A DNA stretch of 64,000 nt from an uncultured Gemmatimonadales bacterium (GCA_963708135.1 OY970192.1:4640001-4704000), one strand, 5' to 3'; shown: positions 1 through 64,000, counted from the first letter of the stretch. Notes: generated by a model not told the origin, from the sequence alone. Translations and numbers: made by a program.

Positions 1-402
1 ATGCCGATGGTCGGCGTCCTCGGTCCGAAGGTGATGCTCATCAATGAATCGGCCGGCTCGGGCGGCGACGCGCTGCCGTACTACTTCCGGGTGGCCAAGC
101 TCGGTCCCCTCGTCGGCACGCGCACCTGGGGCGGGCTCGTGGGAACGCTCGGCGTGCCGGCGCCGATCGATGGCGGCGGCATCACGGCCCCGGACCTCGC
201 CTTCTACGACGTCGAGGGAAAATGGGCCGTGGAGAACGAGGGGATCGCGCCCGACATCAAGGTGGAGAACACGCCGGCTGAGGTCATCAAGGGGCACGAT
301 CCGCAGCTCGAGCGCGGGGTGGCCGAGGCGTTGAAGCTTCTCGCGGAGCATCCGCCGAAGCAGGTCCCGAGGCCGGCGCCGATCGACCGGACGCACCCAT
401 GA
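1..402 (+). CDS. C-terminal part of tricorn-like S41 family protease (truncated by window start)
   Basis: LINESAGSGGD catalytic-Ser motif, GTRTWGG, ENEGIAPDIKV, DPQLE typical of tricorn/S41 C-termini. Confidence 0.85.
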   Translation: MPMVGVLGPKVMLINESAGSGGDALPYYFRVAKLGPLVGTRTWGGLVGTLGVPAPIDGGGITAPDLAFYDVEGKWAVENEGIAPDIKVENTPAEVIKGHDPQLERGVAEALKLLAEHPPKQVPRPAPIDRTHP

Positions 403-463
403 CCCGGCCCGCTGCGGCATGCACCGGGGAGCCCTTTCCTCGCAACGGCGCAGGCATCGAGCG

Positions 464-2347
464 ATGACCATTCGCCCCTTCTTCCGCCGCGGCGGCGCGA
501 TCGGCGCGCTGCTGTGCGTGATCGTCGCGGCACGTGCCGAAGCGCAGGCGGCCGGGCCCCCCGGGTTCGACGTGACCGAGGTGCAGGTGCCGATGCGCGA
601 CGGCGTGCGCCTGCACACGTTGATCTTCACCCCGAAGGAGGCGGTGGGGGACCTGCCGATCCTCATGTCCCGCACGCCGTACGGCATCGACCACATCGGC
701 GCAGCGCTGGGGAGCCCGAGCCTGGTGGACCTCGTCCACGACGGCTACATCTGGGTGTTCCAGGACATCCGCGGGCGCTTCGGATCCGAGGGGCAGTTCG
801 TGATGCTGCGGCCGATGCGGGACCGCAGCGATCCCAAGGCGATCGACGAGAGCACCGACGCGTACGACACGATCGACTGGCTCCTCGAGCACGTGCCGCA
901 CAACAACGGGCGGGTGGGCATGCTGGGCACCTCCTACCCGGGATGGCTCACGGTGATGGCGATGCTCGACCCGCATCCGGCGCTCAAGGCGGTCTCTCCT
1001 CGCGCGTCGCCGGCCGACATGTTCATCGGCGACGACTTCCACCACAACGGCGCGTTCCGCCTGAGCTACGGCTTCGAGTACGCGGCGATGATCGAGGGCT
1101 CGAAGGAGTTCTCCGCCTTCTCGTTCGACAAGCCCGACACCTACGACTGGTACCTCGCGCTCGGCTCGCTCGCCCATGTGAACGAGCGCTATCTCCACGG
1201 CAGGCTCCCGACGTGGAACAACTTCGTGGCGCACCCCTCCTACGATGCGTTCTGGCAGGCGCAGGCCGTGGCACCGTACCTCGACCGGGTCACGGTTCCG
1301 ACGCTGAGCGTGGCGGGCTGGTGGGACCAGGAGGACTTCTACGGACCCGTCGAGATCTACGAGACGCTGGAGAAGCACGATACCCGGCACCTCAACTACC
1401 TGGTCGTCGGGCCGTGGAACCACGGCGGCTGGAATGGCGCGAGCGGGGAGCGGCTCGGCAGCATCGATTTCGAGCACCCGGCCTCGGCGGAGTTCAGGAA
1501 GAACATCGAGGCGCCGTGGTTCGCCTACTGGCTCAAGGGCAAAGGCAAGCTGGACCTGGCGGAGGCGACGACGTTCGAGGCCGGATCGGACGAATGGAAG
1601 AGCTACGACAGCTGGCCGCCCCGGACCGGCGTGGCGCAGCGGAAGCTGTTCATCCGCGCCGATCACGAGCTCTCGCTCGAGCCGCCGACCGACAGCGGAC
1701 CGAGCGCCGTCGATTCGTACGTCTCGGATCCGGCACATCCGGTACCGTACCGCGCGCGGCCGATCCTGCCGACCTTCGGGAACGGGTCCACGTGGTCGCG
1801 GTGGCTCGTCGACGATCAGCGCTTCCTGCAGGGACGGCCGGACGTGCTGACGTGGCAGACCGCTCCCCTCACCCGGGACGTGGTGATCACCGGCGCGCTG
1901 GCGGCGCACCTGTTCGCGTCCACGACCGGCTCCGACGTCGATTGGATCGTCAAGCTCATCGACGTCTATCCCGAGGACGGCGCGGGCGATCCCAAGCTCG
2001 CCGGCTATCAGCTCATGGTGGGGAACGACGTGTTCCGCGGCCGCTTCCGGAACGGCTTCGAGCATCCACGGGCGATCGTGCCGAACCAGGTCGATGAGTA
2101 CGTGATCGACCTGCACACGCAGGACTACCAGTTCCGGAAGGGGCACCGGATCATGGTGGAGGTGCAGAGCAGCTGGTTCCCCCTCATCGACCGCAATCCG
2201 CAGGTCTTCGTCGACAACATCTTCACGGCGCCGGATTCGGTGTTCACGGCCGCGACGGAACGGATCCATCGCTCCGCCCGCGCGGCCACCTACATCGATC
2301 TCCCGATCGCCGGAAGCGCGGCGGGGATCCCCGCCGTCCCCCGCTGA
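464..2347 (+). CDS. CocE/NonD (peptidase S15) family hydrolase, glutaryl-7-ACA acylase/alpha-amino acid ester hydrolase-like, secreted
   Basis: Signal peptide; VPMRDGVRL, RTPY, QDIRGRFGSEG, GTSYPG nucleophile elbow, GPWNHG, SWFPLIDRNPQ. Confidence 0.9.
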   Translation: MTIRPFFRRGGAIGALLCVIVAARAEAQAAGPPGFDVTEVQVPMRDGVRLHTLIFTPKEAVGDLPILMSRTPYGIDHIGAALGSPSLVDLVHDGYIWVFQDIRGRFGSEGQFVMLRPMRDRSDPKAIDESTDAYDTIDWLLEHVPHNNGRVGMLGTSYPGWLTVMAMLDPHPALKAVSPRASPADMFIGDDFHHNGAFRLSYGFEYAAMIEGSKEFSAFSFDKPDTYDWYLALGSLAHVNERYLHGRLPTWNNFVAHPSYDAFWQAQAVAPYLDRVTVPTLSVAGWWDQEDFYGPVEIYETLEKHDTRHLNYLVVGPWNHGGWNGASGERLGSIDFEHPASAEFRKNIEAPWFAYWLKGKGKLDLAEATTFEAGSDEWKSYDSWPPRTGVAQRKLFIRADHELSLEPPTDSGPSAVDSYVSDPAHPVPYRARPILPTFGNGSTWSRWLVDDQRFLQGRPDVLTWQTAPLTRDVVITGALAAHLFASTTGSDVDWIVKLIDVYPEDGAGDPKLAGYQLMVGNDVFRGRFRNGFEHPRAIVPNQVDEYVIDLHTQDYQFRKGHRIMVEVQSSWFPLIDRNPQVFVDNIFTAPDSVFTAATERIHRSARAATYIDLPIAGSAAGIPAVPR

Positions 2348-2513
2348 CGGTCGAACCGCCGGGCGTCGCCCCGAATCTCGACACGACCAGCTCGGCCGAT
2401 ACTGCCCCGTCTCCGCGCCCGACGCGTGGAGGCGGGGCAACAGCTTTAGGCGCGACCGGCACGCCGGGCCGTCCGGCGGCTTCTGCGGCCCGACCCGCGT
2501 GCGCGGCACGGAC

Positions 2514-2543
2514 TTGCACGGGAGGTGCCCGGCGGGGTATAAC
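2514..2543 (+). promoter_or_regulatory. sigma-70-type promoter of polA
   Basis: TTGCAC-18-TATAAC about 30 nt upstream of ATG. Confidence 0.6.
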
Positions 2544-2572
2544 CGTGGACGCATCCATACAGGGGAAGGTGC

Positions 2573-5323
2573 ATGGTCGAGAAGCCGGAAAAGACGCGTC
2601 CGCGGCTGTTCCTGATCGACGGGTACGCTCTCATCTACCGGGCTTTCTTCGCGATGATCAGCCGGCCGCTGACGACGTCGCGAGGGGAGAACACGTCGGC
2701 GGCATGGGGCTTCTCGAAGTTCCTGCTGAAGATCCTGGAGGAGCACGAGCCGGATTACCTCGGCGTCGTGATGGACGCGGGGACGAGCGAGCGGGAGAAG
2801 CGCTATCCCGCGTACAAGGCGACGCGGGCGAAGATGCCGGACGAGCTGCGAGCGTCGATGCCGCGGATCCGGGAGTTGCTGGAGGCGTTCCGGGTGCCGG
2901 TGCTCGAGCTGGCGGATCACGAGGCGGACGATGTGATCGGCACGCTCGCCGTGGCCGCGGTGGACCGGGGGCTGGAGGCGGTGATCGTCTCGGGGGACAA
3001 GGACTTCTACCAACTGATCCGCGACGGCATCTGCCTGCTGAACCCGGGGCGGGGCGGTGCGGCGGGGGTGGAAGAGGAGTGGGTGGACCTGCGCAACGCG
3101 TCGGAGCGGCTGGGGGTGGTGCCGGAGCGGGTGTGCGACTATCTGGCGCTGATCGGCGACAGCTCGGACAACGTGCCGGGGGCGAAGGGGATCGGGCCCA
3201 AGACGGCGGTGCAGCTGATCGAGAGCATGGGCGGGGTGGAGGAGATTCTGGCGGGTACGCAGGGGATCGCGGGAAAGCGGGCGCGCGAGGCGCTGCTGGA
3301 GCACGCGGAGGACGTGCGGCTGTCGAAGGAGCTGGTGACGATCAAGCTGGATCTGCCGGTGAAGCTGGACCTGGACGCGCTCCTCGTGACGGAGCCGGAT
3401 CGGGACAAGCTGCGGGATGTCTTCCTGGCGCTGGAATTCCACTCGATGGCGCGGGACTTCGCGGCGCCGCAGAAGGAGGCGCCGAGCGCGCTGGAGTGCG
3501 AGCATCAGCTGGTCGGCACGGCGGCGGAAGTGCGCGCGCTGGTCGCGCGGGCGCGCGAGGCGGGGCAGGTCGCCGTCAGTGTGGAGGCGACGAGCCGCGA
3601 TCCGATGCGCGCGGACATCGTGGGGCTCAGCCTGGCGGTGGAGCCCGGGCACGGCTTCTACCTGCCGATCGCCCACCGCGCATGGGACCTGGGGCTCGAT
3701 GGCGGCGATCCGGTGAACCTGCCGCCGCCGGGCTCCGCCGAGCTGCGGCCGCTGGTGGAGCTGCTGGAGGACGAGGCCGTCGCCAAGATCGGGCAGGACC
3801 TGAAGTACGAGCTGCTGGTGCTGAGGCGCGCGGGGATCGCGCTGCGCGGCGTCGCCTTCGATACCATGGTGGCGTCATACGTCATCGATCCGGGCCGGCG
3901 CGAGCACGGGCTGGACTCGCTCGCGCTGCAATACCTGGATCACAAGACGATCTCGTACGAGGATGTGTGCGGGAAGGGGAAGGACCAGATCCCGTTCGCC
4001 GCGGTCCCGCCGCTGAAAGCGCGGGACTACGCGTGCGAGGACGCGGACATCGCGCTGCGGCTGGAGCGGCTGTTCCGCGAGGAGCTGGAGCGGTACTCGC
4101 TGGCGGAGCTGTACCGGACGATCGAGCTGCCGCTGATCTCCGTGCTGGCGGAGATGGAGTGGACGGGGATCCGCATCGACGGGCGGTTCTTCGCGACACT
4201 GTCGGCCAAGCTCGCGCGGGATCTGCGGATCCTCGAGGAGGAAATCTACAAGGTGGCGGGCGGCGAGTTCAACATCAACTCGACGCCGCAGCTGCGGGAG
4301 GTGCTGTTCGATCGGCTCGGGCTCCCGGTCGTGAAGCGGACCAAGACCGGAGCATCCACGGACGTGACGGTGCTCGAGGCGCTCGCGGCGCAGGGCCACC
4401 CGCTGCCGCGGCTGCTGATCGAGTACCGGCAGCTCGACAAGCTGAAGGGCACGTACGTGGACGCGCTGCCGCAGCTCGTGAACCCCGGGACCGGCCGCAT
4501 CCACTCCAGCTTCAACCAGACGGTGGCCGCCACGGGCCGCCTCTCCTCGAGCGACCCCAACCTGCAGAACATCCCGATCCGGACCGAGGTCGGGGCGGAG
4601 CTCCGCAAGGGGTTCATTCCCGCCGACGGCTCCGTGTTCCTGGCCGCCGACTACTCGCAGATCGAGCTCCGGATCCTCGCGCACCTGTCGGAGGACCCGG
4701 CCTTCGTCTCCGCCTTCCGCAGCGGCGCGGACGTCCACCGCCAGACGGCCGCGCTGGTCTTCGACGTGCCGGCGGACGACGTCACGCCGCAGATGCGCGG
4801 GGCCGCCAAGACGATCAACTTCGCCACCATCTACGGCATCGGCCCCTTCGCGCTGGCGCAGAAGCTGGGCACGTCCGTCGCGGAGGCCAAGAGCTTCATC
4901 GAGCAATACTTCCTGCGCTTCCCGGGCGTGCGTCGCTACCTGGACACGCAGATCGAGCACGCCCGTGAGCACGGCTGGGTCGAGACGCTCTCCGGCCGGC
5001 GGCGCTACATCCCCGAGGTGCGCGCGAAGAACTTCAACGTGCGCCAGTTCGGCGAGCGCGCGGCCACGAACGCGCCGGTCCAGGGGAGCGCGGCGGACGT
5101 CATCAAGATCGCGATGATCGACATCCAGCGCGCGCTCGCCGAGCGCGGGCTCGGTGCGCGCATTCTCCTGCAGGTCCACGACGAGCTGGTGCTGGAGGTC
5201 CCCAAGAGCGAAGTCGAGGAGGTGTCGGCTCTGGTGCGCGCCCGGATGGAGGAGGCCTTCCCGCTGCGCGTGCCCCTCGAGGTGGCCACGGGGCTGGGCG
5301 AGAACTGGTACGAGTGCAAGTGA
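2573..5323 (+). CDS. polA: DNA polymerase I
   Basis: 5'-3' exonuclease (LIDG, EADDVI, GDSSDNVPG) plus polymerase motifs TGRLSSSDPNLQNIP, ADYSQIELR, AKTINFATIYG, LQVHDEL. Confidence 0.98.
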   Translation: MVEKPEKTRPRLFLIDGYALIYRAFFAMISRPLTTSRGENTSAAWGFSKFLLKILEEHEPDYLGVVMDAGTSEREKRYPAYKATRAKMPDELRASMPRIRELLEAFRVPVLELADHEADDVIGTLAVAAVDRGLEAVIVSGDKDFYQLIRDGICLLNPGRGGAAGVEEEWVDLRNASERLGVVPERVCDYLALIGDSSDNVPGAKGIGPKTAVQLIESMGGVEEILAGTQGIAGKRAREALLEHAEDVRLSKELVTIKLDLPVKLDLDALLVTEPDRDKLRDVFLALEFHSMARDFAAPQKEAPSALECEHQLVGTAAEVRALVARAREAGQVAVSVEATSRDPMRADIVGLSLAVEPGHGFYLPIAHRAWDLGLDGGDPVNLPPPGSAELRPLVELLEDEAVAKIGQDLKYELLVLRRAGIALRGVAFDTMVASYVIDPGRREHGLDSLALQYLDHKTISYEDVCGKGKDQIPFAAVPPLKARDYACEDADIALRLERLFREELERYSLAELYRTIELPLISVLAEMEWTGIRIDGRFFATLSAKLARDLRILEEEIYKVAGGEFNINSTPQLREVLFDRLGLPVVKRTKTGASTDVTVLEALAAQGHPLPRLLIEYRQLDKLKGTYVDALPQLVNPGTGRIHSSFNQTVAATGRLSSSDPNLQNIPIRTEVGAELRKGFIPADGSVFLAADYSQIELRILAHLSEDPAFVSAFRSGADVHRQTAALVFDVPADDVTPQMRGAAKTINFATIYGIGPFALAQKLGTSVAEAKSFIEQYFLRFPGVRRYLDTQIEHAREHGWVETLSGRRRYIPEVRAKNFNVRQFGERAATNAPVQGSAADVIKIAMIDIQRALAERGLGARILLQVHDELVLEVPKSEVEEVSALVRARMEEAFPLRVPLEVATGLGENWYECK

Positions 5324-5348
5324 CGGGAGGCCGTTCGCGCACCGCGTC

Positions 5349-5364
5349 TGGCCCGCGGCTTGCA
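5349..5364 (+). promoter_or_regulatory. sigma-54 (-24/-12) promoter candidate
   Basis: TGGCCCGCGGCTTGCA with exact GG-N10-GC spacing. Confidence 0.6.
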
Positions 5365-5374
5365 TTGACGATGC

Positions 5375-5474
5375 GCGGGCGGGAGACGGGGAAACCTTCC
5401 TCGTGGCCCCCAGCCACAACACAATCCCGTTACCGCCTGAGGGCAGCCGCTTCCGAACCGCGGCTGCCCTTTTC
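5375..5474 (+). ncRNA. candidate small RNA (~100 nt)
   Basis: Bounded by a sigma-54 motif and an intrinsic terminator; 5377-5391 pairs with 5425-5438, inner hairpin GTGGC/GCCAC. Confidence 0.45.
5440..5474 (+). terminator. intrinsic terminator
   Basis: 11-bp stem AGGGCAGCCGC/GCGGCTGCCCT followed by a short T tract. Confidence 0.7.
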
Positions 5475-5654
5475 CTCGCCCGCGCGGCCCGGCTCCGCCG
5501 GCCGCCGGCCCGGAGTGGCCGCCGGAAACGGACGAAGCGTGCGGGCGGCCCGGACGAGATTGCCGCGACCCTCCGAAAAGTCGGCGCATCCGCGCATGGC
5601 TCCGCCCCGCCCGAGGGTGCAGCTTCGGCGCGAACCTCAACCCTGGAGGGGCCG

Positions 5655-6044
5655 ATGAGCCGCTCGATCAACAAGGTGATCCTGGTGGGGAACGTCGGAC
5701 GCGACCCGGACGTGCAGACGACCGCGGCCGGCACGAAGGTGGTCCACATGTCGCTGGCCACGAGCCGGCGGATCCCCCGCGACAGTGGCTACGAGGATCG
5801 CACGGACTGGCACCGCCTGACGCTGTGGAACCGGCTGGCGGAGCTGGCGGAGGAGTACGTCCGCAAGGGCGACCGGCTGTACATCGAGGGCCGCATGGAG
5901 TACGCCTCGTACGAGAAGAACGGCGTCACGATTCCGACCGCGGAGGTGCAGGTGCGTGAGCTCGTGATGCTGGGCACCCCGAACGGCCACGGCGCGGGAG
6001 CGCTCGCCGCGGTCGGAGCCGAGGAGGAGGACGAGGCGTCCTGA
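5655..6044 (+). CDS. ssb: single-stranded DNA-binding protein (short)
   Basis: MSRSINKVILVGNVGRDP...TDWHR...YVRKGDRLYIEGR OB fold; GGAGG SD upstream. Confidence 0.93.
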   Translation: MSRSINKVILVGNVGRDPDVQTTAAGTKVVHMSLATSRRIPRDSGYEDRTDWHRLTLWNRLAELAEEYVRKGDRLYIEGRMEYASYEKNGVTIPTAEVQVRELVMLGTPNGHGAGALAAVGAEEEDEAS

Positions 6045-6153
6045 GGAGCGCATTCGGAGCCGGGCGTGGGGGGGGTGGTGCCGGCCGGCCCGGGTGCGGC
6101 GCCGTCGCCCCGCGCCCGGCGCCGTACGGCGCGCCGGCGCCCGAATGCGGAGC

Positions 6154-8214
6154 TTAAAGGATGTCCTTCAGCGTGCGGCTGACGCCGAGCAGGAGCTGCC
6201 AGCGGCCGTCGCGCAGACCGCGGGCGAGGTCCACATGGAGGATGTCGTAGACGATCCCCACGCCGGCACCGAGATACGGCCGGACCCCGCCGGTGGGACG
6301 GGCATCCCAGCCGCCGGGCAGCGTCGAGTTGGCGAGCTCGCTCCAGCCGAGCCCACCGAGCGCGCGCAGCCGGAGCCACGGCCCCGCCACCGTCCTCGCG
6401 GCCTCGAGGTCGGCGAGGGCGAATCGGTCGCCCGCGAAGCCGCGGTACGCGTAGCCGGGCAGCGTGCCGGGCCCGCCGAGCAGGAAGAGCCGCTGGGGCG
6501 GGAGCGCTCCGACCGCCGCGCCGGCGGCACCGGTGATGCGCAGCGAGGTGCGGTGGTCCGCGGAGCCGAGGTCGAGCCAGCCGTGCACGGCCGGGCGGGC
6601 GAACCCGACGTCGCCGAGGGCGCCGCCGTCGAGGACGGCCCGGCCGCCCCATCCGCGGTCCCCGGTCCGATCCTGTGAGCGTGTGAGCGCCATGCTGCCG
6701 GAGATCAGGCGCCCCTCGCCGACGGGGCGGACGGGCCGGAACGAAACGGCGCCGTTGAGCGCGGCGTTGTCCTCCGCCAGCGTCGCGCTGCGATCGTGCT
6801 CGGCGCCGACGCCGATGGAGATGGCCCAGCGCGGGCCGAGCGCGTGCTCGAGCGAGAGCCGCGCGCCGGTGGCGTAGTAGGGATCGAGGTAGTCGGAGCC
6901 GAAGAAGGCGGCCGAGACGGTGTTCAGCGCGCCGGACAGCGCGGGCCCGTCTCCGATGTCGCGAAGGCCGAGTCGGAAGCCGTCCAGACGGAGCGCGCTC
7001 GCGGTGCCCAGGCGAAGCCGCGCCGCGGCGTCGAGCGAGAGGTGCCGCGCCCCGAGCGCGTAGCCGACGTTGCCGGTGAGGGCGAGCCGATCGGCCGGGG
7101 TGTAGGCCATGCCGCCGCCGAGGAAGACGCCCTCGGCGCGGTCGTAGCGCAGGGCCGAGGAGGCGCCGCCGAGGTGCAGGCGCAGGCGCGGCAGCCCGCT
7201 CAGGTAATGTTGGCGGACGAGCGCGGCGGCGCGCGCGCGCAGCGTCGCCATGTCGGGCGATGGAGCGAGCCCCTCCTGGTTCAGGTCGGCGTAGAGGCCC
7301 TCGGGGAAGGGGTAGCGGCGGAGCATCTCGGGCGGCGCTGCCACCACCCGGGGGCTGGCGAAGAGGGCGAGCGGGAGGGCCTGGTTGAAGCGGTAGTCGC
7401 CGATCCTGAAGACGCCGCGGATGACGGCGCCGGCCGGGAAGTCGAGTTCCGGGAGCTGGCGGCGGATCTCCACCCGCTGCTCGTGCGGGAGCCACCAGCG
7501 GCCCTGCCAGAGAGCGTTCTCGAGGGATATGTCGATGTAGTCGAGGCGCCGGTCCACGTACGAGGCGGGCGTAAACGTGAAGGTCATCCGCACGATCGCG
7601 CCCGTGCTCTGGTCCACGTAGAGAGACCCGATGAAGGCGGGGCGATCCACGCGTCGCGGCCGTACCGCGAGCTCGTAGACGCGAACCGGCTCGGGCGTGC
7701 CCGGCAGGTGCAGGGAGAGGGAGTCCGCGATCCGGTACTCGTAGATCGAGTCGGCTCCGGGCCCGGCCGGATGGGGGACGCTACGGACCTCGTCGCCATC
7801 CCCCACGCGGATCACATCGCCGAACTCGTCCTGGACGACCGTGAGGTGGTCCAGGTGGTAGTACATCTGGTTGGGCAGCTTGCTCGCGTCCCGGCGCCCC
7901 ACGATGCGCTGCTTCGTCAGGTGCGGCGCCTTCCAGTATACGTCAAGGGCCAGCTGGTCCACCCGCACCAGCGTCTTCTCGTCCGAGCCCGCCCGGTCGA
8001 GGTAGAAGTAGACGTAGCCATCGGCGTGGGACTGATAGTCGAAGAGCGTGGTGTCCGCGCGCGGCTCCTCACGCCGCCGCCGCGCCTCCGCCACGAGGCG
8101 CAGTGCCCGCGGGGAGTTCCAGCCGGCCGTCGTGTCCGGAAGCTGCTGCGCCCGGAGCGGGAACGCTCCCCAACCGAGAAGCAGAAGGGCCAGGCCCGAG
8201 GACTTCAGCGTCAT
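6154..8214 (-). CDS. uncharacterised outer-membrane protein (signal peptide, C-terminal Omp85-like beta-barrel)
   Basis: Signal peptide MTLKSS...LRAQQ; barrel-type motifs LGGPGTLPGY and amphipathic terminal strands. Confidence 0.65.
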   Translation of the reverse strand: MTLKSSGLALLLLGWGAFPLRAQQLPDTTAGWNSPRALRLVAEARRRREEPRADTTLFDYQSHADGYVYFYLDRAGSDEKTLVRVDQLALDVYWKAPHLTKQRIVGRRDASKLPNQMYYHLDHLTVVQDEFGDVIRVGDGDEVRSVPHPAGPGADSIYEYRIADSLSLHLPGTPEPVRVYELAVRPRRVDRPAFIGSLYVDQSTGAIVRMTFTFTPASYVDRRLDYIDISLENALWQGRWWLPHEQRVEIRRQLPELDFPAGAVIRGVFRIGDYRFNQALPLALFASPRVVAAPPEMLRRYPFPEGLYADLNQEGLAPSPDMATLRARAAALVRQHYLSGLPRLRLHLGGASSALRYDRAEGVFLGGGMAYTPADRLALTGNVGYALGARHLSLDAAARLRLGTASALRLDGFRLGLRDIGDGPALSGALNTVSAAFFGSDYLDPYYATGARLSLEHALGPRWAISIGVGAEHDRSATLAEDNAALNGAVSFRPVRPVGEGRLISGSMALTRSQDRTGDRGWGGRAVLDGGALGDVGFARPAVHGWLDLGSADHRTSLRITGAAGAAVGALPPQRLFLLGGPGTLPGYAYRGFAGDRFALADLEAARTVAGPWLRLRALGGLGWSELANSTLPGGWDARPTGGVRPYLGAGVGIVYDILHVDLARGLRDGRWQLLLGVSRTLKDIL

Positions 8215-8340
8215 GCACCGTGCCGTTCCGTACGATCTCCGCGGTCCGCCCCGGCCGCCGATGGCCCCGACGGCGCCGCGTCGGGTGGTACCGTGCCGCG
8301 GACCGGCGGTTCCGGGCGCCTCCGCCCCGGCCGCCGATGC

Positions 8341-8377
8341 GCGAGGGGAGCCCGCCTCTCGGGCGGGCTCCCCTCGT
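8341..8377 (-). terminator. strong hairpin downstream of sigma factor gene
   Basis: 15-bp perfect stem CGAGGGGAGCCCGCC/GGCGGGCTCCCCTCG; no clear U tract. Confidence 0.55.
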
Positions 8378-8413
8378 GCGGGCCGGGCTCCGGCCCGGAA
8401 ACGCGGGCCTCGC

Positions 8414-9274
8414 TCAGTGCGCGGCCCAGAACGTCTCGAGCGCCTCGCCATCGGGGCTCTCGCGCAGCTTCTCGAACGCCCGGTTGCGGATCTGCCGGAT
8501 CCGCTCCCGCGTCACCCCCAGCAGCGAGCCGATCTCCTCCAGCGTCCGTTCCTCGCCATCATCCAGCCCGTAGTAAAGGTAGAGGATCCGGCGCTCCCGC
8601 TCCGTCAGGTACTTCTCGAACATGCGGTCCAGAAACTCCCGCCGCGCCTGCGACTCCACCGTCTCCTCAATGTCCTCCGCCTCCGCTCCCGCGAACCGCT
8701 CGCCGAACGAGGCGCTGTCCCGGTCCCCACGGTCGATCGGCGCATCCAGCGACAGCTCCGACGCCGCCACCCGCCGCAGCGCGCGCACCGTCTCGACCGG
8801 CTCCTCCATCTCCGCCGCGATCTCCTGGTCCGTCGGCGAGCGACCCAGCAGCTGCGTCAGCGCCGTCTCCGTGCGCGAAAGCTTCACCAGGTTGGAGTTC
8901 TGGTTCAGCGGGATCCGCACCGACCGGGTCTGCTCCGCCAGCGCCTGCAGGACCGTCTGCCGGATCCACCAGACCGCGTAGGAGATGAACTTCACGCCCT
9001 TGTCCGGATCGAACTTCTTCACCGCCTTAAGCAGCCCTTCGTTCCCGATGCACACCAGCTCCGCCAGACCCAGCCCCCGTCCCTGGTACTTCTTCACGTA
9101 CGAAATCACGAAACGCAGGTTCGCCGTGACCAGCCGCTCAGCCGCCTCCTTGTCCCCGACGCGTGCGCGCCGGGCCAGCTCACGTTCTTCCGCGGGATCC
9201 TCGATGAGGGGGTATTTCTCGACGTCGAAGAGATACTGATCGAAGGAGTCTAGCGCGCGGGAGTTCAGAAACAT
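8414..9274 (-). CDS. RNA polymerase sigma-70 factor, RpoD/SigA-like, lacking region 1.1
   Basis: ANLRFVISYVKKY, KFDPDKGVKFISYAVWWIRQ (region 2), TLEEIG..LGVTRERIRQI (region 4.2). Confidence 0.95.
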   Translation of the reverse strand: MFLNSRALDSFDQYLFDVEKYPLIEDPAEERELARRARVGDKEAAERLVTANLRFVISYVKKYQGRGLGLAELVCIGNEGLLKAVKKFDPDKGVKFISYAVWWIRQTVLQALAEQTRSVRIPLNQNSNLVKLSRTETALTQLLGRSPTDQEIAAEMEEPVETVRALRRVAASELSLDAPIDRGDRDSASFGERFAGAEAEDIEETVESQARREFLDRMFEKYLTERERRILYLYYGLDDGEERTLEEIGSLLGVTRERIRQIRNRAFEKLRESPDGEALETFWAAH

Positions 9275-9299
9275 ATGAAGACGCCCCGGATCGGAGGTG

Positions 9300-9347
9300 A
9301 AAAAACAAAAAGAGCAGCACGCGTCGAAGCTCGACGGCGGCTGCCCT
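9300..9347 (-). terminator. intrinsic terminator within the 5' leader of the sigma gene
   Basis: Minus strand AGGGCAGC-CGCCGTCGAGCTTCGACGCGT-GCTGCTCT followed by TTTTGTTTTTT. Confidence 0.6.
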
Positions 9348-9429
9348 AGCTGAGGATCTCGTGCGGCCTCGCTCCGAGGCGGGTCCGCACCTGGCGTGTC
9401 CCCGGAAAATTTCCGATCATAACCTGTCC

Positions 9430-9458
9430 AATATAGACGGCATTTCAGCGGCTGTAAA
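9430..9458 (-). promoter_or_regulatory. sigma-70-type promoter for the sigma gene leader
   Basis: TTTACA-17-TATATT on minus strand. Confidence 0.7.
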
Positions 9459-9630
9459 CCCCCATGCGGGGGGGCGAGGCCGAGTCTGAGTGGCTACACC
9501 GGCCGGCCGCCGCGGTTCCGTCGCGGCGCCCGCCGGGTCGCCCGGCGAGGCGGTCGGTGCTGAGTTGCGGGGTGGGCCGGGACGGCGGGAGAGAGGCACG
9601 GCGGCGAAGGGCGTTGCGGGGCGGCGGGGC

Positions 9631-10605
9631 TCAGGGCAGGGTGCCGCCTGCCGGCACGAGGCCGGCAAGGGCCAGCTCGGGGGTGGGTCCGTCTTTGAGG
9701 AGGAGGAGCGAGTAGCTCGCGTCCTGAGCCTCGATCTCGATGAGGTCGGCCCAGATGCCGGGGCGGACGGTGACGCGTCGTGCGGGGTCGAGGACGAGGC
9801 GGCGGGCGCGGAAGCGGGCGTGGTAGAGGAAGACGGGAGTGTCGCCCGCGAGGGTGAGCCAGCCGTTTCGGAAGGCGCCGATGCCGCGCCCGCGGCGCAT
9901 GGTGGCGCGGGCGAGGCGGGGGGTGGTGACGCCGAAGGTCTCGAAGTCGAGGAGAGCGCGCAGATCGCGTGGCAGCTCGTCGGGGCCGTGCCAGCCGGAC
10001 TCGCCGACGAGGCGGCGCACGCGCGCGCGCAGAGCCCGCAGCCCGTAGATGCAGGCGCGCCAGAGGCGCGGCCCGAAGAGCACGGCAAGGGCGAGGGTGG
10101 AGCCGGCCAGGGCGAGGGCGAAGGGAGCGTAGCGCAGCGCGACGATGGCGAGGCCGATCGCGACGATGTCCTCGAGGATGCTGAGCGTGGTGCTGACGAG
10201 CACGCTGGGGGTGGCGCTGAGGAGGCGGAGCCCGGCCTTGGTGCCGTGGGCGACGAGCGCGACGCCACCGGCGAGGAGCGCGCCGAGGATGCGGATCTCG
10301 AGGGGCATGGATGCGAGGGCGGCGACGGCGAGCAGCACGGCGGCGGTCGGACGGATGAAGGTATGGAGCGCGTCCCAGAGCGAGTCGATGTAGGGGAGCT
10401 TGTCCACGACGAACTCGACGATATAGAGCCCGGCCGCGCTGCCGATGATGAGGATGTTCTGGAGGCCCTGGAGCTCGACGGGGAGGGTGAACCAGCCGAG
10501 GTGCGCGGCGAGGCCGAGGAGCGCCACGGTGGCGTAGAGGTTGAGGCCGGCGGCGAAGGAGATGCCGAGGAGCTGGCCCAGCAGGACGAGGGAGGTGGCG
10601 GACAT
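9631..10605 (-). CDS. DUF4126 family membrane protein with C-terminal soluble domain
   Basis: SFAAGLNLYA, EFVVDKLPYIDSLWDALHTFIRP, STTLSILED. Confidence 0.88.
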   Translation of the reverse strand: MSATSLVLLGQLLGISFAAGLNLYATVALLGLAAHLGWFTLPVELQGLQNILIIGSAAGLYIVEFVVDKLPYIDSLWDALHTFIRPTAAVLLAVAALASMPLEIRILGALLAGGVALVAHGTKAGLRLLSATPSVLVSTTLSILEDIVAIGLAIVALRYAPFALALAGSTLALAVLFGPRLWRACIYGLRALRARVRRLVGESGWHGPDELPRDLRALLDFETFGVTTPRLARATMRRGRGIGAFRNGWLTLAGDTPVFLYHARFRARRLVLDPARRVTVRPGIWADLIEIEAQDASYSLLLLKDGPTPELALAGLVPAGGTLP

Positions 10606-10658
10606 GCTCGTGCGCGGGTGGCGGAGGCCGCCTCGGCGGCCGAGTTACGGAAGCACCG

Positions 10659-10688
10659 AAACTAGTTGAACGGGCGGTACTTACGCAA
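10659..10688 (-). promoter_or_regulatory. sigma-70-type promoter of DUF4126 gene
   Basis: TTGCGT-18-TAGTTT on minus strand. Confidence 0.5.
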
Positions 10689-10689
10689 G

Positions 10690-11979
10690 CTATGGCGTGG
10701 GTCGGGCGAGCACGAGCGCGGCGTTGATGCCGCCGAAGCCGAAGGAGTTGGAGAGGCAGACGTCGAGGCGGCCGTCGCGGCCGTGGCAGGGGACGTAATC
10801 GAGGTCGCACTCGGGATCGGGGGTCTCGAAGTTGACGGTGGGAGGTACCCAGCAGTGCTGCATGGCGAGGCAGCAGAGGGCGGCCTCGATGGCGCCGGAC
10901 GCGCCGAGGGCGTGGGCGTAATAGGGCTTGGTCCCGCTGACGGGGATGTGATAGGCGTGCTCGCCGAGCACCTTGCGGATGGCGGTGGTCTCGGTGCTGT
11001 CGTTCAGGGGGGTGGAGGAGGCGTGGGCGTTGACGTAGTCCACCTGCTCCGGCCGGATCCCGGCGTTGTCCAGGGCGATGGCCATGGCGCGTGCGGCCTG
11101 GGTGGCATCGGGACGGGGGGCGGCCAGGTGGTAGGCGTCGTTGGTGGTGCCGTAGCCGAGGACCTCGCCGTAGATGCGGGCGCCGCGGGCCAGGGCGTGC
11201 TCGAGGCGCTCGAGCACGAGGGTGGCGGCGCCCTCGCCCATGACGAATCCATCCCGCTCGCGGTCGAAGGGGCGGCAGGCGCGCGTGGGGTCTTCGTTAC
11301 GGGAGCTCATCGCGCGGATGAGGGCGAAGGCGCCGAAGCAAAGGGGCGCGAGCGGCGTCTCCACGCCGCCGGTCAGGGCGACGTCGGCGGCGCCGTCGCG
11401 GATGAGGCGCCAGGCCTCACCAATGGCAATGGTCCCGGCGGCGCAGGACATGGCATTGGTGGCGTTGGGTCCGCAGAAGCCGAACTCAATGGCGATGATG
11501 CAGCTGGCGGCGCCGCAGAAGGTGGTCAGAGCGACGCGGGGGTCCACGGCGCGGGGCCCGTGGTTGTGAAGGGCGGAGAGTTGGGTCTCGGCGTTGGCGA
11601 GGCCGCCGAGAGCGGAGCCCATCTGGACGGCGACGCGGTCGGGCTCGAGTGTGGCGGGGTCGAGGCGCGCGTCGTCCAGGGCGAGGCGGGCGCTGGCGAG
11701 GGCGAACTGCGTGAAGCGGTCGAGCCGGCGCGCGGTGCGGGCGTCCATGTACCGATCGGGCTCGAAGTCATCGACCTGGGCGGCGATCCGGGTGCGCCAG
11801 GGCTCGGGATCGAAGCGGTCGAGGCGCCGGATCGGGGAACGCTCGGCGCGGACGCCCTCCCAGAGCCGCGCCGCCCCGATGCCGGACGCCGTGATCGGTC
11901 CGAGTCCGGTGATGACCACGCGCGGCCGGGGCTCTCCGCCGCGCGCACGATGGTTGCCGTTCGATGTCTCCGGTCTCAT
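10690..11979 (-). CDS. beta-ketoacyl-ACP synthase (FabF/type II KS family)
   Basis: RVVITGLG, Cys-His-His triad (MSCAAG, NAHASST, TKPYYAHALGA), RPFDRERDGFVMGEG, SNSFGFGG. Confidence 0.93.
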   Translation of the reverse strand: MRPETSNGNHRARGGEPRPRVVITGLGPITASGIGAARLWEGVRAERSPIRRLDRFDPEPWRTRIAAQVDDFEPDRYMDARTARRLDRFTQFALASARLALDDARLDPATLEPDRVAVQMGSALGGLANAETQLSALHNHGPRAVDPRVALTTFCGAASCIIAIEFGFCGPNATNAMSCAAGTIAIGEAWRLIRDGAADVALTGGVETPLAPLCFGAFALIRAMSSRNEDPTRACRPFDRERDGFVMGEGAATLVLERLEHALARGARIYGEVLGYGTTNDAYHLAAPRPDATQAARAMAIALDNAGIRPEQVDYVNAHASSTPLNDSTETTAIRKVLGEHAYHIPVSGTKPYYAHALGASGAIEAALCCLAMQHCWVPPTVNFETPDPECDLDYVPCHGRDGRLDVCLSNSFGFGGINAALVLARPTP

Positions 11980-12482
11980 GAACCTCCTCCGATGGACGGC
12001 TCCGCCTGCGCGGCCAGGCCGGAGGCGCGTTCCGCCTCGGCGGCCACGCCGGCGAGCGTCCGGCGCGCGATGGCGCTGATGAACGAGGGGCCGATCACCC
12101 GGTCCGCGGCGATGCGGCCGACGAGCGGCCAGGCGGGGCCGCCCCAGGCGTGGATGACGCTGATCCGGGTGGCGCCGGCCGCGGGCTCGAACGCCCAGAC
12201 CACGTCCATGCCGCGCGTGATCCCTTCGATGTGCCGGTAGCGGATCCGCGACGCTTCCGGCTCGGCCCACATCTCGGAGACCCACCAGGTCGGGTAGCGG
12301 AGTGGTCCACCAAAATCACGCCACGCGGCCATCTCGACCCGCCCACGGCCGAAGCCGTCACGGCGCCGGAACCGCACGTGCCGGTAATGGGGCAGGATGC
12401 GCGGCCAGCGCTCGACGTCGGCGGCGGCGCGGAAGCATGCATCGAGATCCGCCCGCGCGACGTGCTCATCCACCGTCCTCAC
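11976..12482 (-). CDS. SRPBCC/START polyketide cyclase-like protein
   Basis: AADVERWPRILPHY, W.SEM, GMDVVW.F; GTG start overlaps upstream TGA. Confidence 0.8.
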   Translation of the reverse strand: MRTVDEHVARADLDACFRAAADVERWPRILPHYRHVRFRRRDGFGRGRVEMAAWRDFGGPLRYPTWWVSEMWAEPEASRIRYRHIEGITRGMDVVWAFEPAAGATRISVIHAWGGPAWPLVGRIAADRVIGPSFISAIARRTLAGVAAEAERASGLAAQAEPSIGGGS

Positions 12483-13786
12483 GTTCCCACCTCCGTCGCG
12501 CGGTTGGGAAAGAGCAAAGTGTGTAGGGCGGCCGGCGCGAGCAAGTGCGCTGGCCGCAGGAGCCCGCCGGTCGCGGCGAGCAACCGATCCGCCGCGGCGG
12601 GGGCGCGGGCCAGGCGGCCGATCCACCAGTCGGCCGCCGCCGGACGGGACACGATCCGATCGATGCCACGCTGCAGCAGGCGCGGCCCGAGCAGGCGTCG
12701 GGCCCGCCGGCGGGCGTACCGTAGCACCGCGGAATCCAGTCCGGCGTCGGTGCCGGGGAGGCCATCGAGGAGCGAGTCCGCGAGCAGCGCCGCGGTCTCC
12801 ATGGCCTGGTGGATCCCCTGTCCGGTGAAGGGATCGAAGTAGCCGGCGGCATCGCCGACGAGCGCCGCTCCGGGAGCGGCCGCCGTGCGGACGGGGCGGT
12901 CGAAGGGGCCCGATGCGAGCGGCTCGGCGTGCGGCCCCGCGGGGGTCGCTCGATCGAGGCGCCCCGAGAGGGCGGGAAAGCACGGCAACATGCGGGCCTG
13001 AAAGGCGACGACGCCGCGCCGCACCGCCTCGCCGTAGCGTGCCGCATCGACGACGAGGGTCACATTGCACACCTGTTCGCCTCCGTCGGCGGTCACGGGA
13101 GCGAGCCCGAGACAGGCGCCTTCGGCGAGGTGCATCTCCCCCAGCTCGCCGAGGTCCTGGACACCGCGGAGGTGCCGGGTGAGCGAGAGCTTCCGGATCG
13201 GACCGGGAGGCGCGGCGAGCCCCAGGCGCCGCGCGACGATCGAGCGCAGGCCGTCGGCGCCGACCACGATACGCGACCGCAGGGAGACGCGCTCGCCGGC
13301 GGCCGAGACCGCGCGCACGCCGGCCACCCGGCCGTCGGTCCGCAGCAGGTCGCCCACCCTGATGCCGGTGCGGAGCCGGGCGCCCGCTTCGACCGCGGCC
13401 TGGAGCATGGCGGCATCGAGGACCTCGCGCGGCACGGCGAGGGCGTGGTCGGCGTACGGCTCGGTGGCCGTGCCGGCGAAGCGGGCCTCGAAGGCGGCGC
13501 CGCCCGGCGCGTGAAGGCGCCAGCCGGCGAGGCGGGCCGGCGACGTCGCATGGATGCGGTCGAGCAGCCCGAGGCGGCGGAGGAGCGGACCCGCGCCCGG
13601 GCTCACGCAGTCGCCGCAGGGCTTCGGTCGCGGGAAGGCGAGCCGCTCGAGAAGCAGGACGTCGCGGCCGGCGCGCGCGAGGAGGAGCGCCGTGACGGCG
13701 CCGGCCGGTCCCGCCCCGACGACGATGACCTCGGCGTCCCCGCGCGCGGCGGCGGGCTCAGTGGCCGGCGGGCGCGAAGCGGGCAT
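12479..13786 (-). CDS. FAD-dependent oxidoreductase (geranylgeranyl reductase/monooxygenase family)
   Basis: VVGAGPAG, FPRPKPCG, VGADG, LVGDAAGYFDPFTGQGI. Confidence 0.9.
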   Translation of the reverse strand: MPASRPPATEPAAARGDAEVIVVGAGPAGAVTALLLARAGRDVLLLERLAFPRPKPCGDCVSPGAGPLLRRLGLLDRIHATSPARLAGWRLHAPGGAAFEARFAGTATEPYADHALAVPREVLDAAMLQAAVEAGARLRTGIRVGDLLRTDGRVAGVRAVSAAGERVSLRSRIVVGADGLRSIVARRLGLAAPPGPIRKLSLTRHLRGVQDLGELGEMHLAEGACLGLAPVTADGGEQVCNVTLVVDAARYGEAVRRGVVAFQARMLPCFPALSGRLDRATPAGPHAEPLASGPFDRPVRTAAAPGAALVGDAAGYFDPFTGQGIHQAMETAALLADSLLDGLPGTDAGLDSAVLRYARRRARRLLGPRLLQRGIDRIVSRPAAADWWIGRLARAPAAADRLLAATGGLLRPAHLLAPAALHTLLFPNRATEVGT

Positions 13787-14513
13787 CGAAGAAGAGGGCG
13801 AAGGCGTCGCCGACGTGGGTGACGAGCAGGCGCGTGGGCGGCTTCATCCCGAACTCGGTGAAGCGCACGGGGATGGCGCCGACGACGCGCAGGGTGTCGC
13901 CGGCCAGGCGGGCGGCGGCGGGCACCTCCACGGTGCGGGTGCGGTCGCGGATGGTCAGCCGGGCGTGAAGCAGGACGGGCTCGCCGCCGGGCAGCGGCGG
14001 GACCGTGGCCGTATCAGAGGCGGCGGCGCCATGGGGCGAGGCCTGCGGCGGGTGCGGCGCCACGGAATCGACCACGAGGGTTACGAAGGGGAATCGGTCC
14101 GCGTCCAGCGTCTCGCGCAGGTGGTGGTCGCGCAGGCCGATACCGGTCCGGATGTCGCGGACGAGCACCTCGACGCGGCCCTTCCCGCCGATGAAGCGAC
14201 CGTCCGGCCCCAGCCATGCCCAGCCGTTGGCGCCGTGCGCCTCCCCGGAGAAGCCGCCCAGCGTGGAGTGCGCCTCGAACCAGAGACGCGAGACGGCGGG
14301 GACGAGATCGAACCGAGAGGGACCGGGCGTCGCGCTGCGAGAGTCCTGCGCCGCCAGCGGGAAGGCGGCGAAAGCGAACCCGGCCGCCCATCCGGCGCCG
14401 CGGAGCGCGTGGCGGAAGCACGCCAGGGCGGCGGCGGCACGCCGAAGCGGGCCGCTCCGGCGGCGCCGGAGGGCGGCCGGCGTGGCCTCGGATCCGCTTC
14501 GGGTCTTCCGCAT
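13758..14513 (-). CDS. YceI-like lipid/polyisoprenoid-binding protein, secreted
   Basis: Signal-like segment; IRTGIGLRDHHLRETLDADRFP, LTIRDRTR, FTEFGMKPP. Confidence 0.85.
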   Translation of the reverse strand: MRKTRSGSEATPAALRRRRSGPLRRAAAALACFRHALRGAGWAAGFAFAAFPLAAQDSRSATPGPSRFDLVPAVSRLWFEAHSTLGGFSGEAHGANGWAWLGPDGRFIGGKGRVEVLVRDIRTGIGLRDHHLRETLDADRFPFVTLVVDSVAPHPPQASPHGAAASDTATVPPLPGGEPVLLHARLTIRDRTRTVEVPAAARLAGDTLRVVGAIPVRFTEFGMKPPTRLLVTHVGDAFALFFDARFAPAGH

Positions 14514-14679
14514 GGTCCTCGGTCGGTTCGTGCAGGCGCGGGCAGGGGACGGCCGTGCTAACACGGCACGCGCCCGCCCCGGTTCCATCCGCGGGGGGCG
14601 GCGCGCTGCCGGGAGGCGCGCCATGCACCATGCGTTCCGGGCCCCGCGGCGCGGGGCGCGGCCCGGGACCGGCGGCCGC

Positions 14680-15423
14680 TCAGCGAGGCGGGGGCGGTGT
14701 GCCGGGAACGCGCGACTCCAGGAGCAGGCGCTGATAGAAGTGGCGCCGCACGCGAGGCTCCGGCAGGCCTGCCAGACGGGCGGCGTCCAGGAGCTCCGGC
14801 GGCGTGAAGGCCCGCAGCACGGAGAGAGGCGCATCGTGGCGCGTGAGGGGGTTGGCGCGCCAGAGGGTGGCGGCGAGCAGCCGGGCGCCCAGGTAGTTCG
14901 GCCAGCTCCGCTCGAGCTCGCTCACGAGGACGGCCCGGCGCGAGACGCGCCGCATCTCGCGCAGCACGCGGAGCTGGTCCGCCTCGCCGAAGTGGTGCAG
15001 CGCGAGCACGTGGATGGCGACGTCGAAGGCCCCGTCCCCGAAGGGCAGCGCGCGGGCGTCGGCCGCGGCCACCTCGATGGAGGGAGCGGCCGCGGTGCGT
15101 CGGTGGGCGAGCGCCAGGGCGCGGGGATGGATGTCGGCCGCGACGATACGGAGCGAGCGTCCGTGGCGCCGCGCCCAGCCGGCGATGCGCAGCGGCAGCT
15201 CGGCCGAGCCGGTGCCGACGTCGAGGATCCGGGCGGGCGCCTCGGCGGGCAGGAGGCGCGCGAGGGCGCGGAGCAGGGCCCCCTCGCCGCCGAGCCAGCG
15301 GTTGACGGCGGCGACCTGGCCGAGGCTCTCCTCGTAGACGGCGGGGTCCTCCACGGGCGCGTCCAGGAGCTCGGCCGCGTCCCGGGCGCGTGCGGGGCGC
15401 CGGAGCATGCGCGCGGGCGTCAC
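14680..15423 (-). CDS. class I SAM-dependent methyltransferase
   Basis: ELLD...VNRWLGG, ILDVGTGS, LPFGDGAFD, LHHF, TRHDAPLSVLRAFT. Confidence 0.9.
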   Translation of the reverse strand: MTPARMLRRPARARDAAELLDAPVEDPAVYEESLGQVAAVNRWLGGEGALLRALARLLPAEAPARILDVGTGSAELPLRIAGWARRHGRSLRIVAADIHPRALALAHRRTAAAPSIEVAAADARALPFGDGAFDVAIHVLALHHFGEADQLRVLREMRRVSRRAVLVSELERSWPNYLGARLLAATLWRANPLTRHDAPLSVLRAFTPPELLDAARLAGLPEPRVRRHFYQRLLLESRVPGTPPPPR

Positions 15424-16814
15424 CCGACGCCCGCCAGGCGGCCGAGAACGGAGTCGCGCGCGCTGCGCAGGCGCACCGCCATCTCCTCGATGCGCGGGCG
15501 GAGCGCCTCCGGCTCGAGGGTCGTATGGCGCCCGTCGCGGTAGAGCACCCGTCCGGCGACGGCGGCGAGCACGACGTCGCTCCCGCGGGCGGCATGGAGC
15601 ACGGCGGCGGCGGGATCGTTCACCGGAATCACGTGCGCGCCGGCGAGCGAGACGGCGCAGAGGTCCGCCTCCTTGCCCGGCTCGAGGGAGCCGATCCGAT
15701 CCGCGAGCCCGAGGGCACGGGCCCCCTCGAGCGTGGCGTGGCGGAGCAGCGTATCGGCGGGAAGCGCCGTGGCGTCGGCGCGACGGGCGCGCTGCACGGC
15801 CTGGGCGATGTGCGTCTCCTCCAGCACGTCGAGGCGGTTGTTGCTGGCCACGGAATCGGTACCGATGCCGACCGTGATGCCGGCCTCCAGCATCTCGAGG
15901 ACGGGCGCGATGCCGTGGCCGAGGCGGGCGTTGGCGATCGGGCAGTGGGCCACGGCGGCGCCGGCGTCGGCCACGAGCCGGATGTCCGCGGCGTCAACGC
16001 GGACGCAGTGGATGAGGAGCGGCCGGGCCGCGAGCACGCCGGTCCGCTCGAGCAGGGCGATGGTCGAGCGCGCGCGCGGCTCGACGGTGATGCCGCGGCG
16101 GGCGAGCGCCCCGGCGAAGGGGCCGGCGCCGTCGCGGACGAGGAGCGTCTCGGCTTCGGCCTCGGCGGCGTGGACGGCGATTGGCAGCGCCTGCTCCCGC
16201 GCCATATCGGCCGCGCCGCGGAAGAGCGCGTCGGACACCGTATAGGGCGCATGCGGCGAGATGCCGACGCGCACGAGCGGACCGGCGCGCCCGCGCAGCT
16301 CGGCTACGGCCGCGCCAAGCTCCGCCAGCGCGTCGGCGGCCTGGGCCGGAGCAGGCCCGAAGACCTCGCGGTAGACGACGCCGCGCACGCCGGCGCCGGT
16401 GAACGCGTCCACCGCGGCGCCGGAGGACTCCGTGGCGCCGAGGGTGGTGATACCGGCGGCGATGGCCTCGACGCAGGTCCAGGCGGCGGCGGTGGTGGCA
16501 TCGCCGGCGTCCAGCCCCGCCTCGAGCCTCGAGCCGTGGAGCGTCGGGATCCAGAGGTGGAACGGCAGGTCGTCCAGCAGGCCGCGGAACGCCGCCAGCT
16601 CGGGGTGGGCGTGCACGTCCACGAGCCCGGGGAGCAGCGCGGCGGCCCCGAGGTCGATGCGCGCCGCTGCCTCCGGCGCGCGGGCGGCCTCGGCCGGCCC
16701 GACCGCGGCAATGTGGCCCGCGCCATCGACGAGCACCGCACCGCGGCGGATCGGCGGCGCGGCGACCGGGAGCACCCAGTCCGCGGTGTAGAGGGTCGGG
16801 CGGAGGGCGGCCAT
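15420..16814 (-). CDS. metal-dependent amidohydrolase (MTA/SAH or aminofutalosine deaminase-like)
   Basis: PGLVDVHAH, SPHAPYTV, HAAE, HCV, HCPIANARL, GTDSVASN. Confidence 0.88.
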   Translation of the reverse strand: MAALRPTLYTADWVLPVAAPPIRRGAVLVDGAGHIAAVGPAEAARAPEAAARIDLGAAALLPGLVDVHAHPELAAFRGLLDDLPFHLWIPTLHGSRLEAGLDAGDATTAAAWTCVEAIAAGITTLGATESSGAAVDAFTGAGVRGVVYREVFGPAPAQAADALAELGAAVAELRGRAGPLVRVGISPHAPYTVSDALFRGAADMAREQALPIAVHAAEAEAETLLVRDGAGPFAGALARRGITVEPRARSTIALLERTGVLAARPLLIHCVRVDAADIRLVADAGAAVAHCPIANARLGHGIAPVLEMLEAGITVGIGTDSVASNNRLDVLEETHIAQAVQRARRADATALPADTLLRHATLEGARALGLADRIGSLEPGKEADLCAVSLAGAHVIPVNDPAAAVLHAARGSDVVLAAVAGRVLYRDGRHTTLEPEALRPRIEEMAVRLRSARDSVLGRLAGVG

Positions 16815-16820
16815 CGAGCC

Positions 16821-18650
16821 TCAGCGGGGGAAGGTGAAGAGATCGCCGGAGACGCCGGCCTGGCGGGAGCGCAGGACCTGCGGGTTCTCGAAGCGGGTGC
16901 TCACGCCGAGGATCTCGCCGATGGAGAGGATCAGGCGGGCGCGCCGGATCCCCTCTCCGAGCGGGACCGCGATGTCGGCGCGGTAGGTGGTGCGGCTGCC
17001 GGCCGGGAACGCGGCGCGCAGGCCGGCGCCGATGGAGCCGCGCCAGCCGGAGTCGATGCCGAAGGGGGCGTCGCCGGGCCAGATGTGGCCGACATCGGCG
17101 AAGGCCGTGCCGCCGAGGTCGAAGACCTGGGGGAAGGGCCAGCCGAAGAAGATCCGGTCCTCGCCCGACAGGACGAGCCGGCGGCCGCCGGGGAAGCGGT
17201 CGGGCGCGAAGCCGCGCACGGCCTTGTCGCCGCCCAGCGTGAGCTGAAAGGGGGTAGTCGTGGCCCAGCCGCCGTCGGCGGCCACGCGCGCGACGAAGGT
17301 CTGGGTGGCCAGCGCGGGAGGTCGCCAGTACGCGAACGCCTCCCCCTCGCCGTACACATCCGCCCACTCCGTGGCCCCGGCCTCCGACCCAATGTTGCGT
17401 CGGCCCTCACCGCGCATGCGGGTGGCGAGGAGCACGTCGCCGACCTCGAAGGCGCCGTAGAGGTTGAAGCGGGCGTAGAGGTCGTTGTCCTGCCCGAATT
17501 GCGGAAGCGCGCGCGCGAGGGACAGGCTCACCTCGGCGCCGAGGCGGATGTCCTGCCGGCCCCGCAGCGCGTCGAGCGCGCGGCGCTGGACCCACCAGAT
17601 GTTGCGCTGCCCGAGGAGCAGCACGGCGCGCACGTTGTCGAGGGGACCGAGCTGCGGCAGCAGGCGGCCGACGGCCGCGGAGTCGGCGGGCGAGCGGTGG
17701 TCGTAGTCGCCATCCACCACGAGGTCGGCGCGGCCGTAGGAGCGCTCCTGGAAGCTGAGCCCGCCGCCGAAGAGGGTGAGGTTGCCGAGCCGCCCGAGGC
17801 GGCCGACCACGGCCAGGTCGAAGCTCTTGTCGCGGACGGGGAGCAGGACGTGGCGGTCGGTCGAGTCGTGCGCCTCGATGTAGTCGAAGAGGCGGTCCTC
17901 GCGGTCGAAGCTCTCGCGCGTGGCCCAGCGGCCATAGTCGCTGACGAACGGGTAGGCGAGCGTCTGCTGGACGAAGGTCCCCGCACGGGTGTGTCCCGCG
18001 CTCGCGCGCAGGTCCCAGCGCGTGGCGGCGAGCTGCGGCGTCTCGTAGGTGGCGCCGTAGTCGCGCGTCACGTCGTGCTCGATGTAGAAGGCGCTCACCG
18101 AGATGCCGCTGCCGATCAGGTTGGCCTCGCGGACGCGCGCGCCGTGGAGCTGGAGTCCGTTCTCGAGGGCCAGGCGCAGGTCGACCGTCGTGCTCCAGTC
18201 GTCGTTGGTGTCCACGATCACGTGGTACGTGCCGTCGGGCTGGAGGATGCCGTAGATGTCGGCCTGGGAGATGAAGTCGTAGCCGCGCAGGAGGCGGGCG
18301 GACTCCGCGAGCAGCACGGGATCGTAGCAGTCGCCTTCGTGAAAGAGGAGCTCGCGTCGGATGACGGGCTTTCGGGTGCGGCGGTGCAGCCGGTTCGCCC
18401 AGTGGTACGCCCAGGAGAAGCGGCTGCTCAGGGCCGGATCCGTGGTATCGAAGATGGAGTGGTTGTCGATGAAGATGTAGGAGATCGTACCGGTGGCGCA
18501 GGCGGCCGCATCGCCGGGGATCGGCCGGGTGGCGACGCGCGCGGTGTCCGCCTCGCGGCCGCCGTCGTGGACGGCCGTTCCGGGCACCTGCGCGCGCGCA
18601 ACTGTGGCGGTGACAAGGAGAACGACAATCCCCAGGGAGAGCCGGCGCAT
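16821..18650 (-). CDS. Omp85/BamA-TamA-like outer-membrane protein with one POTRA-like domain
   Basis: Signal peptide; HRRTRKPVIRRELLF.EGD...ESARLLR; LGGDKAVRGF loop motif. Confidence 0.8.
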   Translation of the reverse strand: MRRLSLGIVVLLVTATVARAQVPGTAVHDGGREADTARVATRPIPGDAAACATGTISYIFIDNHSIFDTTDPALSSRFSWAYHWANRLHRRTRKPVIRRELLFHEGDCYDPVLLAESARLLRGYDFISQADIYGILQPDGTYHVIVDTNDDWSTTVDLRLALENGLQLHGARVREANLIGSGISVSAFYIEHDVTRDYGATYETPQLAATRWDLRASAGHTRAGTFVQQTLAYPFVSDYGRWATRESFDREDRLFDYIEAHDSTDRHVLLPVRDKSFDLAVVGRLGRLGNLTLFGGGLSFQERSYGRADLVVDGDYDHRSPADSAAVGRLLPQLGPLDNVRAVLLLGQRNIWWVQRRALDALRGRQDIRLGAEVSLSLARALPQFGQDNDLYARFNLYGAFEVGDVLLATRMRGEGRRNIGSEAGATEWADVYGEGEAFAYWRPPALATQTFVARVAADGGWATTTPFQLTLGGDKAVRGFAPDRFPGGRRLVLSGEDRIFFGWPFPQVFDLGGTAFADVGHIWPGDAPFGIDSGWRGSIGAGLRAAFPAGSRTTYRADIAVPLGEGIRRARLILSIGEILGVSTRFENPQVLRSRQAGVSGDLFTFPR

Positions 18651-18718
18651 GGCGGAAGTTACACTGCCCCAAGCGCCGGGGTCCAGTGCGGCGGGCGCCC
18701 CCACAAGTCCGCGTCTGC

Positions 18719-18748
18719 TTGACACTTCGCGCGCGAGGTGGGTAACCT
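18719..18748 (+). promoter_or_regulatory. sigma-70-type promoter of maeB-pckA operon
   Basis: TTGACA-18-TAACCT. Confidence 0.65.
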
Positions 18749-18805
18749 AGCGGATTCGACTCACGCCGGCGCGCCGGAGCGCCGGCCCGCGCGAAATGGA
18801 GACGC

Positions 18806-21076
18806 ATGGCATCGCGGCGGCAAGCTGCGCTCGACTATCACGAACAGGGCCGACCGGGGAAGATCGCGGTCGTTCCCACGAAGCCGGTCGGTACCCAGCG
18901 CGACCTCTCGCTGGCGTATACGCCGGGGGTGGCGGAGGCGTGCCGCGCGATCGCGGCCGAGCCGGAGGATGCGTTCCGCTTCACGGCGAAGGGCAACCTC
19001 GTGGCGGTGGTGTCGAACGGCACCGCGGTGCTCGGCCTGGGCGACCTCGGGCCGCTGCCGGCGAAGCCGGTGATGGAGGGGAAGGCGGTGCTCTTCAAGC
19101 GCTTCGCCGACATCGACGTCTTCGACATCGAGGTGGACAGCAAGGACCCGGCGGACGTGATCCGGTTCTGCGAGATGCTGGAGCCGACGGTCGGCGGGAT
19201 CAACCTGGAGGACATCTCGGCGCCGGCGTGCTTCGAGATCGAGGAAACGCTGCGGGGACGGCTGGATATCCCCGTGTTCCACGACGACCAGCACGGTACG
19301 GCGATCATCAGCGGCGCGGCGCTCTTGAACGCCCTGGAGGTGGCGGGGAAGCGGATCGAGGATGTGCGCGTCGTCTTCAGCGGCGCGGGTGCGGCGGCGA
19401 TCGCCACAGCCGAGCACTACATCCGGCTCGGGGTGCTGCGCGAGCACATCCTGCTGTGCGACCGACACGGCGTGATCACGAAGGAGCGTGCGCCGCAGCT
19501 CGACCGCTACAAGGGGCGCTTCGCGCAGGACACGGGGCGGCGCACGCTGGCGGACGCGTTGGAGGGGGCGGACGTGTTCGTCGGGCTGTCCGTGGCCGGG
19601 ACGGTCACGCCGGCGATGGTGGCGGCGATGGCGCCGGACCCGATCGTCTTCGCGCTCGCCAATCCGGACCCGGAGATCACGCCGGAGGAGGTGGCGACGG
19701 TGCGGCAGGACGCCATCATGGCGACGGGGCGCACGGACTACCCGAACCAGGTCAACAACGTGCTTGGCTTCCCCTTCATCTTCCGCGGCGCGCTGGACGT
19801 GCGGGCGCGGGCGGTGAACGACGAGATGAAGCTGGCCGCGACGTACGCGCTGGCGGCGCTGGCCAAGGAGGACGTGCCGGAGGCGGTGGCGGCGGCGTAC
19901 GGCCGGGAGACGTTCCGCTTCGGGCGGGACTACCTGATCCCCAAGCCGTTCGACTCGCGCGTGCTCTTGTGGGTGGCGCCGGCGGTGGCGAAGGCGGCCA
20001 TGGAGACGGGGGTGGCCCGGCTGACGGTGGACCTGGAGGGGTACCGCAACCGGCTGGAGGCGCGGCTGGGGCGGCGGCGCGAGGTGATGCGGGACCTCCT
20101 GCTGAAGGCGCGCCGCGACCCGAAGCGGATCGTCTACCCGGAGGGCGAGAACGACCGGGTGATCCGGGGGGCGGTGCAGGGGGTGGACGAGGGGATCGTG
20201 CGGCCGGTGCTGCTGGGGCGGCCGGCGCGGATCCGCGCCCGGGCGGAGGCGCTGGGGATCAACATCGATGCGCTCGAGCTCCTGAACCCGCAGGAGGACG
20301 AGGAGCGGCAGGAGCGCTATGCACGCAAGCTGTGGCAGCGGCGCCAGCGCAAGGGGATGACGCTGGCCGAGGCGCGCGACCGGACGCGGCTGCCGATCTA
20401 CTTCGCGTGCATGATGCTGGCGGAGGACGATGCGGACGGGATCGTGGCGGGGCAGGACACGAACTATCCCGAGACGATCCGCCCGGCGCTGGAGGTGATC
20501 GGCACGGAGGCGGACGTCCGCCACGTTGCGGGGCTGTACATGATGATCCTGCAGCACGACCTGATGTTCTTCGCGGATACGACGGTGAACATCGATCCGG
20601 ACGCGGAGACGCTGGCCGAGATCGCGCTGCTGGCGGCCGGCTTCGTGCAGCGGCTGGGCGTGACCCCGAACCTCGCCATGCTGAGCTTCTCCAACTTCGG
20701 CTCCTCGCCGCACGAGAAGACGCTGCGCGTGAAGCGGGCGGTGGAGCGCGTGAAGGAGCTGGATCCCGGCCTCGCGGTGGATGGCGAGATGCAGGCGGAC
20801 GCGGCGGTGTTGCCTGAGCTGCTGCGCGAGCACTTCCCATTCAGCACGCTGAAGGAGCGCGCGAACGTGCTCATCTTCCCCGACCTGAACGCGGCGAACA
20901 TTGCCTACAAGCTGCTCTGGCGCGTGGGTGGCGCGGAGGCGATCGGGCCGATCCTTCTGGGGATGGCGCGCCCGGTGCACGTGCTGCAGCGGGGCGCGGA
21001 GGCGGCGGACATCGTGAACCTGACGGCGATCGCGGTGGTGGACGCGCAGCAGCGCTCCAGCGGCGAGCGCCCCTGA
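18806..21076 (+). CDS. maeB: NADP-dependent malic enzyme with PTA-like C-terminal domain
   Basis: [49 protein letters not shown]. Confidence 0.96.
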
Positions 21077-21088
21077 GACGAGGTAGCT

Positions 21089-22678
21089 GTGGCGACGACG
21101 AAGATCCCCGCGCGAGACCTGGGCCTGCACGGGCTCCGCCCGACCGGCCGGGTGCACTGGAACCTGGCGCCCGCCGCGCTGCTCGAGGCGGCGATCCGGA
21201 AGGGCGAAGGCTCGCTCACCGCGCAGGGGGCGTTCGTCGGGGTCACCACGCCGCATACCGGGCGCTCGCCGAAGGACAAGTTCCTCGTGCGCGAGCCCTC
21301 GAGCGAGGCGGACATCGACTGGGGCGCGGTGAACCAGCCGCTCGCGCCGGAGAGCTACGAGCTGCTGAAGGCGGATGTCGTGCGGTACCTCGAGCGGCAG
21401 GAGCTGTTCGTGCGCGACGTGTACGCGGGCGCCGATCCCGACTACCGGCTGAGCGTGCGCATGATCGGGCCGAACGCGTGGCAGAACCTGTTCGTCCACA
21501 ACATGTTCATCGAGCCGGCCGAGGAGGAGCTGGACGGATTCGAGCCGGAGGTCACCATCCTGCACGCCCCCGAGTACAAGGCCGAGCCGGAGCGCCACGG
21601 CACGCGCACCTCGGCGTTCGTCGTGCTGAGCTTCGCCGACCGGGCGGTGCTCATCGGCGGCACCCGCTACGCGGGCGAGATCAAGAAGTCGATCTTCAGC
21701 GTGCTCAACTACCTGCTCCCGCTCCGCGGCGTGCTGCCGATGCACTGCTCGGCGAACGAGGGGGACGCGGGCGACGTCGCCATCTTCTTCGGCCTTTCGG
21801 GGACGGGCAAGACGACGCTCTCGACCGACCCCTCGCGGCACCTGATCGGCGACGACGAGCACGGCTGGTCGGACCACGGCGTCTTCAACTTCGAGGGCGG
21901 CAACTACGCGAAGGCGATCCGGCTCTCCCCCGAGGGCGAGCCGCTGATCTGGGGCGCGAGCCACCGCTTCGGCGCGGTGCTGGAGAACGTGGTGGTGGAC
22001 GAGGCGAGCCGGCTCGTGGAGTGGGACTCCGACGCGATCACGGAGAACACGCGCGCCTCCTATCCGATGTCCTTCATCGAGGGACGGGTCGAGAGCGGGC
22101 GGGCCGGGCATCCGCGGAGCGTGGTGCTGCTCACGGCGGACGCGTTCGGCGTCATGCCGCCGATCGCGCGCCTCACGCCGGAGCAGGCAATGTACCACTT
22201 CCTCTCCGGCTACACGGCCAAGGTGGCTGGCACCGAGCGGGGGGTGACGGAACCGACGGCGACGTTCAGCGCGTGCTTCGGCGCGCCGTTCCTGCCGATG
22301 CACCCGACCGTGTACGCCGGGATGCTCGGAGAGAAGATCGAGGCGCACCACGTCCGTTGCTGGCTGGTGAACACCGGCTGGACGGGCGGCCCCGCGGGCG
22401 TGGGCACGCGCATGAAGCTCGGCTACACGCGGGCCATGGTGGCGGCGGCCCTCTCTGGGGCGCTCGATGCCGTCCCCACACGGGAGGATCCGGTATTCGG
22501 GCTGCACGTCCCGGTGCACGTGCCCGGGGTGCCGTCCGGCGTGCTGGATCCGCGCGGCACCTGGAGCGACCCGGAAGCCTACGACGCGCACGCGCGGAAG
22601 CTCGCCGGCATGTTCCGCGACAACTTCCGGAAGTTCGAGGCCGATGCCGCGGAGGCGGTACGCTCCGCCGGCCCGTGA
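21089..22678 (+). CDS. pckA: phosphoenolpyruvate carboxykinase (ATP)
   Basis: [47 protein letters not shown]. Confidence 0.97.
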
Positions 22679-22688
22679 GCCGCGCGAC

Positions 22689-24047
22689 ATGAGTCACGCG
22701 AAGGCGGTGGTCCTCCGCGATCCCCTGTGGGACACGATCCGGCTCGACTCGATCGCGGTCCGCATCGTCGATTCCGCCGCGTTCCAGCGACTCCGCTACA
22801 TCCGCCAGCTCGGGCTGGCGCACCTCGTCTATCCCGGCGCCACCCACACCCGCTTCGACCACGCGCTCGGCGTCTACCACCTGGCGGGGCGGGCCATGGC
22901 CGTGCTCGGCGAGCGCGGCTCGCTGGCGGATGTCGCGCCCGAGGAGCGGCGCGTGGTCCCGCTCGCCGGGCTGCTCCACGACGTCGGCCATTATCCGTTC
23001 TCGCACGCGGTGGAGGAGCTCGAGGAGGGGCGGATCCCCGGGCACCACGAGGCCGTGGTCGGCCGTTTCCTGGCCGACGCCAATGTGGCCGCCGCGCTGG
23101 AGGAGGCCGCGCGAGATGCGGCCGCGCGGGTGGAAGCGCTCATCCGCGGCCGCTCCGCGAGCGTGCTCCAGGGGCTGGTCAGCGGCAGCCTCGACCTCGA
23201 CAAGATCGAGTACCTCAAGCGCGATGCCCACTTCTGCGGCGTGCCCTACGGCGAGGTGGACGTGGACCGGCTGCTGTACGCGCTCGCGCTGCTGCGCGAC
23301 CCGGACAGCGGGCGGGTGGAGGTGGGGGTACACGAGAAGGGCGTCGCCGCGCTCGAGTCGCTGCTCTTCTCGAAGTACCAAATGTTCCGCAACGTCTACT
23401 GGCACCACGCCGTGCGGGCGGCGACGGTGATGTACAAGCGGGTCGTGAACGATGCGCTGGATGCCGGCCTCCTGGGCTCGGAGGAGCTGGTCGGCCAGAC
23501 CGACGAGGCCCTGCTCTTCCTGCTGGAGGAGCGCGCCCGGGCCCGTGCCGAAGACTCGCCGGACGCGGCGCGGGTCGGCCGCTGGTTGGCCGCGCTGCGG
23601 GCGCGGCGCCTGCCCAAGCGGGCGGCCGAGGTGACCGCGGCGGAGGTGGCCGCTGTGGCGGGCACGGGCCCCGCCGACTGGCTGGCCACGGACTCCCCGC
23701 TCAAGCGGCGGGCGGAGGACCGGATCGCCGTCGAGCTCGGCCTCGGGCCGGGCGAGGTGTACCTGGACTATCCGGAGAAGCGGGCCATGTTCGGCCTGGA
23801 CCTGCTCGTCCAGCGGCGCTCGGGCGAGGTGCTGCGGCTGGGGCCGAGCGGCCGCGCGGGGCTGATCCGCCTGCCGCGCGTGGCCGAGGAGCTGTACCAG
23901 ACCGCGCGCGTGCTCCGGCTCTTCACCTGGGGCGCGCGGCGCGAGGTGGACCCGCGTGGTCTGGCGAGGTTGTCCGCGCTGGACGCTGCGGCGCTGGAGG
24001 CGCGGATGGCGGGCGAGGGGGTACTGCTGGGGCAAGCGCCCGGCTAG
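22689..24047 (+). CDS. HD-domain phosphohydrolase (SAMHD1/dNTPase-like)
   Basis: FQRLRYIRQLG, HTRFDHALGV, LLHDVGHYPFSH, DLDKIEYLKRD. Confidence 0.9.
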   Translation: MSHAKAVVLRDPLWDTIRLDSIAVRIVDSAAFQRLRYIRQLGLAHLVYPGATHTRFDHALGVYHLAGRAMAVLGERGSLADVAPEERRVVPLAGLLHDVGHYPFSHAVEELEEGRIPGHHEAVVGRFLADANVAAALEEAARDAAARVEALIRGRSASVLQGLVSGSLDLDKIEYLKRDAHFCGVPYGEVDVDRLLYALALLRDPDSGRVEVGVHEKGVAALESLLFSKYQMFRNVYWHHAVRAATVMYKRVVNDALDAGLLGSEELVGQTDEALLFLLEERARARAEDSPDAARVGRWLAALRARRLPKRAAEVTAAEVAAVAGTGPADWLATDSPLKRRAEDRIAVELGLGPGEVYLDYPEKRAMFGLDLLVQRRSGEVLRLGPSGRAGLIRLPRVAEELYQTARVLRLFTWGARREVDPRGLARLSALDAAALEARMAGEGVLLGQAPG

Positions 24048-26069
24048 CCCGAAGTTCCAGCGCGAGATTGGTATTAACTTGTTGCTGCCGATGCGGTTAG
24101 CTCTGGCAGCGGGTGCTTCGGTTCTGTCTACAACCGGCCGGAGAGCCCCAGGAGCTCGAAAGCTCGGCGCTGCAGGGGCGTCGGTTCAGTGACGAGATCG
24201 AAGGTGGCCTCCGCGAGGCCGGGTGGGCTGCAGCGGTTCCTGGCGAGCGTGGCGAGGTCGGCCATGAGAGTGTGGAAGTCGTGGACGACCTCGCCGTTCT
24301 GCGTCCGCTTGGTGGCCGCCTTCTCCTCGGCGCCCCGGGAGCGCTGCGCCCGCGCGACGACCGAGGGGCGGCGGGCGCGGCCGGCGTCGGGCTCTCCGTC
24401 GCGGAAGAGGAGCGGAGCGAGGGCGCCCTGCATGTGCCAGAGGACATAGTAGGCCAGCATGCAGAGGAAGACGTGCGCGCGGACCCGGTCCGGGAGCCGG
24501 TGGTGAATCGGCCGCACCTCGAGGTCCACGGTTTTGAAACTGCGGAAGGCGCGCTCGATCCGGGCGAGATCCTTGTAGGCCTGGACGGCTGCCTCGCTGC
24601 CCAGCATGTCCGCGGGCACGCTGGTGCGGATCACGTAGACGCCGTCGAGGCTCGCTTCGCCCTCGATGCGCTCGGTGTTGCGGCGAAAGGTGAAACTCTC
24701 GTCGGTGATCTCGTAGTAGAAGTGCTTGCCCATCTTGTAGCGGCCGAGCACCCGGCCCACCCGGATCCCGATGGTGTCTTTGCCACGGAGCGGTCGGCGT
24801 TCGCGCAGGGTGGCCTTGCGGATCTTCTCCAACTCCCGCTCCGTACAGGCGAGCAGTTCGGCTCGCTTGCGCGCCCGCTCCTCGGCCAGGAAGGGATTCT
24901 TGCAGGCGATGAGCCGCTCTCCCGGGTGGTCTGCCGAGGTGATCTCAAAGAGGTCTTGCTCGTCGAAGAGCGAGAGCTGAAGCACCTCTTCCTCGACGAG
25001 GCTCGCAATGGCGGGAGCGCGCAGCGCACTGATCCAATCCAGCCCCTCCACCGGCCGCAGTTCGTCGCGGATGCGCGCCTCGGTGAGGAGCCCCCGGTCC
25101 GCCACAAACACCACCCGCCTCAGTCCGAAGCGGTCGCGCACCTTGTGGATCGCCGCGGCAAGCGTGGTCGGATCCGCCGTGTTGCCGGGGAACACCTCCA
25201 CGGCCACCGGACAGCCGTCGCCGGCGCACAACAGCCCGACCACGATCTGCAGCTTGTCTTTCTTCCCGTCGCGGCTGTGGCCGAGCTTGGCCAACGGGCA
25301 GCTGCGCCCTTCGAAGTACGTGGATGTCACGTCGTAGAGGAGCAGCGTGCCCTCCTTCAAGTGCCGCTCGGCCAGTGTGCGCTCGATCCGCCCCTGCCGC
25401 TGCCCCAGCCAGTCCAGCGCCGGATAGAGATCGTCCGCCGTAACCTCTCCCAGCTCGAGCACCTCCCCGAGCGTCGAGGTGGCCGTCGCCCGGGCCAGCC
25501 GGCGGGCGGTGGCCAGCTTCGAGGAAGGCTCCAGGATCCGGGAGACGATCATGCCCACCACCCGGTCCCGCTCGGGCGTGCGCCGGCTCGAGAGCAGCCG
25601 CTCGAGCCCCAGCTTCCGAAGCGTTCCCAGCACGGCCACCACATGCCCGTGCGGCAGGGTCCGCAGAACCCGCACACCCGCCTCCTCGGCGGGCACGAAG
25701 CGCTCGCCCCGCAACGCCCTCCGCACGAGCTCGATCACCGCGGGCGGCAGGTGCGAGATGTTGCCGACGGTCTCGTTCTTGACCTTGCCGCCTTCGCGGT
25801 ACGTGCGGCGCAGCAGGTGAGTGACGTAGACCTTGCCCTTGTAGTGGCGGCGGGAGGTGGCCACGTGGACGGGGCCGGACCGAGCGGGCAAGGGGCAGCT
25901 CCGGGCGCATGGTTACCGTCTACAGTACACATGAAGCTACAGATTGGGGTGCACCCATGTCAATGGTCTTGATAGCTTCACGTTAGTGACTACATCCTGC
26001 AGTGCGAAATGGGGCTCAACCCCTTGCCCACCAAAGGATTGCACCCCTATCGTCCGGCGGAACTTCCGG
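24048..26069 (-). mobile_element. IS1634 family insertion sequence (~2022 bp)
   Basis: 11-bp terminal IRs CCCGAAGTTCC / GGAACTTCCGG (10/11); CTAG on both sides (24044-24047, 26070-26073); AT-richer ends. Confidence 0.9.
24128..25891 (-). CDS. IS1634 family DDE transposase
   Basis: LLRRTYREGGKVKNETV, LYDVTSTYFEG, VADRGL, IERAFRSFK, RVRAHVFLCMLAY; TTG start with GGAG SD. Confidence 0.93.
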   Translation of the reverse strand: MPARSGPVHVATSRRHYKGKVYVTHLLRRTYREGGKVKNETVGNISHLPPAVIELVRRALRGERFVPAEEAGVRVLRTLPHGHVVAVLGTLRKLGLERLLSSRRTPERDRVVGMIVSRILEPSSKLATARRLARATATSTLGEVLELGEVTADDLYPALDWLGQRQGRIERTLAERHLKEGTLLLYDVTSTYFEGRSCPLAKLGHSRDGKKDKLQIVVGLLCAGDGCPVAVEVFPGNTADPTTLAAAIHKVRDRFGLRRVVFVADRGLLTEARIRDELRPVEGLDWISALRAPAIASLVEEEVLQLSLFDEQDLFEITSADHPGERLIACKNPFLAEERARKRAELLACTERELEKIRKATLRERRPLRGKDTIGIRVGRVLGRYKMGKHFYYEITDESFTFRRNTERIEGEASLDGVYVIRTSVPADMLGSEAAVQAYKDLARIERAFRSFKTVDLEVRPIHHRLPDRVRAHVFLCMLAYYVLWHMQGALAPLLFRDGEPDAGRARRPSVVARAQRSRGAEEKAATKRTQNGEVVHDFHTLMADLATLARNRCSPPGLAEATFDLVTEPTPLQRRAFELLGLSGRL

Positions 26070-26819
26070 CTAGCGCGGGGGTGACTCGGCGGCGAGCACG
26101 ACGACGGTGATGTTGTCGTGGCCGCCGCGGTCGTTGGCGGCGGCAATGAGCGCGGCGGCGGCGGCGGCGGGAGCGGGCTCGGCGAGCAGGATGTCGCGGA
26201 TGGCGCGGTCGCCGAGCATGGCGGTGAGGCCATCGGAGCAGAGCAGGAGGCGGTCTCCGGGTTGGCAGCGGCCGCGTCGGATGTCCGCCTTCACGGTCGG
26301 CTCGGTGCCGAGGGCGCGGGTCACGATGTTCGAGAAGGGGTGGACGCGCGCCTGGCCGCGCGTCAGGTGGCCGAGCGCGATCTGCTCCTGGACCCAGGTG
26401 TGGTCGGTGGTCAGCTGCCGGAGGCGGCCCTCCCGGAGCCCGTAGGCGCGCGAGTCGCCGACCTGGGCGAGCACGTAGCCGGTGCCATCCTCGACCAGGA
26501 CGAGCGCCGTGATGGTGGTGCCCATCCCCTTCTTGTCGGGCTCCCGCTCCGAGCGCTCGAAGATCCCGCGGTTGGCGGCCCGCACGGCGGCGGCGAGGGC
26601 GCGGGCGACCTGGATCGGCGCGCCCGCCGGGGGCGCGGCCTCCAGGAATCGCTCGCTCGCGATCTCGACGGCCATGTGGCTGGCCACCTCGCCGGCGGCG
26701 TGACCACCCATCCCGTCCGCCACGATGAAGAGTCCCGCATCGGGGCGGAGCAGGAAGGCGTCCTCGTTGCCGGCCCTGTGGCGGCCCCGGTCGGTTTGCG
26801 CGGCATCTTCCCAGTTCAC
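26070..26819 (-). CDS. PP2C/Stp1 Ser/Thr protein phosphatase
   Basis: NEDA, VADGMGGH, GMGTT, VGDSRAY, LCSDGL, GGHDNITV. Confidence 0.95.
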   Translation of the reverse strand: MNWEDAAQTDRGRHRAGNEDAFLLRPDAGLFIVADGMGGHAAGEVASHMAVEIASERFLEAAPPAGAPIQVARALAAAVRAANRGIFERSEREPDKKGMGTTITALVLVEDGTGYVLAQVGDSRAYGLREGRLRQLTTDHTWVQEQIALGHLTRGQARVHPFSNIVTRALGTEPTVKADIRRGRCQPGDRLLLCSDGLTAMLGDRAIRDILLAEPAPAAAAAALIAAANDRGGHDNITVVVLAAESPPR

Positions 26820-26825
26820 GCGGCA

Positions 26826-26854
26826 AGGCTAAGGAACGGCAGGGGGGCCGGCAA
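26826..26854 (-). promoter_or_regulatory. sigma-70-type promoter, probably leaderless PP2C transcript
   Basis: TTGCCG-17-TAGCCT with the GTG start 6 nt downstream. Confidence 0.55.
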
Positions 26855-26865
26855 GACCACGCGAG

Positions 26866-26881
26866 CGGCACGCGGATTGCC
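26866..26881 (+). promoter_or_regulatory. sigma-54 promoter candidate
   Basis: CGGCACGCGGATTGCC, exact GG-N10-GC spacing. Confidence 0.6.
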
Positions 26882-26912
26882 CCCCGTCGGCGCGACCCGC
26901 GGGAGGCCCGGA

Positions 26913-27452
26913 ATGTCGAGACCAAGCCCAAGACTCGCGCTCGCGCTGATGGCGGCGGCCTGCCTGGCCGCGTGCCGGGCGCGCACGGAGGAGGACAGCA
27001 CGCCGGCGGTACCCGTGTCGGTGCCGATCGGACTCGCCGGGGACACGGTGCCGCTCACGCGCCGGGCGGTCGAGCTGCGCAGCCAGGTGGACAGCGCCCT
27101 CGATCAGGGCTCCGGGCTCGATGCGGGGCTCGTCTACCGCATCGCTACGGTGAGCGACGAGATGGCGGTCAGCCGCCTGCCGTTCGCGTGGAGCAGGGAC
27201 CGCTACGACCTGGGCGGCCGGTTGCGCGAGATCCAGGCGATGGCCGCGCGGATCACCGCCGAGGTGCGCCGCGACCTGGAGCCGGACAGCATCCGCCCGG
27301 ACCTCACGACGCTCCGCGCCGAGATCGAGAGGCTGCGTACCGAGCTCGCGGAGGGCGGCGGGCCGGCGCCTCCGTCGCTGGACTCCCTGCTGCGGGGGTA
27401 CGCCAAGGAGCACACGGTCTCGGTCCCCACCGGCGCCGGCCCGGTCGAGTAG
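26913..27452 (+). CDS. hypothetical helical lipoprotein
   Basis: GGGAGG SD; lipobox LAAC; codon usage consistent with neighbours. Confidence 0.7.
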   Translation: MSRPSPRLALALMAAACLAACRARTEEDSTPAVPVSVPIGLAGDTVPLTRRAVELRSQVDSALDQGSGLDAGLVYRIATVSDEMAVSRLPFAWSRDRYDLGGRLREIQAMAARITAEVRRDLEPDSIRPDLTTLRAEIERLRTELAEGGGPAPPSLDSLLRGYAKEHTVSVPTGAGPVE

Positions 27453-27719
27453 CGGGCGCGCGTGCCGGCGCCGTGGCGGGCCTGGCGCCGCGCGGTCGGC
27501 GTCCGAGCCCCGGCGTTCCCCGACGCCGTCGCCCCGGCCGGGGCGATCTCCGGGGACATTTTGACAAGAGGGTTGCGCGCCGGCGCGGGAGACGTATCTT
27601 GCGGACCCTTTGTCCGGGGCGGCCGAGGCGGGCGGAACCCATTCCGGGCAGCAGGGGTTACATGCAGCGAAGGCAGCCCGCCCGCGTGCGCGAAGGCGCT
27701 CGTCGGGCGGCTTTACCAT

Positions 27720-27735
27720 AGGCAGAGTCCTTGCA
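27720..27735 (+). promoter_or_regulatory. sigma-54 promoter candidate upstream of second sigma-70 gene
   Basis: AGGCAGAGTCCTTGCA, exact GG-N10-GC spacing. Confidence 0.5.
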
Positions 27736-27810
27736 TCCTTTCGGCACGCAGCGAACGGGCGCGGCAGGCCAGGACCGAGCGCGGACGCGCTGGAAAGTGG
27801 ACGGGAATAG

Positions 27811-28719
27811 ATGGCTGGCACGACGGACACACCGAAACGGCGCCGGCGCCGGTCGGCGGGCACGCCTGCGACGCAGTTCTACGCGGCGCACGAGGAAAAG
27901 AACGCCCTCGACCAGTACCTCCGTGACGTAAGTCGCCACGAGCTCCTGACGCCGGAGGAGGAGATCGAGCTGGGCCATCGTGCGCTGGCCGGGGACGAGG
28001 ACGCGGTGCAGCGCCTGGTCCGCGCGAACCTGCGGTTCGTGATCAGTGTGGCAAAAAAGTATCAGAACCGCGGCGTCACGCTGATCGACCTGATCCAGGA
28101 GGGGAACGTCGGGCTGGTGACGGCGGCCCGGAAGTTCGATCCGGACCAGGGCGTGAAGTTCATCTCGTACGCCGTGTGGTGGATCCGGCAGGCGATCCTC
28201 TCCGCGCTGGCCAACCAGGGCCGTGCGGTGCGGGTCCCGCTCAACCGGGCGAGCGATCTCGCGCGCATCTTCCGCGAGCGTGAGCGGCTCAAGCAGGAGC
28301 TGCGCCGCGACCCGTCCAACGAGGAGCTCGCGAGGGCGGCCAAGCTGACGCCGGAGGTGGTGCGGCAGCTCCAGACGCTGAACGCGGCGGAGATCCGGCT
28401 GGACGCGCCGATCGGGGACAGCGACGACAGTCAACTCGTCGAGCGCTTCATCGTGGACGAGGCGGCCGAGCCGGAGCTCGCGGTCGAGGAGCGCATGCTC
28501 TCGGAGCAGATCGAGCGCGCGCTCGACACGCTGACGCCGCGCGACGCGCGCGTGCTCCGGCTCTACTTCGGGCTGGAGAGCGGCCGCGAGCACACCCTGG
28601 AGGAGATCGGCAACATGCTGGGCGTCACGCGCGAGCGCGTGCGCCAGCTCCGCGACCGAGCCCTCAAGCGCCTGCGCGAGGGGGATCTCGGCACGGCGCT
28701 GGAGAGCTTCGCCGCATAG
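27811..28719 (+). CDS. RNA polymerase sigma-70 factor, RpoD/SigA-like paralogue
   Basis: LDQYLRDV, ANLRFVISVAKKY, DLIQEGNVGL, KFISYAVWWIRQ, LGVTRERVRQL. Confidence 0.95.
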   Translation: MAGTTDTPKRRRRRSAGTPATQFYAAHEEKNALDQYLRDVSRHELLTPEEEIELGHRALAGDEDAVQRLVRANLRFVISVAKKYQNRGVTLIDLIQEGNVGLVTAARKFDPDQGVKFISYAVWWIRQAILSALANQGRAVRVPLNRASDLARIFRERERLKQELRRDPSNEELARAAKLTPEVVRQLQTLNAAEIRLDAPIGDSDDSQLVERFIVDEAAEPELAVEERMLSEQIERALDTLTPRDARVLRLYFGLESGREHTLEEIGNMLGVTRERVRQLRDRALKRLREGDLGTALESFAA

Positions 28720-28730
28720 CGCCGGGCGCG

Positions 28731-29696
28731 GTGTCCGCTCCGCCCGGCTCGGACTCGGCAACGCGCGCGGCGCGGCCGCTGCACGGCATCGTCGCCCGGG
28801 CCGGCGGCGGGACCTACCGGGTCTGGCTGGAGACCGGCGAGCAGGTCGAGGCGACGCTGCGCGGCCGACTCAAGCTCGAGCAGCGGACCGGCGACCGCGT
28901 CACCGCCGGCGATCGGGTCGCCATCCAGCACGGCGCGGACGGCGCGGCCACGATCGAGGAAGTCGAGGAGCGGGAGAGCGAGCTCGCCCGCCGTGCCCCG
29001 GGAGCCGGGACGCGGCGGGCGAAGATCATCGTGGCCAACGTGGAGCAGGTCGTCGTCGTGCTGGCGGCCGCCCGCCCCGAGGCCAACCTGCGCATGCTCG
29101 ACCGCTTCCTCGTGGTGGCCGAGAGCAACTACCTCCCCGCGGTCATCGTCGTCAACAAGACCGATCTGGTCCCGCCCGGCGCCGTGGAGGCGCGCTTCGC
29201 GGCGTATGCGGCCGCCGGCTACGCGGTGCTGCCCACCAGCGCCGGCACGGGCGAGGGCGTCGCGGCCCTGCGCGACCTCGTCTGCGGTCACACCAGCGTC
29301 TTCACCGGCCCGTCCGGGGTGGGCAAATCCACGCTGCTCAACGAGATCGAGCCGGGGCTCTCGCTTCGCACCGCCGCCGTGAGCGAAGCGGTGGGCAAGG
29401 GACAGCACACCACCGTGGCGGCCGAGCTCATCCCGCTCGCGTGCGGCGGGTGGGTGGCCGACACGCCCGGCCTGCGCGAGCTCGGCCTGTGGGGCGTTCC
29501 GGCCGAGGACGTGGAGCGCTGCTTCCCGGAGATGGAGCCCTACCTCGGCCGCTGCCGCTTCGCCTCGTGCAGCCACACGCACGAGCCGGAATGCGCGGTC
29601 CGGGAGGCGGTCGAGGCCGGCGAGATCGACGCCGCGCGCTACCGCAGCTATGCCGACCTGCGCGCCGAGATGGTCGAGGCCGCCAGGCGCGGGTAG
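28731..29696 (+). CDS. rsgA: ribosome small subunit-dependent GTPase A
   Basis: Circularly permuted GTPase NKTD, GPSGVGKST, GQHTT, DTPG; zinc motif CRFASCSHTHEPEC. Confidence 0.96.
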   Translation: MSAPPGSDSATRAARPLHGIVARAGGGTYRVWLETGEQVEATLRGRLKLEQRTGDRVTAGDRVAIQHGADGAATIEEVEERESELARRAPGAGTRRAKIIVANVEQVVVVLAAARPEANLRMLDRFLVVAESNYLPAVIVVNKTDLVPPGAVEARFAAYAAAGYAVLPTSAGTGEGVAALRDLVCGHTSVFTGPSGVGKSTLLNEIEPGLSLRTAAVSEAVGKGQHTTVAAELIPLACGGWVADTPGLRELGLWGVPAEDVERCFPEMEPYLGRCRFASCSHTHEPECAVREAVEAGEIDAARYRSYADLRAEMVEAARRG

Positions 29697-29705
29697 GGGG
29701 CGGCC

Positions 29706-31727
29706 TCAAAACCCGGTGCCCGCGCTCAGGCCGAGCGAGATCGAACGGGAGCGGGGCGGGAAGTTGTACACGTCGCGGTACGGCGTGCCCAGCAGGTCCT
29801 CCACGCGCAGCCGCAGGGCGAGGGCGGGGCGTCCCCGCGCGGTGCCGAGCAGCGGACGCTCGGCAGCGAGGTCCACCCGCGTGTAGGCGGGGAGCGTGAC
29901 CCGCCGCGCGGGATAGGTGGAGAAGTCGAGGTCCGCGCGGCGCCCGACGAGGAGCATGGTGGCGGCCAGTCGGCCGCCGCCCGGGAGGCGCCACTCCCCT
30001 GTCAGGCTGCCGGAGCTCGCGGGCCGCCGCAGCAGCGGCTGCCCCTCGGTGAAGGACGGATCGCCGCCGATGCCCTGATCGATGACGGCCGTGGACAGGC
30101 GGGTGAAGCTGCCCGAGACGAGCAGGTCGGGGCGGAGAGTGGCACGGGCGGAGACCTCGAGGCCGTCCGCGCGCGCGGCGCCCAGGTTGTAGTAGTTGGG
30201 CGTGCCGGGATCGCTCGGTGAGGGATCGTACTGGACGAGCCCGTGGAAGCGCTGGCGGAAGAGCGTCGCCTCGAGGTCGAGGCGGCCACCGAGCGCGCGC
30301 TGGCCGATCGCGCCCTCGAGGCTGCGCGAGCGCTCGGGCTCGAGGTCCGGGTTCCCGGTCACGTAGCCGCGCGCGTACGTTTCGTAGAAGGTCGGCTCCT
30401 TGAAGGCGGTGCCGGCGGCGGCGCGCAGGCGGGTCCCCTCCGCGAGCCGCCAGGTGGCGCCGGCCCGCCAGGTGAGGAAGCGGCCGAAGCCCTGGTTGTC
30501 GTCGAGCCGCAGGCCCCCATCGAGCGTGATCCCCCCGCTCCCGCGCGTGAGCAGCTGCGCGTAGCCGGCGCGGTTCCAGCGGCCCACCACCTGGGAGTCC
30601 GCCGACGGTCCGTACTGACTTCCGGAGAGGCTGGAGCTCCGCTCGTGCTCGCGCTCGAGCGCCGCGCCCACGGTGAGGATCGTTCCCGCAGCAGCGCGGA
30701 GGTTCAGGCGCAGGTCGGCGCTCCGGCGGTAGACCTTCGCGTCGCTCGTGTAGGCGAAGTAGCCGAGCGTGTCGGCGGGACCGTCGGGGGGGTCGCGGAA
30801 GTGGTCCGCGGTCTCGTCCGTGCCGAGCAGGAGCCGCGCCTCCGCATCCTCGCCGAAGCGGTGCCCGGCATCCAGCCCGAGCGTGAGGAAGCTGCCGCGG
30901 TCCGCCTGGTTGCGGTCGACCAGGGCCCCGGCGCCGTCCGTCGGGTAGTGGTAGTCGGTGCCGGTCCGGCGCAGCGTGAGCGACGCGTCGGTCGCCGGGT
31001 CGGGCCGGAGCGCCAGCCGGGCGCTCACCACGTTCCGACCGTACGCGCTGTTGAAGGCGTAGGCCTCTCCCGCGTGCAGCCGCGAGCCCTCCACGGAGTA
31101 GGAGGCGACGCTCCCGCCGCCGGACGCGCGCGCGCTCCACTCCGTCGTCGCGTAGCGCCCGGGGGCGGGGGCGCCCGGCACGTCCAGCCGGTCCGCCACC
31201 GCAGTCCGCACCAATGCGGCCACGCGGGGCGGACCCGCGCCCTCGCGGGTGAAGATCTGCACGACCCCGGTCACCGCATCCGAGCCGTACAGGACGCTGG
31301 CGGGCCCGCGCACCACCTCGATCCTCTCGACGTCGTCCGTGGTCAGGTGCGAGAAGTCGTACGCCCCGCCGGGGCCGTTGGCCGGCACGCCGTCCACGAG
31401 CACCTTCACGTAGTCGCTCTCGCCGCCGCGGATGAACAGCGATGAGACCCCGCCCTCGAGCGGCGGCTGCGCGACCGCGACGCCGGGGAGCGTGCGCAAC
31501 GCATCCGCGACCGTGACGATCCCGCGCGCGCGCAGCTCCGCGCCGGTGACGACGCTCACGGCCACGGGGGTGGCCTCGGCCCGCGTCGGGAGTCGCGTCG
31601 CCGTGACGACGAGGCCGGGGAGCGCGAAGGTGTCGGCCGGCTCCTGTGCCGCCGCGCGGCGGGGTGCGGCGGCGGCCGCGGCGAGGGCGGCCAGGACGAG
31701 CGGGGCGGCGGCGAGACGCGAGCTCAT
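29706..31727 (-). CDS. btuB: TonB-dependent receptor, probable cobalamin transporter
   Basis: LVVTATR, VERIEVVRGPASVLYGSDA, GNPDLEPE, terminal F; last gene of B12 riboswitch operon. Confidence 0.85.
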   Translation of the reverse strand: MSSRLAAAPLVLAALAAAAAAPRRAAAQEPADTFALPGLVVTATRLPTRAEATPVAVSVVTGAELRARGIVTVADALRTLPGVAVAQPPLEGGVSSLFIRGGESDYVKVLVDGVPANGPGGAYDFSHLTTDDVERIEVVRGPASVLYGSDAVTGVVQIFTREGAGPPRVAALVRTAVADRLDVPGAPAPGRYATTEWSARASGGGSVASYSVEGSRLHAGEAYAFNSAYGRNVVSARLALRPDPATDASLTLRRTGTDYHYPTDGAGALVDRNQADRGSFLTLGLDAGHRFGEDAEARLLLGTDETADHFRDPPDGPADTLGYFAYTSDAKVYRRSADLRLNLRAAAGTILTVGAALEREHERSSSLSGSQYGPSADSQVVGRWNRAGYAQLLTRGSGGITLDGGLRLDDNQGFGRFLTWRAGATWRLAEGTRLRAAAGTAFKEPTFYETYARGYVTGNPDLEPERSRSLEGAIGQRALGGRLDLEATLFRQRFHGLVQYDPSPSDPGTPNYYNLGAARADGLEVSARATLRPDLLVSGSFTRLSTAVIDQGIGGDPSFTEGQPLLRRPASSGSLTGEWRLPGGGRLAATMLLVGRRADLDFSTYPARRVTLPAYTRVDLAAERPLLGTARGRPALALRLRVEDLLGTPYRDVYNFPPRSRSISLGLSAGTGF

Positions 31728-32632
31728 TCTTCCTGCTCCGGGTGTGGTGTGGTCGAAGAGAGCGGCGAACGGTGGGGCGGCGCCGCGGCGCTTGGGTCTT
31801 CGGCGGCGGGGCCGGCCAGCGGCACGACCTGTGGCGCGCCCGTGTCGCGGCCGGGTCCCGGGTGCGGGACCACGGCCACGGGCCAGCCGTAGACCCGCTC
31901 GATGACCGGCCGCGTCACCACGACCGGCGGCGGCCCTTCGGCGGCGACGCGGCCGCGCTCCAGGAGCAGCAGCCCGTCGGCGTACCGGGCGGCCAGGTTG
32001 AGGTTGTGGGTGACGAGCAGCACGGTGACGCCACTCCGGCGTGCGAGCTCGGAGAGCAGCTCGAGGATGCGCATCTCGTGGCGGATGTCGAGCGCGGTGG
32101 TCGGCTCGTCGAGCACCAGTGCGGCCGGCCGCTGCGCCAGCGCGCGGGCGATCCTCGCCCGCTGCCGCTCGCCCGCGGAGAGGGTGGTCACGGCGCGCTC
32201 GGCGAAGCGGGTGACATCGCATCGGGCCATGGCCTCGTCCACGGCGTGCCGGTCCTCGGCCCGCTCGGGGCGCCAGGCGCCGAGGTGCGGGTAGCGCCCC
32301 ATGGCGACCAGCTCGCGGACCGACACCGGGAAGACGAACTCCTCGCCCTGGTGCACCACGCCGACCTCCGCCGCGAGCGCGCGGCGCGGCCATTCGGCCA
32401 GCGGCCGGGCGCGGTAGCGCACCGCGCCGGCGGAGGGGGCGAGCGCGCCGAGCAGCAGCCGGAGCAGCGTGGACTTGCCGGAGCCGTTCGGCCCCAACAC
32501 GGCGGTGAGCGCGGCGGGAGGGACGCGTAGGGAGACGTCGCCTACGGCATCCGCATCGGCACCGGGGTAGCGGAAGCGGAGCCCGGCCGCCTCGAAGACG
32601 GCGCCGCCGGCGGGCGCGGGTGCGGCGCTCAT
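31724..32632 (-). CDS. ABC transporter ATP-binding subunit (BtuD/FhuC type)
   Basis: GPNGSGKST, LSAGERQR, LVLDEPT, VTHNLNLA. Confidence 0.92.
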   Translation of the reverse strand: MSAAPAPAGGAVFEAAGLRFRYPGADADAVGDVSLRVPPAALTAVLGPNGSGKSTLLRLLLGALAPSAGAVRYRARPLAEWPRRALAAEVGVVHQGEEFVFPVSVRELVAMGRYPHLGAWRPERAEDRHAVDEAMARCDVTRFAERAVTTLSAGERQRARIARALAQRPAALVLDEPTTALDIRHEMRILELLSELARRSGVTVLLVTHNLNLAARYADGLLLLERGRVAAEGPPPVVVTRPVIERVYGWPVAVVPHPGPGRDTGAPQVVPLAGPAAEDPSAAAPPHRSPLSSTTPHPEQEE

Positions 32633-33636
32633 GAGCGGCTGCGGGTGAGGAGCACGACGAAGACCGGGACGCCCACGATCGCGGTGACCACGCCGACCGG
32701 GATCTCGGCGGGCGCGGCAATGGTGCGGGCGAGGGTGTCGGCGAGGAGCAGGAAGGCGGCGCCGGCCAGGAACGAGGCGGGCAGCAGCAGGCGGTGGTCG
32801 CTTCCCCAGACGAGCCGCAGCGCGTGCGGGATGATGAGGCCGACGAAGCCGATGACGCCGGCCACGGCGACGCCCGCCGCCACCATGAGCGAGGCGACGA
32901 GGTACGCGCCGGTCTTCACGCGCTCGACCCGCGTCCCGAGGTAGAGCGCCGTGTCCTCGCCGAGCGCGAGCAGGTTGAGCGGCCGGGCCAGGGCGATGAG
33001 CACGGCCGCGGCAGGGAGCAGGTAGGCGGTGAGCAGCCCGACGGCGGGCCAGGTCGCGGCGGAGAGGCTGCCCATCATCCAGAAGACGGCCGAGCGGAAG
33101 CTCTCGACGTCGGCCAGGGTGAGCAGGAGCAGGATGATGGCGTTGAAGAACGCGCCCACGACCACGCCCGCCAGCAGCAGCACCCGCGTGTCGAGCGCGC
33201 GGCCGACGCCGGCGGCGATGCGGAAAACGAGGAGCACGGCGCCCACCGCGCCCGCGAGCGCGGCGAGTGGAACGCTCCAAGGCGCGCGCACCCCCAGCCC
33301 CAGGACGACGGCGCCCACGGCGCCCACGGCCGCGCCGCCGGAGACGCCCAGGATGTAGGGCTCGGCGAGCGGGTTCCTGAGCAGCGCCTGGAAGACGGCG
33401 CCGCTCAGGGCGAGGCCTCCGCCCACCAGCGACGCCAGTGCGGCGCGCGGCAGCCGGAGCTCGAGCACGATCGTGCGCGCCTCGGCCGTGCCGCCGCCCG
33501 CCAGCGCGGCGAGCACGGCACGGAGCGGCAGGCGCGCGGCCCCGAGCGCGGTCGCGGCGATGAGCGCTGCGCCCAGAATGGCGGCAAGGATCGCGAAGCG
33601 GGCGAGCCCGGCGGGGCCGCGCGCCCTGGCCCTCAT
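32629..33636 (-). CDS. FecCD/BtuC family ABC permease
   Basis: LRLPRA, FQALLRNPLAEPYILGVSGGA, IGFVGLIIPH, EIPVGVVT. Confidence 0.93.
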   Translation of the reverse strand: MRARARGPAGLARFAILAAILGAALIAATALGAARLPLRAVLAALAGGGTAEARTIVLELRLPRAALASLVGGGLALSGAVFQALLRNPLAEPYILGVSGGAAVGAVGAVVLGLGVRAPWSVPLAALAGAVGAVLLVFRIAAGVGRALDTRVLLLAGVVVGAFFNAIILLLLTLADVESFRSAVFWMMGSLSAATWPAVGLLTAYLLPAAAVLIALARPLNLLALGEDTALYLGTRVERVKTGAYLVASLMVAAGVAVAGVIGFVGLIIPHALRLVWGSDHRLLLPASFLAGAAFLLLADTLARTIAAPAEIPVGVVTAIVGVPVFVVLLTRSRS

Positions 33637-34682
33637 GGCGTGCCTCCGGTCCGGGAGGGATGCAGGAGCGCGGCGAGCCGGCGGGCGGCCTCCGCGATAC
33701 GCGGGCCGGGCCGGTTGGACAGGTAGGGATCGAGCCGCATCACGCGGCCGGCGCGCACGGCGCGGAGAGTTCGCCATCCCGGCAGCGCACGCAGGCGGTC
33801 CAGCGGGTGGGCCCCCTCGCCCGCGACGGCGACGAGGATCACGTCCGGGTCCCGGCGGACGACCTCCTCCACGCTGACCTGCGGCCATTGCGCGCCGGCG
33901 TCCTCCAGGATGTTCCGTGCCCCGGCGATGCCGAGCAGCTCGTCCACGAAGGTGCCCGCCCCCGCGGCCATCGGCGGATCGGTGCCGATGAGGTAGAGCA
34001 CGGTGGGCCGGGGGCGGGCGGCCACCGCCGCCCGCACGGAGTCGAGGCCGGCGCGCAGCTGCGCGTCGAGCGCCGCGGCGCGGCCGGGCAGCCCCAGCAG
34101 CGTGCCCATGTCCCGGGTGACGCGGAACGCGTCCTCGATCGACTGGATCCGCGCCGCGTAGACGGCCACCCCCGCATTGGTCAGGTGGGCGACGAGCGAG
34201 CGCGAGCGCTCGTCCGGCCACGCCACCACCAGGTCGGGGTGGCGGGCCACCAGCCACTCCACGCTGGGGGTGAGCCCGCCGCCGACGGAGGGCAGGTGCG
34301 CGAGCGCCGGCTGGAGGTCGTAGTCGGTGCGCGCCACGATGCGATCGCCGGCGCCCAGGGCCAGGAAGATCTCATTGACGGACGGGATGAGCGAGATGAT
34401 GCGGCGGGCGGGGCGGGCGAGCCGGACTGGCCGGCCGGCGGCATCGGAGACGGAGGGAGGCTCGGAGCTCGGGGTTGGGGGCTCGAGGCTCGGGCTCGGA
34501 GCCTCGGCGGCGGGCACGTTTCCGGCCGCGACGGCGCTGCGAGTGGAGCCCGGGGCTGCTTCCGCGTCGCCGTGCGCGGCCCGGGGGCGGGCGGGGCGCT
34601 CCCCACAGCCGAGCGCGCCGGCGGCCAGCACCGCGGCGAGAGCGGGGCCGAGAAGCAGGGCGATTCTGGAGCGTCCGCGCAA
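33633..34682 (-). CDS. cobalamin-binding lipoprotein (BtuF-like); start approximate (TTG)
   Basis: Lipobox ALGC; RIISLIPS, PDLVV, RPGPRI. Confidence 0.85.
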   Translation of the reverse strand: MRGRSRIALLLGPALAAVLAAGALGCGERPARPRAAHGDAEAAPGSTRSAVAAGNVPAAEAPSPSLEPPTPSSEPPSVSDAAGRPVRLARPARRIISLIPSVNEIFLALGAGDRIVARTDYDLQPALAHLPSVGGGLTPSVEWLVARHPDLVVAWPDERSRSLVAHLTNAGVAVYAARIQSIEDAFRVTRDMGTLLGLPGRAAALDAQLRAGLDSVRAAVAARPRPTVLYLIGTDPPMAAGAGTFVDELLGIAGARNILEDAGAQWPQVSVEEVVRRDPDVILVAVAGEGAHPLDRLRALPGWRTLRAVRAGRVMRLDPYLSNRPGPRIAEAARRLAALLHPSRTGGTP

Positions 34683-34796
34683 CGAGGAACCCCGTCCTTC
34701 CTGCGGATGGAAGGGCGGGGCGGAGTGCCGGCCGACGACGGCCGCGCGCGCGTTCCCGGCTCCCCCCATCGAGGAGCGTGTCTCGGGAACGAACGA

Positions 34797-34970
34797 GGCC
34801 GGTCTCCTGGCTCGAGGCGGCGCCGCTCGCCTTCCCGGGACCGGGTCCCAGTGGCACGTAGAGCGGGCCTGCTTCCGGGCGCACGCAGAGCGTGCGCGCC
34901 GGGCCTCTTACAGTGGCGGGGCCGCGCCGGTCTCACACCGGACTTCCGGGAGGCCCCGTTCGTCTATGTG
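34797..34970 (-). promoter_or_regulatory. cobalamin riboswitch
   Basis: Minus strand GGAAGTCCGGTG...CCCCGCCACTGT...GCCACTGGG...GGGAAGG...AGCCAGGAGACCGGCC, upstream of btu operon. Confidence 0.92.
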
Positions 34971-34976
34971 GGTGGA

Positions 34977-35005
34977 AGCCTAGCCGCGGGCGGGGGGCGG
35001 CGCAA
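34977..35005 (-). promoter_or_regulatory. sigma-70-type promoter of riboswitch/btu operon
   Basis: TTGCGC-17-TAGGCT. Confidence 0.6.
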
Positions 35006-35214
35006 GGTTTGCGGGCTCCTCGCTGTCTCACGTGGGTTCCGCCGGCCGGCGGCGGCTCGAAACCCGTGTGCGTGTGCACGTGCGTTCCAATCCTCACCCA
35101 CTCGGAACAGCGAGGAGCCGGTTCGCGGTTCGGGCTCGGACTCGCGACGGTGCCCCTGACCTGCCGGCGAGCCTCCCGCGCCTCCGCGACGGCGCGCGTA
35201 CCCGAAGCCGGGGC

Positions 35215-35616
35215 TCACCCCTCCAGCCGCGCCTCCGGGATCTTCGGCTGGAAGAGCTCGACCGGGTTGCCGGATGGGTCCTCGACGATGATCTGCTTCC
35301 CGCCCACTCCATCGACGATATCGTTGCGGAAGCGGGCTCCGGCGGCGCGCAGGCGGGCGACCTCCGCGTCGAGGTCCTCGACCTCGATGGCGAAGCGGTT
35401 CCAGCCGCCGGGCTGCTGGACGGTGCCGTCCGGCATCGCCTGGCCACCGCCCGCGGAAGGGTTCGGCGCGGACAGCACCAGGCGCAGCGCCCCACGCGAG
35501 AGCATGGCGAACGGCGGCGCGGGGTGCATGACCAGCGCGAAGCCGAGCTGCTCGGTGTAGAACGTGATCGCCGCATCGACGTCGCGGACGATGTAGCGGA
35601 CCTGGATCCTGCTCAT
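35215..35616 (-). CDS. VOC/glyoxalase family protein
   Basis: RYIVRDVDAAITFY, VEDLDA, EDPSGNPVELF; GGAGG SD. Confidence 0.9.
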   Translation of the reverse strand: MSRIQVRYIVRDVDAAITFYTEQLGFALVMHPAPPFAMLSRGALRLVLSAPNPSAGGGQAMPDGTVQQPGGWNRFAIEVEDLDAEVARLRAAGARFRNDIVDGVGGKQIIVEDPSGNPVELFQPKIPEARLEG

Positions 35617-35694
35617 TGAAGCCTCCCGAGGGGGGGTTCCGCGTGCGCCCGCCCTGTGCGCGTGAACGGGCGGCCTGTTCCGTCCTGCCCGGCC

Positions 35695-36180
35695 TTAGGC
35701 GGGTCGGGCCTCGGGCGGCTCGTCGTCGGCGGGCGGCTCATCGAGCTCGTCCCGTGCGGCGGGCGGGACCGGTGGAGCGCCCTCCGCGGTGGCTCCGCCT
35801 GGCGCGAGGCCGCGGACGTCCACCTCCAGGATCGGGTTCTGCTGGCAGCTGTCGCAGTGGAGCCGGTGCGGCAGGGCGAGCCTGGTCGGCTTCTCCTGCC
35901 GGAGCGGTGAGCCGCACTTGGGGCAGGTGGTCTCGAGGGCGACGAGGGTGTAGCGCTCGCGCCAGTAGTGGATGGCGAAGTAGATGCCGCCGAAGAAGCC
36001 GGCGAGCACCCACGGCACGTGCGGCGGCACGAACATGACGACCGGGATCAGCCCCCAGCCGATGGCCAGCGACACGAGCGCGTGGCTGGCGCGCCAGGAG
36101 GTCGGGCGGGCGATGACCTCGACCCGGGCCGGCGTGGGCTTGAAGCCGAAGAGCTGCGTGTGAGCCGGGGGAGAAGGCAT
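35695..36180 (-). CDS. hypothetical membrane protein with zinc ribbon
   Basis: Two hydrophobic helices then CPKC...CDSC. Confidence 0.7.
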   Translation of the reverse strand: MPSPPAHTQLFGFKPTPARVEVIARPTSWRASHALVSLAIGWGLIPVVMFVPPHVPWVLAGFFGGIYFAIHYWRERYTLVALETTCPKCGSPLRQEKPTRLALPHRLHCDSCQQNPILEVDVRGLAPGGATAEGAPPVPPAARDELDEPPADDEPPEARPA

Positions 36181-36223
36181 GGCGGAGGATCGGGGACTCA
36201 GGATTCGGGGACGAGCGCGCCCA

Positions 36224-37360
36224 TCAGTGGCCGGTGTCCGGCGATGGGTGGAGCGGGCGGCCGAGGAGCGGGGGGCGGCCGGGTGGGTGGGCGGCGCCGG
36301 CGGTGTTGGATGCGCCGGCCGGAGCCACGACCCCGGCCGCGCTGTCGGCGGCGGCGCTGTCTGCCGCCGTCATGGGCGAGGCGCCGCCCTCGCAGCGGTC
36401 CAGGAAGACCTGCCGCCAATTGCCGTCTACCTTGCCAATGCCCTCCCACCAGCTGGTCGTGGTGCCGTAGACGTGCATGAGCAGCTCGACCTGGTTGTCG
36501 CGGTTCCAGTCCAGGTAGTCGATCAATTTGGGGGCGGCCTTGCCGCCGCTGGCGTAGTCGTGGAACTGCACGAACGTGGTATCGTAGCCGACCTGGCCGC
36601 GCGGAGTGGCGATGAAGAAGAGAGAGTAGCCGACGTCGTCGTAGCCGGGACCGAGGGTGTCGTCCACCAGGAAGGTGGCGCTGAAGGCGGGGTCGGCGGC
36701 GCCGGAGACCGGGAAGGGCTGGAGCTGCTGCATGGCGCGCTGCCAGTTGCCGGGCAGCTGGGCGTGGCGGGCGCGCAGCAGCCGCTCGGCCAGGATCGGG
36801 CCGATCACCTGCATGCCGCGGGTGACCTCGATCGGGCCGCCGATCCGGCTGCTCGGCGCCTGCGTCTTGGCCATCGCGAGGAACTCGGGGAGCTGCTCCG
36901 CGCCCGGCGCGAGCTCGAGTCCGCCTTCGGCGATGGGGACGCGCGGACAGACCGATGCCGGCGGGACGGACGCGGACTGCACGAGGAACGTGCCCACGCG
37001 TTGTCCCTGGTGGAAGAGGGCGAACTCGTTGCCGCGGCGGAGGAAGCGGGCAATGTAGCGGGTGTCGAAGGCCTCCCAGTCCTGGCGGGCCCTTACCGGG
37101 ATCAGCGAGTCGCCGGCCACCTCGCCCAGCGGGATCATGGTGCCGCCCGTGCCGGAGGGCGCGACGTAGTAGAGGACCGGGCCCTGCGGCAGCGACTCCG
37201 CCGGGCCGCCCTCGGCGCTCGCGGCCGCCGGCGCCGTCGCCTTCGGCGGAGGGGGCACGATGGCCACGCTGGCACCGCCCCATTGCACGTTGTCGCAGCC
37301 TCCGGCAACCGTTAGAATCAGGGCCGCCGTCAGCCACGCAGCAACGCGCGGCTTCCTCAT
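36224..37360 (-). CDS. hypothetical lipoprotein
   Basis: Lipobox AGGC; DWNRDNQVE Ca-loop-like motif; TTGCGC-17-TAACTT promoter at 37498-37526. Confidence 0.7.
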   Translation of the reverse strand: MRKPRVAAWLTAALILTVAGGCDNVQWGGASVAIVPPPPKATAPAAASAEGGPAESLPQGPVLYYVAPSGTGGTMIPLGEVAGDSLIPVRARQDWEAFDTRYIARFLRRGNEFALFHQGQRVGTFLVQSASVPPASVCPRVPIAEGGLELAPGAEQLPEFLAMAKTQAPSSRIGGPIEVTRGMQVIGPILAERLLRARHAQLPGNWQRAMQQLQPFPVSGAADPAFSATFLVDDTLGPGYDDVGYSLFFIATPRGQVGYDTTFVQFHDYASGGKAAPKLIDYLDWNRDNQVELLMHVYGTTTSWWEGIGKVDGNWRQVFLDRCEGGASPMTAADSAAADSAAGVVAPAGASNTAGAAHPPGRPPLLGRPLHPSPDTGH

Positions 37361-37617
37361 GGAACCGCTTCGATCAGGACGACGTCGCCGCCTGCCGTGT
37401 GCCGCCCGAGAAGCCGCACGCTCGTTTCTCCCGGTTCGTTGTGCTCCGATGGGGGCCGTCCACCCGGTGTCTGCACGGCCCGGGAAACGGGGACCGCAAG
37501 TTAGGAACCCCCCTTGCGCGGCGCAACGCGGGGCAGAGCGTGATCTCGGGGGAGCGAATGGATCTGGATTCGGGCGGACGGGGGCTGGGGCGAGAGCGCG
37601 GACCGGGCTGGGAGATC

Positions 37618-38097
37618 ATGGCGGTAGAACCGGCGGAGTTCCGCAGGATCCTGGGACACTGGACCACGGGGGTCTCGATCGTGGCGACGATGCGCGCCGA
37701 CGGCGTGCCGTGCGGCCTCACGGCGAACGCGGTGGCCTCCGCGTCGCTCACGCCGCCGCTGGTTCTGGCCTGCATCGAGAGCGTCGCCGACACACACGAC
37801 TTCATCCGCGAGAGCGGCTGCTTCTCGGTCAACGTGCTGAACGCCGGGCAGGAGCGGCTGGCGCGCCGCTTCGCCACGTGGGAGGCCTCCGGCAAGTTCG
37901 CGGGCGTGGCCTACCGGACCGAGGCGACGGGCGCGCCGGTGCTCGAGGACGCGCTCGCCTGGGTGGACTGCCGGCTGACGGCCGAGCACGTCGCGGGAGA
38001 CCACACGATCTACGTCGGCGAGGTGGTGGCGGGAGACGCCGTCGAGGGGACGCCGCTCGTCTACTACCGCGGCGGCTACGGCCGCTTCCTGCCGTGA
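37618..38097 (+). CDS. flavin reductase family protein
   Basis: FRRILGHWTTGVSIV, SLTPPLVL, AGDHTIYVGEV, PLVYYRGGY. Confidence 0.92.
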   Translation: MAVEPAEFRRILGHWTTGVSIVATMRADGVPCGLTANAVASASLTPPLVLACIESVADTHDFIRESGCFSVNVLNAGQERLARRFATWEASGKFAGVAYRTEATGAPVLEDALAWVDCRLTAEHVAGDHTIYVGEVVAGDAVEGTPLVYYRGGYGRFLP

Positions 38098-39413
38098 TCG
38101 ATCCGGCGCGCCACGCGGCGGCGCGCGCCGTGGGCGCCCTCGTGGCCGGCGTCGCGCTGGGTGTGGCGGTCACGGCGGGCGGGGCGCTGCTGCTCTATAC
38201 CGGGATCGGCGTGCTGCCGTCCACCGGCTTCCTGCTTGCCCTGGCCCTCGGCGCGCTGGCCGCCGGCGTCTGGATCGGGCCGCCGGCCGCGCGGGACGGC
38301 GCCCCGTCCAGCCGCGGCCGGTGGAACCTCGCGGTCCTCCTCTTCGGCATCGCGGGCATCTACGCCGAGGCCTGGGCGGAGTCCGAGCCACTGCGCCGGA
38401 GTGACCTCGGCCGCGCCGTCGCGGCGCTGCTGCTGGTGGCCGCGCCCGCCTACGCGGCGGGCGCGCTGCTCATCGCGCTCGCCGGCCGGGAGCGTGCCGC
38501 GCGCGGGCCGGCGGGCTCCGGGCGCAGCGCGCTGCTCGCGCTCGCGGGCGCGGCGGCCGGCGCGCTCCTGTCCACGCTGGTCCTGATCCCGCGGCTCGCG
38601 CCCGCGGCGGTGTTCCTGGGCAGCGCGGCCGCGCTGGCGCTCACGGGAGTGTACGAGAGCGTGCTCGGCGCGAGCGGGCGCGCGGGAGGAGGAGCCATGC
38701 AGGACAGCGTCGCGCTGGTGACGGGGGTGGGCGGCGAGGGCCAGGTGGGCTGGGCGGTCGCGCGTGCGCTCGCCGCCGCGGGCGCGCGGGTCGTCGCCGT
38801 GGCCTTCCACGCGGACACGGATGCGCTGGCCCGCGCCATCGCGGACGCCGCGGGGGCCGGCGAGGTGGTCGGGGCAAACATCGACCTGACGGACGCGGCT
38901 GCCGTGGACGCGCTCATGGACGGGATCCGGGACCGGTTCGGCCGGTTGGATGCGGTGGTCAACGTCGCCGGCGGGCTGTCCGTGATGAAGCCCGTCGAGG
39001 CGACGACGCCCGAGGAGTGGGACCGGGAGCTGGCCCGCAACGCGCGCACCGCGTTCCTCGTCTCGCGCGCCGCGTTGCCGCTGCTGCGCGAGTCGCGCGG
39101 CGCCATCGTGAGCTTCGCCTCGCCCGCGGGGGAGCGGGCCGGCGCGTCGCTCTCCGCGTACAGCGCGGGCAAGGCGGCCGTGCTCGCGCTGACGCGCTCG
39201 CTCGCGCTGGAGGAGCGGGGGCGGGTGCGCGTCAACGCGGTGGCGCCGGGGACGATCGACACGGAGCAGAACCGGCGCTCCATGCCGGACGCCGACCGCA
39301 CGAAGTGGGTGGGGCGTGACCAGGTGGTGGACGCGGTGCTGTTCCTGCTGGGACCCGCGGCGGCGGGGATCACGGGGGAGACGCTCCACGTCGTGGGAGG
39401 CGGCATCGCGTGA
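38094..39413 (+). CDS. membrane domain fused in frame to short-chain dehydrogenase/reductase
   Basis: About 6 TM helices, then VTGVGGEGQVG, VVNVAG, YSAGK, VNAVAPG; internal GGAGGAG-ATG at 38697. Confidence 0.8.
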   Translation: MIDPARHAAARAVGALVAGVALGVAVTAGGALLLYTGIGVLPSTGFLLALALGALAAGVWIGPPAARDGAPSSRGRWNLAVLLFGIAGIYAEAWAESEPLRRSDLGRAVAALLLVAAPAYAAGALLIALAGRERAARGPAGSGRSALLALAGAAAGALLSTLVLIPRLAPAAVFLGSAAALALTGVYESVLGASGRAGGGAMQDSVALVTGVGGEGQVGWAVARALAAAGARVVAVAFHADTDALARAIADAAGAGEVVGANIDLTDAAAVDALMDGIRDRFGRLDAVVNVAGGLSVMKPVEATTPEEWDRELARNARTAFLVSRAALPLLRESRGAIVSFASPAGERAGASLSAYSAGKAAVLALTRSLALEERGRVRVNAVAPGTIDTEQNRRSMPDADRTKWVGRDQVVDAVLFLLGPAAAGITGETLHVVGGGIA

Positions 39414-41338
39414 GTCGCGCGGTCGCGATCGGGCGCGTGGTCGGGACGGAGAAGAAGCCGAGCACGCCCCACGAGTTCCGCTTCTGGACCGGCCCGGAGG
39501 CCGGCGTCGGGATCGGCACGCTCGTGAAGGTCGTGGCCGGGGGCCCGAGCCCGGTCACCGTCTATGGCATCGTGGTGGACGGCGCGAGCTGGGGCGAGCG
39601 CGAGACGGCGCTCGAGGACTACACGATCCGGGAGGGCGACCCGGCCGGCCGGGGCTCCGCGGGCGCGGCGTCGCCGGAGGTCCGCGTCTACACCGCCGCC
39701 GTCCTGCGCCACGAGCCCGCCGAGCCGCTCCGGCCGGTGCCCGCCGGGCCCGTCTACCCGCTCGAGGAGGCGGAGGTGGCGGTGGCGCTTCGGATGGACG
39801 CGTACGCGCGCCCGGGCGGCACCGGCATCCCGGCGGGGCTGCACGTTACCGGCGGGCAGGGGAGCCCGATCTTCCTCGACGCCGACTTCCTGCTCGGTCC
39901 CGAGGCCGCGCACCTGAACATCACGGGCGTCAGCGGCCTCGCGACCAAGACCTCCGCCGTGCTGTTCCTGCTGGCTTCGCTGTTCGAGCACCTGCCCGCG
40001 GAGAAGGGGCGCGTGGCCGCGCTCTGCTTCAACGTGAAGGGGCCCGACCTGCTGTTCCTCGACCGGCCCGGCGAGATCGGCGAGGCGGACCGACGCATGT
40101 ACGATCTGCTGGGCGTGCCCGCCGCCCCGTTCCGCGACGTGCACTACTACGCGCCCTACAAGGCCGACGGCTACAACCTGAACACGCTGCGCACGCACGA
40201 GGCGCTCGAGCATAATGTGGCGCCGCTCGTATGGGGGCTCGAGCAGATCCTGGAGTTCGCGGAAGTGCTGCTCACGCGCGACAATGTGGATGCCAAGGCG
40301 GACGCGCTGCTCGAGCTGATTCGCGACCGCGTGGCGGGGCACGATTGGGACGAGGGCACGAGCCGCCGGCACACGGTGCGCACCTTTCAGGACCTCGAGG
40401 CCTGGTTCGGCGATGTGCTTGCGGCGTGCGAGCGGCAGAACCTGCAGGTGTGGAAGACGCACCACGTGGCCACGATCCGGAAGGTCCGCAACCGCCTGCT
40501 CAACCTGACCACGCGCGCCAAGGGGCTGGTCTCCGACGATGCCAGCGTGAGCGACCTGCCGTGGGGCGAGCTGCGCGACCGCGCGGTCTACGTGGTGGAC
40601 GTGGCCAACGTCGAGCCGGACGCGCAGGATCTCATCTTCGCGCGCGTCGTGACGGAGGCGCGCGAGCGGCTCGAGTCGAACCGGCTCGGCGTGGACCACC
40701 TCGTCGTCTTCGTGGACGAGCTGAACAAGTACGCGCCGGCCGACGGGCTCGACACCTACGTCCGCCAGATGCTGCTGGACGTGAGCGAGCGCGGCCGCTA
40801 CCTCGGTCTGGTGCTCTTCAGCGCGCAGCAGTTCCGCAGCCAGGTGCACCGGCGCGTGGTCGGCAACGCGGGCACCGCCCTCTATGGCCGCATGGACCTG
40901 GACGAGCTCGCCACGCCCGGCTACGCCGTGCTCTCCCAGTCGACGAGGGCCCGGCTCGCCACGCTGCCCAAGGGCGAGCTGATGGTGCGCCACCCGCACT
41001 TCACGCAGCCGGTCTTCCTCCGCTTCCCCCGCCCCGCCGTGCTGCCGGGCCGCGAGGGCGTGCGCCGCTTCGAGCCCGCGCACGAGCTGCCGCTCGAGGA
41101 CGCCGTCGCCCGGCTGCTCCGGCGGCTGGACCGCTCGGTCTCTGCCAACGAGGTGAAGGACCTGATCGCCGGCCGCGACGAGGCCGAGGTGCTCGCCGCG
41201 CTGCACCGCACGCAGCAACTCCGCCCCGCCGGCGTGCTGGCGTTCTTCCGGGGCTGTCTTCGCAAGCGCCCCGCCCGCGAGGTGGTGTCCGCTCCCCGGC
41301 CCGTGCCGGTGGAGCTGCCGGAGGACCCGTATGCGTAG
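39410..41338 (+). CDS. HerA/FtsK-like ATPase (bacterial HerA type)
   Basis: N-terminal HAS-barrel-like IGRVVGT; variant Walker A HLNITGVSGLATKTS; FNVKG; Walker B FVDELNKYAP; ERGRYLG; AQQ. Confidence 0.85.
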   Translation: MSRAVAIGRVVGTEKKPSTPHEFRFWTGPEAGVGIGTLVKVVAGGPSPVTVYGIVVDGASWGERETALEDYTIREGDPAGRGSAGAASPEVRVYTAAVLRHEPAEPLRPVPAGPVYPLEEAEVAVALRMDAYARPGGTGIPAGLHVTGGQGSPIFLDADFLLGPEAAHLNITGVSGLATKTSAVLFLLASLFEHLPAEKGRVAALCFNVKGPDLLFLDRPGEIGEADRRMYDLLGVPAAPFRDVHYYAPYKADGYNLNTLRTHEALEHNVAPLVWGLEQILEFAEVLLTRDNVDAKADALLELIRDRVAGHDWDEGTSRRHTVRTFQDLEAWFGDVLAACERQNLQVWKTHHVATIRKVRNRLLNLTTRAKGLVSDDASVSDLPWGELRDRAVYVVDVANVEPDAQDLIFARVVTEARERLESNRLGVDHLVVFVDELNKYAPADGLDTYVRQMLLDVSERGRYLGLVLFSAQQFRSQVHRRVVGNAGTALYGRMDLDELATPGYAVLSQSTRARLATLPKGELMVRHPHFTQPVFLRFPRPAVLPGREGVRRFEPAHELPLEDAVARLLRRLDRSVSANEVKDLIAGRDEAEVLAALHRTQQLRPAGVLAFFRGCLRKRPAREVVSAPRPVPVELPEDPYA

Positions 41339-41344
41339 CCGGCC

Positions 41345-42529
41345 ATGAGGATCGCGCACCTGGCCGACCTGCATCTCGGCTACCGGGCGTACCACCGCAT
41401 GGGGCCGGGCGGGATCAACGCCCGCGAGCGGGACGTGGCGCAGGCCTTCCGCGCGGCGCTGGAGCGCGTCGTGGCACTCGCGCCCGACCTCGTGCTCGTG
41501 GCGGGCGACGTCTTCCATACCGTGCGTCCGTCGAACTCCGCGATCGCCGACGCGTTCCGCCAGTTCGCCTCGCTGCGCGCGCGCCTGCCGGGGGCCCCCG
41601 TGGTGGTGATCGGCGGCAACCACGACTCGCCGCGCGCGGTGGAGACGGGCAGCATCCTCCGGCTGCTCGCCGAGATCCCCGGGATCCACGTCGTCGATGA
41701 CGAGGCGCGCGCGCTCCACCTCGATGGCCTCGATACCTCCGTGCTCTGCCTGCCGCACAACGCGCTGGCCTCCGGCGCGCCGTACGCCATGGAGCCGGAT
41801 CCGGCTGCGGCCACGAACGTGCTCATGCTGCACGGCACCGTGGTGGGCGGGCTCGCGGACGAGAAGCTGCGCTGGATGAGCGAGTACGGCGGCGCGCGCG
41901 TGGAGACGTCGGAGATCCGCCCCGTCGCCTGGGACTACGTGGCGCTCGGCCATTACCACCTGCTCACGGACCTGGCGCCCAACATGTGGTACGCGGGCGC
42001 GCTCGAGCGCACCTCCACCAACATCTGGGAGGAGAGCGCCGAGAAGGGGTTCCTCCTCTTCGACACGGACGCCGGGGAGGCCAGCTTCCACGCCGTGCCG
42101 ACGCGGGAGATGCTGGACCTGCCCCGCTTCTCCGCGCGCGGGCTCGCGCCCGCCGAGCTGGACGCCCGCATCGCCGCCGCCGTCGATGCCGTGCCCGGCG
42201 GGATCGCCGGCAAGATCGTGCGCCTCGTGGTCGAGGACGTCCACCGGGAGGTGTTCCGCGAGCTCGACCACCGCCGCATCCGCGACTACCGCGCGGAGGC
42301 GCTCCACTTCCATCTCGACGCACGTCGCCCGGAGCGGGCGCATGTCCTCGGTGCCGATCCGCCCGGGCGCCGCCGCACGCTACGCGAGGAGCTGGAGGAC
42401 TTCCTCTCGGCGCGCTGGCGGCTCTCTTCCCCGGAGATCCGGCGGGACCGGCTCGTCGCCCTCGGCACGTCCTACCTCGACCGGGCGGGGCAGGGCGAGG
42501 ACGAGGCCCCCATCCCGGAGGGCGCGTAG
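41345..42529 (+). CDS. sbcD: Mre11/SbcD DNA repair nuclease
   Basis: HLADLHLG, AGDVFH, GNHD, LHG, YVALGHYH. Confidence 0.9.
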   Translation: MRIAHLADLHLGYRAYHRMGPGGINARERDVAQAFRAALERVVALAPDLVLVAGDVFHTVRPSNSAIADAFRQFASLRARLPGAPVVVIGGNHDSPRAVETGSILRLLAEIPGIHVVDDEARALHLDGLDTSVLCLPHNALASGAPYAMEPDPAAATNVLMLHGTVVGGLADEKLRWMSEYGGARVETSEIRPVAWDYVALGHYHLLTDLAPNMWYAGALERTSTNIWEESAEKGFLLFDTDAGEASFHAVPTREMLDLPRFSARGLAPAELDARIAAAVDAVPGGIAGKIVRLVVEDVHREVFRELDHRRIRDYRAEALHFHLDARRPERAHVLGADPPGRRRTLREELEDFLSARWRLSSPEIRRDRLVALGTSYLDRAGQGEDEAPIPEGA

Positions 42530-42532
42530 GCG

Positions 42533-44959
42533 ATGCGGCTGCTCCGGCTCCGGCTGCTGAACTTCAGGCAGCACGCATCGACGGACATCGAGTTCCGGAC
42601 CGGCCTCACGGGCATCATCGGCCCCAACGGCGCGGGCAAGAGCACCATCCTCGAGGCGATCGCCTGGGCGATCTACGGCTCGTCCGCCGCCCGCGGCACG
42701 AACGACACGATCCGCTTCTCGCGCGCGCAAGGACGCGCCCGGGTCGAGGTCGAGCTGGCCGTGGCGCTGGCCGGCCACGAGCTTCGGATCGTGCGCTCCC
42801 TTACGAGCGCGGAGGTCTACCTCGACGGCGGACAGAGCCCGGTCGCCAGTGGGATCGGCACCGTCACGCGCTACGTGCAGGAGCGCCTCGGGATGTCCCG
42901 CGAGGAGTTCTTCAACACCTACTTCACCGGCCAGAAGGAGCTCCAGTTCCTGGCGCAGATGGGCCCCGCCCAGCGCGGCCGGTTCCTCGGCCAGGTGCTC
43001 GGCTACGAGCGGCTGCGCCGCGCCCAGGACCTCGCCCGGGTGCGGCGCAACGAGCTCAGGCACGAGATGGAGGGCGTCCGCTCCTCGATGCCGGATCCCG
43101 AGGCGGTGGCCGCCGAGCGGAGCGCGGCCGAGGCGCGGCGCGAGGCGGCCGTCGCGGAGCTCGCGCGCGCCGAGGAAGCGGGCCGCGCGGCGCTGGCAGA
43201 GCGCGCGGAGCTGGTGCCCGAGTGGGAGCGGGCACAGGCCGCCCGCGATGGCGCCCGCGAGGCCAGGCACGCGCTCGATGTGGCCAGCACCGGCCTCGCC
43301 GCCGCCCGCCGCGACCTGGAGCGGACCCGGGGCGAGCTCGAGGCGGTCGCGCGGGCGGAGGCGGAGCTCGCGCCGCTACGCGAGCGGCTGGCGGAGCTCC
43401 CCGCGCTCGCCGAGGAGTGCGAGCGCCTCGCGCGCCTGGCCCGCGAGGCGGAGCGCCGGCGGGCGCTGGAGGAGCAGGGGAAGACGCTCGAGGCGGAGCG
43501 GGCGGAGATCGCCGCGCGCCGGGCGAGCCTCGAGCGCGCGCCGGCGCTGCTCGAGCAGTGCCGGGCCGAGGCCGTGGACGTGCGCGCGGAGCTCGCCGAG
43601 GCGGAAGCCGGGGCCGCCCGCCTGCGCGACGAGTGGATCGAGCGCCGCCGCGAGGCGGAGACCCGGCTGGACACCTACCGCGGCCGCGCGCAGGACCTCA
43701 AGACGCAGCTCCAGCAGCTCCGCGAGGCCGGTCCCGAGGGCACCTGTCCCACGTGTGAGCGGCCGCTCGGCAGGGAGTTCGACAACGTGATCGGCCGCCT
43801 GCAGGACGAATGGGAGACGCTCGTCCAGGACGGCAAGTGGCTGAGCCAGCGGGTGGCGCAGCTCCAGGATCCGCCGCCTGAGCTCGCCGCCGCCGAGAAG
43901 GAGCGCGTCCGGCTGGCGAAGGCGCTCGAGGAGAAGTCGCAGCGGGTCACCCGCTGCGAGCGCGCCGTGCAGGACCGCGATGCGGCGGAGCGGGAGCACG
44001 CCCGCCGCGAGGAGCAGCTGGCCCGGCTGCGCCAGGAGCTCGCCGGCCTCTCCGCCGATTACGATGCCGCGCGCCACACCGCCGCCGACGCCCGCCTCGC
44101 CGAGCTGCGCAGCGCGGAACGCGACGCCGCGCGCCTCGAGCAGGCCGCCACCGCCCGCGCCGCACGGGAGGCCGAGCGCGCGGATGCGGAGTCGCGGGCG
44201 CGGACCGAGGAGGCCGCCATCGCCGGGCTCGAGGCCCGCCTGGCGTCCAGCCCGTTCGACGAGGAGGCGTTCAGCGCGCTGCGCGCCGCGTACGACGTGG
44301 CCGGCGACGCGGTGCGCCGGGCCGAGCTCCACCGGACCGAGTGCAGCGGCGCCGCGAAGGCGGCGGCCGAGGCGCTCGAGGCCGCGCTGCGCGCGGAAGC
44401 CGCGCTCCACGAGCGGCAGGCCGCGCTCCAGGCGCTCCGTATCGAGCAGCGCCACCACAGTGAGCTCGACGACGCGCTCACGGAGCTGCGCGGCGAGCTC
44501 AACGGCCGCGTGCGCCCCGAGCTCGGCGAGCTGGCCAGCGGCTTCCTCACCGAGATCACAGACGGCCGCTACACCAACCTGGAGATCGACGACAACTACA
44601 ACGTGCTCGTGCTCGACGAGGGGGAGGAGAAGCCGGTCATCAGCGGCGGCGAGGAGGACGTGGCCAACCTCGTGCTGCGGCTGGCCATCAGCCAGATGAT
44701 CGCCGAGCGCGCCGGCCATCCCCTCTCGATCCTCGTCCTGGACGAGGTCTTCGGCTCGCTCGACGTCGAGCGGCGCGACAACGTCATCCAGCTCCTGCAC
44801 CGGCTGGGCAACCGCTTCGACCAGGTCATCCTGATCACCCACATCGAGACGATCCGCGAGGGCCTCGACCACATCATCCGCGTCGACTTCGACGAGCGTG
44901 CCGGCGCCAGCCGCGTCGTCGAGGAGAACGCCCCCGAGCCCGAAGCCGAGTTCGCGTGA
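42533..44959 (+). CDS. sbcC: Rad50/SbcC SMC-family ATPase
   Basis: GPNGAGKST, coiled coil with CPTC zinc hook, ISGGEE, LDEVFGSLD, LITH. Confidence 0.92.
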   Translation: MRLLRLRLLNFRQHASTDIEFRTGLTGIIGPNGAGKSTILEAIAWAIYGSSAARGTNDTIRFSRAQGRARVEVELAVALAGHELRIVRSLTSAEVYLDGGQSPVASGIGTVTRYVQERLGMSREEFFNTYFTGQKELQFLAQMGPAQRGRFLGQVLGYERLRRAQDLARVRRNELRHEMEGVRSSMPDPEAVAAERSAAEARREAAVAELARAEEAGRAALAERAELVPEWERAQAARDGAREARHALDVASTGLAAARRDLERTRGELEAVARAEAELAPLRERLAELPALAEECERLARLAREAERRRALEEQGKTLEAERAEIAARRASLERAPALLEQCRAEAVDVRAELAEAEAGAARLRDEWIERRREAETRLDTYRGRAQDLKTQLQQLREAGPEGTCPTCERPLGREFDNVIGRLQDEWETLVQDGKWLSQRVAQLQDPPPELAAAEKERVRLAKALEEKSQRVTRCERAVQDRDAAEREHARREEQLARLRQELAGLSADYDAARHTAADARLAELRSAERDAARLEQAATARAAREAERADAESRARTEEAAIAGLEARLASSPFDEEAFSALRAAYDVAGDAVRRAELHRTECSGAAKAAAEALEAALRAEAALHERQAALQALRIEQRHHSELDDALTELRGELNGRVRPELGELASGFLTEITDGRYTNLEIDDNYNVLVLDEGEEKPVISGGEEDVANLVLRLAISQMIAERAGHPLSILVLDEVFGSLDVERRDNVIQLLHRLGNRFDQVILITHIETIREGLDHIIRVDFDERAGASRVVEENAPEPEAEFA

Positions 44960-46125
44960 GGGCGTCGCGCCCGTCCCCGCACGCGGCGACGCCCCGCGCC
45001 GCCCTGGCCGCCCTCCTCCTCGCCGCCCTGGTCGCCCCCGGCACCGCAGCACCCCCCGAGCGAGCCCTAGCGACGCTCCCCTTCGAGAGCGCCGACGACC
45101 TCATCTTCCTGCGCGCCCGGATCAACGGCCACGGCGCCTGGCTGCTCCTGGACAGCGGCGCGGGCGTGATGGCGCTCGAGCGCGCGCGGGAGCGTGCCCT
45201 CGGGCTGCGGGAGCGGGGCCGGCGCATCATCCGCGGGATGGGCGCGGGACCGGTCGAGGCGGGCATGGTGCGGAATGTCGACGTCGCGCTCGGCCCGCTC
45301 GATCTGCGCATCGCGACCGCCGTGGCGGTGGGTCTCGACGCGCTGCGGGAGACGGCGGGACACGAGGTGGACGGCGTGCTCGGCTACGAGCTGCTGCGGC
45401 GCTGGGTCGTGGCGATCGACTACGCCGCGGGCGTCGTGCGGCTGTACGAGCCGTCCGGCTTCCGCTACGCGGGGGCCGGCACGGTCGTGCCGCTCCGGAT
45501 CGAGGACGGCCACGCCTATGCGGCGGCGGCGGTGGACCTCGCGGGCTCCGGGGCGCTCGCCTCGCGGGAGTACATGATCGACACCGGGGCGAGCCGCGCC
45601 CTCGTCGATCCGGATCTCATCCGGGCGCCCGAGGGACGCGAGACGCTCGGCGGGCTCGGGATCGGCGCGGCACGCTCCGCCCGCCTGGCCCGGGTGCCGG
45701 CGTTGCGCTTCGGCGGCGTGCGGTTCGACGGCGCGCTGGGCGTGACCGGCCCGCTGCGCGCGATCGGCGCCGGGCTGTTGCGCCGCTTCGTCGCCTGGTT
45801 CGACTACCCGCACCGTCGGCTGATCCTCGTGCCGGGGCCGCACCTCCGCGACGGCTTTCCCGCGGATGCCAGCGGGCTGCTGTTGCTGAGGAGCGGCGGC
45901 ACGGGGCCGATCGCCGTCCGGGCGGCGCTCGCGGGCACGCCCGCCGCGGCGGCCGGGCTCCGCGCGGGAGACGTGGTCGAGCGGGTGGACGGAGAGGTGG
46001 CGACGGAGCTGGGGCTGGACCGGCTGCGCGCGCTGCTCCGCCGCGATGGCGCCGAGGTCCGGCTCAGCGTGCGGCGGGGGGCGGCGCGGTGGGAGGTACG
46101 GCTGCGGCTGGCGAAGCTGCTCTGA
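44956..46125 (+). CDS. secreted tandem aspartyl protease with PDZ domain
   Basis: Signal peptide; LLDSGA and MIDTGAS; DGVLGY; TPAAAAGLRAGD. Confidence 0.85.
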   Translation: MRASRPSPHAATPRAALAALLLAALVAPGTAAPPERALATLPFESADDLIFLRARINGHGAWLLLDSGAGVMALERARERALGLRERGRRIIRGMGAGPVEAGMVRNVDVALGPLDLRIATAVAVGLDALRETAGHEVDGVLGYELLRRWVVAIDYAAGVVRLYEPSGFRYAGAGTVVPLRIEDGHAYAAAAVDLAGSGALASREYMIDTGASRALVDPDLIRAPEGRETLGGLGIGAARSARLARVPALRFGGVRFDGALGVTGPLRAIGAGLLRRFVAWFDYPHRRLILVPGPHLRDGFPADASGLLLLRSGGTGPIAVRAALAGTPAAAAGLRAGDVVERVDGEVATELGLDRLRALLRRDGAEVRLSVRRGAARWEVRLRLAKLL

Positions 46126-47041
46126 CCGGCCCGCCGGCGGGGGAGGACCTGCTGGCGCGCGCGAGCAGCAGCGCCGCGGCCACGATGAGGGCGATGCCGA
46201 GCACGCGCTCGGGCGCCAGGCTCTCGCCCAGCAGGGCGGCGCCCAGCACCGCCGCCACCACCGGCTCGGCCGTGGCCAGCATGCTGGCCGTGCCCGCGCG
46301 CAGGTGGCGCAGCCCCGCCAGGTAGAGGACGAACGCGGCGAGCGTGGGCAGCGCGCCGAGCGCGAGCAGGAGCGGGAGCGCGGCCGCCGGCGTGTGCGCG
46401 GCGATCCGCCAGGGCGGCGCGGCGAAGGCCATTGCCGGCGCAGCGAACGCGAAGACCCAGAAGGAGGCCCGCATCGGGTCGTGGTTCCGCAGGGCGCGCT
46501 TGCTGAAGAGAGTGTAGACGCCGTACAGCAGCCCGGAGCCGAGCCCCATGGCGATGGTGGCGGGCGCGAGCGCCGCCCCGCCGGTCAGAAGCGCCCGCGC
46601 GGCGCCGGTCACCAGGAACACCCCGGCCAGCACGAGCGCCAGCGCGCCGAGCTGCGGCGCGCCGAGCGGCTCGTCCTCCAGGAAGCGGGAGAGCACGACG
46701 ACGAACGCCGGAGCGGTGTAGAGGAGCGCGGCCGCCACCGCCACGGTGGTGCGAGCCACGGTCGCGAAGTACAGCGTCTCGAAGAGCGCGAAGGCGCCGA
46801 TCCCGTAGGCGGCGAAGAACGGCAGGTCCCGGAGCGGGACGCGGATGCGTGATGGGCCGGCCGCGGCCCAGGCGGCGAGCCCGAGGAAGCCGAGAGTGGC
46901 GCGGGCGCTGGCCAGCTCGATCGGGCTCAGGCCGTAGCGGTAGAGCGCCTTGCCGAAGAGGCCGAGGGTACCCCACAGCACCGCGGCGGCGAGCACCAGC
47001 GCCACGCCGAGCGCCGGCCGCCGGCCGCCGGCCGCCTTCAC
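46064..47041 (-). CDS. EamA/DMT family transporter
   Basis: About 10 TM; LLYTAPAFV, EPVVAAVL...LGE; GTG start overlaps upstream TGA. Confidence 0.88.
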   Translation of the reverse strand: MKAAGGRRPALGVALVLAAAVLWGTLGLFGKALYRYGLSPIELASARATLGFLGLAAWAAAGPSRIRVPLRDLPFFAAYGIGAFALFETLYFATVARTTVAVAAALLYTAPAFVVVLSRFLEDEPLGAPQLGALALVLAGVFLVTGAARALLTGGAALAPATIAMGLGSGLLYGVYTLFSKRALRNHDPMRASFWVFAFAAPAMAFAAPPWRIAAHTPAAALPLLLALGALPTLAAFVLYLAGLRHLRAGTASMLATAEPVVAAVLGAALLGESLAPERVLGIALIVAAALLLARASRSSPAGGPVRAASPAAAVPPTAPPPAAR

Positions 47042-49317
47042 TTGTTGGCCAGCGCCGTCCAGACGCCGAGCCGCGCCTCGTGCTTCTCCGCCAGTGCCGC
47101 CTGGCCGAGCGCATCGTGCGCCTGCGCGGCGGCCATGTGGGCGTAGGCGTAGTAGTACGGGATCCCCTGGGTCGATGCGTCGACCCAGTGCGTCCACTTG
47201 TCGGGGAAGCCGTTGCTGCTCACGAACACGTGCCACAGCAGACTGTCCGTGCGGGGCAGGTCGATGTAGCGGCCCGTCACCACCCGGTACGGGCTGTTCT
47301 GCGGCTCGGCCACGATGCCGTTCGCGGCGGACGGCTGCACCGGCCCGTCGTGCAGCTTGAAGGCGACGCCCTGGCGCACCAGGAACTCCCCGACGTTGAT
47401 GTCGTCGAAGGCCTGCGTCGTCGTGGCGTAGTAGATCGGCCGGTCGCCCATCGAGCTGGTCAGGATCCCCGTCATGAAGATGTCCGCCGGCAGCAGCACC
47501 TGCCCGGTCGGGATCGTCGTCTCCAGCCGGTCCGCGTGGAAGACCAGCGGGTTCTGTGTCTGGAACGGCGGCGTGGCCGCGATCTGCTCGATCTGCGCGT
47601 CCGTGAGCGGGAGGATGCTCTTGGTCGGCTTCCTCGTCAGCTCGGGGGTGTCGTAGAACGGCGTGCGCGGGTCCGGCACGTACGGCCGCTGGCAGATGAT
47701 GCGGGTCGGGTCCTGCGCCGCGCTCTCCCCCGGCGGGCAGGGCCGGGTCAGGTCGCGGAGCTGCTTCGTGTACCACGGCGTGTTGAGGTAGCTCATCACG
47801 ATGACCGTGACGTCCTTGCGCACGCCCTCCACCTCCTGCGCGTACCAGAGCGGGAAGGTGTCGTTGTCGCCGTTCGTGAAGAGCACGCCGTAAGGCTCGA
47901 CGCTGTTCAGCAGGTTGTACGCCCAGTCGCGCGCCACGTAGTCGCCGGCCCGCGAGGCCCAGCTCCAGTTGACGAACAGCGGGATCGCCGCCACCGCCAG
48001 GATCGGCGCCGTGAGCGCGAGACCGCGCCGGCCGCCGCCCTCGAAGCCCTCCGACAGCCGCCTCCACAGCGCCGCGAGCCCGATCCCGGCCCACAGCGCC
48101 CAGACCGAGAAGCTGACGATGAAGAAATAGTCGCGCTCGCGGACCTCGCGCATCTCCTGCGAGATCCCCTGTCCCGGATAGCTGTAGCCGTACTTGAAGT
48201 TGAGGTAGAAGGTCAGCCCCAGCGACAGCGTGGCGAAGAGCACCACCATGTACGCAAAGCTGATCCGGTCCCGCTTGTAGTGGCTCCAGGCGCCGTAGAT
48301 CCCGAGCGAGGCGAACAGCAGCGTGAAGAGCGGCCGCACGCCGCCGAACCACGAGGCCTTCCCCGCGATCGAGCGCGCCCACTGCCAGTCGAAGTACTGG
48401 ATATAGTTGCCGATCTGCGCGATCAGCAGCCCGATGTCGCGCGGCATGCGCGGGTCGATCGGGTTCGAGAACATCGACGGCTTGTCGTATTGCTTGCGCG
48501 CGAGCGATTCCAGCAGCGCGTGCCACGTGCTCGGGTTCGCCTCGTTGATCACCGGACCCAGCGAGGCACGGATCGGCAGGAACAGGTGGATCGACAGCCC
48601 CAGAACCGCCACCACCGCCGCCGCAGCCCACAGCTTCCAGTTGAGCAGCGTGCGCGGAGCCACCAACAGGATGAACACCACCAGCGCCGGCGCGGCCAGG
48701 AACGCCATCAGGTGGTTGCCCACCGAGAGGGCGAGGATGAACACCATGAACAGGATCAGGTTGTCATCCTTGCCCCGTCCCAGGTTGTCCCGCCACCGGA
48801 ACGCCAGCCAGCTGAGCAGCGCGATCGTGAACAGCGAGACCGTGTAGACCTTCTCGTTCACGTCCGACTGGTTCCACACCGTGAACGCCGTCGCCGACAG
48901 CAGCACCGCCGCCGCCGCGCCCACCAGGCGCACCACCCGGTGCTCCGTGTAGTACGAGAGGATCCGGTGCACCAGCAGAAACCAGCACCCGTGCGCCAGC
49001 GCGCTCATGGTCGCGCTGAACAGGTTGACTCGCTGCGCCACCGGCAGGCTCGTCCACGACAGCAGGACGTCCCATGCGCGCGCGAGCACCACGAACGTCG
49101 GGTTCCCCGGCGGGTGCGGAATCCCCAGAATGTGCGCCGTCGCTATGTACTCGCTCGTGTCCCAGAACGCCGTGGACGGCGAGAGCGTCACGAGGTAGAG
49201 GAGCCACACCGCCAGCGCGGCGATCCCCGCCGCCAGGTACGGTGGCCTGTACTCCTCCGCCTCGAGCCGCGCCGATTCTCCCCGCGGCGCCGCCATCGTC
49301 CCTGCTGTGGACTTCAT
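47038..49317 (-). CDS. DUF2723 / GT117 (TMEM260-like) membrane glycosyltransferase
   Basis: FWDTSEY, GIPHPPGNP, EVRERDYFF, GDNDTFPLWYAQEVEG.RKDV. Confidence 0.88.
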   Translation of the reverse strand: MKSTAGTMAAPRGESARLEAEEYRPPYLAAGIAALAVWLLYLVTLSPSTAFWDTSEYIATAHILGIPHPPGNPTFVVLARAWDVLLSWTSLPVAQRVNLFSATMSALAHGCWFLLVHRILSYYTEHRVVRLVGAAAAVLLSATAFTVWNQSDVNEKVYTVSLFTIALLSWLAFRWRDNLGRGKDDNLILFMVFILALSVGNHLMAFLAAPALVVFILLVAPRTLLNWKLWAAAAVVAVLGLSIHLFLPIRASLGPVINEANPSTWHALLESLARKQYDKPSMFSNPIDPRMPRDIGLLIAQIGNYIQYFDWQWARSIAGKASWFGGVRPLFTLLFASLGIYGAWSHYKRDRISFAYMVVLFATLSLGLTFYLNFKYGYSYPGQGISQEMREVRERDYFFIVSFSVWALWAGIGLAALWRRLSEGFEGGGRRGLALTAPILAVAAIPLFVNWSWASRAGDYVARDWAYNLLNSVEPYGVLFTNGDNDTFPLWYAQEVEGVRKDVTVIVMSYLNTPWYTKQLRDLTRPCPPGESAAQDPTRIICQRPYVPDPRTPFYDTPELTRKPTKSILPLTDAQIEQIAATPPFQTQNPLVFHADRLETTIPTGQVLLPADIFMTGILTSSMGDRPIYYATTTQAFDDINVGEFLVRQGVAFKLHDGPVQPSAANGIVAEPQNSPYRVVTGRYIDLPRTDSLLWHVFVSSNGFPDKWTHWVDASTQGIPYYYAYAHMAAAQAHDALGQAALAEKHEARLGVWTALANK

Positions 49318-49598
49318 TCGTCGTTCCGGCTGTCGGTTGGATCCTGCCTCCGCCGCTTTACCCGGCCCCGCCCCCGCCGTTCCGGCGGAAGCCTGGAAAG
49401 ATAGACGCTGCAGACGGCGGATTCCAGCCCGGCGCCCGCCGCGCGACCCCGCCCTATACGCCACCCAGCCCGAACCACCACTCCACACCCCGCCCGACGC
49501 GGGGACGCGGGGAAACGTCGAGCGGCGCGATCGCGTGCTTCGGCTGCCCGGCGAGGCGGGGGTGGGGGAATCACGGGGGGCGCGCGGACGGGAACGCC

Positions 49599-49614
49599 CG
49601 GCAGGGATCTTGCC
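49599..49614 (+). promoter_or_regulatory. sigma-54 promoter candidate
   Basis: CGGCAGGGATCTTGCC, exact GG-N10-GC spacing. Confidence 0.45.
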
Positions 49615-49652
49615 CTTTCCACCTCACGGACTCGCACCAGCAGGAGGGCAGC

Positions 49653-49916
49653 ATGCCAGGAACCGACCGGCGAGAGGCCGCCTACAGCGAAGCCCGCAGC
49701 GAGCTGCTCCACGAGATGCTCCGCGGCGGCATCTTCGACATGGATGAGCACGAGCGAGGCGAGAACGTCTCGCGCATCGTGCGCCAGCTCCAGGAGAAGC
49801 ACCCCGAGCTCGACGAGCAGATGACGCGCCGCCTCGTGGGCGAGGGGATGCAGCGCCGCTACGGCGACGCCACCTGGAACGAGTCCGCCCGCAGTCGACG
49901 CAGCGCGCCGGAGTAG
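49653..49916 (+). CDS. small helical hypothetical protein (87 aa)
   Basis: AGGAGG SD, typical codon usage, charged helical sequence. Confidence 0.7.
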   Translation: MPGTDRREAAYSEARSELLHEMLRGGIFDMDEHERGENVSRIVRQLQEKHPELDEQMTRRLVGEGMQRRYGDATWNESARSRRSAPE

Positions 49917-50324
49917 CCGCGAAGCCCTGTCGCTCGGCGCGACCGGGGGGCGCAAGGGGCCGGACGGGCACGCCCCATAATCGGCGCCCGCGACGCTGTC
50001 CGGCCCACCAGTGTCCTTCGGTCCCTGCCGCGGCGTCGCGCCGCCCGCCGGGGCGGCGGCCGGACATTTCTGCGCTCCTGTCGCCTTTCCGCGGACGCTC
50101 TCGCACTTATGGCCACTATGCGGCCCAAACTGCCCCGTCGGCCCGCGCCGCCGTCGGCGTGACCGGATTTTGGTGCGCATAGCGACCATTTCTGCAAGCG
50201 CAGCTCCCCACCCCTCGACGATCCGGGAGTTTGGTCCGCCGGGCGCGCGCCGCGCGTGGCGCGTACACCTACACCCGGCCCGTCCCGCCACCGGGCGGCG
50301 CAAGCCAGCTCGCGTACCTTCCAG

Positions 50325-50390
50325 CGCATCTGCCTCGGCCGGAAAGAGCCGGATTCGGATTCGGATTCCGCTGCGCTGGATTCGGATTCG
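50325..50390. repeat. GGATTC-rich dispersed repeat, copy A
   Basis: 25-bp core AGCCGGATTCGGATTCGGATTCCGC is the exact reverse complement of 54552-54576. Confidence 0.8.
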
Positions 50391-50544
50391 TTGAACGGCG
50401 GGTGGGGAACGAATCCGATTCCCGAGCTCCGTAGGCAAGTAGCCGCGATCATCGAGTCCTAACAACAAGGCTCGCGAGCCCGTCGTCCCTCGCCCCGCTG
50501 TGGCGCGAGCACCTCGGCGCGCCCGTCACCGCGGCGGGCACATG

Positions 50545-52581
50545 CTACCTTCGCGGCCGGGCCGACCCTCGGTGGCTAAGATGCTTTCTATTTCTCCTCC
50601 GCCACTGCTCCAGCAGCAGCCCCCCGCCTTCCAGCACCTCCGCTCGCCACCCGGGCGGCAGCCAGGTCGTCGCGCTGTACTCGGTCACGACGGCCGGCCC
50701 CTCGAGGCGGTCGCCGGCCGCGAGCGCCTCGCGCGCGAGCAGCCGGGCGGGAACCGTCTCTCCCCGGTAGGCGACGTCCCGCCGCTCGTTCCCCGGCGTT
50801 CCTCGGCCGCCGCGGGCGAGGCGGCGCTCGGGCGCGGGCGGCGCCGGCGCCGTCGCCTCGACGCGCAGGGTGACGGCCTCGATCGGCGCATCGGGACGGG
50901 CGTAGCCGTAGCGGGCCTGGTGGGCGGCGTGGAACGATGCCCGCCAGTCCTCGGCGCCGACCCGGAGCTCGTAGCTCTGCCCGACGTAGCGGGCATCCAC
51001 CATGCGCCGGACGGCCAGCGAGGCGGCCGGGAACCCCTCCACCTCGAGCTGGCGCACGGCTTCCCCGGCGAGGGCATCGAGCTCCGCCTCGAGCCGCCCT
51101 CCCTCCGCTTCCTCGGCTCGGAGCAGCAGGGTGCGCGACACGTCCTTCCGCACCGGGGAGACGAGCATCCCGTACGCCGAGAGCACGCCCGGATCCGGCG
51201 GCACCAGCACCCGCGCAACGCCGAGCCTCGCCGCCAGCTCGGCGGCGTGCAGCCCGGCGGCGCCGCCGAAGGGGACCAGCGTGAAGTCCGCCGGGTCGTG
51301 GCCGCGCTCGACGCTGATGAGGCGAAGCGCGCCCTCCATGGCGGTGTCCGCCACCGCGAGGACCCCCTCGGCGGCTGCCTCGGCCGAGCGGCCGAGCGCG
51401 CCCGCCAGCGCCTCGAGGGGCGCCCGGACCGCGTCGCGGTCGAGGCGACGCTCGCCGCCCAGGAAGGCATCCGGGGGCAGCCGGCCCAGCCAGACGTGGG
51501 CGTCCGTGACCGTGACGTGGCGCCCGCCGAGGCCGTAGCAGATCGGGCCGGGCTCCGCGCCCGCGCTCTCCGGGCCGACCCGGAGCGCCCCAGCGCCGTC
51601 CAGCCGCGCGATCGAGCCGCCGCCCGAGCCGACCGTGTGGATGTCGATCACCGGGACCGCCACGGGCACGCCGCTGATCTGGAACTCGCGCGTGTGCAGC
51701 GGGCGCCCGGGGCAGAGCGACACGTCCGTCGAGGTCCCGCCCATGTCGAACGTGATGAGATCGTCGAATCCCGCTTCGCGCGCGCGCGCGAGCGCACCGA
51801 TGACACCGCCGGCGGGACCCGAGAGCACCGTGTGCACCGCCTCACGCCGCGCCCGCGCGACCGGAATCGCGCCGCCGCCCGAGCCCATGATTCGGACCCG
51901 CGCCGCCCCCGACTCCGCGTCCAGCCGCCCCAGGTAGCGGTCCATGAGTGGCGCCACGTACGCGTTCACGACCGTCGTCGACAGCCGCTCGTACTCCCGG
52001 TACTCCGGCAGCAGCGCGGACGAGACGGCGATCGGGACGCCGAGCGCCTCGAGCGCCGCCGCCACGCGCCGCTCGTGCGCGGGATCCGCGTAGCTGTGCA
52101 GCAGGCAGACGGCCAGCGACTCCACCCCCCGCAGGCGTGTCGCGAGCGCGTCGAGCTCCTGCGCGTCCAGCGGCTCCTCCTCCCGCCCGTCCGGCCCCAG
52201 CCGGCCCGACACGCCGTGCCGATCCGCCCGCGCCACCAGCGGCGGCGGCCGGTGCCCGACGAGCGCGTAGAGCTGCGGCCGGGTCTGGCGGCCGATCTCG
52301 ATGATGTCCTCGAAGCCGCGGTTCGTCACCAGCCCCACAAGCGCGCCGCGCCGCTCCAGCAGCGCGTTCGTGGCCACCGTCGAGCCGTGCACGAGCACGA
52401 ACGGCGCCTCCCCGCCGAGTCCCGCCGCCGCGCGCACCCGCCGCACCCCCTCGAGCACCGCCGCCGCCGGGTCCACCGGCGTCGACGGCAGCTTCAGCCG
52501 GTGCACCACGCCGCCGGCGAGGCAGACCACGTCCGTGAACGTGCCGCCCGTGTCGACCGCGATGATCGCTTGATCCGGCAT
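50545..52581 (-). CDS. hydantoinase A / 5-oxoprolinase family ATP-dependent subunit
   Basis: VDTGGTFTD, HGSTVATNALLE, LSGPAGG, FDMGGTSTDV, GPESAGAEPGP, FGGAAGLH. Confidence 0.93.
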   Translation of the reverse strand: MPDQAIIAVDTGGTFTDVVCLAGGVVHRLKLPSTPVDPAAAVLEGVRRVRAAAGLGGEAPFVLVHGSTVATNALLERRGALVGLVTNRGFEDIIEIGRQTRPQLYALVGHRPPPLVARADRHGVSGRLGPDGREEEPLDAQELDALATRLRGVESLAVCLLHSYADPAHERRVAAALEALGVPIAVSSALLPEYREYERLSTTVVNAYVAPLMDRYLGRLDAESGAARVRIMGSGGGAIPVARARREAVHTVLSGPAGGVIGALARAREAGFDDLITFDMGGTSTDVSLCPGRPLHTREFQISGVPVAVPVIDIHTVGSGGGSIARLDGAGALRVGPESAGAEPGPICYGLGGRHVTVTDAHVWLGRLPPDAFLGGERRLDRDAVRAPLEALAGALGRSAEAAAEGVLAVADTAMEGALRLISVERGHDPADFTLVPFGGAAGLHAAELAARLGVARVLVPPDPGVLSAYGMLVSPVRKDVSRTLLLRAEEAEGGRLEAELDALAGEAVRQLEVEGFPAASLAVRRMVDARYVGQSYELRVGAEDWRASFHAAHQARYGYARPDAPIEAVTLRVEATAPAPPAPERRLARGGRGTPGNERRDVAYRGETVPARLLAREALAAGDRLEGPAVVTEYSATTWLPPGWRAEVLEGGGLLLEQWRRRNRKHLSHRGSARPRR

Positions 52582-52688
52582 GCGCCTCGTGGCTGGTTGC
52601 AACGTGGGCCGGCCGCGCCCCGGCCGATGCCGGAAGGTTACCCGGCCGCCGCCGTGGCCGGCAAGCGCCGCCACGCGCGCCGCGGCCT

Positions 52689-52848
52689 GGATTCGGATTC
52701 CTTTGGAAGGCGGGAGGCGCGTGGGAACGCGAGCAGGATCGGGGAATGGAGGTCGCCGCGGGCATCGCAATCCCGAAGTTGATCGGAATCCGAGACGAAC
52801 GGCGCAGTGGCCGCGGTGGCGGCCCGACGAGATCCCGATCCTGCTCGC
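52689..52848. repeat. partial GGATTC repeat plus 15-bp perfect inverted repeat
   Basis: GGATTCGGATTCC at 52689; GCGAGCAGGATCGGG (52729-52743) / CCCGATCCTGCTCGC (52834-52848). Confidence 0.65.
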
Positions 52849-52995
52849 TATCCGAGATGAATCGGCATCGGGCCGGATCGGGATGCGTCGAGTGCGCGAT
52901 CGTTCTCGCGCGACCCGTCGGGCCGCGGCCGGACGCGGGAGCCCGTCCCGCCTCGCATTTGACTTCCCCCGCCCCGCCCCGGAGATTTCCGCCGC

Positions 52996-54486
52996 ATGCC
53001 GAGCCCCGCCTTCGACCACTTCGTCCGCCTCGCCGCGGGCGCCCGGCTCGTGCCGGTCTGGCGCGAGATCCTCTTCGACACGGACACGGCGGTCACCGCC
53101 TACGCCAAGCTCGCGCGGCCGCCCTTCGGCTTCCTGCTCGAGTCCGTGGTCGGCGGGGAGAAGTGGGCGCGCTACACCTTCCTGGGCACGAGCCCGCGCG
53201 CCGCCTGGCGCCTCCAGGCCGGCCGCCTGACCAGCAGCTGGACGCCCGCGGCCGGCTGGAGCGAGGCGCGCCGGGTCGAGGATCCGCTCGGCGAGCTCGA
53301 CGACCTCCTGCGCGCGCACACCATCGCCGACGTGCCGGGGCTGCCCCGCTTCATCGGCGGCGCCGTCGGCTACCTCGGCTACGACGTGGTGCGGACGCTC
53401 GAGCGGCTGCCCGACGCGCCGCCGGATCCGCTGGAGCTGCCCGAGGCGCTGCTCCTCTTCACCGACACCGTCCTGGCCATCGACAACGTCTTCGGGAAGG
53501 CGCTCGCCGTGGCGACGGTGGACACCCTCGGGGCCGACGCCGGCGAGCTCCGGCGCCGCTACGACGCCGCCGCGCAGCGCCTCGAGACGCTCGTGCGCAC
53601 GCTGCGCGACGCGCCTCCGCCGCCCGCCCTCCAGCCCAGCGCCGGAGCCGAGCCGAGCTTCCACAGCAGCTACACGCGCGAGCGCTACCAGGCCGATGTC
53701 GAGCGCATCCGCGAGTACATCCTCGCCGGCGACGCCTTCCAGGTCGTCCTCTCGCAGCGCCTGGAGCTCCCCCTCGATGCCGCCCCCTTCGACGTCTACC
53801 GCGCGCTCCGCTCCCTCAACCCCTCTCCCTACCTCTACTTCCTCGAGCTCGACGGCGTCTCCCTCGTGGGCTCCTCCCCCGAGGTCCTCGTCCGCGTCGA
53901 GGACGGCCGCGCCACCGTCCGGCCGATCGCCGGCACCCGGCCGCGAGGCGCCACCGAGGCCGAGGACCTCGCGCTCACCCGCGAGCTCCTCGCCGACGAG
54001 AAGGAGAGAGCCGAGCACCTCATGCTCGTCGACCTCGGCCGCAACGACGTCGGCCGCATCGCCCGCTTCGGCTCCGTCCGCGTAAGCGAGTTCATGGCCG
54101 TCGAGCGCTACAGCCACGTCCTCCACATCGTCAGCCAGGTCGAGGGCGAGCTGCGCCCCGGCCTCTCCGCCATGGACGTCTTCCGCGCCTGCTTCCCCGC
54201 CGGCACCGTCAGCGGCGCACCCAAGATTCGCGCGATGGAGATCGTCGATGAGCTCGAGCCCGTCCGGCGCGGCCCCTACGCCGGAGCCGTCGGCTACTTC
54301 TCCTACGGCGGCGCGAGCATGGACACCGCCATCGCCATCCGCACCCTCGTCGCCGCTGGCGGCCGGGCCTTCGTGCAGGCCGGCGCCGGCATCGTCGCCG
54401 ACAGCATCCCCGAGCGCGAGTACGAGGAGACGCTCGCCAAGGCCCGGGCGCTCCTGCGCGTGCTCGGATCGCTGCGGAGGGAGTAG
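52996..54486 (+). CDS. trpE: anthranilate synthase component I
   Basis: FLLES, GDAFQVVLSQR, NPSPY, IAGTRPRG, KERAEHLMLVDLGRND, PAGTVSGAPK. Confidence 0.92.
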   Translation: MPSPAFDHFVRLAAGARLVPVWREILFDTDTAVTAYAKLARPPFGFLLESVVGGEKWARYTFLGTSPRAAWRLQAGRLTSSWTPAAGWSEARRVEDPLGELDDLLRAHTIADVPGLPRFIGGAVGYLGYDVVRTLERLPDAPPDPLELPEALLLFTDTVLAIDNVFGKALAVATVDTLGADAGELRRRYDAAAQRLETLVRTLRDAPPPPALQPSAGAEPSFHSSYTRERYQADVERIREYILAGDAFQVVLSQRLELPLDAAPFDVYRALRSLNPSPYLYFLELDGVSLVGSSPEVLVRVEDGRATVRPIAGTRPRGATEAEDLALTRELLADEKERAEHLMLVDLGRNDVGRIARFGSVRVSEFMAVERYSHVLHIVSQVEGELRPGLSAMDVFRACFPAGTVSGAPKIRAMEIVDELEPVRRGPYAGAVGYFSYGGASMDTAIAIRTLVAAGGRAFVQAGAGIVADSIPEREYEETLAKARALLRVLGSLRRE

Positions 54487-54524
54487 AGGCCCGCGTGCGG
54501 GCAGGTGTGGGCGGCGGGGCGGAG

Positions 54525-54597
54525 CGAATTCGAATCCAGCGGCCGCAGGCCGCGGAATCCGAATCCGAATCCGGCTGTTGCCGCCGTGACAGGTGCG
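54525..54597. repeat. GGATTC-rich dispersed repeat, copy C (inverted relative to A)
   Basis: GAATCC x3 core plus ~20 bp degenerate flank homologous to 50325-50346. Confidence 0.8.
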
Positions 54598-54848
54598 TCA
54601 GGCCTCGAGGCCGTCTCGCCACCCCGAGCCCCGAGCCCCGAGCGATTCTGTAACACGACCGACGGCCGGAGCGAATCTGTCACATTTCCCCGACCTTGCA
54701 CGTTATGGCAGCGATGCTTCCGGCTGCCACCACCGTACTGGATGCCGCGCGGTCCGCCCCGCGCGGCGGCGGCCACAGGGGCTGGGCCGGGGGGCGAGAG
54801 GGCTCGGAACGGGCGCGGCCACGTCCCTTTCGAGCCAGGACGGGTTTC

Positions 54849-54877
54849 TTGACAGGGCTGGAAACCCGCGCTACTCT
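54849..54877 (+). promoter_or_regulatory. sigma-70-type promoter of TBDR operon
   Basis: TTGACA-17-TACTCT. Confidence 0.65.
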
Positions 54878-55031
54878 CGACCCGGCTTTGCCTCTTCTTG
54901 CCGGAAATCGCAGCTCGCGACAGGGCCCTGGTCACGGAGCCGTCCGCCGCCGCACAACGGGGGACGTTCGAACTCCGGGCCGGAGTCATTTCGGGACGTC
55001 AGTTCCAAGTTCACTCGACTGGAGGGACCGC

Positions 55032-58000
55032 ATGCGCATCTCAGTTCGGGGCACCGGGCCTCTGGCCTCCCTCGTTCTGCTGCTCCTGGGCCTGGCCATG
55101 CCGGCGGGCGCACAGCAGACGACGGGGAAGGTGCAGGGTCGCGTGACCGACGTGGGTGGCCAGCCCCTGGCAGGGGTGCAGGTCATCGTGGTCGGGACGG
55201 GTCTCGGCAACCTTACGGATCAGCAGGGCTTCTACTTCATCAACAACGTGCCCGCGGGCGTGCAGGACATCCAGGCCCAGTTCATCGGATACCAGACGAC
55301 GACGGTGCAGGGCCAGCGGATCACGGCCGGCTACACCACGACCGTGGACTTCAAGCTGGCCCAGCAGGCGGTGGCGCTCAAGGCGATCACGGTCCAGGGC
55401 GAGCGCAACCCGCTGGTGCCGCGCGACAAGACGGTCTCGGGCTCGATCGTGACCGGCGACATCGTGCGCCAGCTGCCCGTGGACAACGCGAACGCCGTGA
55501 TCGCCCTCCAGCCGGGCGTGATCAGCTACGGCGGGCAGTTCGTGATCCGCGGCGGCCGGCCGGGCGAGGCTTCGGTGTACGTGGACGGCGTGCTGGTCCG
55601 CAACTTCGACCGCGGTGAGCAGGGCAACGTGAGCGTGGACCTGAGCGGGCTCGAGGAGGTCAACGTCCTCACGGGCGGCTTCGGTGCCCAGTACGGGCAG
55701 GCGCAGTCCGGGGTGATCAACTACGTCACGCGGACCGGCGGCACGCGCACGAGCGGCGCCTTCAACTTCGGCACGGACGAGTGGGCGCCGAACAGCGAGC
55801 GGTGGGGGTGGAGCGTCCTGCACGCGAACATCGACGGGCCGCTGGTGAAGAACCTCCTGACCTACCAGATCGCGCTGGGGGCGCAGGGCATGCGCGACCG
55901 GAGCCCGCAGTTCACCGACATCGCCGGCCCCGAGGGGATTCCGGTCCAGCAGCACTACTTCCGGCCGACCGGCATGCAGGCGCTGGCGGGCGGCGATTCC
56001 GCCATGAGCTACGAGGAGATCACCGGCCTCGGGCCGCGCCGGCCGTACAACAACGGCGACGTCTACAACGCCACCGCCGGCCTGCGCTTCAGCCCGAGCA
56101 GCTACACCAAGATCACGGTGACCGGTGTGGCCGGCCGCAGCCAGGGGCTGAACTTCAACTCCGGCTACCAGTTCCGGCCGTGGTCGTTCGGCGCCTACCG
56201 CAACACCAGCGACCTGGCGCGCGTCGGCCTCGAGCAGATCCTCTTCCAGAGCGCCAACAGCCAGGCGGTGCTCCGGATCAATGCCGCCTATCAGAACGAC
56301 CAGCACCGCAGCGGCGTGCGCGCCGACACCACCGGTCTCGAGCCCTCCGGCCCGGACTTCCTCGGCTTCCGCTTCAGCAACTACAAGCTGATGTTCGAGA
56401 ACGTGACCCCGGAGATGTTCCTCACGCGCGTCAACTCGATCCGCGCGGGTGCCAGCGCCCTGCCGTTCTATCCGGCCTACACGCTCGACTGCGGCGGCCA
56501 CCCGTGCACCAAGGCGGAGGCCACGGACAGGTTCAACGGCGTGAACGGCACCGACACGCCCTACGGAATCCTCGGCCCGAGCCCGTTCAGGACGACCGGC
56601 TTCGGCGACGGCCTCTACTACTCCGGCGAGAAGACTTATAGCCTGGACGCCAGCCTCGACCTGCAGGCCGGCCGCTTCAACCGCATTGGCGCCGGCGTCC
56701 AGTACTACAAGAAGAACGTCGGCCACATCAGCGTCAGCAACTACAACACCACCTTCCAGGACGTCTACGCCGTCAAGCCGACGATCGGCGCCGGCTACCT
56801 GACGGATCGCCTCGACCTGGGCGAGATGGTGCTCGACCTGGGGCTGCGCCTCGACTACTACTCGAGCGACGCCAAGTACCCGGCCGCGCCCGGCGTCGTC
56901 TACCCGTTCGAGCCCGACGCCTCGACGCTGCAGTACTGCGAGTCGCCGCCGCCGGCCGGCCAGATCACCTGCACGCCCAAGCTGATCGGCCAGGACAACC
57001 TCTGGAACCTGAGCCCGCGTCTCGGCGTGGCGTTCCCGATCAGCGACGCGACGAACTTCCGCCTGAGCTACGGGCACTTCTTCCAGCTGCCCTCCTTCGT
57101 CAACCTCTACGATGGCATCAATACCGACCTCAACTCGACGAACACCAACCAGCTCTACGGCCGGCCCATCCCGGCCATGCGCACCGTGCAGTTCGAGGTC
57201 GGCGTGACGCACCTGTTCAACCCGACCACGGTGCTCGACGTAACGGCGTACAACAAGAACAAGCAGGCCGACGCCACCTACCGCATCCAGAACTTCAACC
57301 TGCCTCCGTCCTACGGCGGGCCGACCGACATGCGCGTCCTCACCAACCTGGACTTCGGCGCGGCCAAGGGCGTCAACGTCCGCCTGACGCGCCGCTACGG
57401 CCAGTTCTTCACGGCGATCCTGTCCTACAGCTTCCTGGACTCCAAGGACACCGGCTCCGATCCGACCAGCTACGTCTACACTTTCGGCCGCTTCACGGAC
57501 CCGGTGACCGGCGCGGCGCTCTCGCCCGCGCAGGCAATGCAGAACACGGACTTCGACATCAACCACCAGTTCACCATCGAGAGCACGGCCAACCTCGGCA
57601 AGGACGTGCTCAGCGGCACCGGCTGGAACCCGCTGCTCCGCAACACCAACCTGTCTCTCACCTTCCTCGCGCACAGCGGGCTGCCGTGGACGACCTCGAG
57701 CAGCGTGGGCGCCAGCGGCACCGGCGGCAGCGGCGCGCGCTTCACCGAGCTCCAGAACTCCTCGCGGATGCCGTGGTTCTCGAACGTCGATGGCCGCTTC
57801 ACGCGCGGCTTCACCCTGGCCGGCAGCCGGCTCGCGGCGTACCTCGAGGTCCGCAACATCCTGAACACCCGCAACATCACCAATGTCTACGGCTACACGG
57901 GCTCGCCCACGAACCCCGGCGCCCCGGCGGTGCTCACCGCCGAGCTGTGGAACGGGACGCCCAGCGGCCCCCTCGACGTCGGGACCGGAACGGCCTCCGA

Positions 58001-58187
58001 GCAGCTCCAGAAGCAGCGGCAGCAGCAGATGCTCGCCGTGTACGGGCTCGCGGACGCGGACCCGAGCACGCTCAGCGTGGCCGAGCAGAAGAACATCGGG
58101 CTGCTCCAGTACGTGAACACGCTCGGGCTGCCGGGCAACTACAGCGCGCCGCGCCGCTGGCGGCTCGGCATCGAGTGGACGTTCTGA
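55032..58187 (+). CDS. large TonB-dependent receptor with N-terminal carboxypeptidase-regulatory-like domain
   Basis: Signal peptide; TGKVQGRVTD; plug IRGGR..E...VDG, LTGGFGAQYGQAQSGVIN; SPRLGVAFP; terminal WTF. Confidence 0.9.
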   Translation: MRISVRGTGPLASLVLLLLGLAMPAGAQQTTGKVQGRVTDVGGQPLAGVQVIVVGTGLGNLTDQQGFYFINNVPAGVQDIQAQFIGYQTTTVQGQRITAGYTTTVDFKLAQQAVALKAITVQGERNPLVPRDKTVSGSIVTGDIVRQLPVDNANAVIALQPGVISYGGQFVIRGGRPGEASVYVDGVLVRNFDRGEQGNVSVDLSGLEEVNVLTGGFGAQYGQAQSGVINYVTRTGGTRTSGAFNFGTDEWAPNSERWGWSVLHANIDGPLVKNLLTYQIALGAQGMRDRSPQFTDIAGPEGIPVQQHYFRPTGMQALAGGDSAMSYEEITGLGPRRPYNNGDVYNATAGLRFSPSSYTKITVTGVAGRSQGLNFNSGYQFRPWSFGAYRNTSDLARVGLEQILFQSANSQAVLRINAAYQNDQHRSGVRADTTGLEPSGPDFLGFRFSNYKLMFENVTPEMFLTRVNSIRAGASALPFYPAYTLDCGGHPCTKAEATDRFNGVNGTDTPYGILGPSPFRTTGFGDGLYYSGEKTYSLDASLDLQAGRFNRIGAGVQYYKKNVGHISVSNYNTTFQDVYAVKPTIGAGYLTDRLDLGEMVLDLGLRLDYYSSDAKYPAAPGVVYPFEPDASTLQYCESPPPAGQITCTPKLIGQDNLWNLSPRLGVAFPISDATNFRLSYGHFFQLPSFVNLYDGINTDLNSTNTNQLYGRPIPAMRTVQFEVGVTHLFNPTTVLDVTAYNKNKQADATYRIQNFNLPPSYGGPTDMRVLTNLDFGAAKGVNVRLTRRYGQFFTAILSYSFLDSKDTGSDPTSYVYTFGRFTDPVTGAALSPAQAMQNTDFDINHQFTIESTANLGKDVLSGTGWNPLLRNTNLSLTFLAHSGLPWTTSSSVGASGTGGSGARFTELQNSSRMPWFSNVDGRFTRGFTLAGSRLAAYLEVRNILNTRNITNVYGYTGSPTNPGAPAVLTAELWNGTPSGPLDVGTGTASEQLQKQRQQQMLAVYGLADADPSTLSVAEQKNIGLLQYVNTLGLPGNYSAPRRWRLGIEWTF

Positions 58188-58196
58188 GACTTCCCA

Positions 58197-58227
58197 GCGG
58201 TGGCCGGGCTGCACGCCCGGCCACCGC
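58197..58227 (+). other. intra-operon 13-bp hairpin
   Basis: GCGGTGGCCGGGC/GCCCGGCCACCGC, no U tract; a similar hairpin lies at 61806-61831. Confidence 0.6.
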
Positions 58228-58248
58228 CATTCAAGGAGAAACTCCGAC

Positions 58249-61200
58249 ATGAGGCCAATTGTGAATGCGGCGATGCGGCTGGCTAAGCGCGTGCTCGCGG
58301 GCGGCGTGCTGGTGGCGGCGCTCGCCGGGCCGGCGGCCGCGAAACCGGGGAAGCCGGGGAAGCCGAACCCGAAGTCCCCGTTCAACCTGAACGCGGCCAC
58401 GACCACCCTGCTCAACGGCAACGAGTGGTCGTGCGGCCTGGACAATCTGGGCGACATCTGCGTCAACCCGGCCGGCAGCTCGGTCGGCGGCGGCGGCTGG
58501 TGGCCGCAGGGCACGCAGAACCAGTACATCTTCAACACCGGGCTCCAGCTCGGTGCCATCGTCGGTGCCGACGGCGGCGCCTGGGCCGGGGACACCATCG
58601 CGGACCACTTCTTCGACGCGTACGGCGCCTTCAACTCCGGCGTGCCGATCACCAACATCTTCCTGTCGAGCGACCCGGCCGACCTCGACTCCTGGCCGCA
58701 GGACTGCTACCTGACCAATCCGGCCACGGGCGAGCAGGTGAAGACGCTCGGGCAGTTCGACAGCTGCGTTCAGTACTGGGACGCGGACCCCAAGAAGGGC
58801 TTCGCCGACGGCCACCCGATGGGCCTCAAGGTCGTGCAGCACTCGCTCGAGTGGGCGTACTCGACCAACAAGGACATCATCTTCTTCATCTTCACCTTCA
58901 CCAACGTCAGCAACGACCCCGGCTTCCTCGCCCGCGTGCCGGACGCGCCCGCCGGCGGCTTCACGCTGACCAACATGTTCGCGGCCTTCGGCGCCGACCC
59001 GGATGAATCCGCGGACGAGGCGGGCGACAACTACGCCACCGTCGTCCCCGACCAGAACATGGGCGTGAACTGGCAGTGGGACTTCTCGGCCCCGGATTTC
59101 GTGCCCTATCCGCCCAACTTCGATGCCGCTCCGGGCTTCTTCGGCGTGAAGTTCCTGAAGGGGCCGCCGAACACGGCCGACACGGCGATCATTCGCAGGA
59201 TCGGCGCGGTGGTGGATACGGTGCAGCCCGGGCAGCCGCTCGGGATGACCTTCTTCTCGGTCAACACGAACGGCGGCGCGTTCCCCGACCCGACCACGGC
59301 GCACCAGGCCTACCGGTACGTGTCCGGCCACCTGAGCGCGGCTGAGCAGCAGGCCTGCTCCCCGTTGCCCGGGGTTTGCTACGTGGACCTGGCCTCGCGG
59401 GCGGACACCCGCTTCATCGAGTCCTCCGGGCCGTTCAGCCTGAAGCCCGGCGAGTCCGCGCAGATCGTGGTGGCCTACGTCGCCGGCGCACCCGTGCCGG
59501 GCACGTACGTGAAGGGCACGCCGATCCCGATCGGCAGCGTCGCCGACACCACGCGGCCGATCGAGAAGGTGATGGGGCGGGGCTACGACCAGCCGTTCCC
59601 GAGCCTCTTCACCAACGCCCGCAACGCGCAGGCGATCTTCGACGCCGGCTTCATCCTGCCGGGCGCGCCGCCGCCGCCGAACGTGACCGTCGTCCCGGGC
59701 GACCACCAGAACACGGTCATCTGGGATGCCGCGCCCGTAAACCTGGCCGATGCGTACTACCAGATCGCGTCGCAGCAAACGATCAACGGCGAGCCGAACC
59801 CGCTCTACAACCCGGCCTACCGGGAGCACGACTTCGAGGGCTTCCGCGTCTACCGCAAGACGAGCGCGAGCGACCCCTGGACGCCGATCGCGCAGTTCGA
59901 CCTGGCGAACGGGATCACGCAGGAGGTGACGCCGCTCACGAAGGCGCTCAACCTGAATGGCGACACGATCGTGATCGTGGCCGACACGGCCAGTGTCTGC
60001 CGGGCCGGCACGGCCAGCGAGCTGGGGCTGGGCGCGAACTTCGCCGGCTGCGCGGCGGAGACCGGGCTCAAGTTCGCCATCGTCGACAAGGGCGGCCCGT
60101 TCCCCGATCCGTCCGCGGGCCCGGGGCTGGTGAACGGGCACACCTACTACTACGCGGTCACGAGCTTCGACATCAACTCGCCGCTCAGCGGCCCGAGCTC
60201 GCTCGAGTCCGCGCGCGTGCTGTCCAACGAGGCCGCCGGAACCCCGCGCGCGAATGCGGCCGGCTTCGTGGCGGCGGATGTGTCGGCACCGACCCTCATG
60301 GGCGGTGGAAAGGCGCTGGACCCGAGCGCGACTGTGACCATCGACCCCTCGGCGGGGACCTTCTCCGGCCCGCAGCCCGCGAGCAACGGTCTCAACATCA
60401 ACCTGGACGTGTACGACCCGGCGGCGATCCCGCAGGGTAACTTCTCCGCCGCCATCGATTCGGTGATCCCGATCAACGATGCGGGCGTGACCTTCGTCGG
60501 CGGCCACACAATGACCTCCGGCGGCAATGCGCTGGGCGCGGCCACGATCTACTACTCTACCGTGACCACGCCGGACACGAGCTACCAGGTCCGGACGGAG
60601 GTCCAGAGTCCGTTCGGCTACTACACGGCCGGCGAGGCGAACGTCGACATTGCGAACGCGCCGGTGGCCGGAAAGGGCACGAACCACTACGCGGGCAACC
60701 TGCACGCTTGGTTCGACTACGGCTCGCAGATCTACAACTCCGGCTCGGAGGCGGTAGGCTGGCTGCGCGCCGGGCAATGGCCGGATGGTTCCGGCGGCTC
60801 GCGCTGGTTCTCCGGCTCGCCGGAGGCCAACCCCACGCTGGCGCAGGCGGCAGGCAGCCTGCCCGGTGTGGACTCGATCGTCAACCTGGCCAGCCAGTAC
60901 GGCGCCAACGCCAACCTGCGTTGGCAGGTCTACCTGATGTTGACCGTGTATCACGCGGCGGACTATGAGATCACCTGGGGCGACAACGGCTCGATCAGTC
61001 AGGTGATGGATCTGTCGAACAACACGGAGGTCCAGTTCAACCCCGAGTTCCGGGGCGGGACGTGGGGCTTCCTGCCGGACGGCTCCGGTGACGGGATCCT
61101 CTCGTTCGGCGACTTCTGGACCATCAGCCCGCTGGCCGAGTGGTGGTGCGCGCCGGACGTGAACTGCATTCCATTCGCGCAGCTGAAGCAGACGGCGACC

Positions 61201-61797
61201 ATCATGCCGATCTCGATGGCGCCGCCCTCGGGCTACAACCTCGACACCTCGGGCTCCGACGCCACAGGCTTCGGCCTCTACATCGGAGGCGAGGAGTACC
61301 TGTTCAAGACGAGCTCGCTGCCGACTTCGGGGACGAAGTGGGTGCTGCGCACCTACGAGGGCAAGGTCGCGCAAGCCGATGATGGGACGTACTCGTGGTC
61401 GGCCAATACGCTCCGTTCGCCGACAGTCCCCGGGCTGTCCGCGCAGGTGTCGGTCAATGCCGCGGCCACCGTTGACCTGGCTACGGCCGACCTGAGCAAG
61501 GTGCACACGGTTCCGGACCCGTACTACGTGACGAACACGCTGGAGACCAACCAGCTGCAGAAGAAGCTGATGTTCGTCAACCTGCCGCCGCAGGCGATCA
61601 TCCGGATCTACTCGCTGTCCGGGACGCTGATCGCGGTCGTGAACCACGACGACCCGTCCGGCGGCGGGCAGGAGTTCTGGGACCTGCGTACCCGTAACCA
61701 GCAGTACGTGGCGAGCGGCGTCTACTTCTACCACGTGGAAGCGCCGGACGGGAAGACGAAGGTCGGCAAGTTCACCGTCATCCAGTACGCCCAGTAA
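58249..61797 (+). CDS. large secreted beta-rich protein with FN3-like domain and T9SS type-A-like C-terminal domain
   Basis: Signal peptide; FEGFRVYRK...LVNGHTYYYAVTSFD; C-terminus VPDPY...IRIYSLSGTLI...WDL...VASGVYFYHV...KFTVIQ. Confidence 0.8.
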   Translation: MRPIVNAAMRLAKRVLAGGVLVAALAGPAAAKPGKPGKPNPKSPFNLNAATTTLLNGNEWSCGLDNLGDICVNPAGSSVGGGGWWPQGTQNQYIFNTGLQLGAIVGADGGAWAGDTIADHFFDAYGAFNSGVPITNIFLSSDPADLDSWPQDCYLTNPATGEQVKTLGQFDSCVQYWDADPKKGFADGHPMGLKVVQHSLEWAYSTNKDIIFFIFTFTNVSNDPGFLARVPDAPAGGFTLTNMFAAFGADPDESADEAGDNYATVVPDQNMGVNWQWDFSAPDFVPYPPNFDAAPGFFGVKFLKGPPNTADTAIIRRIGAVVDTVQPGQPLGMTFFSVNTNGGAFPDPTTAHQAYRYVSGHLSAAEQQACSPLPGVCYVDLASRADTRFIESSGPFSLKPGESAQIVVAYVAGAPVPGTYVKGTPIPIGSVADTTRPIEKVMGRGYDQPFPSLFTNARNAQAIFDAGFILPGAPPPPNVTVVPGDHQNTVIWDAAPVNLADAYYQIASQQTINGEPNPLYNPAYREHDFEGFRVYRKTSASDPWTPIAQFDLANGITQEVTPLTKALNLNGDTIVIVADTASVCRAGTASELGLGANFAGCAAETGLKFAIVDKGGPFPDPSAGPGLVNGHTYYYAVTSFDINSPLSGPSSLESARVLSNEAAGTPRANAAGFVAADVSAPTLMGGGKALDPSATVTIDPSAGTFSGPQPASNGLNINLDVYDPAAIPQGNFSAAIDSVIPINDAGVTFVGGHTMTSGGNALGAATIYYSTVTTPDTSYQVRTEVQSPFGYYTAGEANVDIANAPVAGKGTNHYAGNLHAWFDYGSQIYNSGSEAVGWLRAGQWPDGSGGSRWFSGSPEANPTLAQAAGSLPGVDSIVNLASQYGANANLRWQVYLMLTVYHAADYEITWGDNGSISQVMDLSNNTEVQFNPEFRGGTWGFLPDGSGDGILSFGDFWTISPLAEWWCAPDVNCIPFAQLKQTATIMPISMAPPSGYNLDTSGSDATGFGLYIGGEEYLFKTSSLPTSGTKWVLRTYEGKVAQADDGTYSWSANTLRSPTVPGLSAQVSVNAAATVDLATADLSKVHTVPDPYYVTNTLETNQLQKKLMFVNLPPQAIIRIYSLSGTLIAVVNHDDPSGGGQEFWDLRTRNQQYVASGVYFYHVEAPDGKTKVGKFTVIQYAQ

Positions 61798-61848
61798 AAC
61801 CGGATCCGGGGGCGGGGCGGCCCGCCCCCGGGTCAACAGGAGGAGACC

Positions 61849-62925
61849 ATGAGGAAGGTACTGAAGAGCGGCGCGCTCGCCGGCCTGGCCCTGCTCTGCG
61901 CGGGATTGCCGCTCCGCGCGCAGGGGACGCAGCCGGAGAACAACATCCCCTACGGCACGCGCGGGGGCGAGTTCCTGCTCCTGCCGGTCGGGGGCCGGGG
62001 CACGGCCATGGGGATGGCGTTCGATCCGCTGGCGAACGACGTCACGGCCATGTTCTGGAATCCGGCCGGGCTCTCGCTCATGCCGGGGGCGGGCGCGGAG
62101 GTGAGCCGGATCAACTACCTCGCGAACACGAGCTTCACCTGGGCCGGGCTCGCGATGCCGATGGCCGGTGGCGACGTGGCGATCGGGCTGCAGATCGGCG
62201 TGTTCGGCTTCTCGGACCAGCCGGTCTACACCGTGGACCAGCCGGACGGGACCGGGCAGACCTACTCCGTGTCCGACACGTATGTCGGCGCGACGTACTC
62301 GCAGCAGTTCAACGAGCGGTTCAGCTTCGGCGCCACGGCCAAGTTCATCAACGAGAGCCTGGCGAGCGCGCACGCGTCCACGGTCGGCGCCGACTTCGGC
62401 GCGAACTACCACGCCCGGATCGGCGGCCGGATGATCCGCGGCTCCTTCACCGTCACGAACATCGGCGGCACGCTGAAGCACAGCGGGCCGGCGCTGGACA
62501 CGACGCTCACGGGAGGCTCGGCGGTCGAGTTCCGGACGAAGGGCTTCGAGCTGCCGTCGTCGTTCCGGGTGGGGCTCGCCTACGATCTCCTGAACTCGTC
62601 GAGCAACCGGCTGACGGCCTCGGGCGAGTTCCTCCAGCCGACGGCCGCCGACATCAGCGGCGCCTTCGGCGCGGAGTACGCGCTGAGCCACGTGGGCGGG
62701 AGCGGCTTCAACGCTGCGCTGCGCGGCGGCTGGAACATGCAGACCGACAAGGGGTTGGATGTAGCCGGGTCGACGATGAACGGCGCCGGCAACGCCGGTC
62801 TCGCGTTCGGGCTCGGCGTCGGTTACGACTTTTCCAAGACGAGTTCCTTCGGATTCGACTACGCCTGGCGGAGCGCGGGGCTGCTCGGGAACGAGAACCT
62901 GTTCAGCCTGAACGTGCACTGGTAG
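61849..62925 (+). CDS. PorV/PorQ family outer-membrane beta-barrel
   Basis: FLLLPVGGRGTAMG...MFWNPAGL; SFGATAKFI; LPSSFRVG; FDYAW; terminal W. Confidence 0.85.
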   Translation: MRKVLKSGALAGLALLCAGLPLRAQGTQPENNIPYGTRGGEFLLLPVGGRGTAMGMAFDPLANDVTAMFWNPAGLSLMPGAGAEVSRINYLANTSFTWAGLAMPMAGGDVAIGLQIGVFGFSDQPVYTVDQPDGTGQTYSVSDTYVGATYSQQFNERFSFGATAKFINESLASAHASTVGADFGANYHARIGGRMIRGSFTVTNIGGTLKHSGPALDTTLTGGSAVEFRTKGFELPSSFRVGLAYDLLNSSSNRLTASGEFLQPTAADISGAFGAEYALSHVGGSGFNAALRGGWNMQTDKGLDVAGSTMNGAGNAGLAFGLGVGYDFSKTSSFGFDYAWRSAGLLGNENLFSLNVHW

Positions 62926-62963
62926 CAGACGGGTCCGAGGGTCCAGCACCCGAGGAGTCACAG

Positions 62964-64000
62964 ATGGAGCAGGTAACGCGGGCATCGGAGCTGGGATGCC
63001 GCGTTCGCCGCGCGGGCAGGTGGCTGGCCGTTCTCACGGCCGCCACCTGCCCGTTTGGCGCGGCGGTCGCAGCGCAGCAGCCCAGCGGGCTGACCGTCAA
63101 GACCTACCGTTTCTGGCGGCCCCACGACATCACGATGGTCGAGACGTACGCCAACGTGCCGTGGCGGGCGCTCACCTTCGCGCAGGCCGGCGCCCAGGCG
63201 ACCGCCCACTTCGAGACGACCCTCGAGGTGAAGGATGCACAAGGCACCGTGCTGGCCACGCAGTCGTGGGCCGACTCGGTGCGCGGGGCGGCGCTCTCGA
63301 GCGCCGGGATGATGCGGGCGAGCTCGATCGAGCACGGCACGCTGAACCTCAAGCCGGGCCGCTACGTGTTCACGATGCGGGTGAAGGACACGGCCAGCGG
63401 AAAGGTGGTCTCCGGCGTCGATACGGTGGAGGCGTTCGCGAGCGAGCCGCGCCACAGCGACCTGGTGGTGGCGGCGTCGATCGCGTCGCTGTCTGCGGAT
63501 TCCGCGGCGCCGGCCGCGGCGCTGCGGCGGGGCGAGCTCGTGGTGCTGCCGAACCTGGAGGGCGCCGTGACGGCCGAGCAGCCGAACGTGCCCCTCTTCG
63601 CTGAGCTGTACAACTCCGCCGCGCAGCCGGAGACGGCGCAGGCGGTGGTGCGGATCACGAGCGACGCCGGGTTCCACCACGAGACGCCGCCGCGCGTCCG
63701 CATCGTGGAGCCGGGGATCGGCGTCGAGGCGCTGGCCATGAACCTGACCGGGCTCCCGCCCGGCGACTACGAGCTGCACCTCGAGTGGAAGTATGCGAAC
63801 GAGACCGCGGCGGCGGGGCAGCCGATCCGCATGCTGCCGATGGGCGCGGGCGAGGTCACGCTGGCGGCCCCGGATGCATACGACGCCATGGACGTCGCCC
63901 AGCTCGACAGCGTCTTCGGCCCCCTGCGTTACGTGGCCACGGACGACGAGAAGGCGGCCTTCGACCTGGCCAAGGACGCGGGCTCGAAGCGCAGGGTGCT
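62964..64000 (+). CDS. secreted protein, probably GWxTD-domain (truncated by window end)
   Basis: Frame open to window end; signal peptide, Ig-like segments (LKPGRY, LPPGDY), then PLRYVATDDEKAAF resembling the start of a GWxTD domain; the GWxTD motif itself is not in the window. Confidence 0.6.
   Translation, partial: MEQVTRASELGCRVRRAGRWLAVLTAATCPFGAAVAAQQPSGLTVKTYRFWRPHDITMVETYANVPWRALTFAQAGAQATAHFETTLEVKDAQGTVLATQSWADSVRGAALSSAGMMRASSIEHGTLNLKPGRYVFTMRVKDTASGKVVSGVDTVEAFASEPRHSDLVVAASIASLSADSAAPAAALRRGELVVLPNLEGAVTAEQPNVPLFAELYNSAAQPETAQAVVRITSDAGFHHETPPRVRIVEPGIGVEALAMNLTGLPPGDYELHLEWKYANETAAAGQPIRMLPMGAGEVTLAAPDAYDAMDVAQLDSVFGPLRYVATDDEKAAFDLAKDAGSKRRV

Follow-up and report, generated by a model that had tools for sequence, protein, structure and literature searches.

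As described for the Porphyromonas gingivalis attachment complex (PMC5562754), two large type IX secretion system (T9SS) proteins, PorZ and PorU, are anchored through the outer-membrane barrels PorQ and PorV. A different arrangement is found in the SusC/SusD systems (RagA/RagB) of Bacteroidota, in which a TonB-dependent barrel is paired with a lipoprotein of the carbohydrate-binding type encoded directly downstream. Moreover, a TonB-dependent barrel can be needed for protein secretion, as PMC6434023 describes for Oar, which Myxococcus xanthus requires to secrete the protease PopC. The locus described here lies at the end of a window of 64,000 nucleotides from an uncultured Gemmatimonadales bacterium and combines features of these systems. 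On balance, we lean towards reading it as a SusC/SusD-like outer-membrane nutrient-capture complex, whose surface partner would be exported by SprA and tethered to a barrel of its own by an uncleaved C-terminal domain (CTD). Searches of the literature on T9SS in Gemmatimonadota and FCB bacteria, and on PorV together with TonB or SusD, returned no description of such a module.

Four co-oriented genes are confirmed by translations and HMM searches at essentially the coordinates of the original prediction (Table 1), coding for a TonB-dependent receptor, a 1182-aa secreted protein (hereafter the cargo), a PorV/PorQ-family barrel, and a GWxTD protein. The receptor ORF spans 54696-58187, and the ATG at 55032 is its probable start (MRISVRG..., a signal peptide). 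The spacer upstream of it contains several imperfect inverted repeats, and no sigma-70-like site was found across 54300-64000 (0.4 expected). The genes had been described as parted by hairpins, which is correct for two of the three spacers, the third having none. The hairpin between receptor and cargo lacks a T tract after the stem and was not scored as a terminator by the terminator scan, which returned only two weak terminator-like sites, both on the minus strand and fewer than the shuffle mean. The GWxTD gene runs 406 nt beyond the window end and is followed by a fifth co-oriented gene (L013:490-2538), coding for a TPR and weakly GWxTD-like protein, which was rejected as a conserved member of the module because its position is not kept.

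Table 1. Features of the module and its surroundings, in coordinates of the window
Feature	Position	Strand	Description and basis
trpE	52996-54486		Pfam Chorismate_bind, 316 bits
Upstream spacer, presumed promoter region	54487..55031	+	between trpE and the probable receptor start
TonB-dependent receptor	55032..58187	+	about 1051 aa; signal peptide, CarboxypepD_reg-like N-terminal domain, TonB-box-like stretch, plug, large barrel
GC-rich hairpin, receptor-cargo spacer	58197..58227	+	13-bp perfect stem, 5-nt loop
Secreted cargo/partner protein, 1182 aa	58249..61797	+	signal peptide, supersandwich, FN3-like region, uncharacterised middle region (415 residues, 661-1075), CTD
Galactose-mutarotase-like beta-supersandwich, residues 49-470 (predicted)	58393..59658	+	predicted-structure matches, pLDDT mostly 80-93
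Type-A-like T9SS CTD, residues 1083-1182	61495..61797	+	structure match, TIGR04183, conservation, complex model
GC-rich hairpin, cargo-barrel spacer	61803..61834	+	14-bp stem, 93% complementary
PorV/PorQ-family outer-membrane barrel, 358 aa	61849..62925	+	NF033709
GWxTD-domain protein, 480 aa	62964..64406 (window ends at 64000)	+	signal peptide, two Ig/FN3-like sandwiches, C-terminal GWxTD domain

The gene order, on which the proposed module was staked, is conserved within Gemmatimonadota. The best 80 loci were taken from 441 matching stretches, of which nearly all carry a Gemmatimonadota title. In this sample, 52 of the 54 loci with room for it have the receptor directly upstream of the cargo, 69 of 75 have the barrel directly downstream of the cargo, and 61 of 67 have the GWxTD gene after the barrel. 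Cargo paralogs without a barrel of their own occur at 6 of the 75 loci, and orphan cargo paralogs without an adjacent receptor at 2 of the 54. The receptor-cargo-barrel trio is present in all three genomes examined from another class, and receptor and cargo remain adjacent in classes of the phylum whose GC contents range from 51% to 70%. The recurrence of the order across the phylum is more than chance.

The first gene product has the plug and the barrel of a generic TonB-dependent receptor (Plug PF07715, 39.1 bits against a cut-off of 23.9; TonB_dep_Rec_b-barrel PF00593, 53.4 bits against 27), together with an N-terminal domain scoring above cut-off for CarbopepD_reg_2 (PF13715, 53.7 bits). 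It falls outside the SusC/RagA family, whose model TIGR04056 matches the N-terminal domain only, with 32.9 bits against a cut-off of 368.25, and a profile search of PDB sequences relates it to solved TonB-dependent receptors through the plug only.

The cargo belongs to a family that is Gemmatimonadota-wide. It had been described as a secreted 1182-aa protein without lipobox, and this is accurate: the length is exact, a signal peptide is present, and a lipobox is missing because no Cys occurs before residue 62. The protein is not SusD-like, having no lipoprotein signal peptide and a model that is mostly beta rather than the helical SusD fold. A profile search of PDB sequences with the cargo returned nothing, and Foldseek with the whole model gave generic Ig/FN3 matches at low TM only. 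Residues 49-470 are predicted to adopt a supersandwich fold, that of the carbohydrate-binding N-domains of GH15, GH65, GH94, and GH116 enzymes, with matches, among others, to 9ju0 (VIA-align Z 18.4, rmsd 3.4, 254 residues aligned) and 1lf6 (Z 17.8, rmsd 2.9, 233 aligned). Judging from this modelled fold, the domain is probably glycan-binding; the supersandwich also matches the periplasmic domain of YidC (Z about 12), a non-binding context, and no ligand site was identified on the domain. The structural neighbours, mostly glycoside hydrolases and phosphorylases, and the numerous Asp, Asn, and Arg residues that are invariant between positions 49 and 470 would suit a surface enzyme, adhesin, or coat protein that is displayed on the barrel and shares only its regulation with the receptor, with no physical or functional coupling between the two. 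We regard this as rather unlikely: the matches concern the non-catalytic N-domains of those enzymes only, no catalytic domain being matched, and the receptor-cargo adjacency is kept across classes.

At its C-terminus, the cargo carries the type-A-like T9SS CTD that the original prediction had proposed, real in spite of a weak sequence signal. TIGR04183 scores 19.9 bits in the protein scan and 25 bits in the six-frame genome search, on either side of the cut-off of 23, and by sequence the CTD is matched best by the PorZ C-terminal end model (27.5 bits, E 1e-6); in addition, NCBI calls one homolog "T9SS type A sorting domain-containing protein". In the predicted structure, residues 1077-1179 form a C-terminal Ig-like beta-sandwich of the kind seen in solved CTDs (roughly 80-100 aa), with the CTD of PorZ as the best structural match (Z 13.6, rmsd 2.1, 92 aligned, 25% identity) and that of PorU also matching (Z 11.5, rmsd 2.6, 91 aligned). 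No other region of the cargo is as conserved: mean pairwise identity is 62% in the CTD and 30-50% elsewhere. A search with this region returned 1298 proteins and, among the 120 listed, every named one is from Gemmatimonadota.

The third gene product, put forward as a PorV-like barrel, passes the family model (NF033709, 136.4 bits against a cut-off of 90) and stays below both equivalog cut-offs (PorQ NF033711, 70.5 against 220; PorV NF033710, 36.4 against 250). By these scores, it belongs to the family without being orthologous to either PorV or PorQ. The ortholog profile of the barrel matches the solved PorV of F. johnsoniae (E 1.4e-16). The anticipated CTD-barrel interface is predicted with confidence: the complex model of residues 1075-1182 with the barrel scores 0.89, the best of three controls scores 0.01, at least 86% of the contacts are shared between runs, and the partner pLDDT is 79 or higher. 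Of 157 solved complexes, 116 attain the mark used for such models, as do 2 of 215 mismatched pairs, counts that hold only roughly here, given the custom alignments. Since PorV structures have been solved, the pass may partly reflect likeness to known structures; PorV is present in seven solved entries, some of which show it with bound substrate. Conserved residues are enriched at the modelled interface both on the barrel (17 of 58 positions, against 42 of 275 elsewhere, p 0.012) and on the CTD (21 of 35, against 22 of 73, p 0.003). Taken together, gene order, complex model, interface, and CTD conservation point to a private PorV-like barrel paired with a CTD-bearing partner beside a TonB-dependent receptor, as had been suggested.

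The module had also been proposed as a system independent of SprA, and this claim is not supported. The source genome encodes a SprA of 2063 aa (481.5 bits against a cut-off of 200), and in a survey of 201 sampled Gemmatimonadota genomes SprA is present in 157, including 103 of the 104 that are positive for the cargo, a co-occurrence that overstates the link because related genomes are not independent. Conversely, 54 of the 157 SprA-positive genomes lack the cargo family. The broader claim that the canonical core is not needed stands in part. PorU is missing from the class: in the source genome NF033707 reaches 18.3 bits against 420 and PF01364 has no match, and the 18 of 201 genomes in which the PorU model exceeds its cut-off all belong to other classes. 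The presence of SprA goes against the claim, and GldK/L/M/N are undetected with models that lack a positive control. In particular, GldL, GldM, and GldN have no match in the source genome; GldM and GldL exceed their cut-offs in 0 of the 201 sampled genomes, none of which is known to hold these genes; and PF12081 matches in 0 of 5 genomes, PorU-positive relatives included. The sole GldK-like match is EgtB of an ergothioneine cluster, beside EgtD-like and GCS2 genes, and was rejected as a GldK candidate. PorP was not detected in the genome, which holds five matches to PorV-family barrels and few CTD proteins (two TIGR04183 matches and a weak third by hhalign). Two S8 subtilases are among the CTD proteins other than the cargo.

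Some of these data could be taken to mean that the cargo and the barrel are themselves part of the type IX machinery, forming a PorZ-PorQ-like attachment sub-complex in which the supersandwich would bind LPS or some other glycan so that other substrates can be anchored at the surface, the receptor being linked for other reasons. In favour of this are PorZ as the top match of the CTD in both sequence and structure, PorQ as the highest-scoring equivalog for the barrel, and the location of sprA, at 9-23 kb and on the same strand as the module in 30 sampled genomes. However, a family that 54 of the 157 SprA-positive genomes lack is not a core part, PorU, the partner enzyme of PorZ, is missing in the class, the cargo body is a predicted supersandwich rather than the PorZ propellers, and both equivalog scores are far below their cut-offs. 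The proximity of sprA is weakened as a functional link because the intervening genes, in the genomes G059 and G191, are housekeeping ones (PPC lipoprotein, CtaA, amino-acid permease, LptF/G). As this explanation also leaves the tight link to the receptor unaccounted for, we consider it quite improbable.

The lack of any detected GldK/L/M/N counts against the preferred nutrient-capture reading, since it leaves the powering of the SprA translocon unexplained. An Oar-like route, in which the TonB-dependent barrel itself moves the cargo outwards and the PorV-like barrel then receives it, would supply the energy through TonB with no need for a PorLM-type motor; it has the precedent of a TonB-dependent transporter needed for protein secretion and would suit a receptor with a CarboxypepD_reg N-domain and a very large barrel. 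It is nonetheless highly improbable in our judgement, because the cargo carries a T9SS-type CTD and co-occurs with SprA, no sequence feature indicates export through the receptor, and orphan cargo paralogs do without an adjacent one. A bolder extension of the nutrient-capture reading, which we hold to be unlikely, is that the type IX pathway of the class Gemmatimonadetes is pared down to SprA and substrate-specific PorV/Q-like barrels, with neither PorU nor a PorK/L/M/N motor or ring. The module would then be a new class of TonB-dependent uptake machine, with a capture subunit permanently docked on a private barrel by its uncleaved CTD, and TonB-ExbBD energy delivered via the adjacent receptor might replace the motor.

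The fourth gene, first called GWxTD-like, codes for a true GWxTD protein once read whole (TIGR04514, 69.1 bits against 28; PF20094, 37.7 against 26.9), with the motif GWQTD in its translation. The structural matches listed for its model (pLDDT 87) are Ig-like only and fall on the other domains, and a profile search of PDB sequences returned nothing. A protein-atlas look-up of the domain (residues 305-480) returned GWxTD clusters only, in Gemmatimonadota, Bacteroidota, and Acidobacteriota. No mention of the domain was found in the literature searched, and the module offers a first genomic context for it.

In the nutrient-capture complex that we favour, the receptor would act as the energised import channel and the cargo as its surface partner, which would leave the cytoplasm by its Sec signal peptide and then cross the outer membrane via the SprA translocon using the CTD. 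As the class has no PorU sortase, the CTD would not be cut off; it would stay docked on the adjacent dedicated barrel, in the manner of the Porphyromonas pairs PorZ-PorQ and PorU-PorV, and keep the supersandwich domain next to the receptor on the cell surface, with the GWxTD protein as a putative class-specific accessory. We infer that SprA performs the export, that the CTD is retained, that cargo and receptor are in contact, that the ligand is a glycan, and that the complex imports rather than senses. If true, a third way of seating a substrate-binding partner would be available to TonB-dependent transporters, next to SusD-type lipoprotein lids and soluble hemophore-type proteins, with a T9SS tail fixing the partner to a barrel of its own. 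Gemmatimonadota are a large, poorly studied soil phylum in which SprA is common, PorU is restricted to certain classes, and no PorL/M could be detected with the models used. The module offers a natural setting to ask what SprA and PorV-family barrels do without the remaining Bacteroidota machinery, and where the energy for export comes from.

Compared with the canonical Bacteroidota T9SS, the source genome shares SprA, PorV-family barrels, and CTD-bearing proteins, and differs in having no PorU in its class, no detected GldK/L/M/N or PorP, and few CTD proteins. As with Oar and PopC, a TonB-dependent barrel appears tied to the fate of a secreted protein; PopC is not known to have a T9SS CTD or a PorV partner. 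There is also a likeness to the PorZ-PorQ and PorU-PorV pairs: a large surface protein would sit on a barrel of the same family, by a docking that is here predicted, and the cargo CTD is closest in structure to those of PorZ and PorU. In contrast to these pairs, the cargo body is modelled as a supersandwich with Ig-like domains rather than propellers or a C25 peptidase, the barrel is under both equivalog cut-offs, and the module is linked to a TonB-dependent receptor and is not universal among SprA-positive relatives. Lastly, the module resembles SusC/SusD in its TonB-dependent barrel of about 1000 aa with a CarboxypepD_reg N-extension, encoded directly upstream of a partner of carbohydrate-binding type in a strongly conserved gene order. 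Unlike the SusC/RagA family, its receptor scores far below the family cut-off and, unlike SusD, its partner is neither lipoprotein nor helical and would be anchored via the CTD to a separate barrel.

The module, for which text searches of the literature found no published description, lies in a single-contig genome of 5.45 Mb and about 70% GC, and we lean towards reading it as a SusC/SusD-like capture-and-import complex with a barrel-docked type IX partner. Specifically, the receptor and the cargo, a 1182-aa secreted protein, would form the capture-and-import complex, and the cargo would be a type IX substrate kept at the surface by an uncleaved C-terminal domain (CTD) docked on its dedicated barrel. 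The original prediction of a TonB receptor was borne out by CarboxypepD_reg-like, plug and barrel domains, all above the Pfam cut-offs; the protein, described there as SusC-sized, falls outside the SusC/RagA family (32.9 bits vs a cut-off of 368), and its likeness to solved receptors is limited to the plug. The secreted protein without a lipobox, the PorV-like barrel and the GWxTD-like gene, the last a true GWxTD protein, were all recovered as proposed. The supposed separation of the module genes by GC-rich hairpins holds for two of the three spacers and not for the third, and no promoter was identified in a scan of the module region.

Features of the module and of related loci (plain numbers, window positions; L, individual examined loci, L013 continuing just past the window end; G000:C1, contig of the window's genome)
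Feature	Position	Strand	Remarks
TMEM260-like protein O-mannosyltransferase homolog	47038-49488	-	124 bits
Hydantoinase/oxoprolinase gene	50545-52560	-	overlap of its long ORF with trpE is a spurious 5' extension
trpE	52996-54486		precedes five plus-strand genes
Gene 1, TonB-dependent receptor	ORF from 54696, probable start ATG 55032	+	start opens signal peptide
Gene 2, cargo (1182 aa)	58249-61797	+	signal peptide, no lipobox
Gene 3, PorV/PorQ-family barrel	61849-62925	+	NF033709 136.4 bits vs cut-off 90
Gene 4, GWxTD protein	62964 to 406 nt past window end	+	69.1 bits vs 28, full-length read
Gene 5, second GWxTD-like protein	L013:490-2538 (window-equivalent 64490-66538)	+	directly after gene 4
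PPC-domain protein in gene 5 slot, other Gemmatimonadales	L100:11690-12766; L102:11759-13423		
S8 subtilase + PorV-family pair	L096:9359-13469 (G000:C1:4604859-4608969)		~31 kb upstream of window
sprA, then M28 peptidase gene; divergent from lptF/lptG	L094:7923-18076 (G000:C1:3235923-3246076)		also in G059 and G191 (L100/L101, L103)
Ergothioneine-type cluster	L106:6897-10468 (G000:C1:4122897-4126468)		EgtB-like (DinB_2 + FGE-sulfatase), histidine methyltransferase, GCS2 ligase

The product of gene 5 combines a signal peptide and TPR-like helices with a degenerate, weakly matching GWxTD-like motif (24.7 bits vs 28), and the gene is not retained at the same position in other loci. A Gln directly follows the likely signal-peptide cleavage site in four of the five proteins (receptor, barrel, GWxTD and gene 5; contexts AGA-QQ, RA-QG, AA-QQ and LA-QS), the cargo having Lys there instead, which recalls the "Q-rule" described for Bacteroidetes (PMC5837995).

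The cargo family comprises proteins of 1200-1350 aa (142 matches, all named ones from Gemmatimonadota), and a scan of species-representative genomes returned 441 stretches encoding a relative. Among the best 80 of these 441 loci, counting those with enough flank, the gene order proved to be conserved within the phylum: the receptor lies directly upstream of the cargo in 52/54, the barrel directly downstream in 69/75, and the GWxTD gene follows the barrel in 61/67. Most loci that deviate are either second copies in genomes with a full module (e.g. L074, L087, L090) or copies standing by themselves (L062, L086). Beside this constant neighbourhood of receptor and cargo, surface display of the cargo with no coupling to the receptor is a rather unlikely alternative. 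The receptor-cargo-barrel trio is kept in all three examined genomes of another class (GC 51-62%), none of which has the GWxTD gene after it; thus, the trio is the core of the module, and GWxTD is an addition within the window's class. In the model of the GWxTD protein (pLDDT 87), two Ig/FN3-like sandwiches precede the GWxTD domain, which is built of helices and a small sheet, and structure searches with residues 41-293 returned only generic Ig-like matches. The cargo paralogs at L086, L090, L074, L062 and L087 keep the conserved CTD and have no adjoining PorV-like gene, L086 also being without a receptor.

In the AlphaFold model of the cargo (41-sequence alignment, mean pLDDT 76), residues ~45-470 form a galactose-mutarotase-like supersandwich, best matched by the non-catalytic N-domains of dextran dextrinase (Z 18.4, rmsd 3.4, 254 aligned) and glucoamylase (Z 17.8, rmsd 2.9, 233 aligned), with further matches to those of GH94, GH65 and GH116 enzymes. 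This fold is usually carbohydrate-binding and by itself proves no function. An FN3-like stretch, a middle region of ~415 residues and the CTD follow. The type-A-like CTD foreseen from the sequence is borderline for TIGR04183 (19.9 or 25 bits vs a cut-off of 23) and is upheld by fold, as the last 100 residues of the cargo resemble the CTD of PorZ (Z 13.6, rmsd 2.1, 92 aligned, 25% identity) and that of PorU (Z 11.5, rmsd 2.6, 91 aligned); the domain's best sequence match is also the PorZ C-terminus (27.5 bits). With the barrel far below the cut-offs of the PorQ and PorV equivalog models (70.5 and 36.4 bits), it is improbable that the pair is a PorZ/PorQ-like part of the machinery. The CTD is the most conserved cargo region (62% mean pairwise identity, vs 47% in the supersandwich, 50% in the FN3-like stretch and 32% in the middle), a pattern more in keeping with a domain that goes on functioning once exported than with a throwaway signal.

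Complex modelling of cargo residues 1075-1182 with the barrel gave the expected pairing, with a score of 0.89 against 0.01 for the best of three controls, contact agreement between runs of at least 86% and partner pLDDT of at least 79; the score mark is reached by 116/157 solved complexes and 2/215 mismatched pairs, counts that are only rough as custom alignments were used. The model supports predicted binding of the CTD to the neighbouring barrel. The pass may reflect likeness to solved PorV rather than establish binding by this copy, because PorV is present in seven solved entries, some of which hold bound substrate. Conserved positions are enriched at the predicted interface in both families, separately from the model's own confidence (barrel, 17/58 vs 42/275 elsewhere, p 0.012; CTD, 21/35 vs 22/73, p 0.003).

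The module was thought to be self-contained, which is not so: the genome encodes SprA (2063 aa, 481.5 bits vs a cut-off of 200) 1.46 Mb away, and SprA is present in 103 of the 104 cargo-positive genomes. Among 201 genomes sampled evenly across the phylum, SprA occurs in 157 (including the unpublished G057, G157 and G182) and the cargo profile in 104 (including the unpublished G057 and G157), with 54 holding SprA alone and 43 neither; the sole cargo-positive genome without SprA, G048, has a weak cargo match. This co-occurrence is suggestive only, because related genomes are not independent. In 30 genomes, G057 left out, sprA and the cargo gene share a contig and a strand and lie 9-23 kb apart (place lists compared by eye); this proximity may be inherited gene order, since the intervening genes are housekeeping in two of them.

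Independence from the SprA/PorKLMN core was therefore contradicted for SprA. PorU was absent from the window's genome by two models. Among the 201, the PorU model exceeded the cut-off in 18 and thus works in this phylum; these 18 belong to three families outside the window's class, which itself gave none. PorU-positive genomes hold many more CTD-like candidates. GldL, GldM, GldN and PorP had no match in the window's genome; GldM matched 0/201 genomes, GldL exceeded its cut-off in 0/201, and the Pfam GldM domain matched 0/5, four being PorU-positive relatives. The sole GldK-like match is the EgtB of the ergothioneine-type cluster and was rejected. As these models are unproven on a control genome, the outcome is non-detection of the motor and ring and does not demonstrate their absence. 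Set beside the presence of SprA, a route by which the receptor exports the cargo, in the manner of Oar and PopC (PMC6434023), is very improbable.

Lastly, the PorV-family model matched five places in the window's genome. One paralog (76.5 bits) comes immediately after the gene for an S8 subtilase of 1042 aa, whose C-terminus and the cargo CTD give a weak alignment (hhalign E 0.0062, probability 6%), a second set of a large secreted protein and a private barrel. At another place in the genome, a further S8 subtilase ends in a CTD that is easier to recognise (TIGR04183 22.7 bits; hhalign E 1.8e-5, probability 78%), and the cargo is the only significant match in the genome to an HMM of its own CTD. 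CTD proteins are thus few in this genome, and no fewer than two adjoin a private barrel. The 1042-aa subtilase and its barrel might form a pair of protease and barrel comparable to PorU-PorV, and the proposed docking of the cargo on its barrel would be the same surface protein-on-barrel arrangement as that known for PorZ-PorQ and PorU-PorV (PMC5562754).
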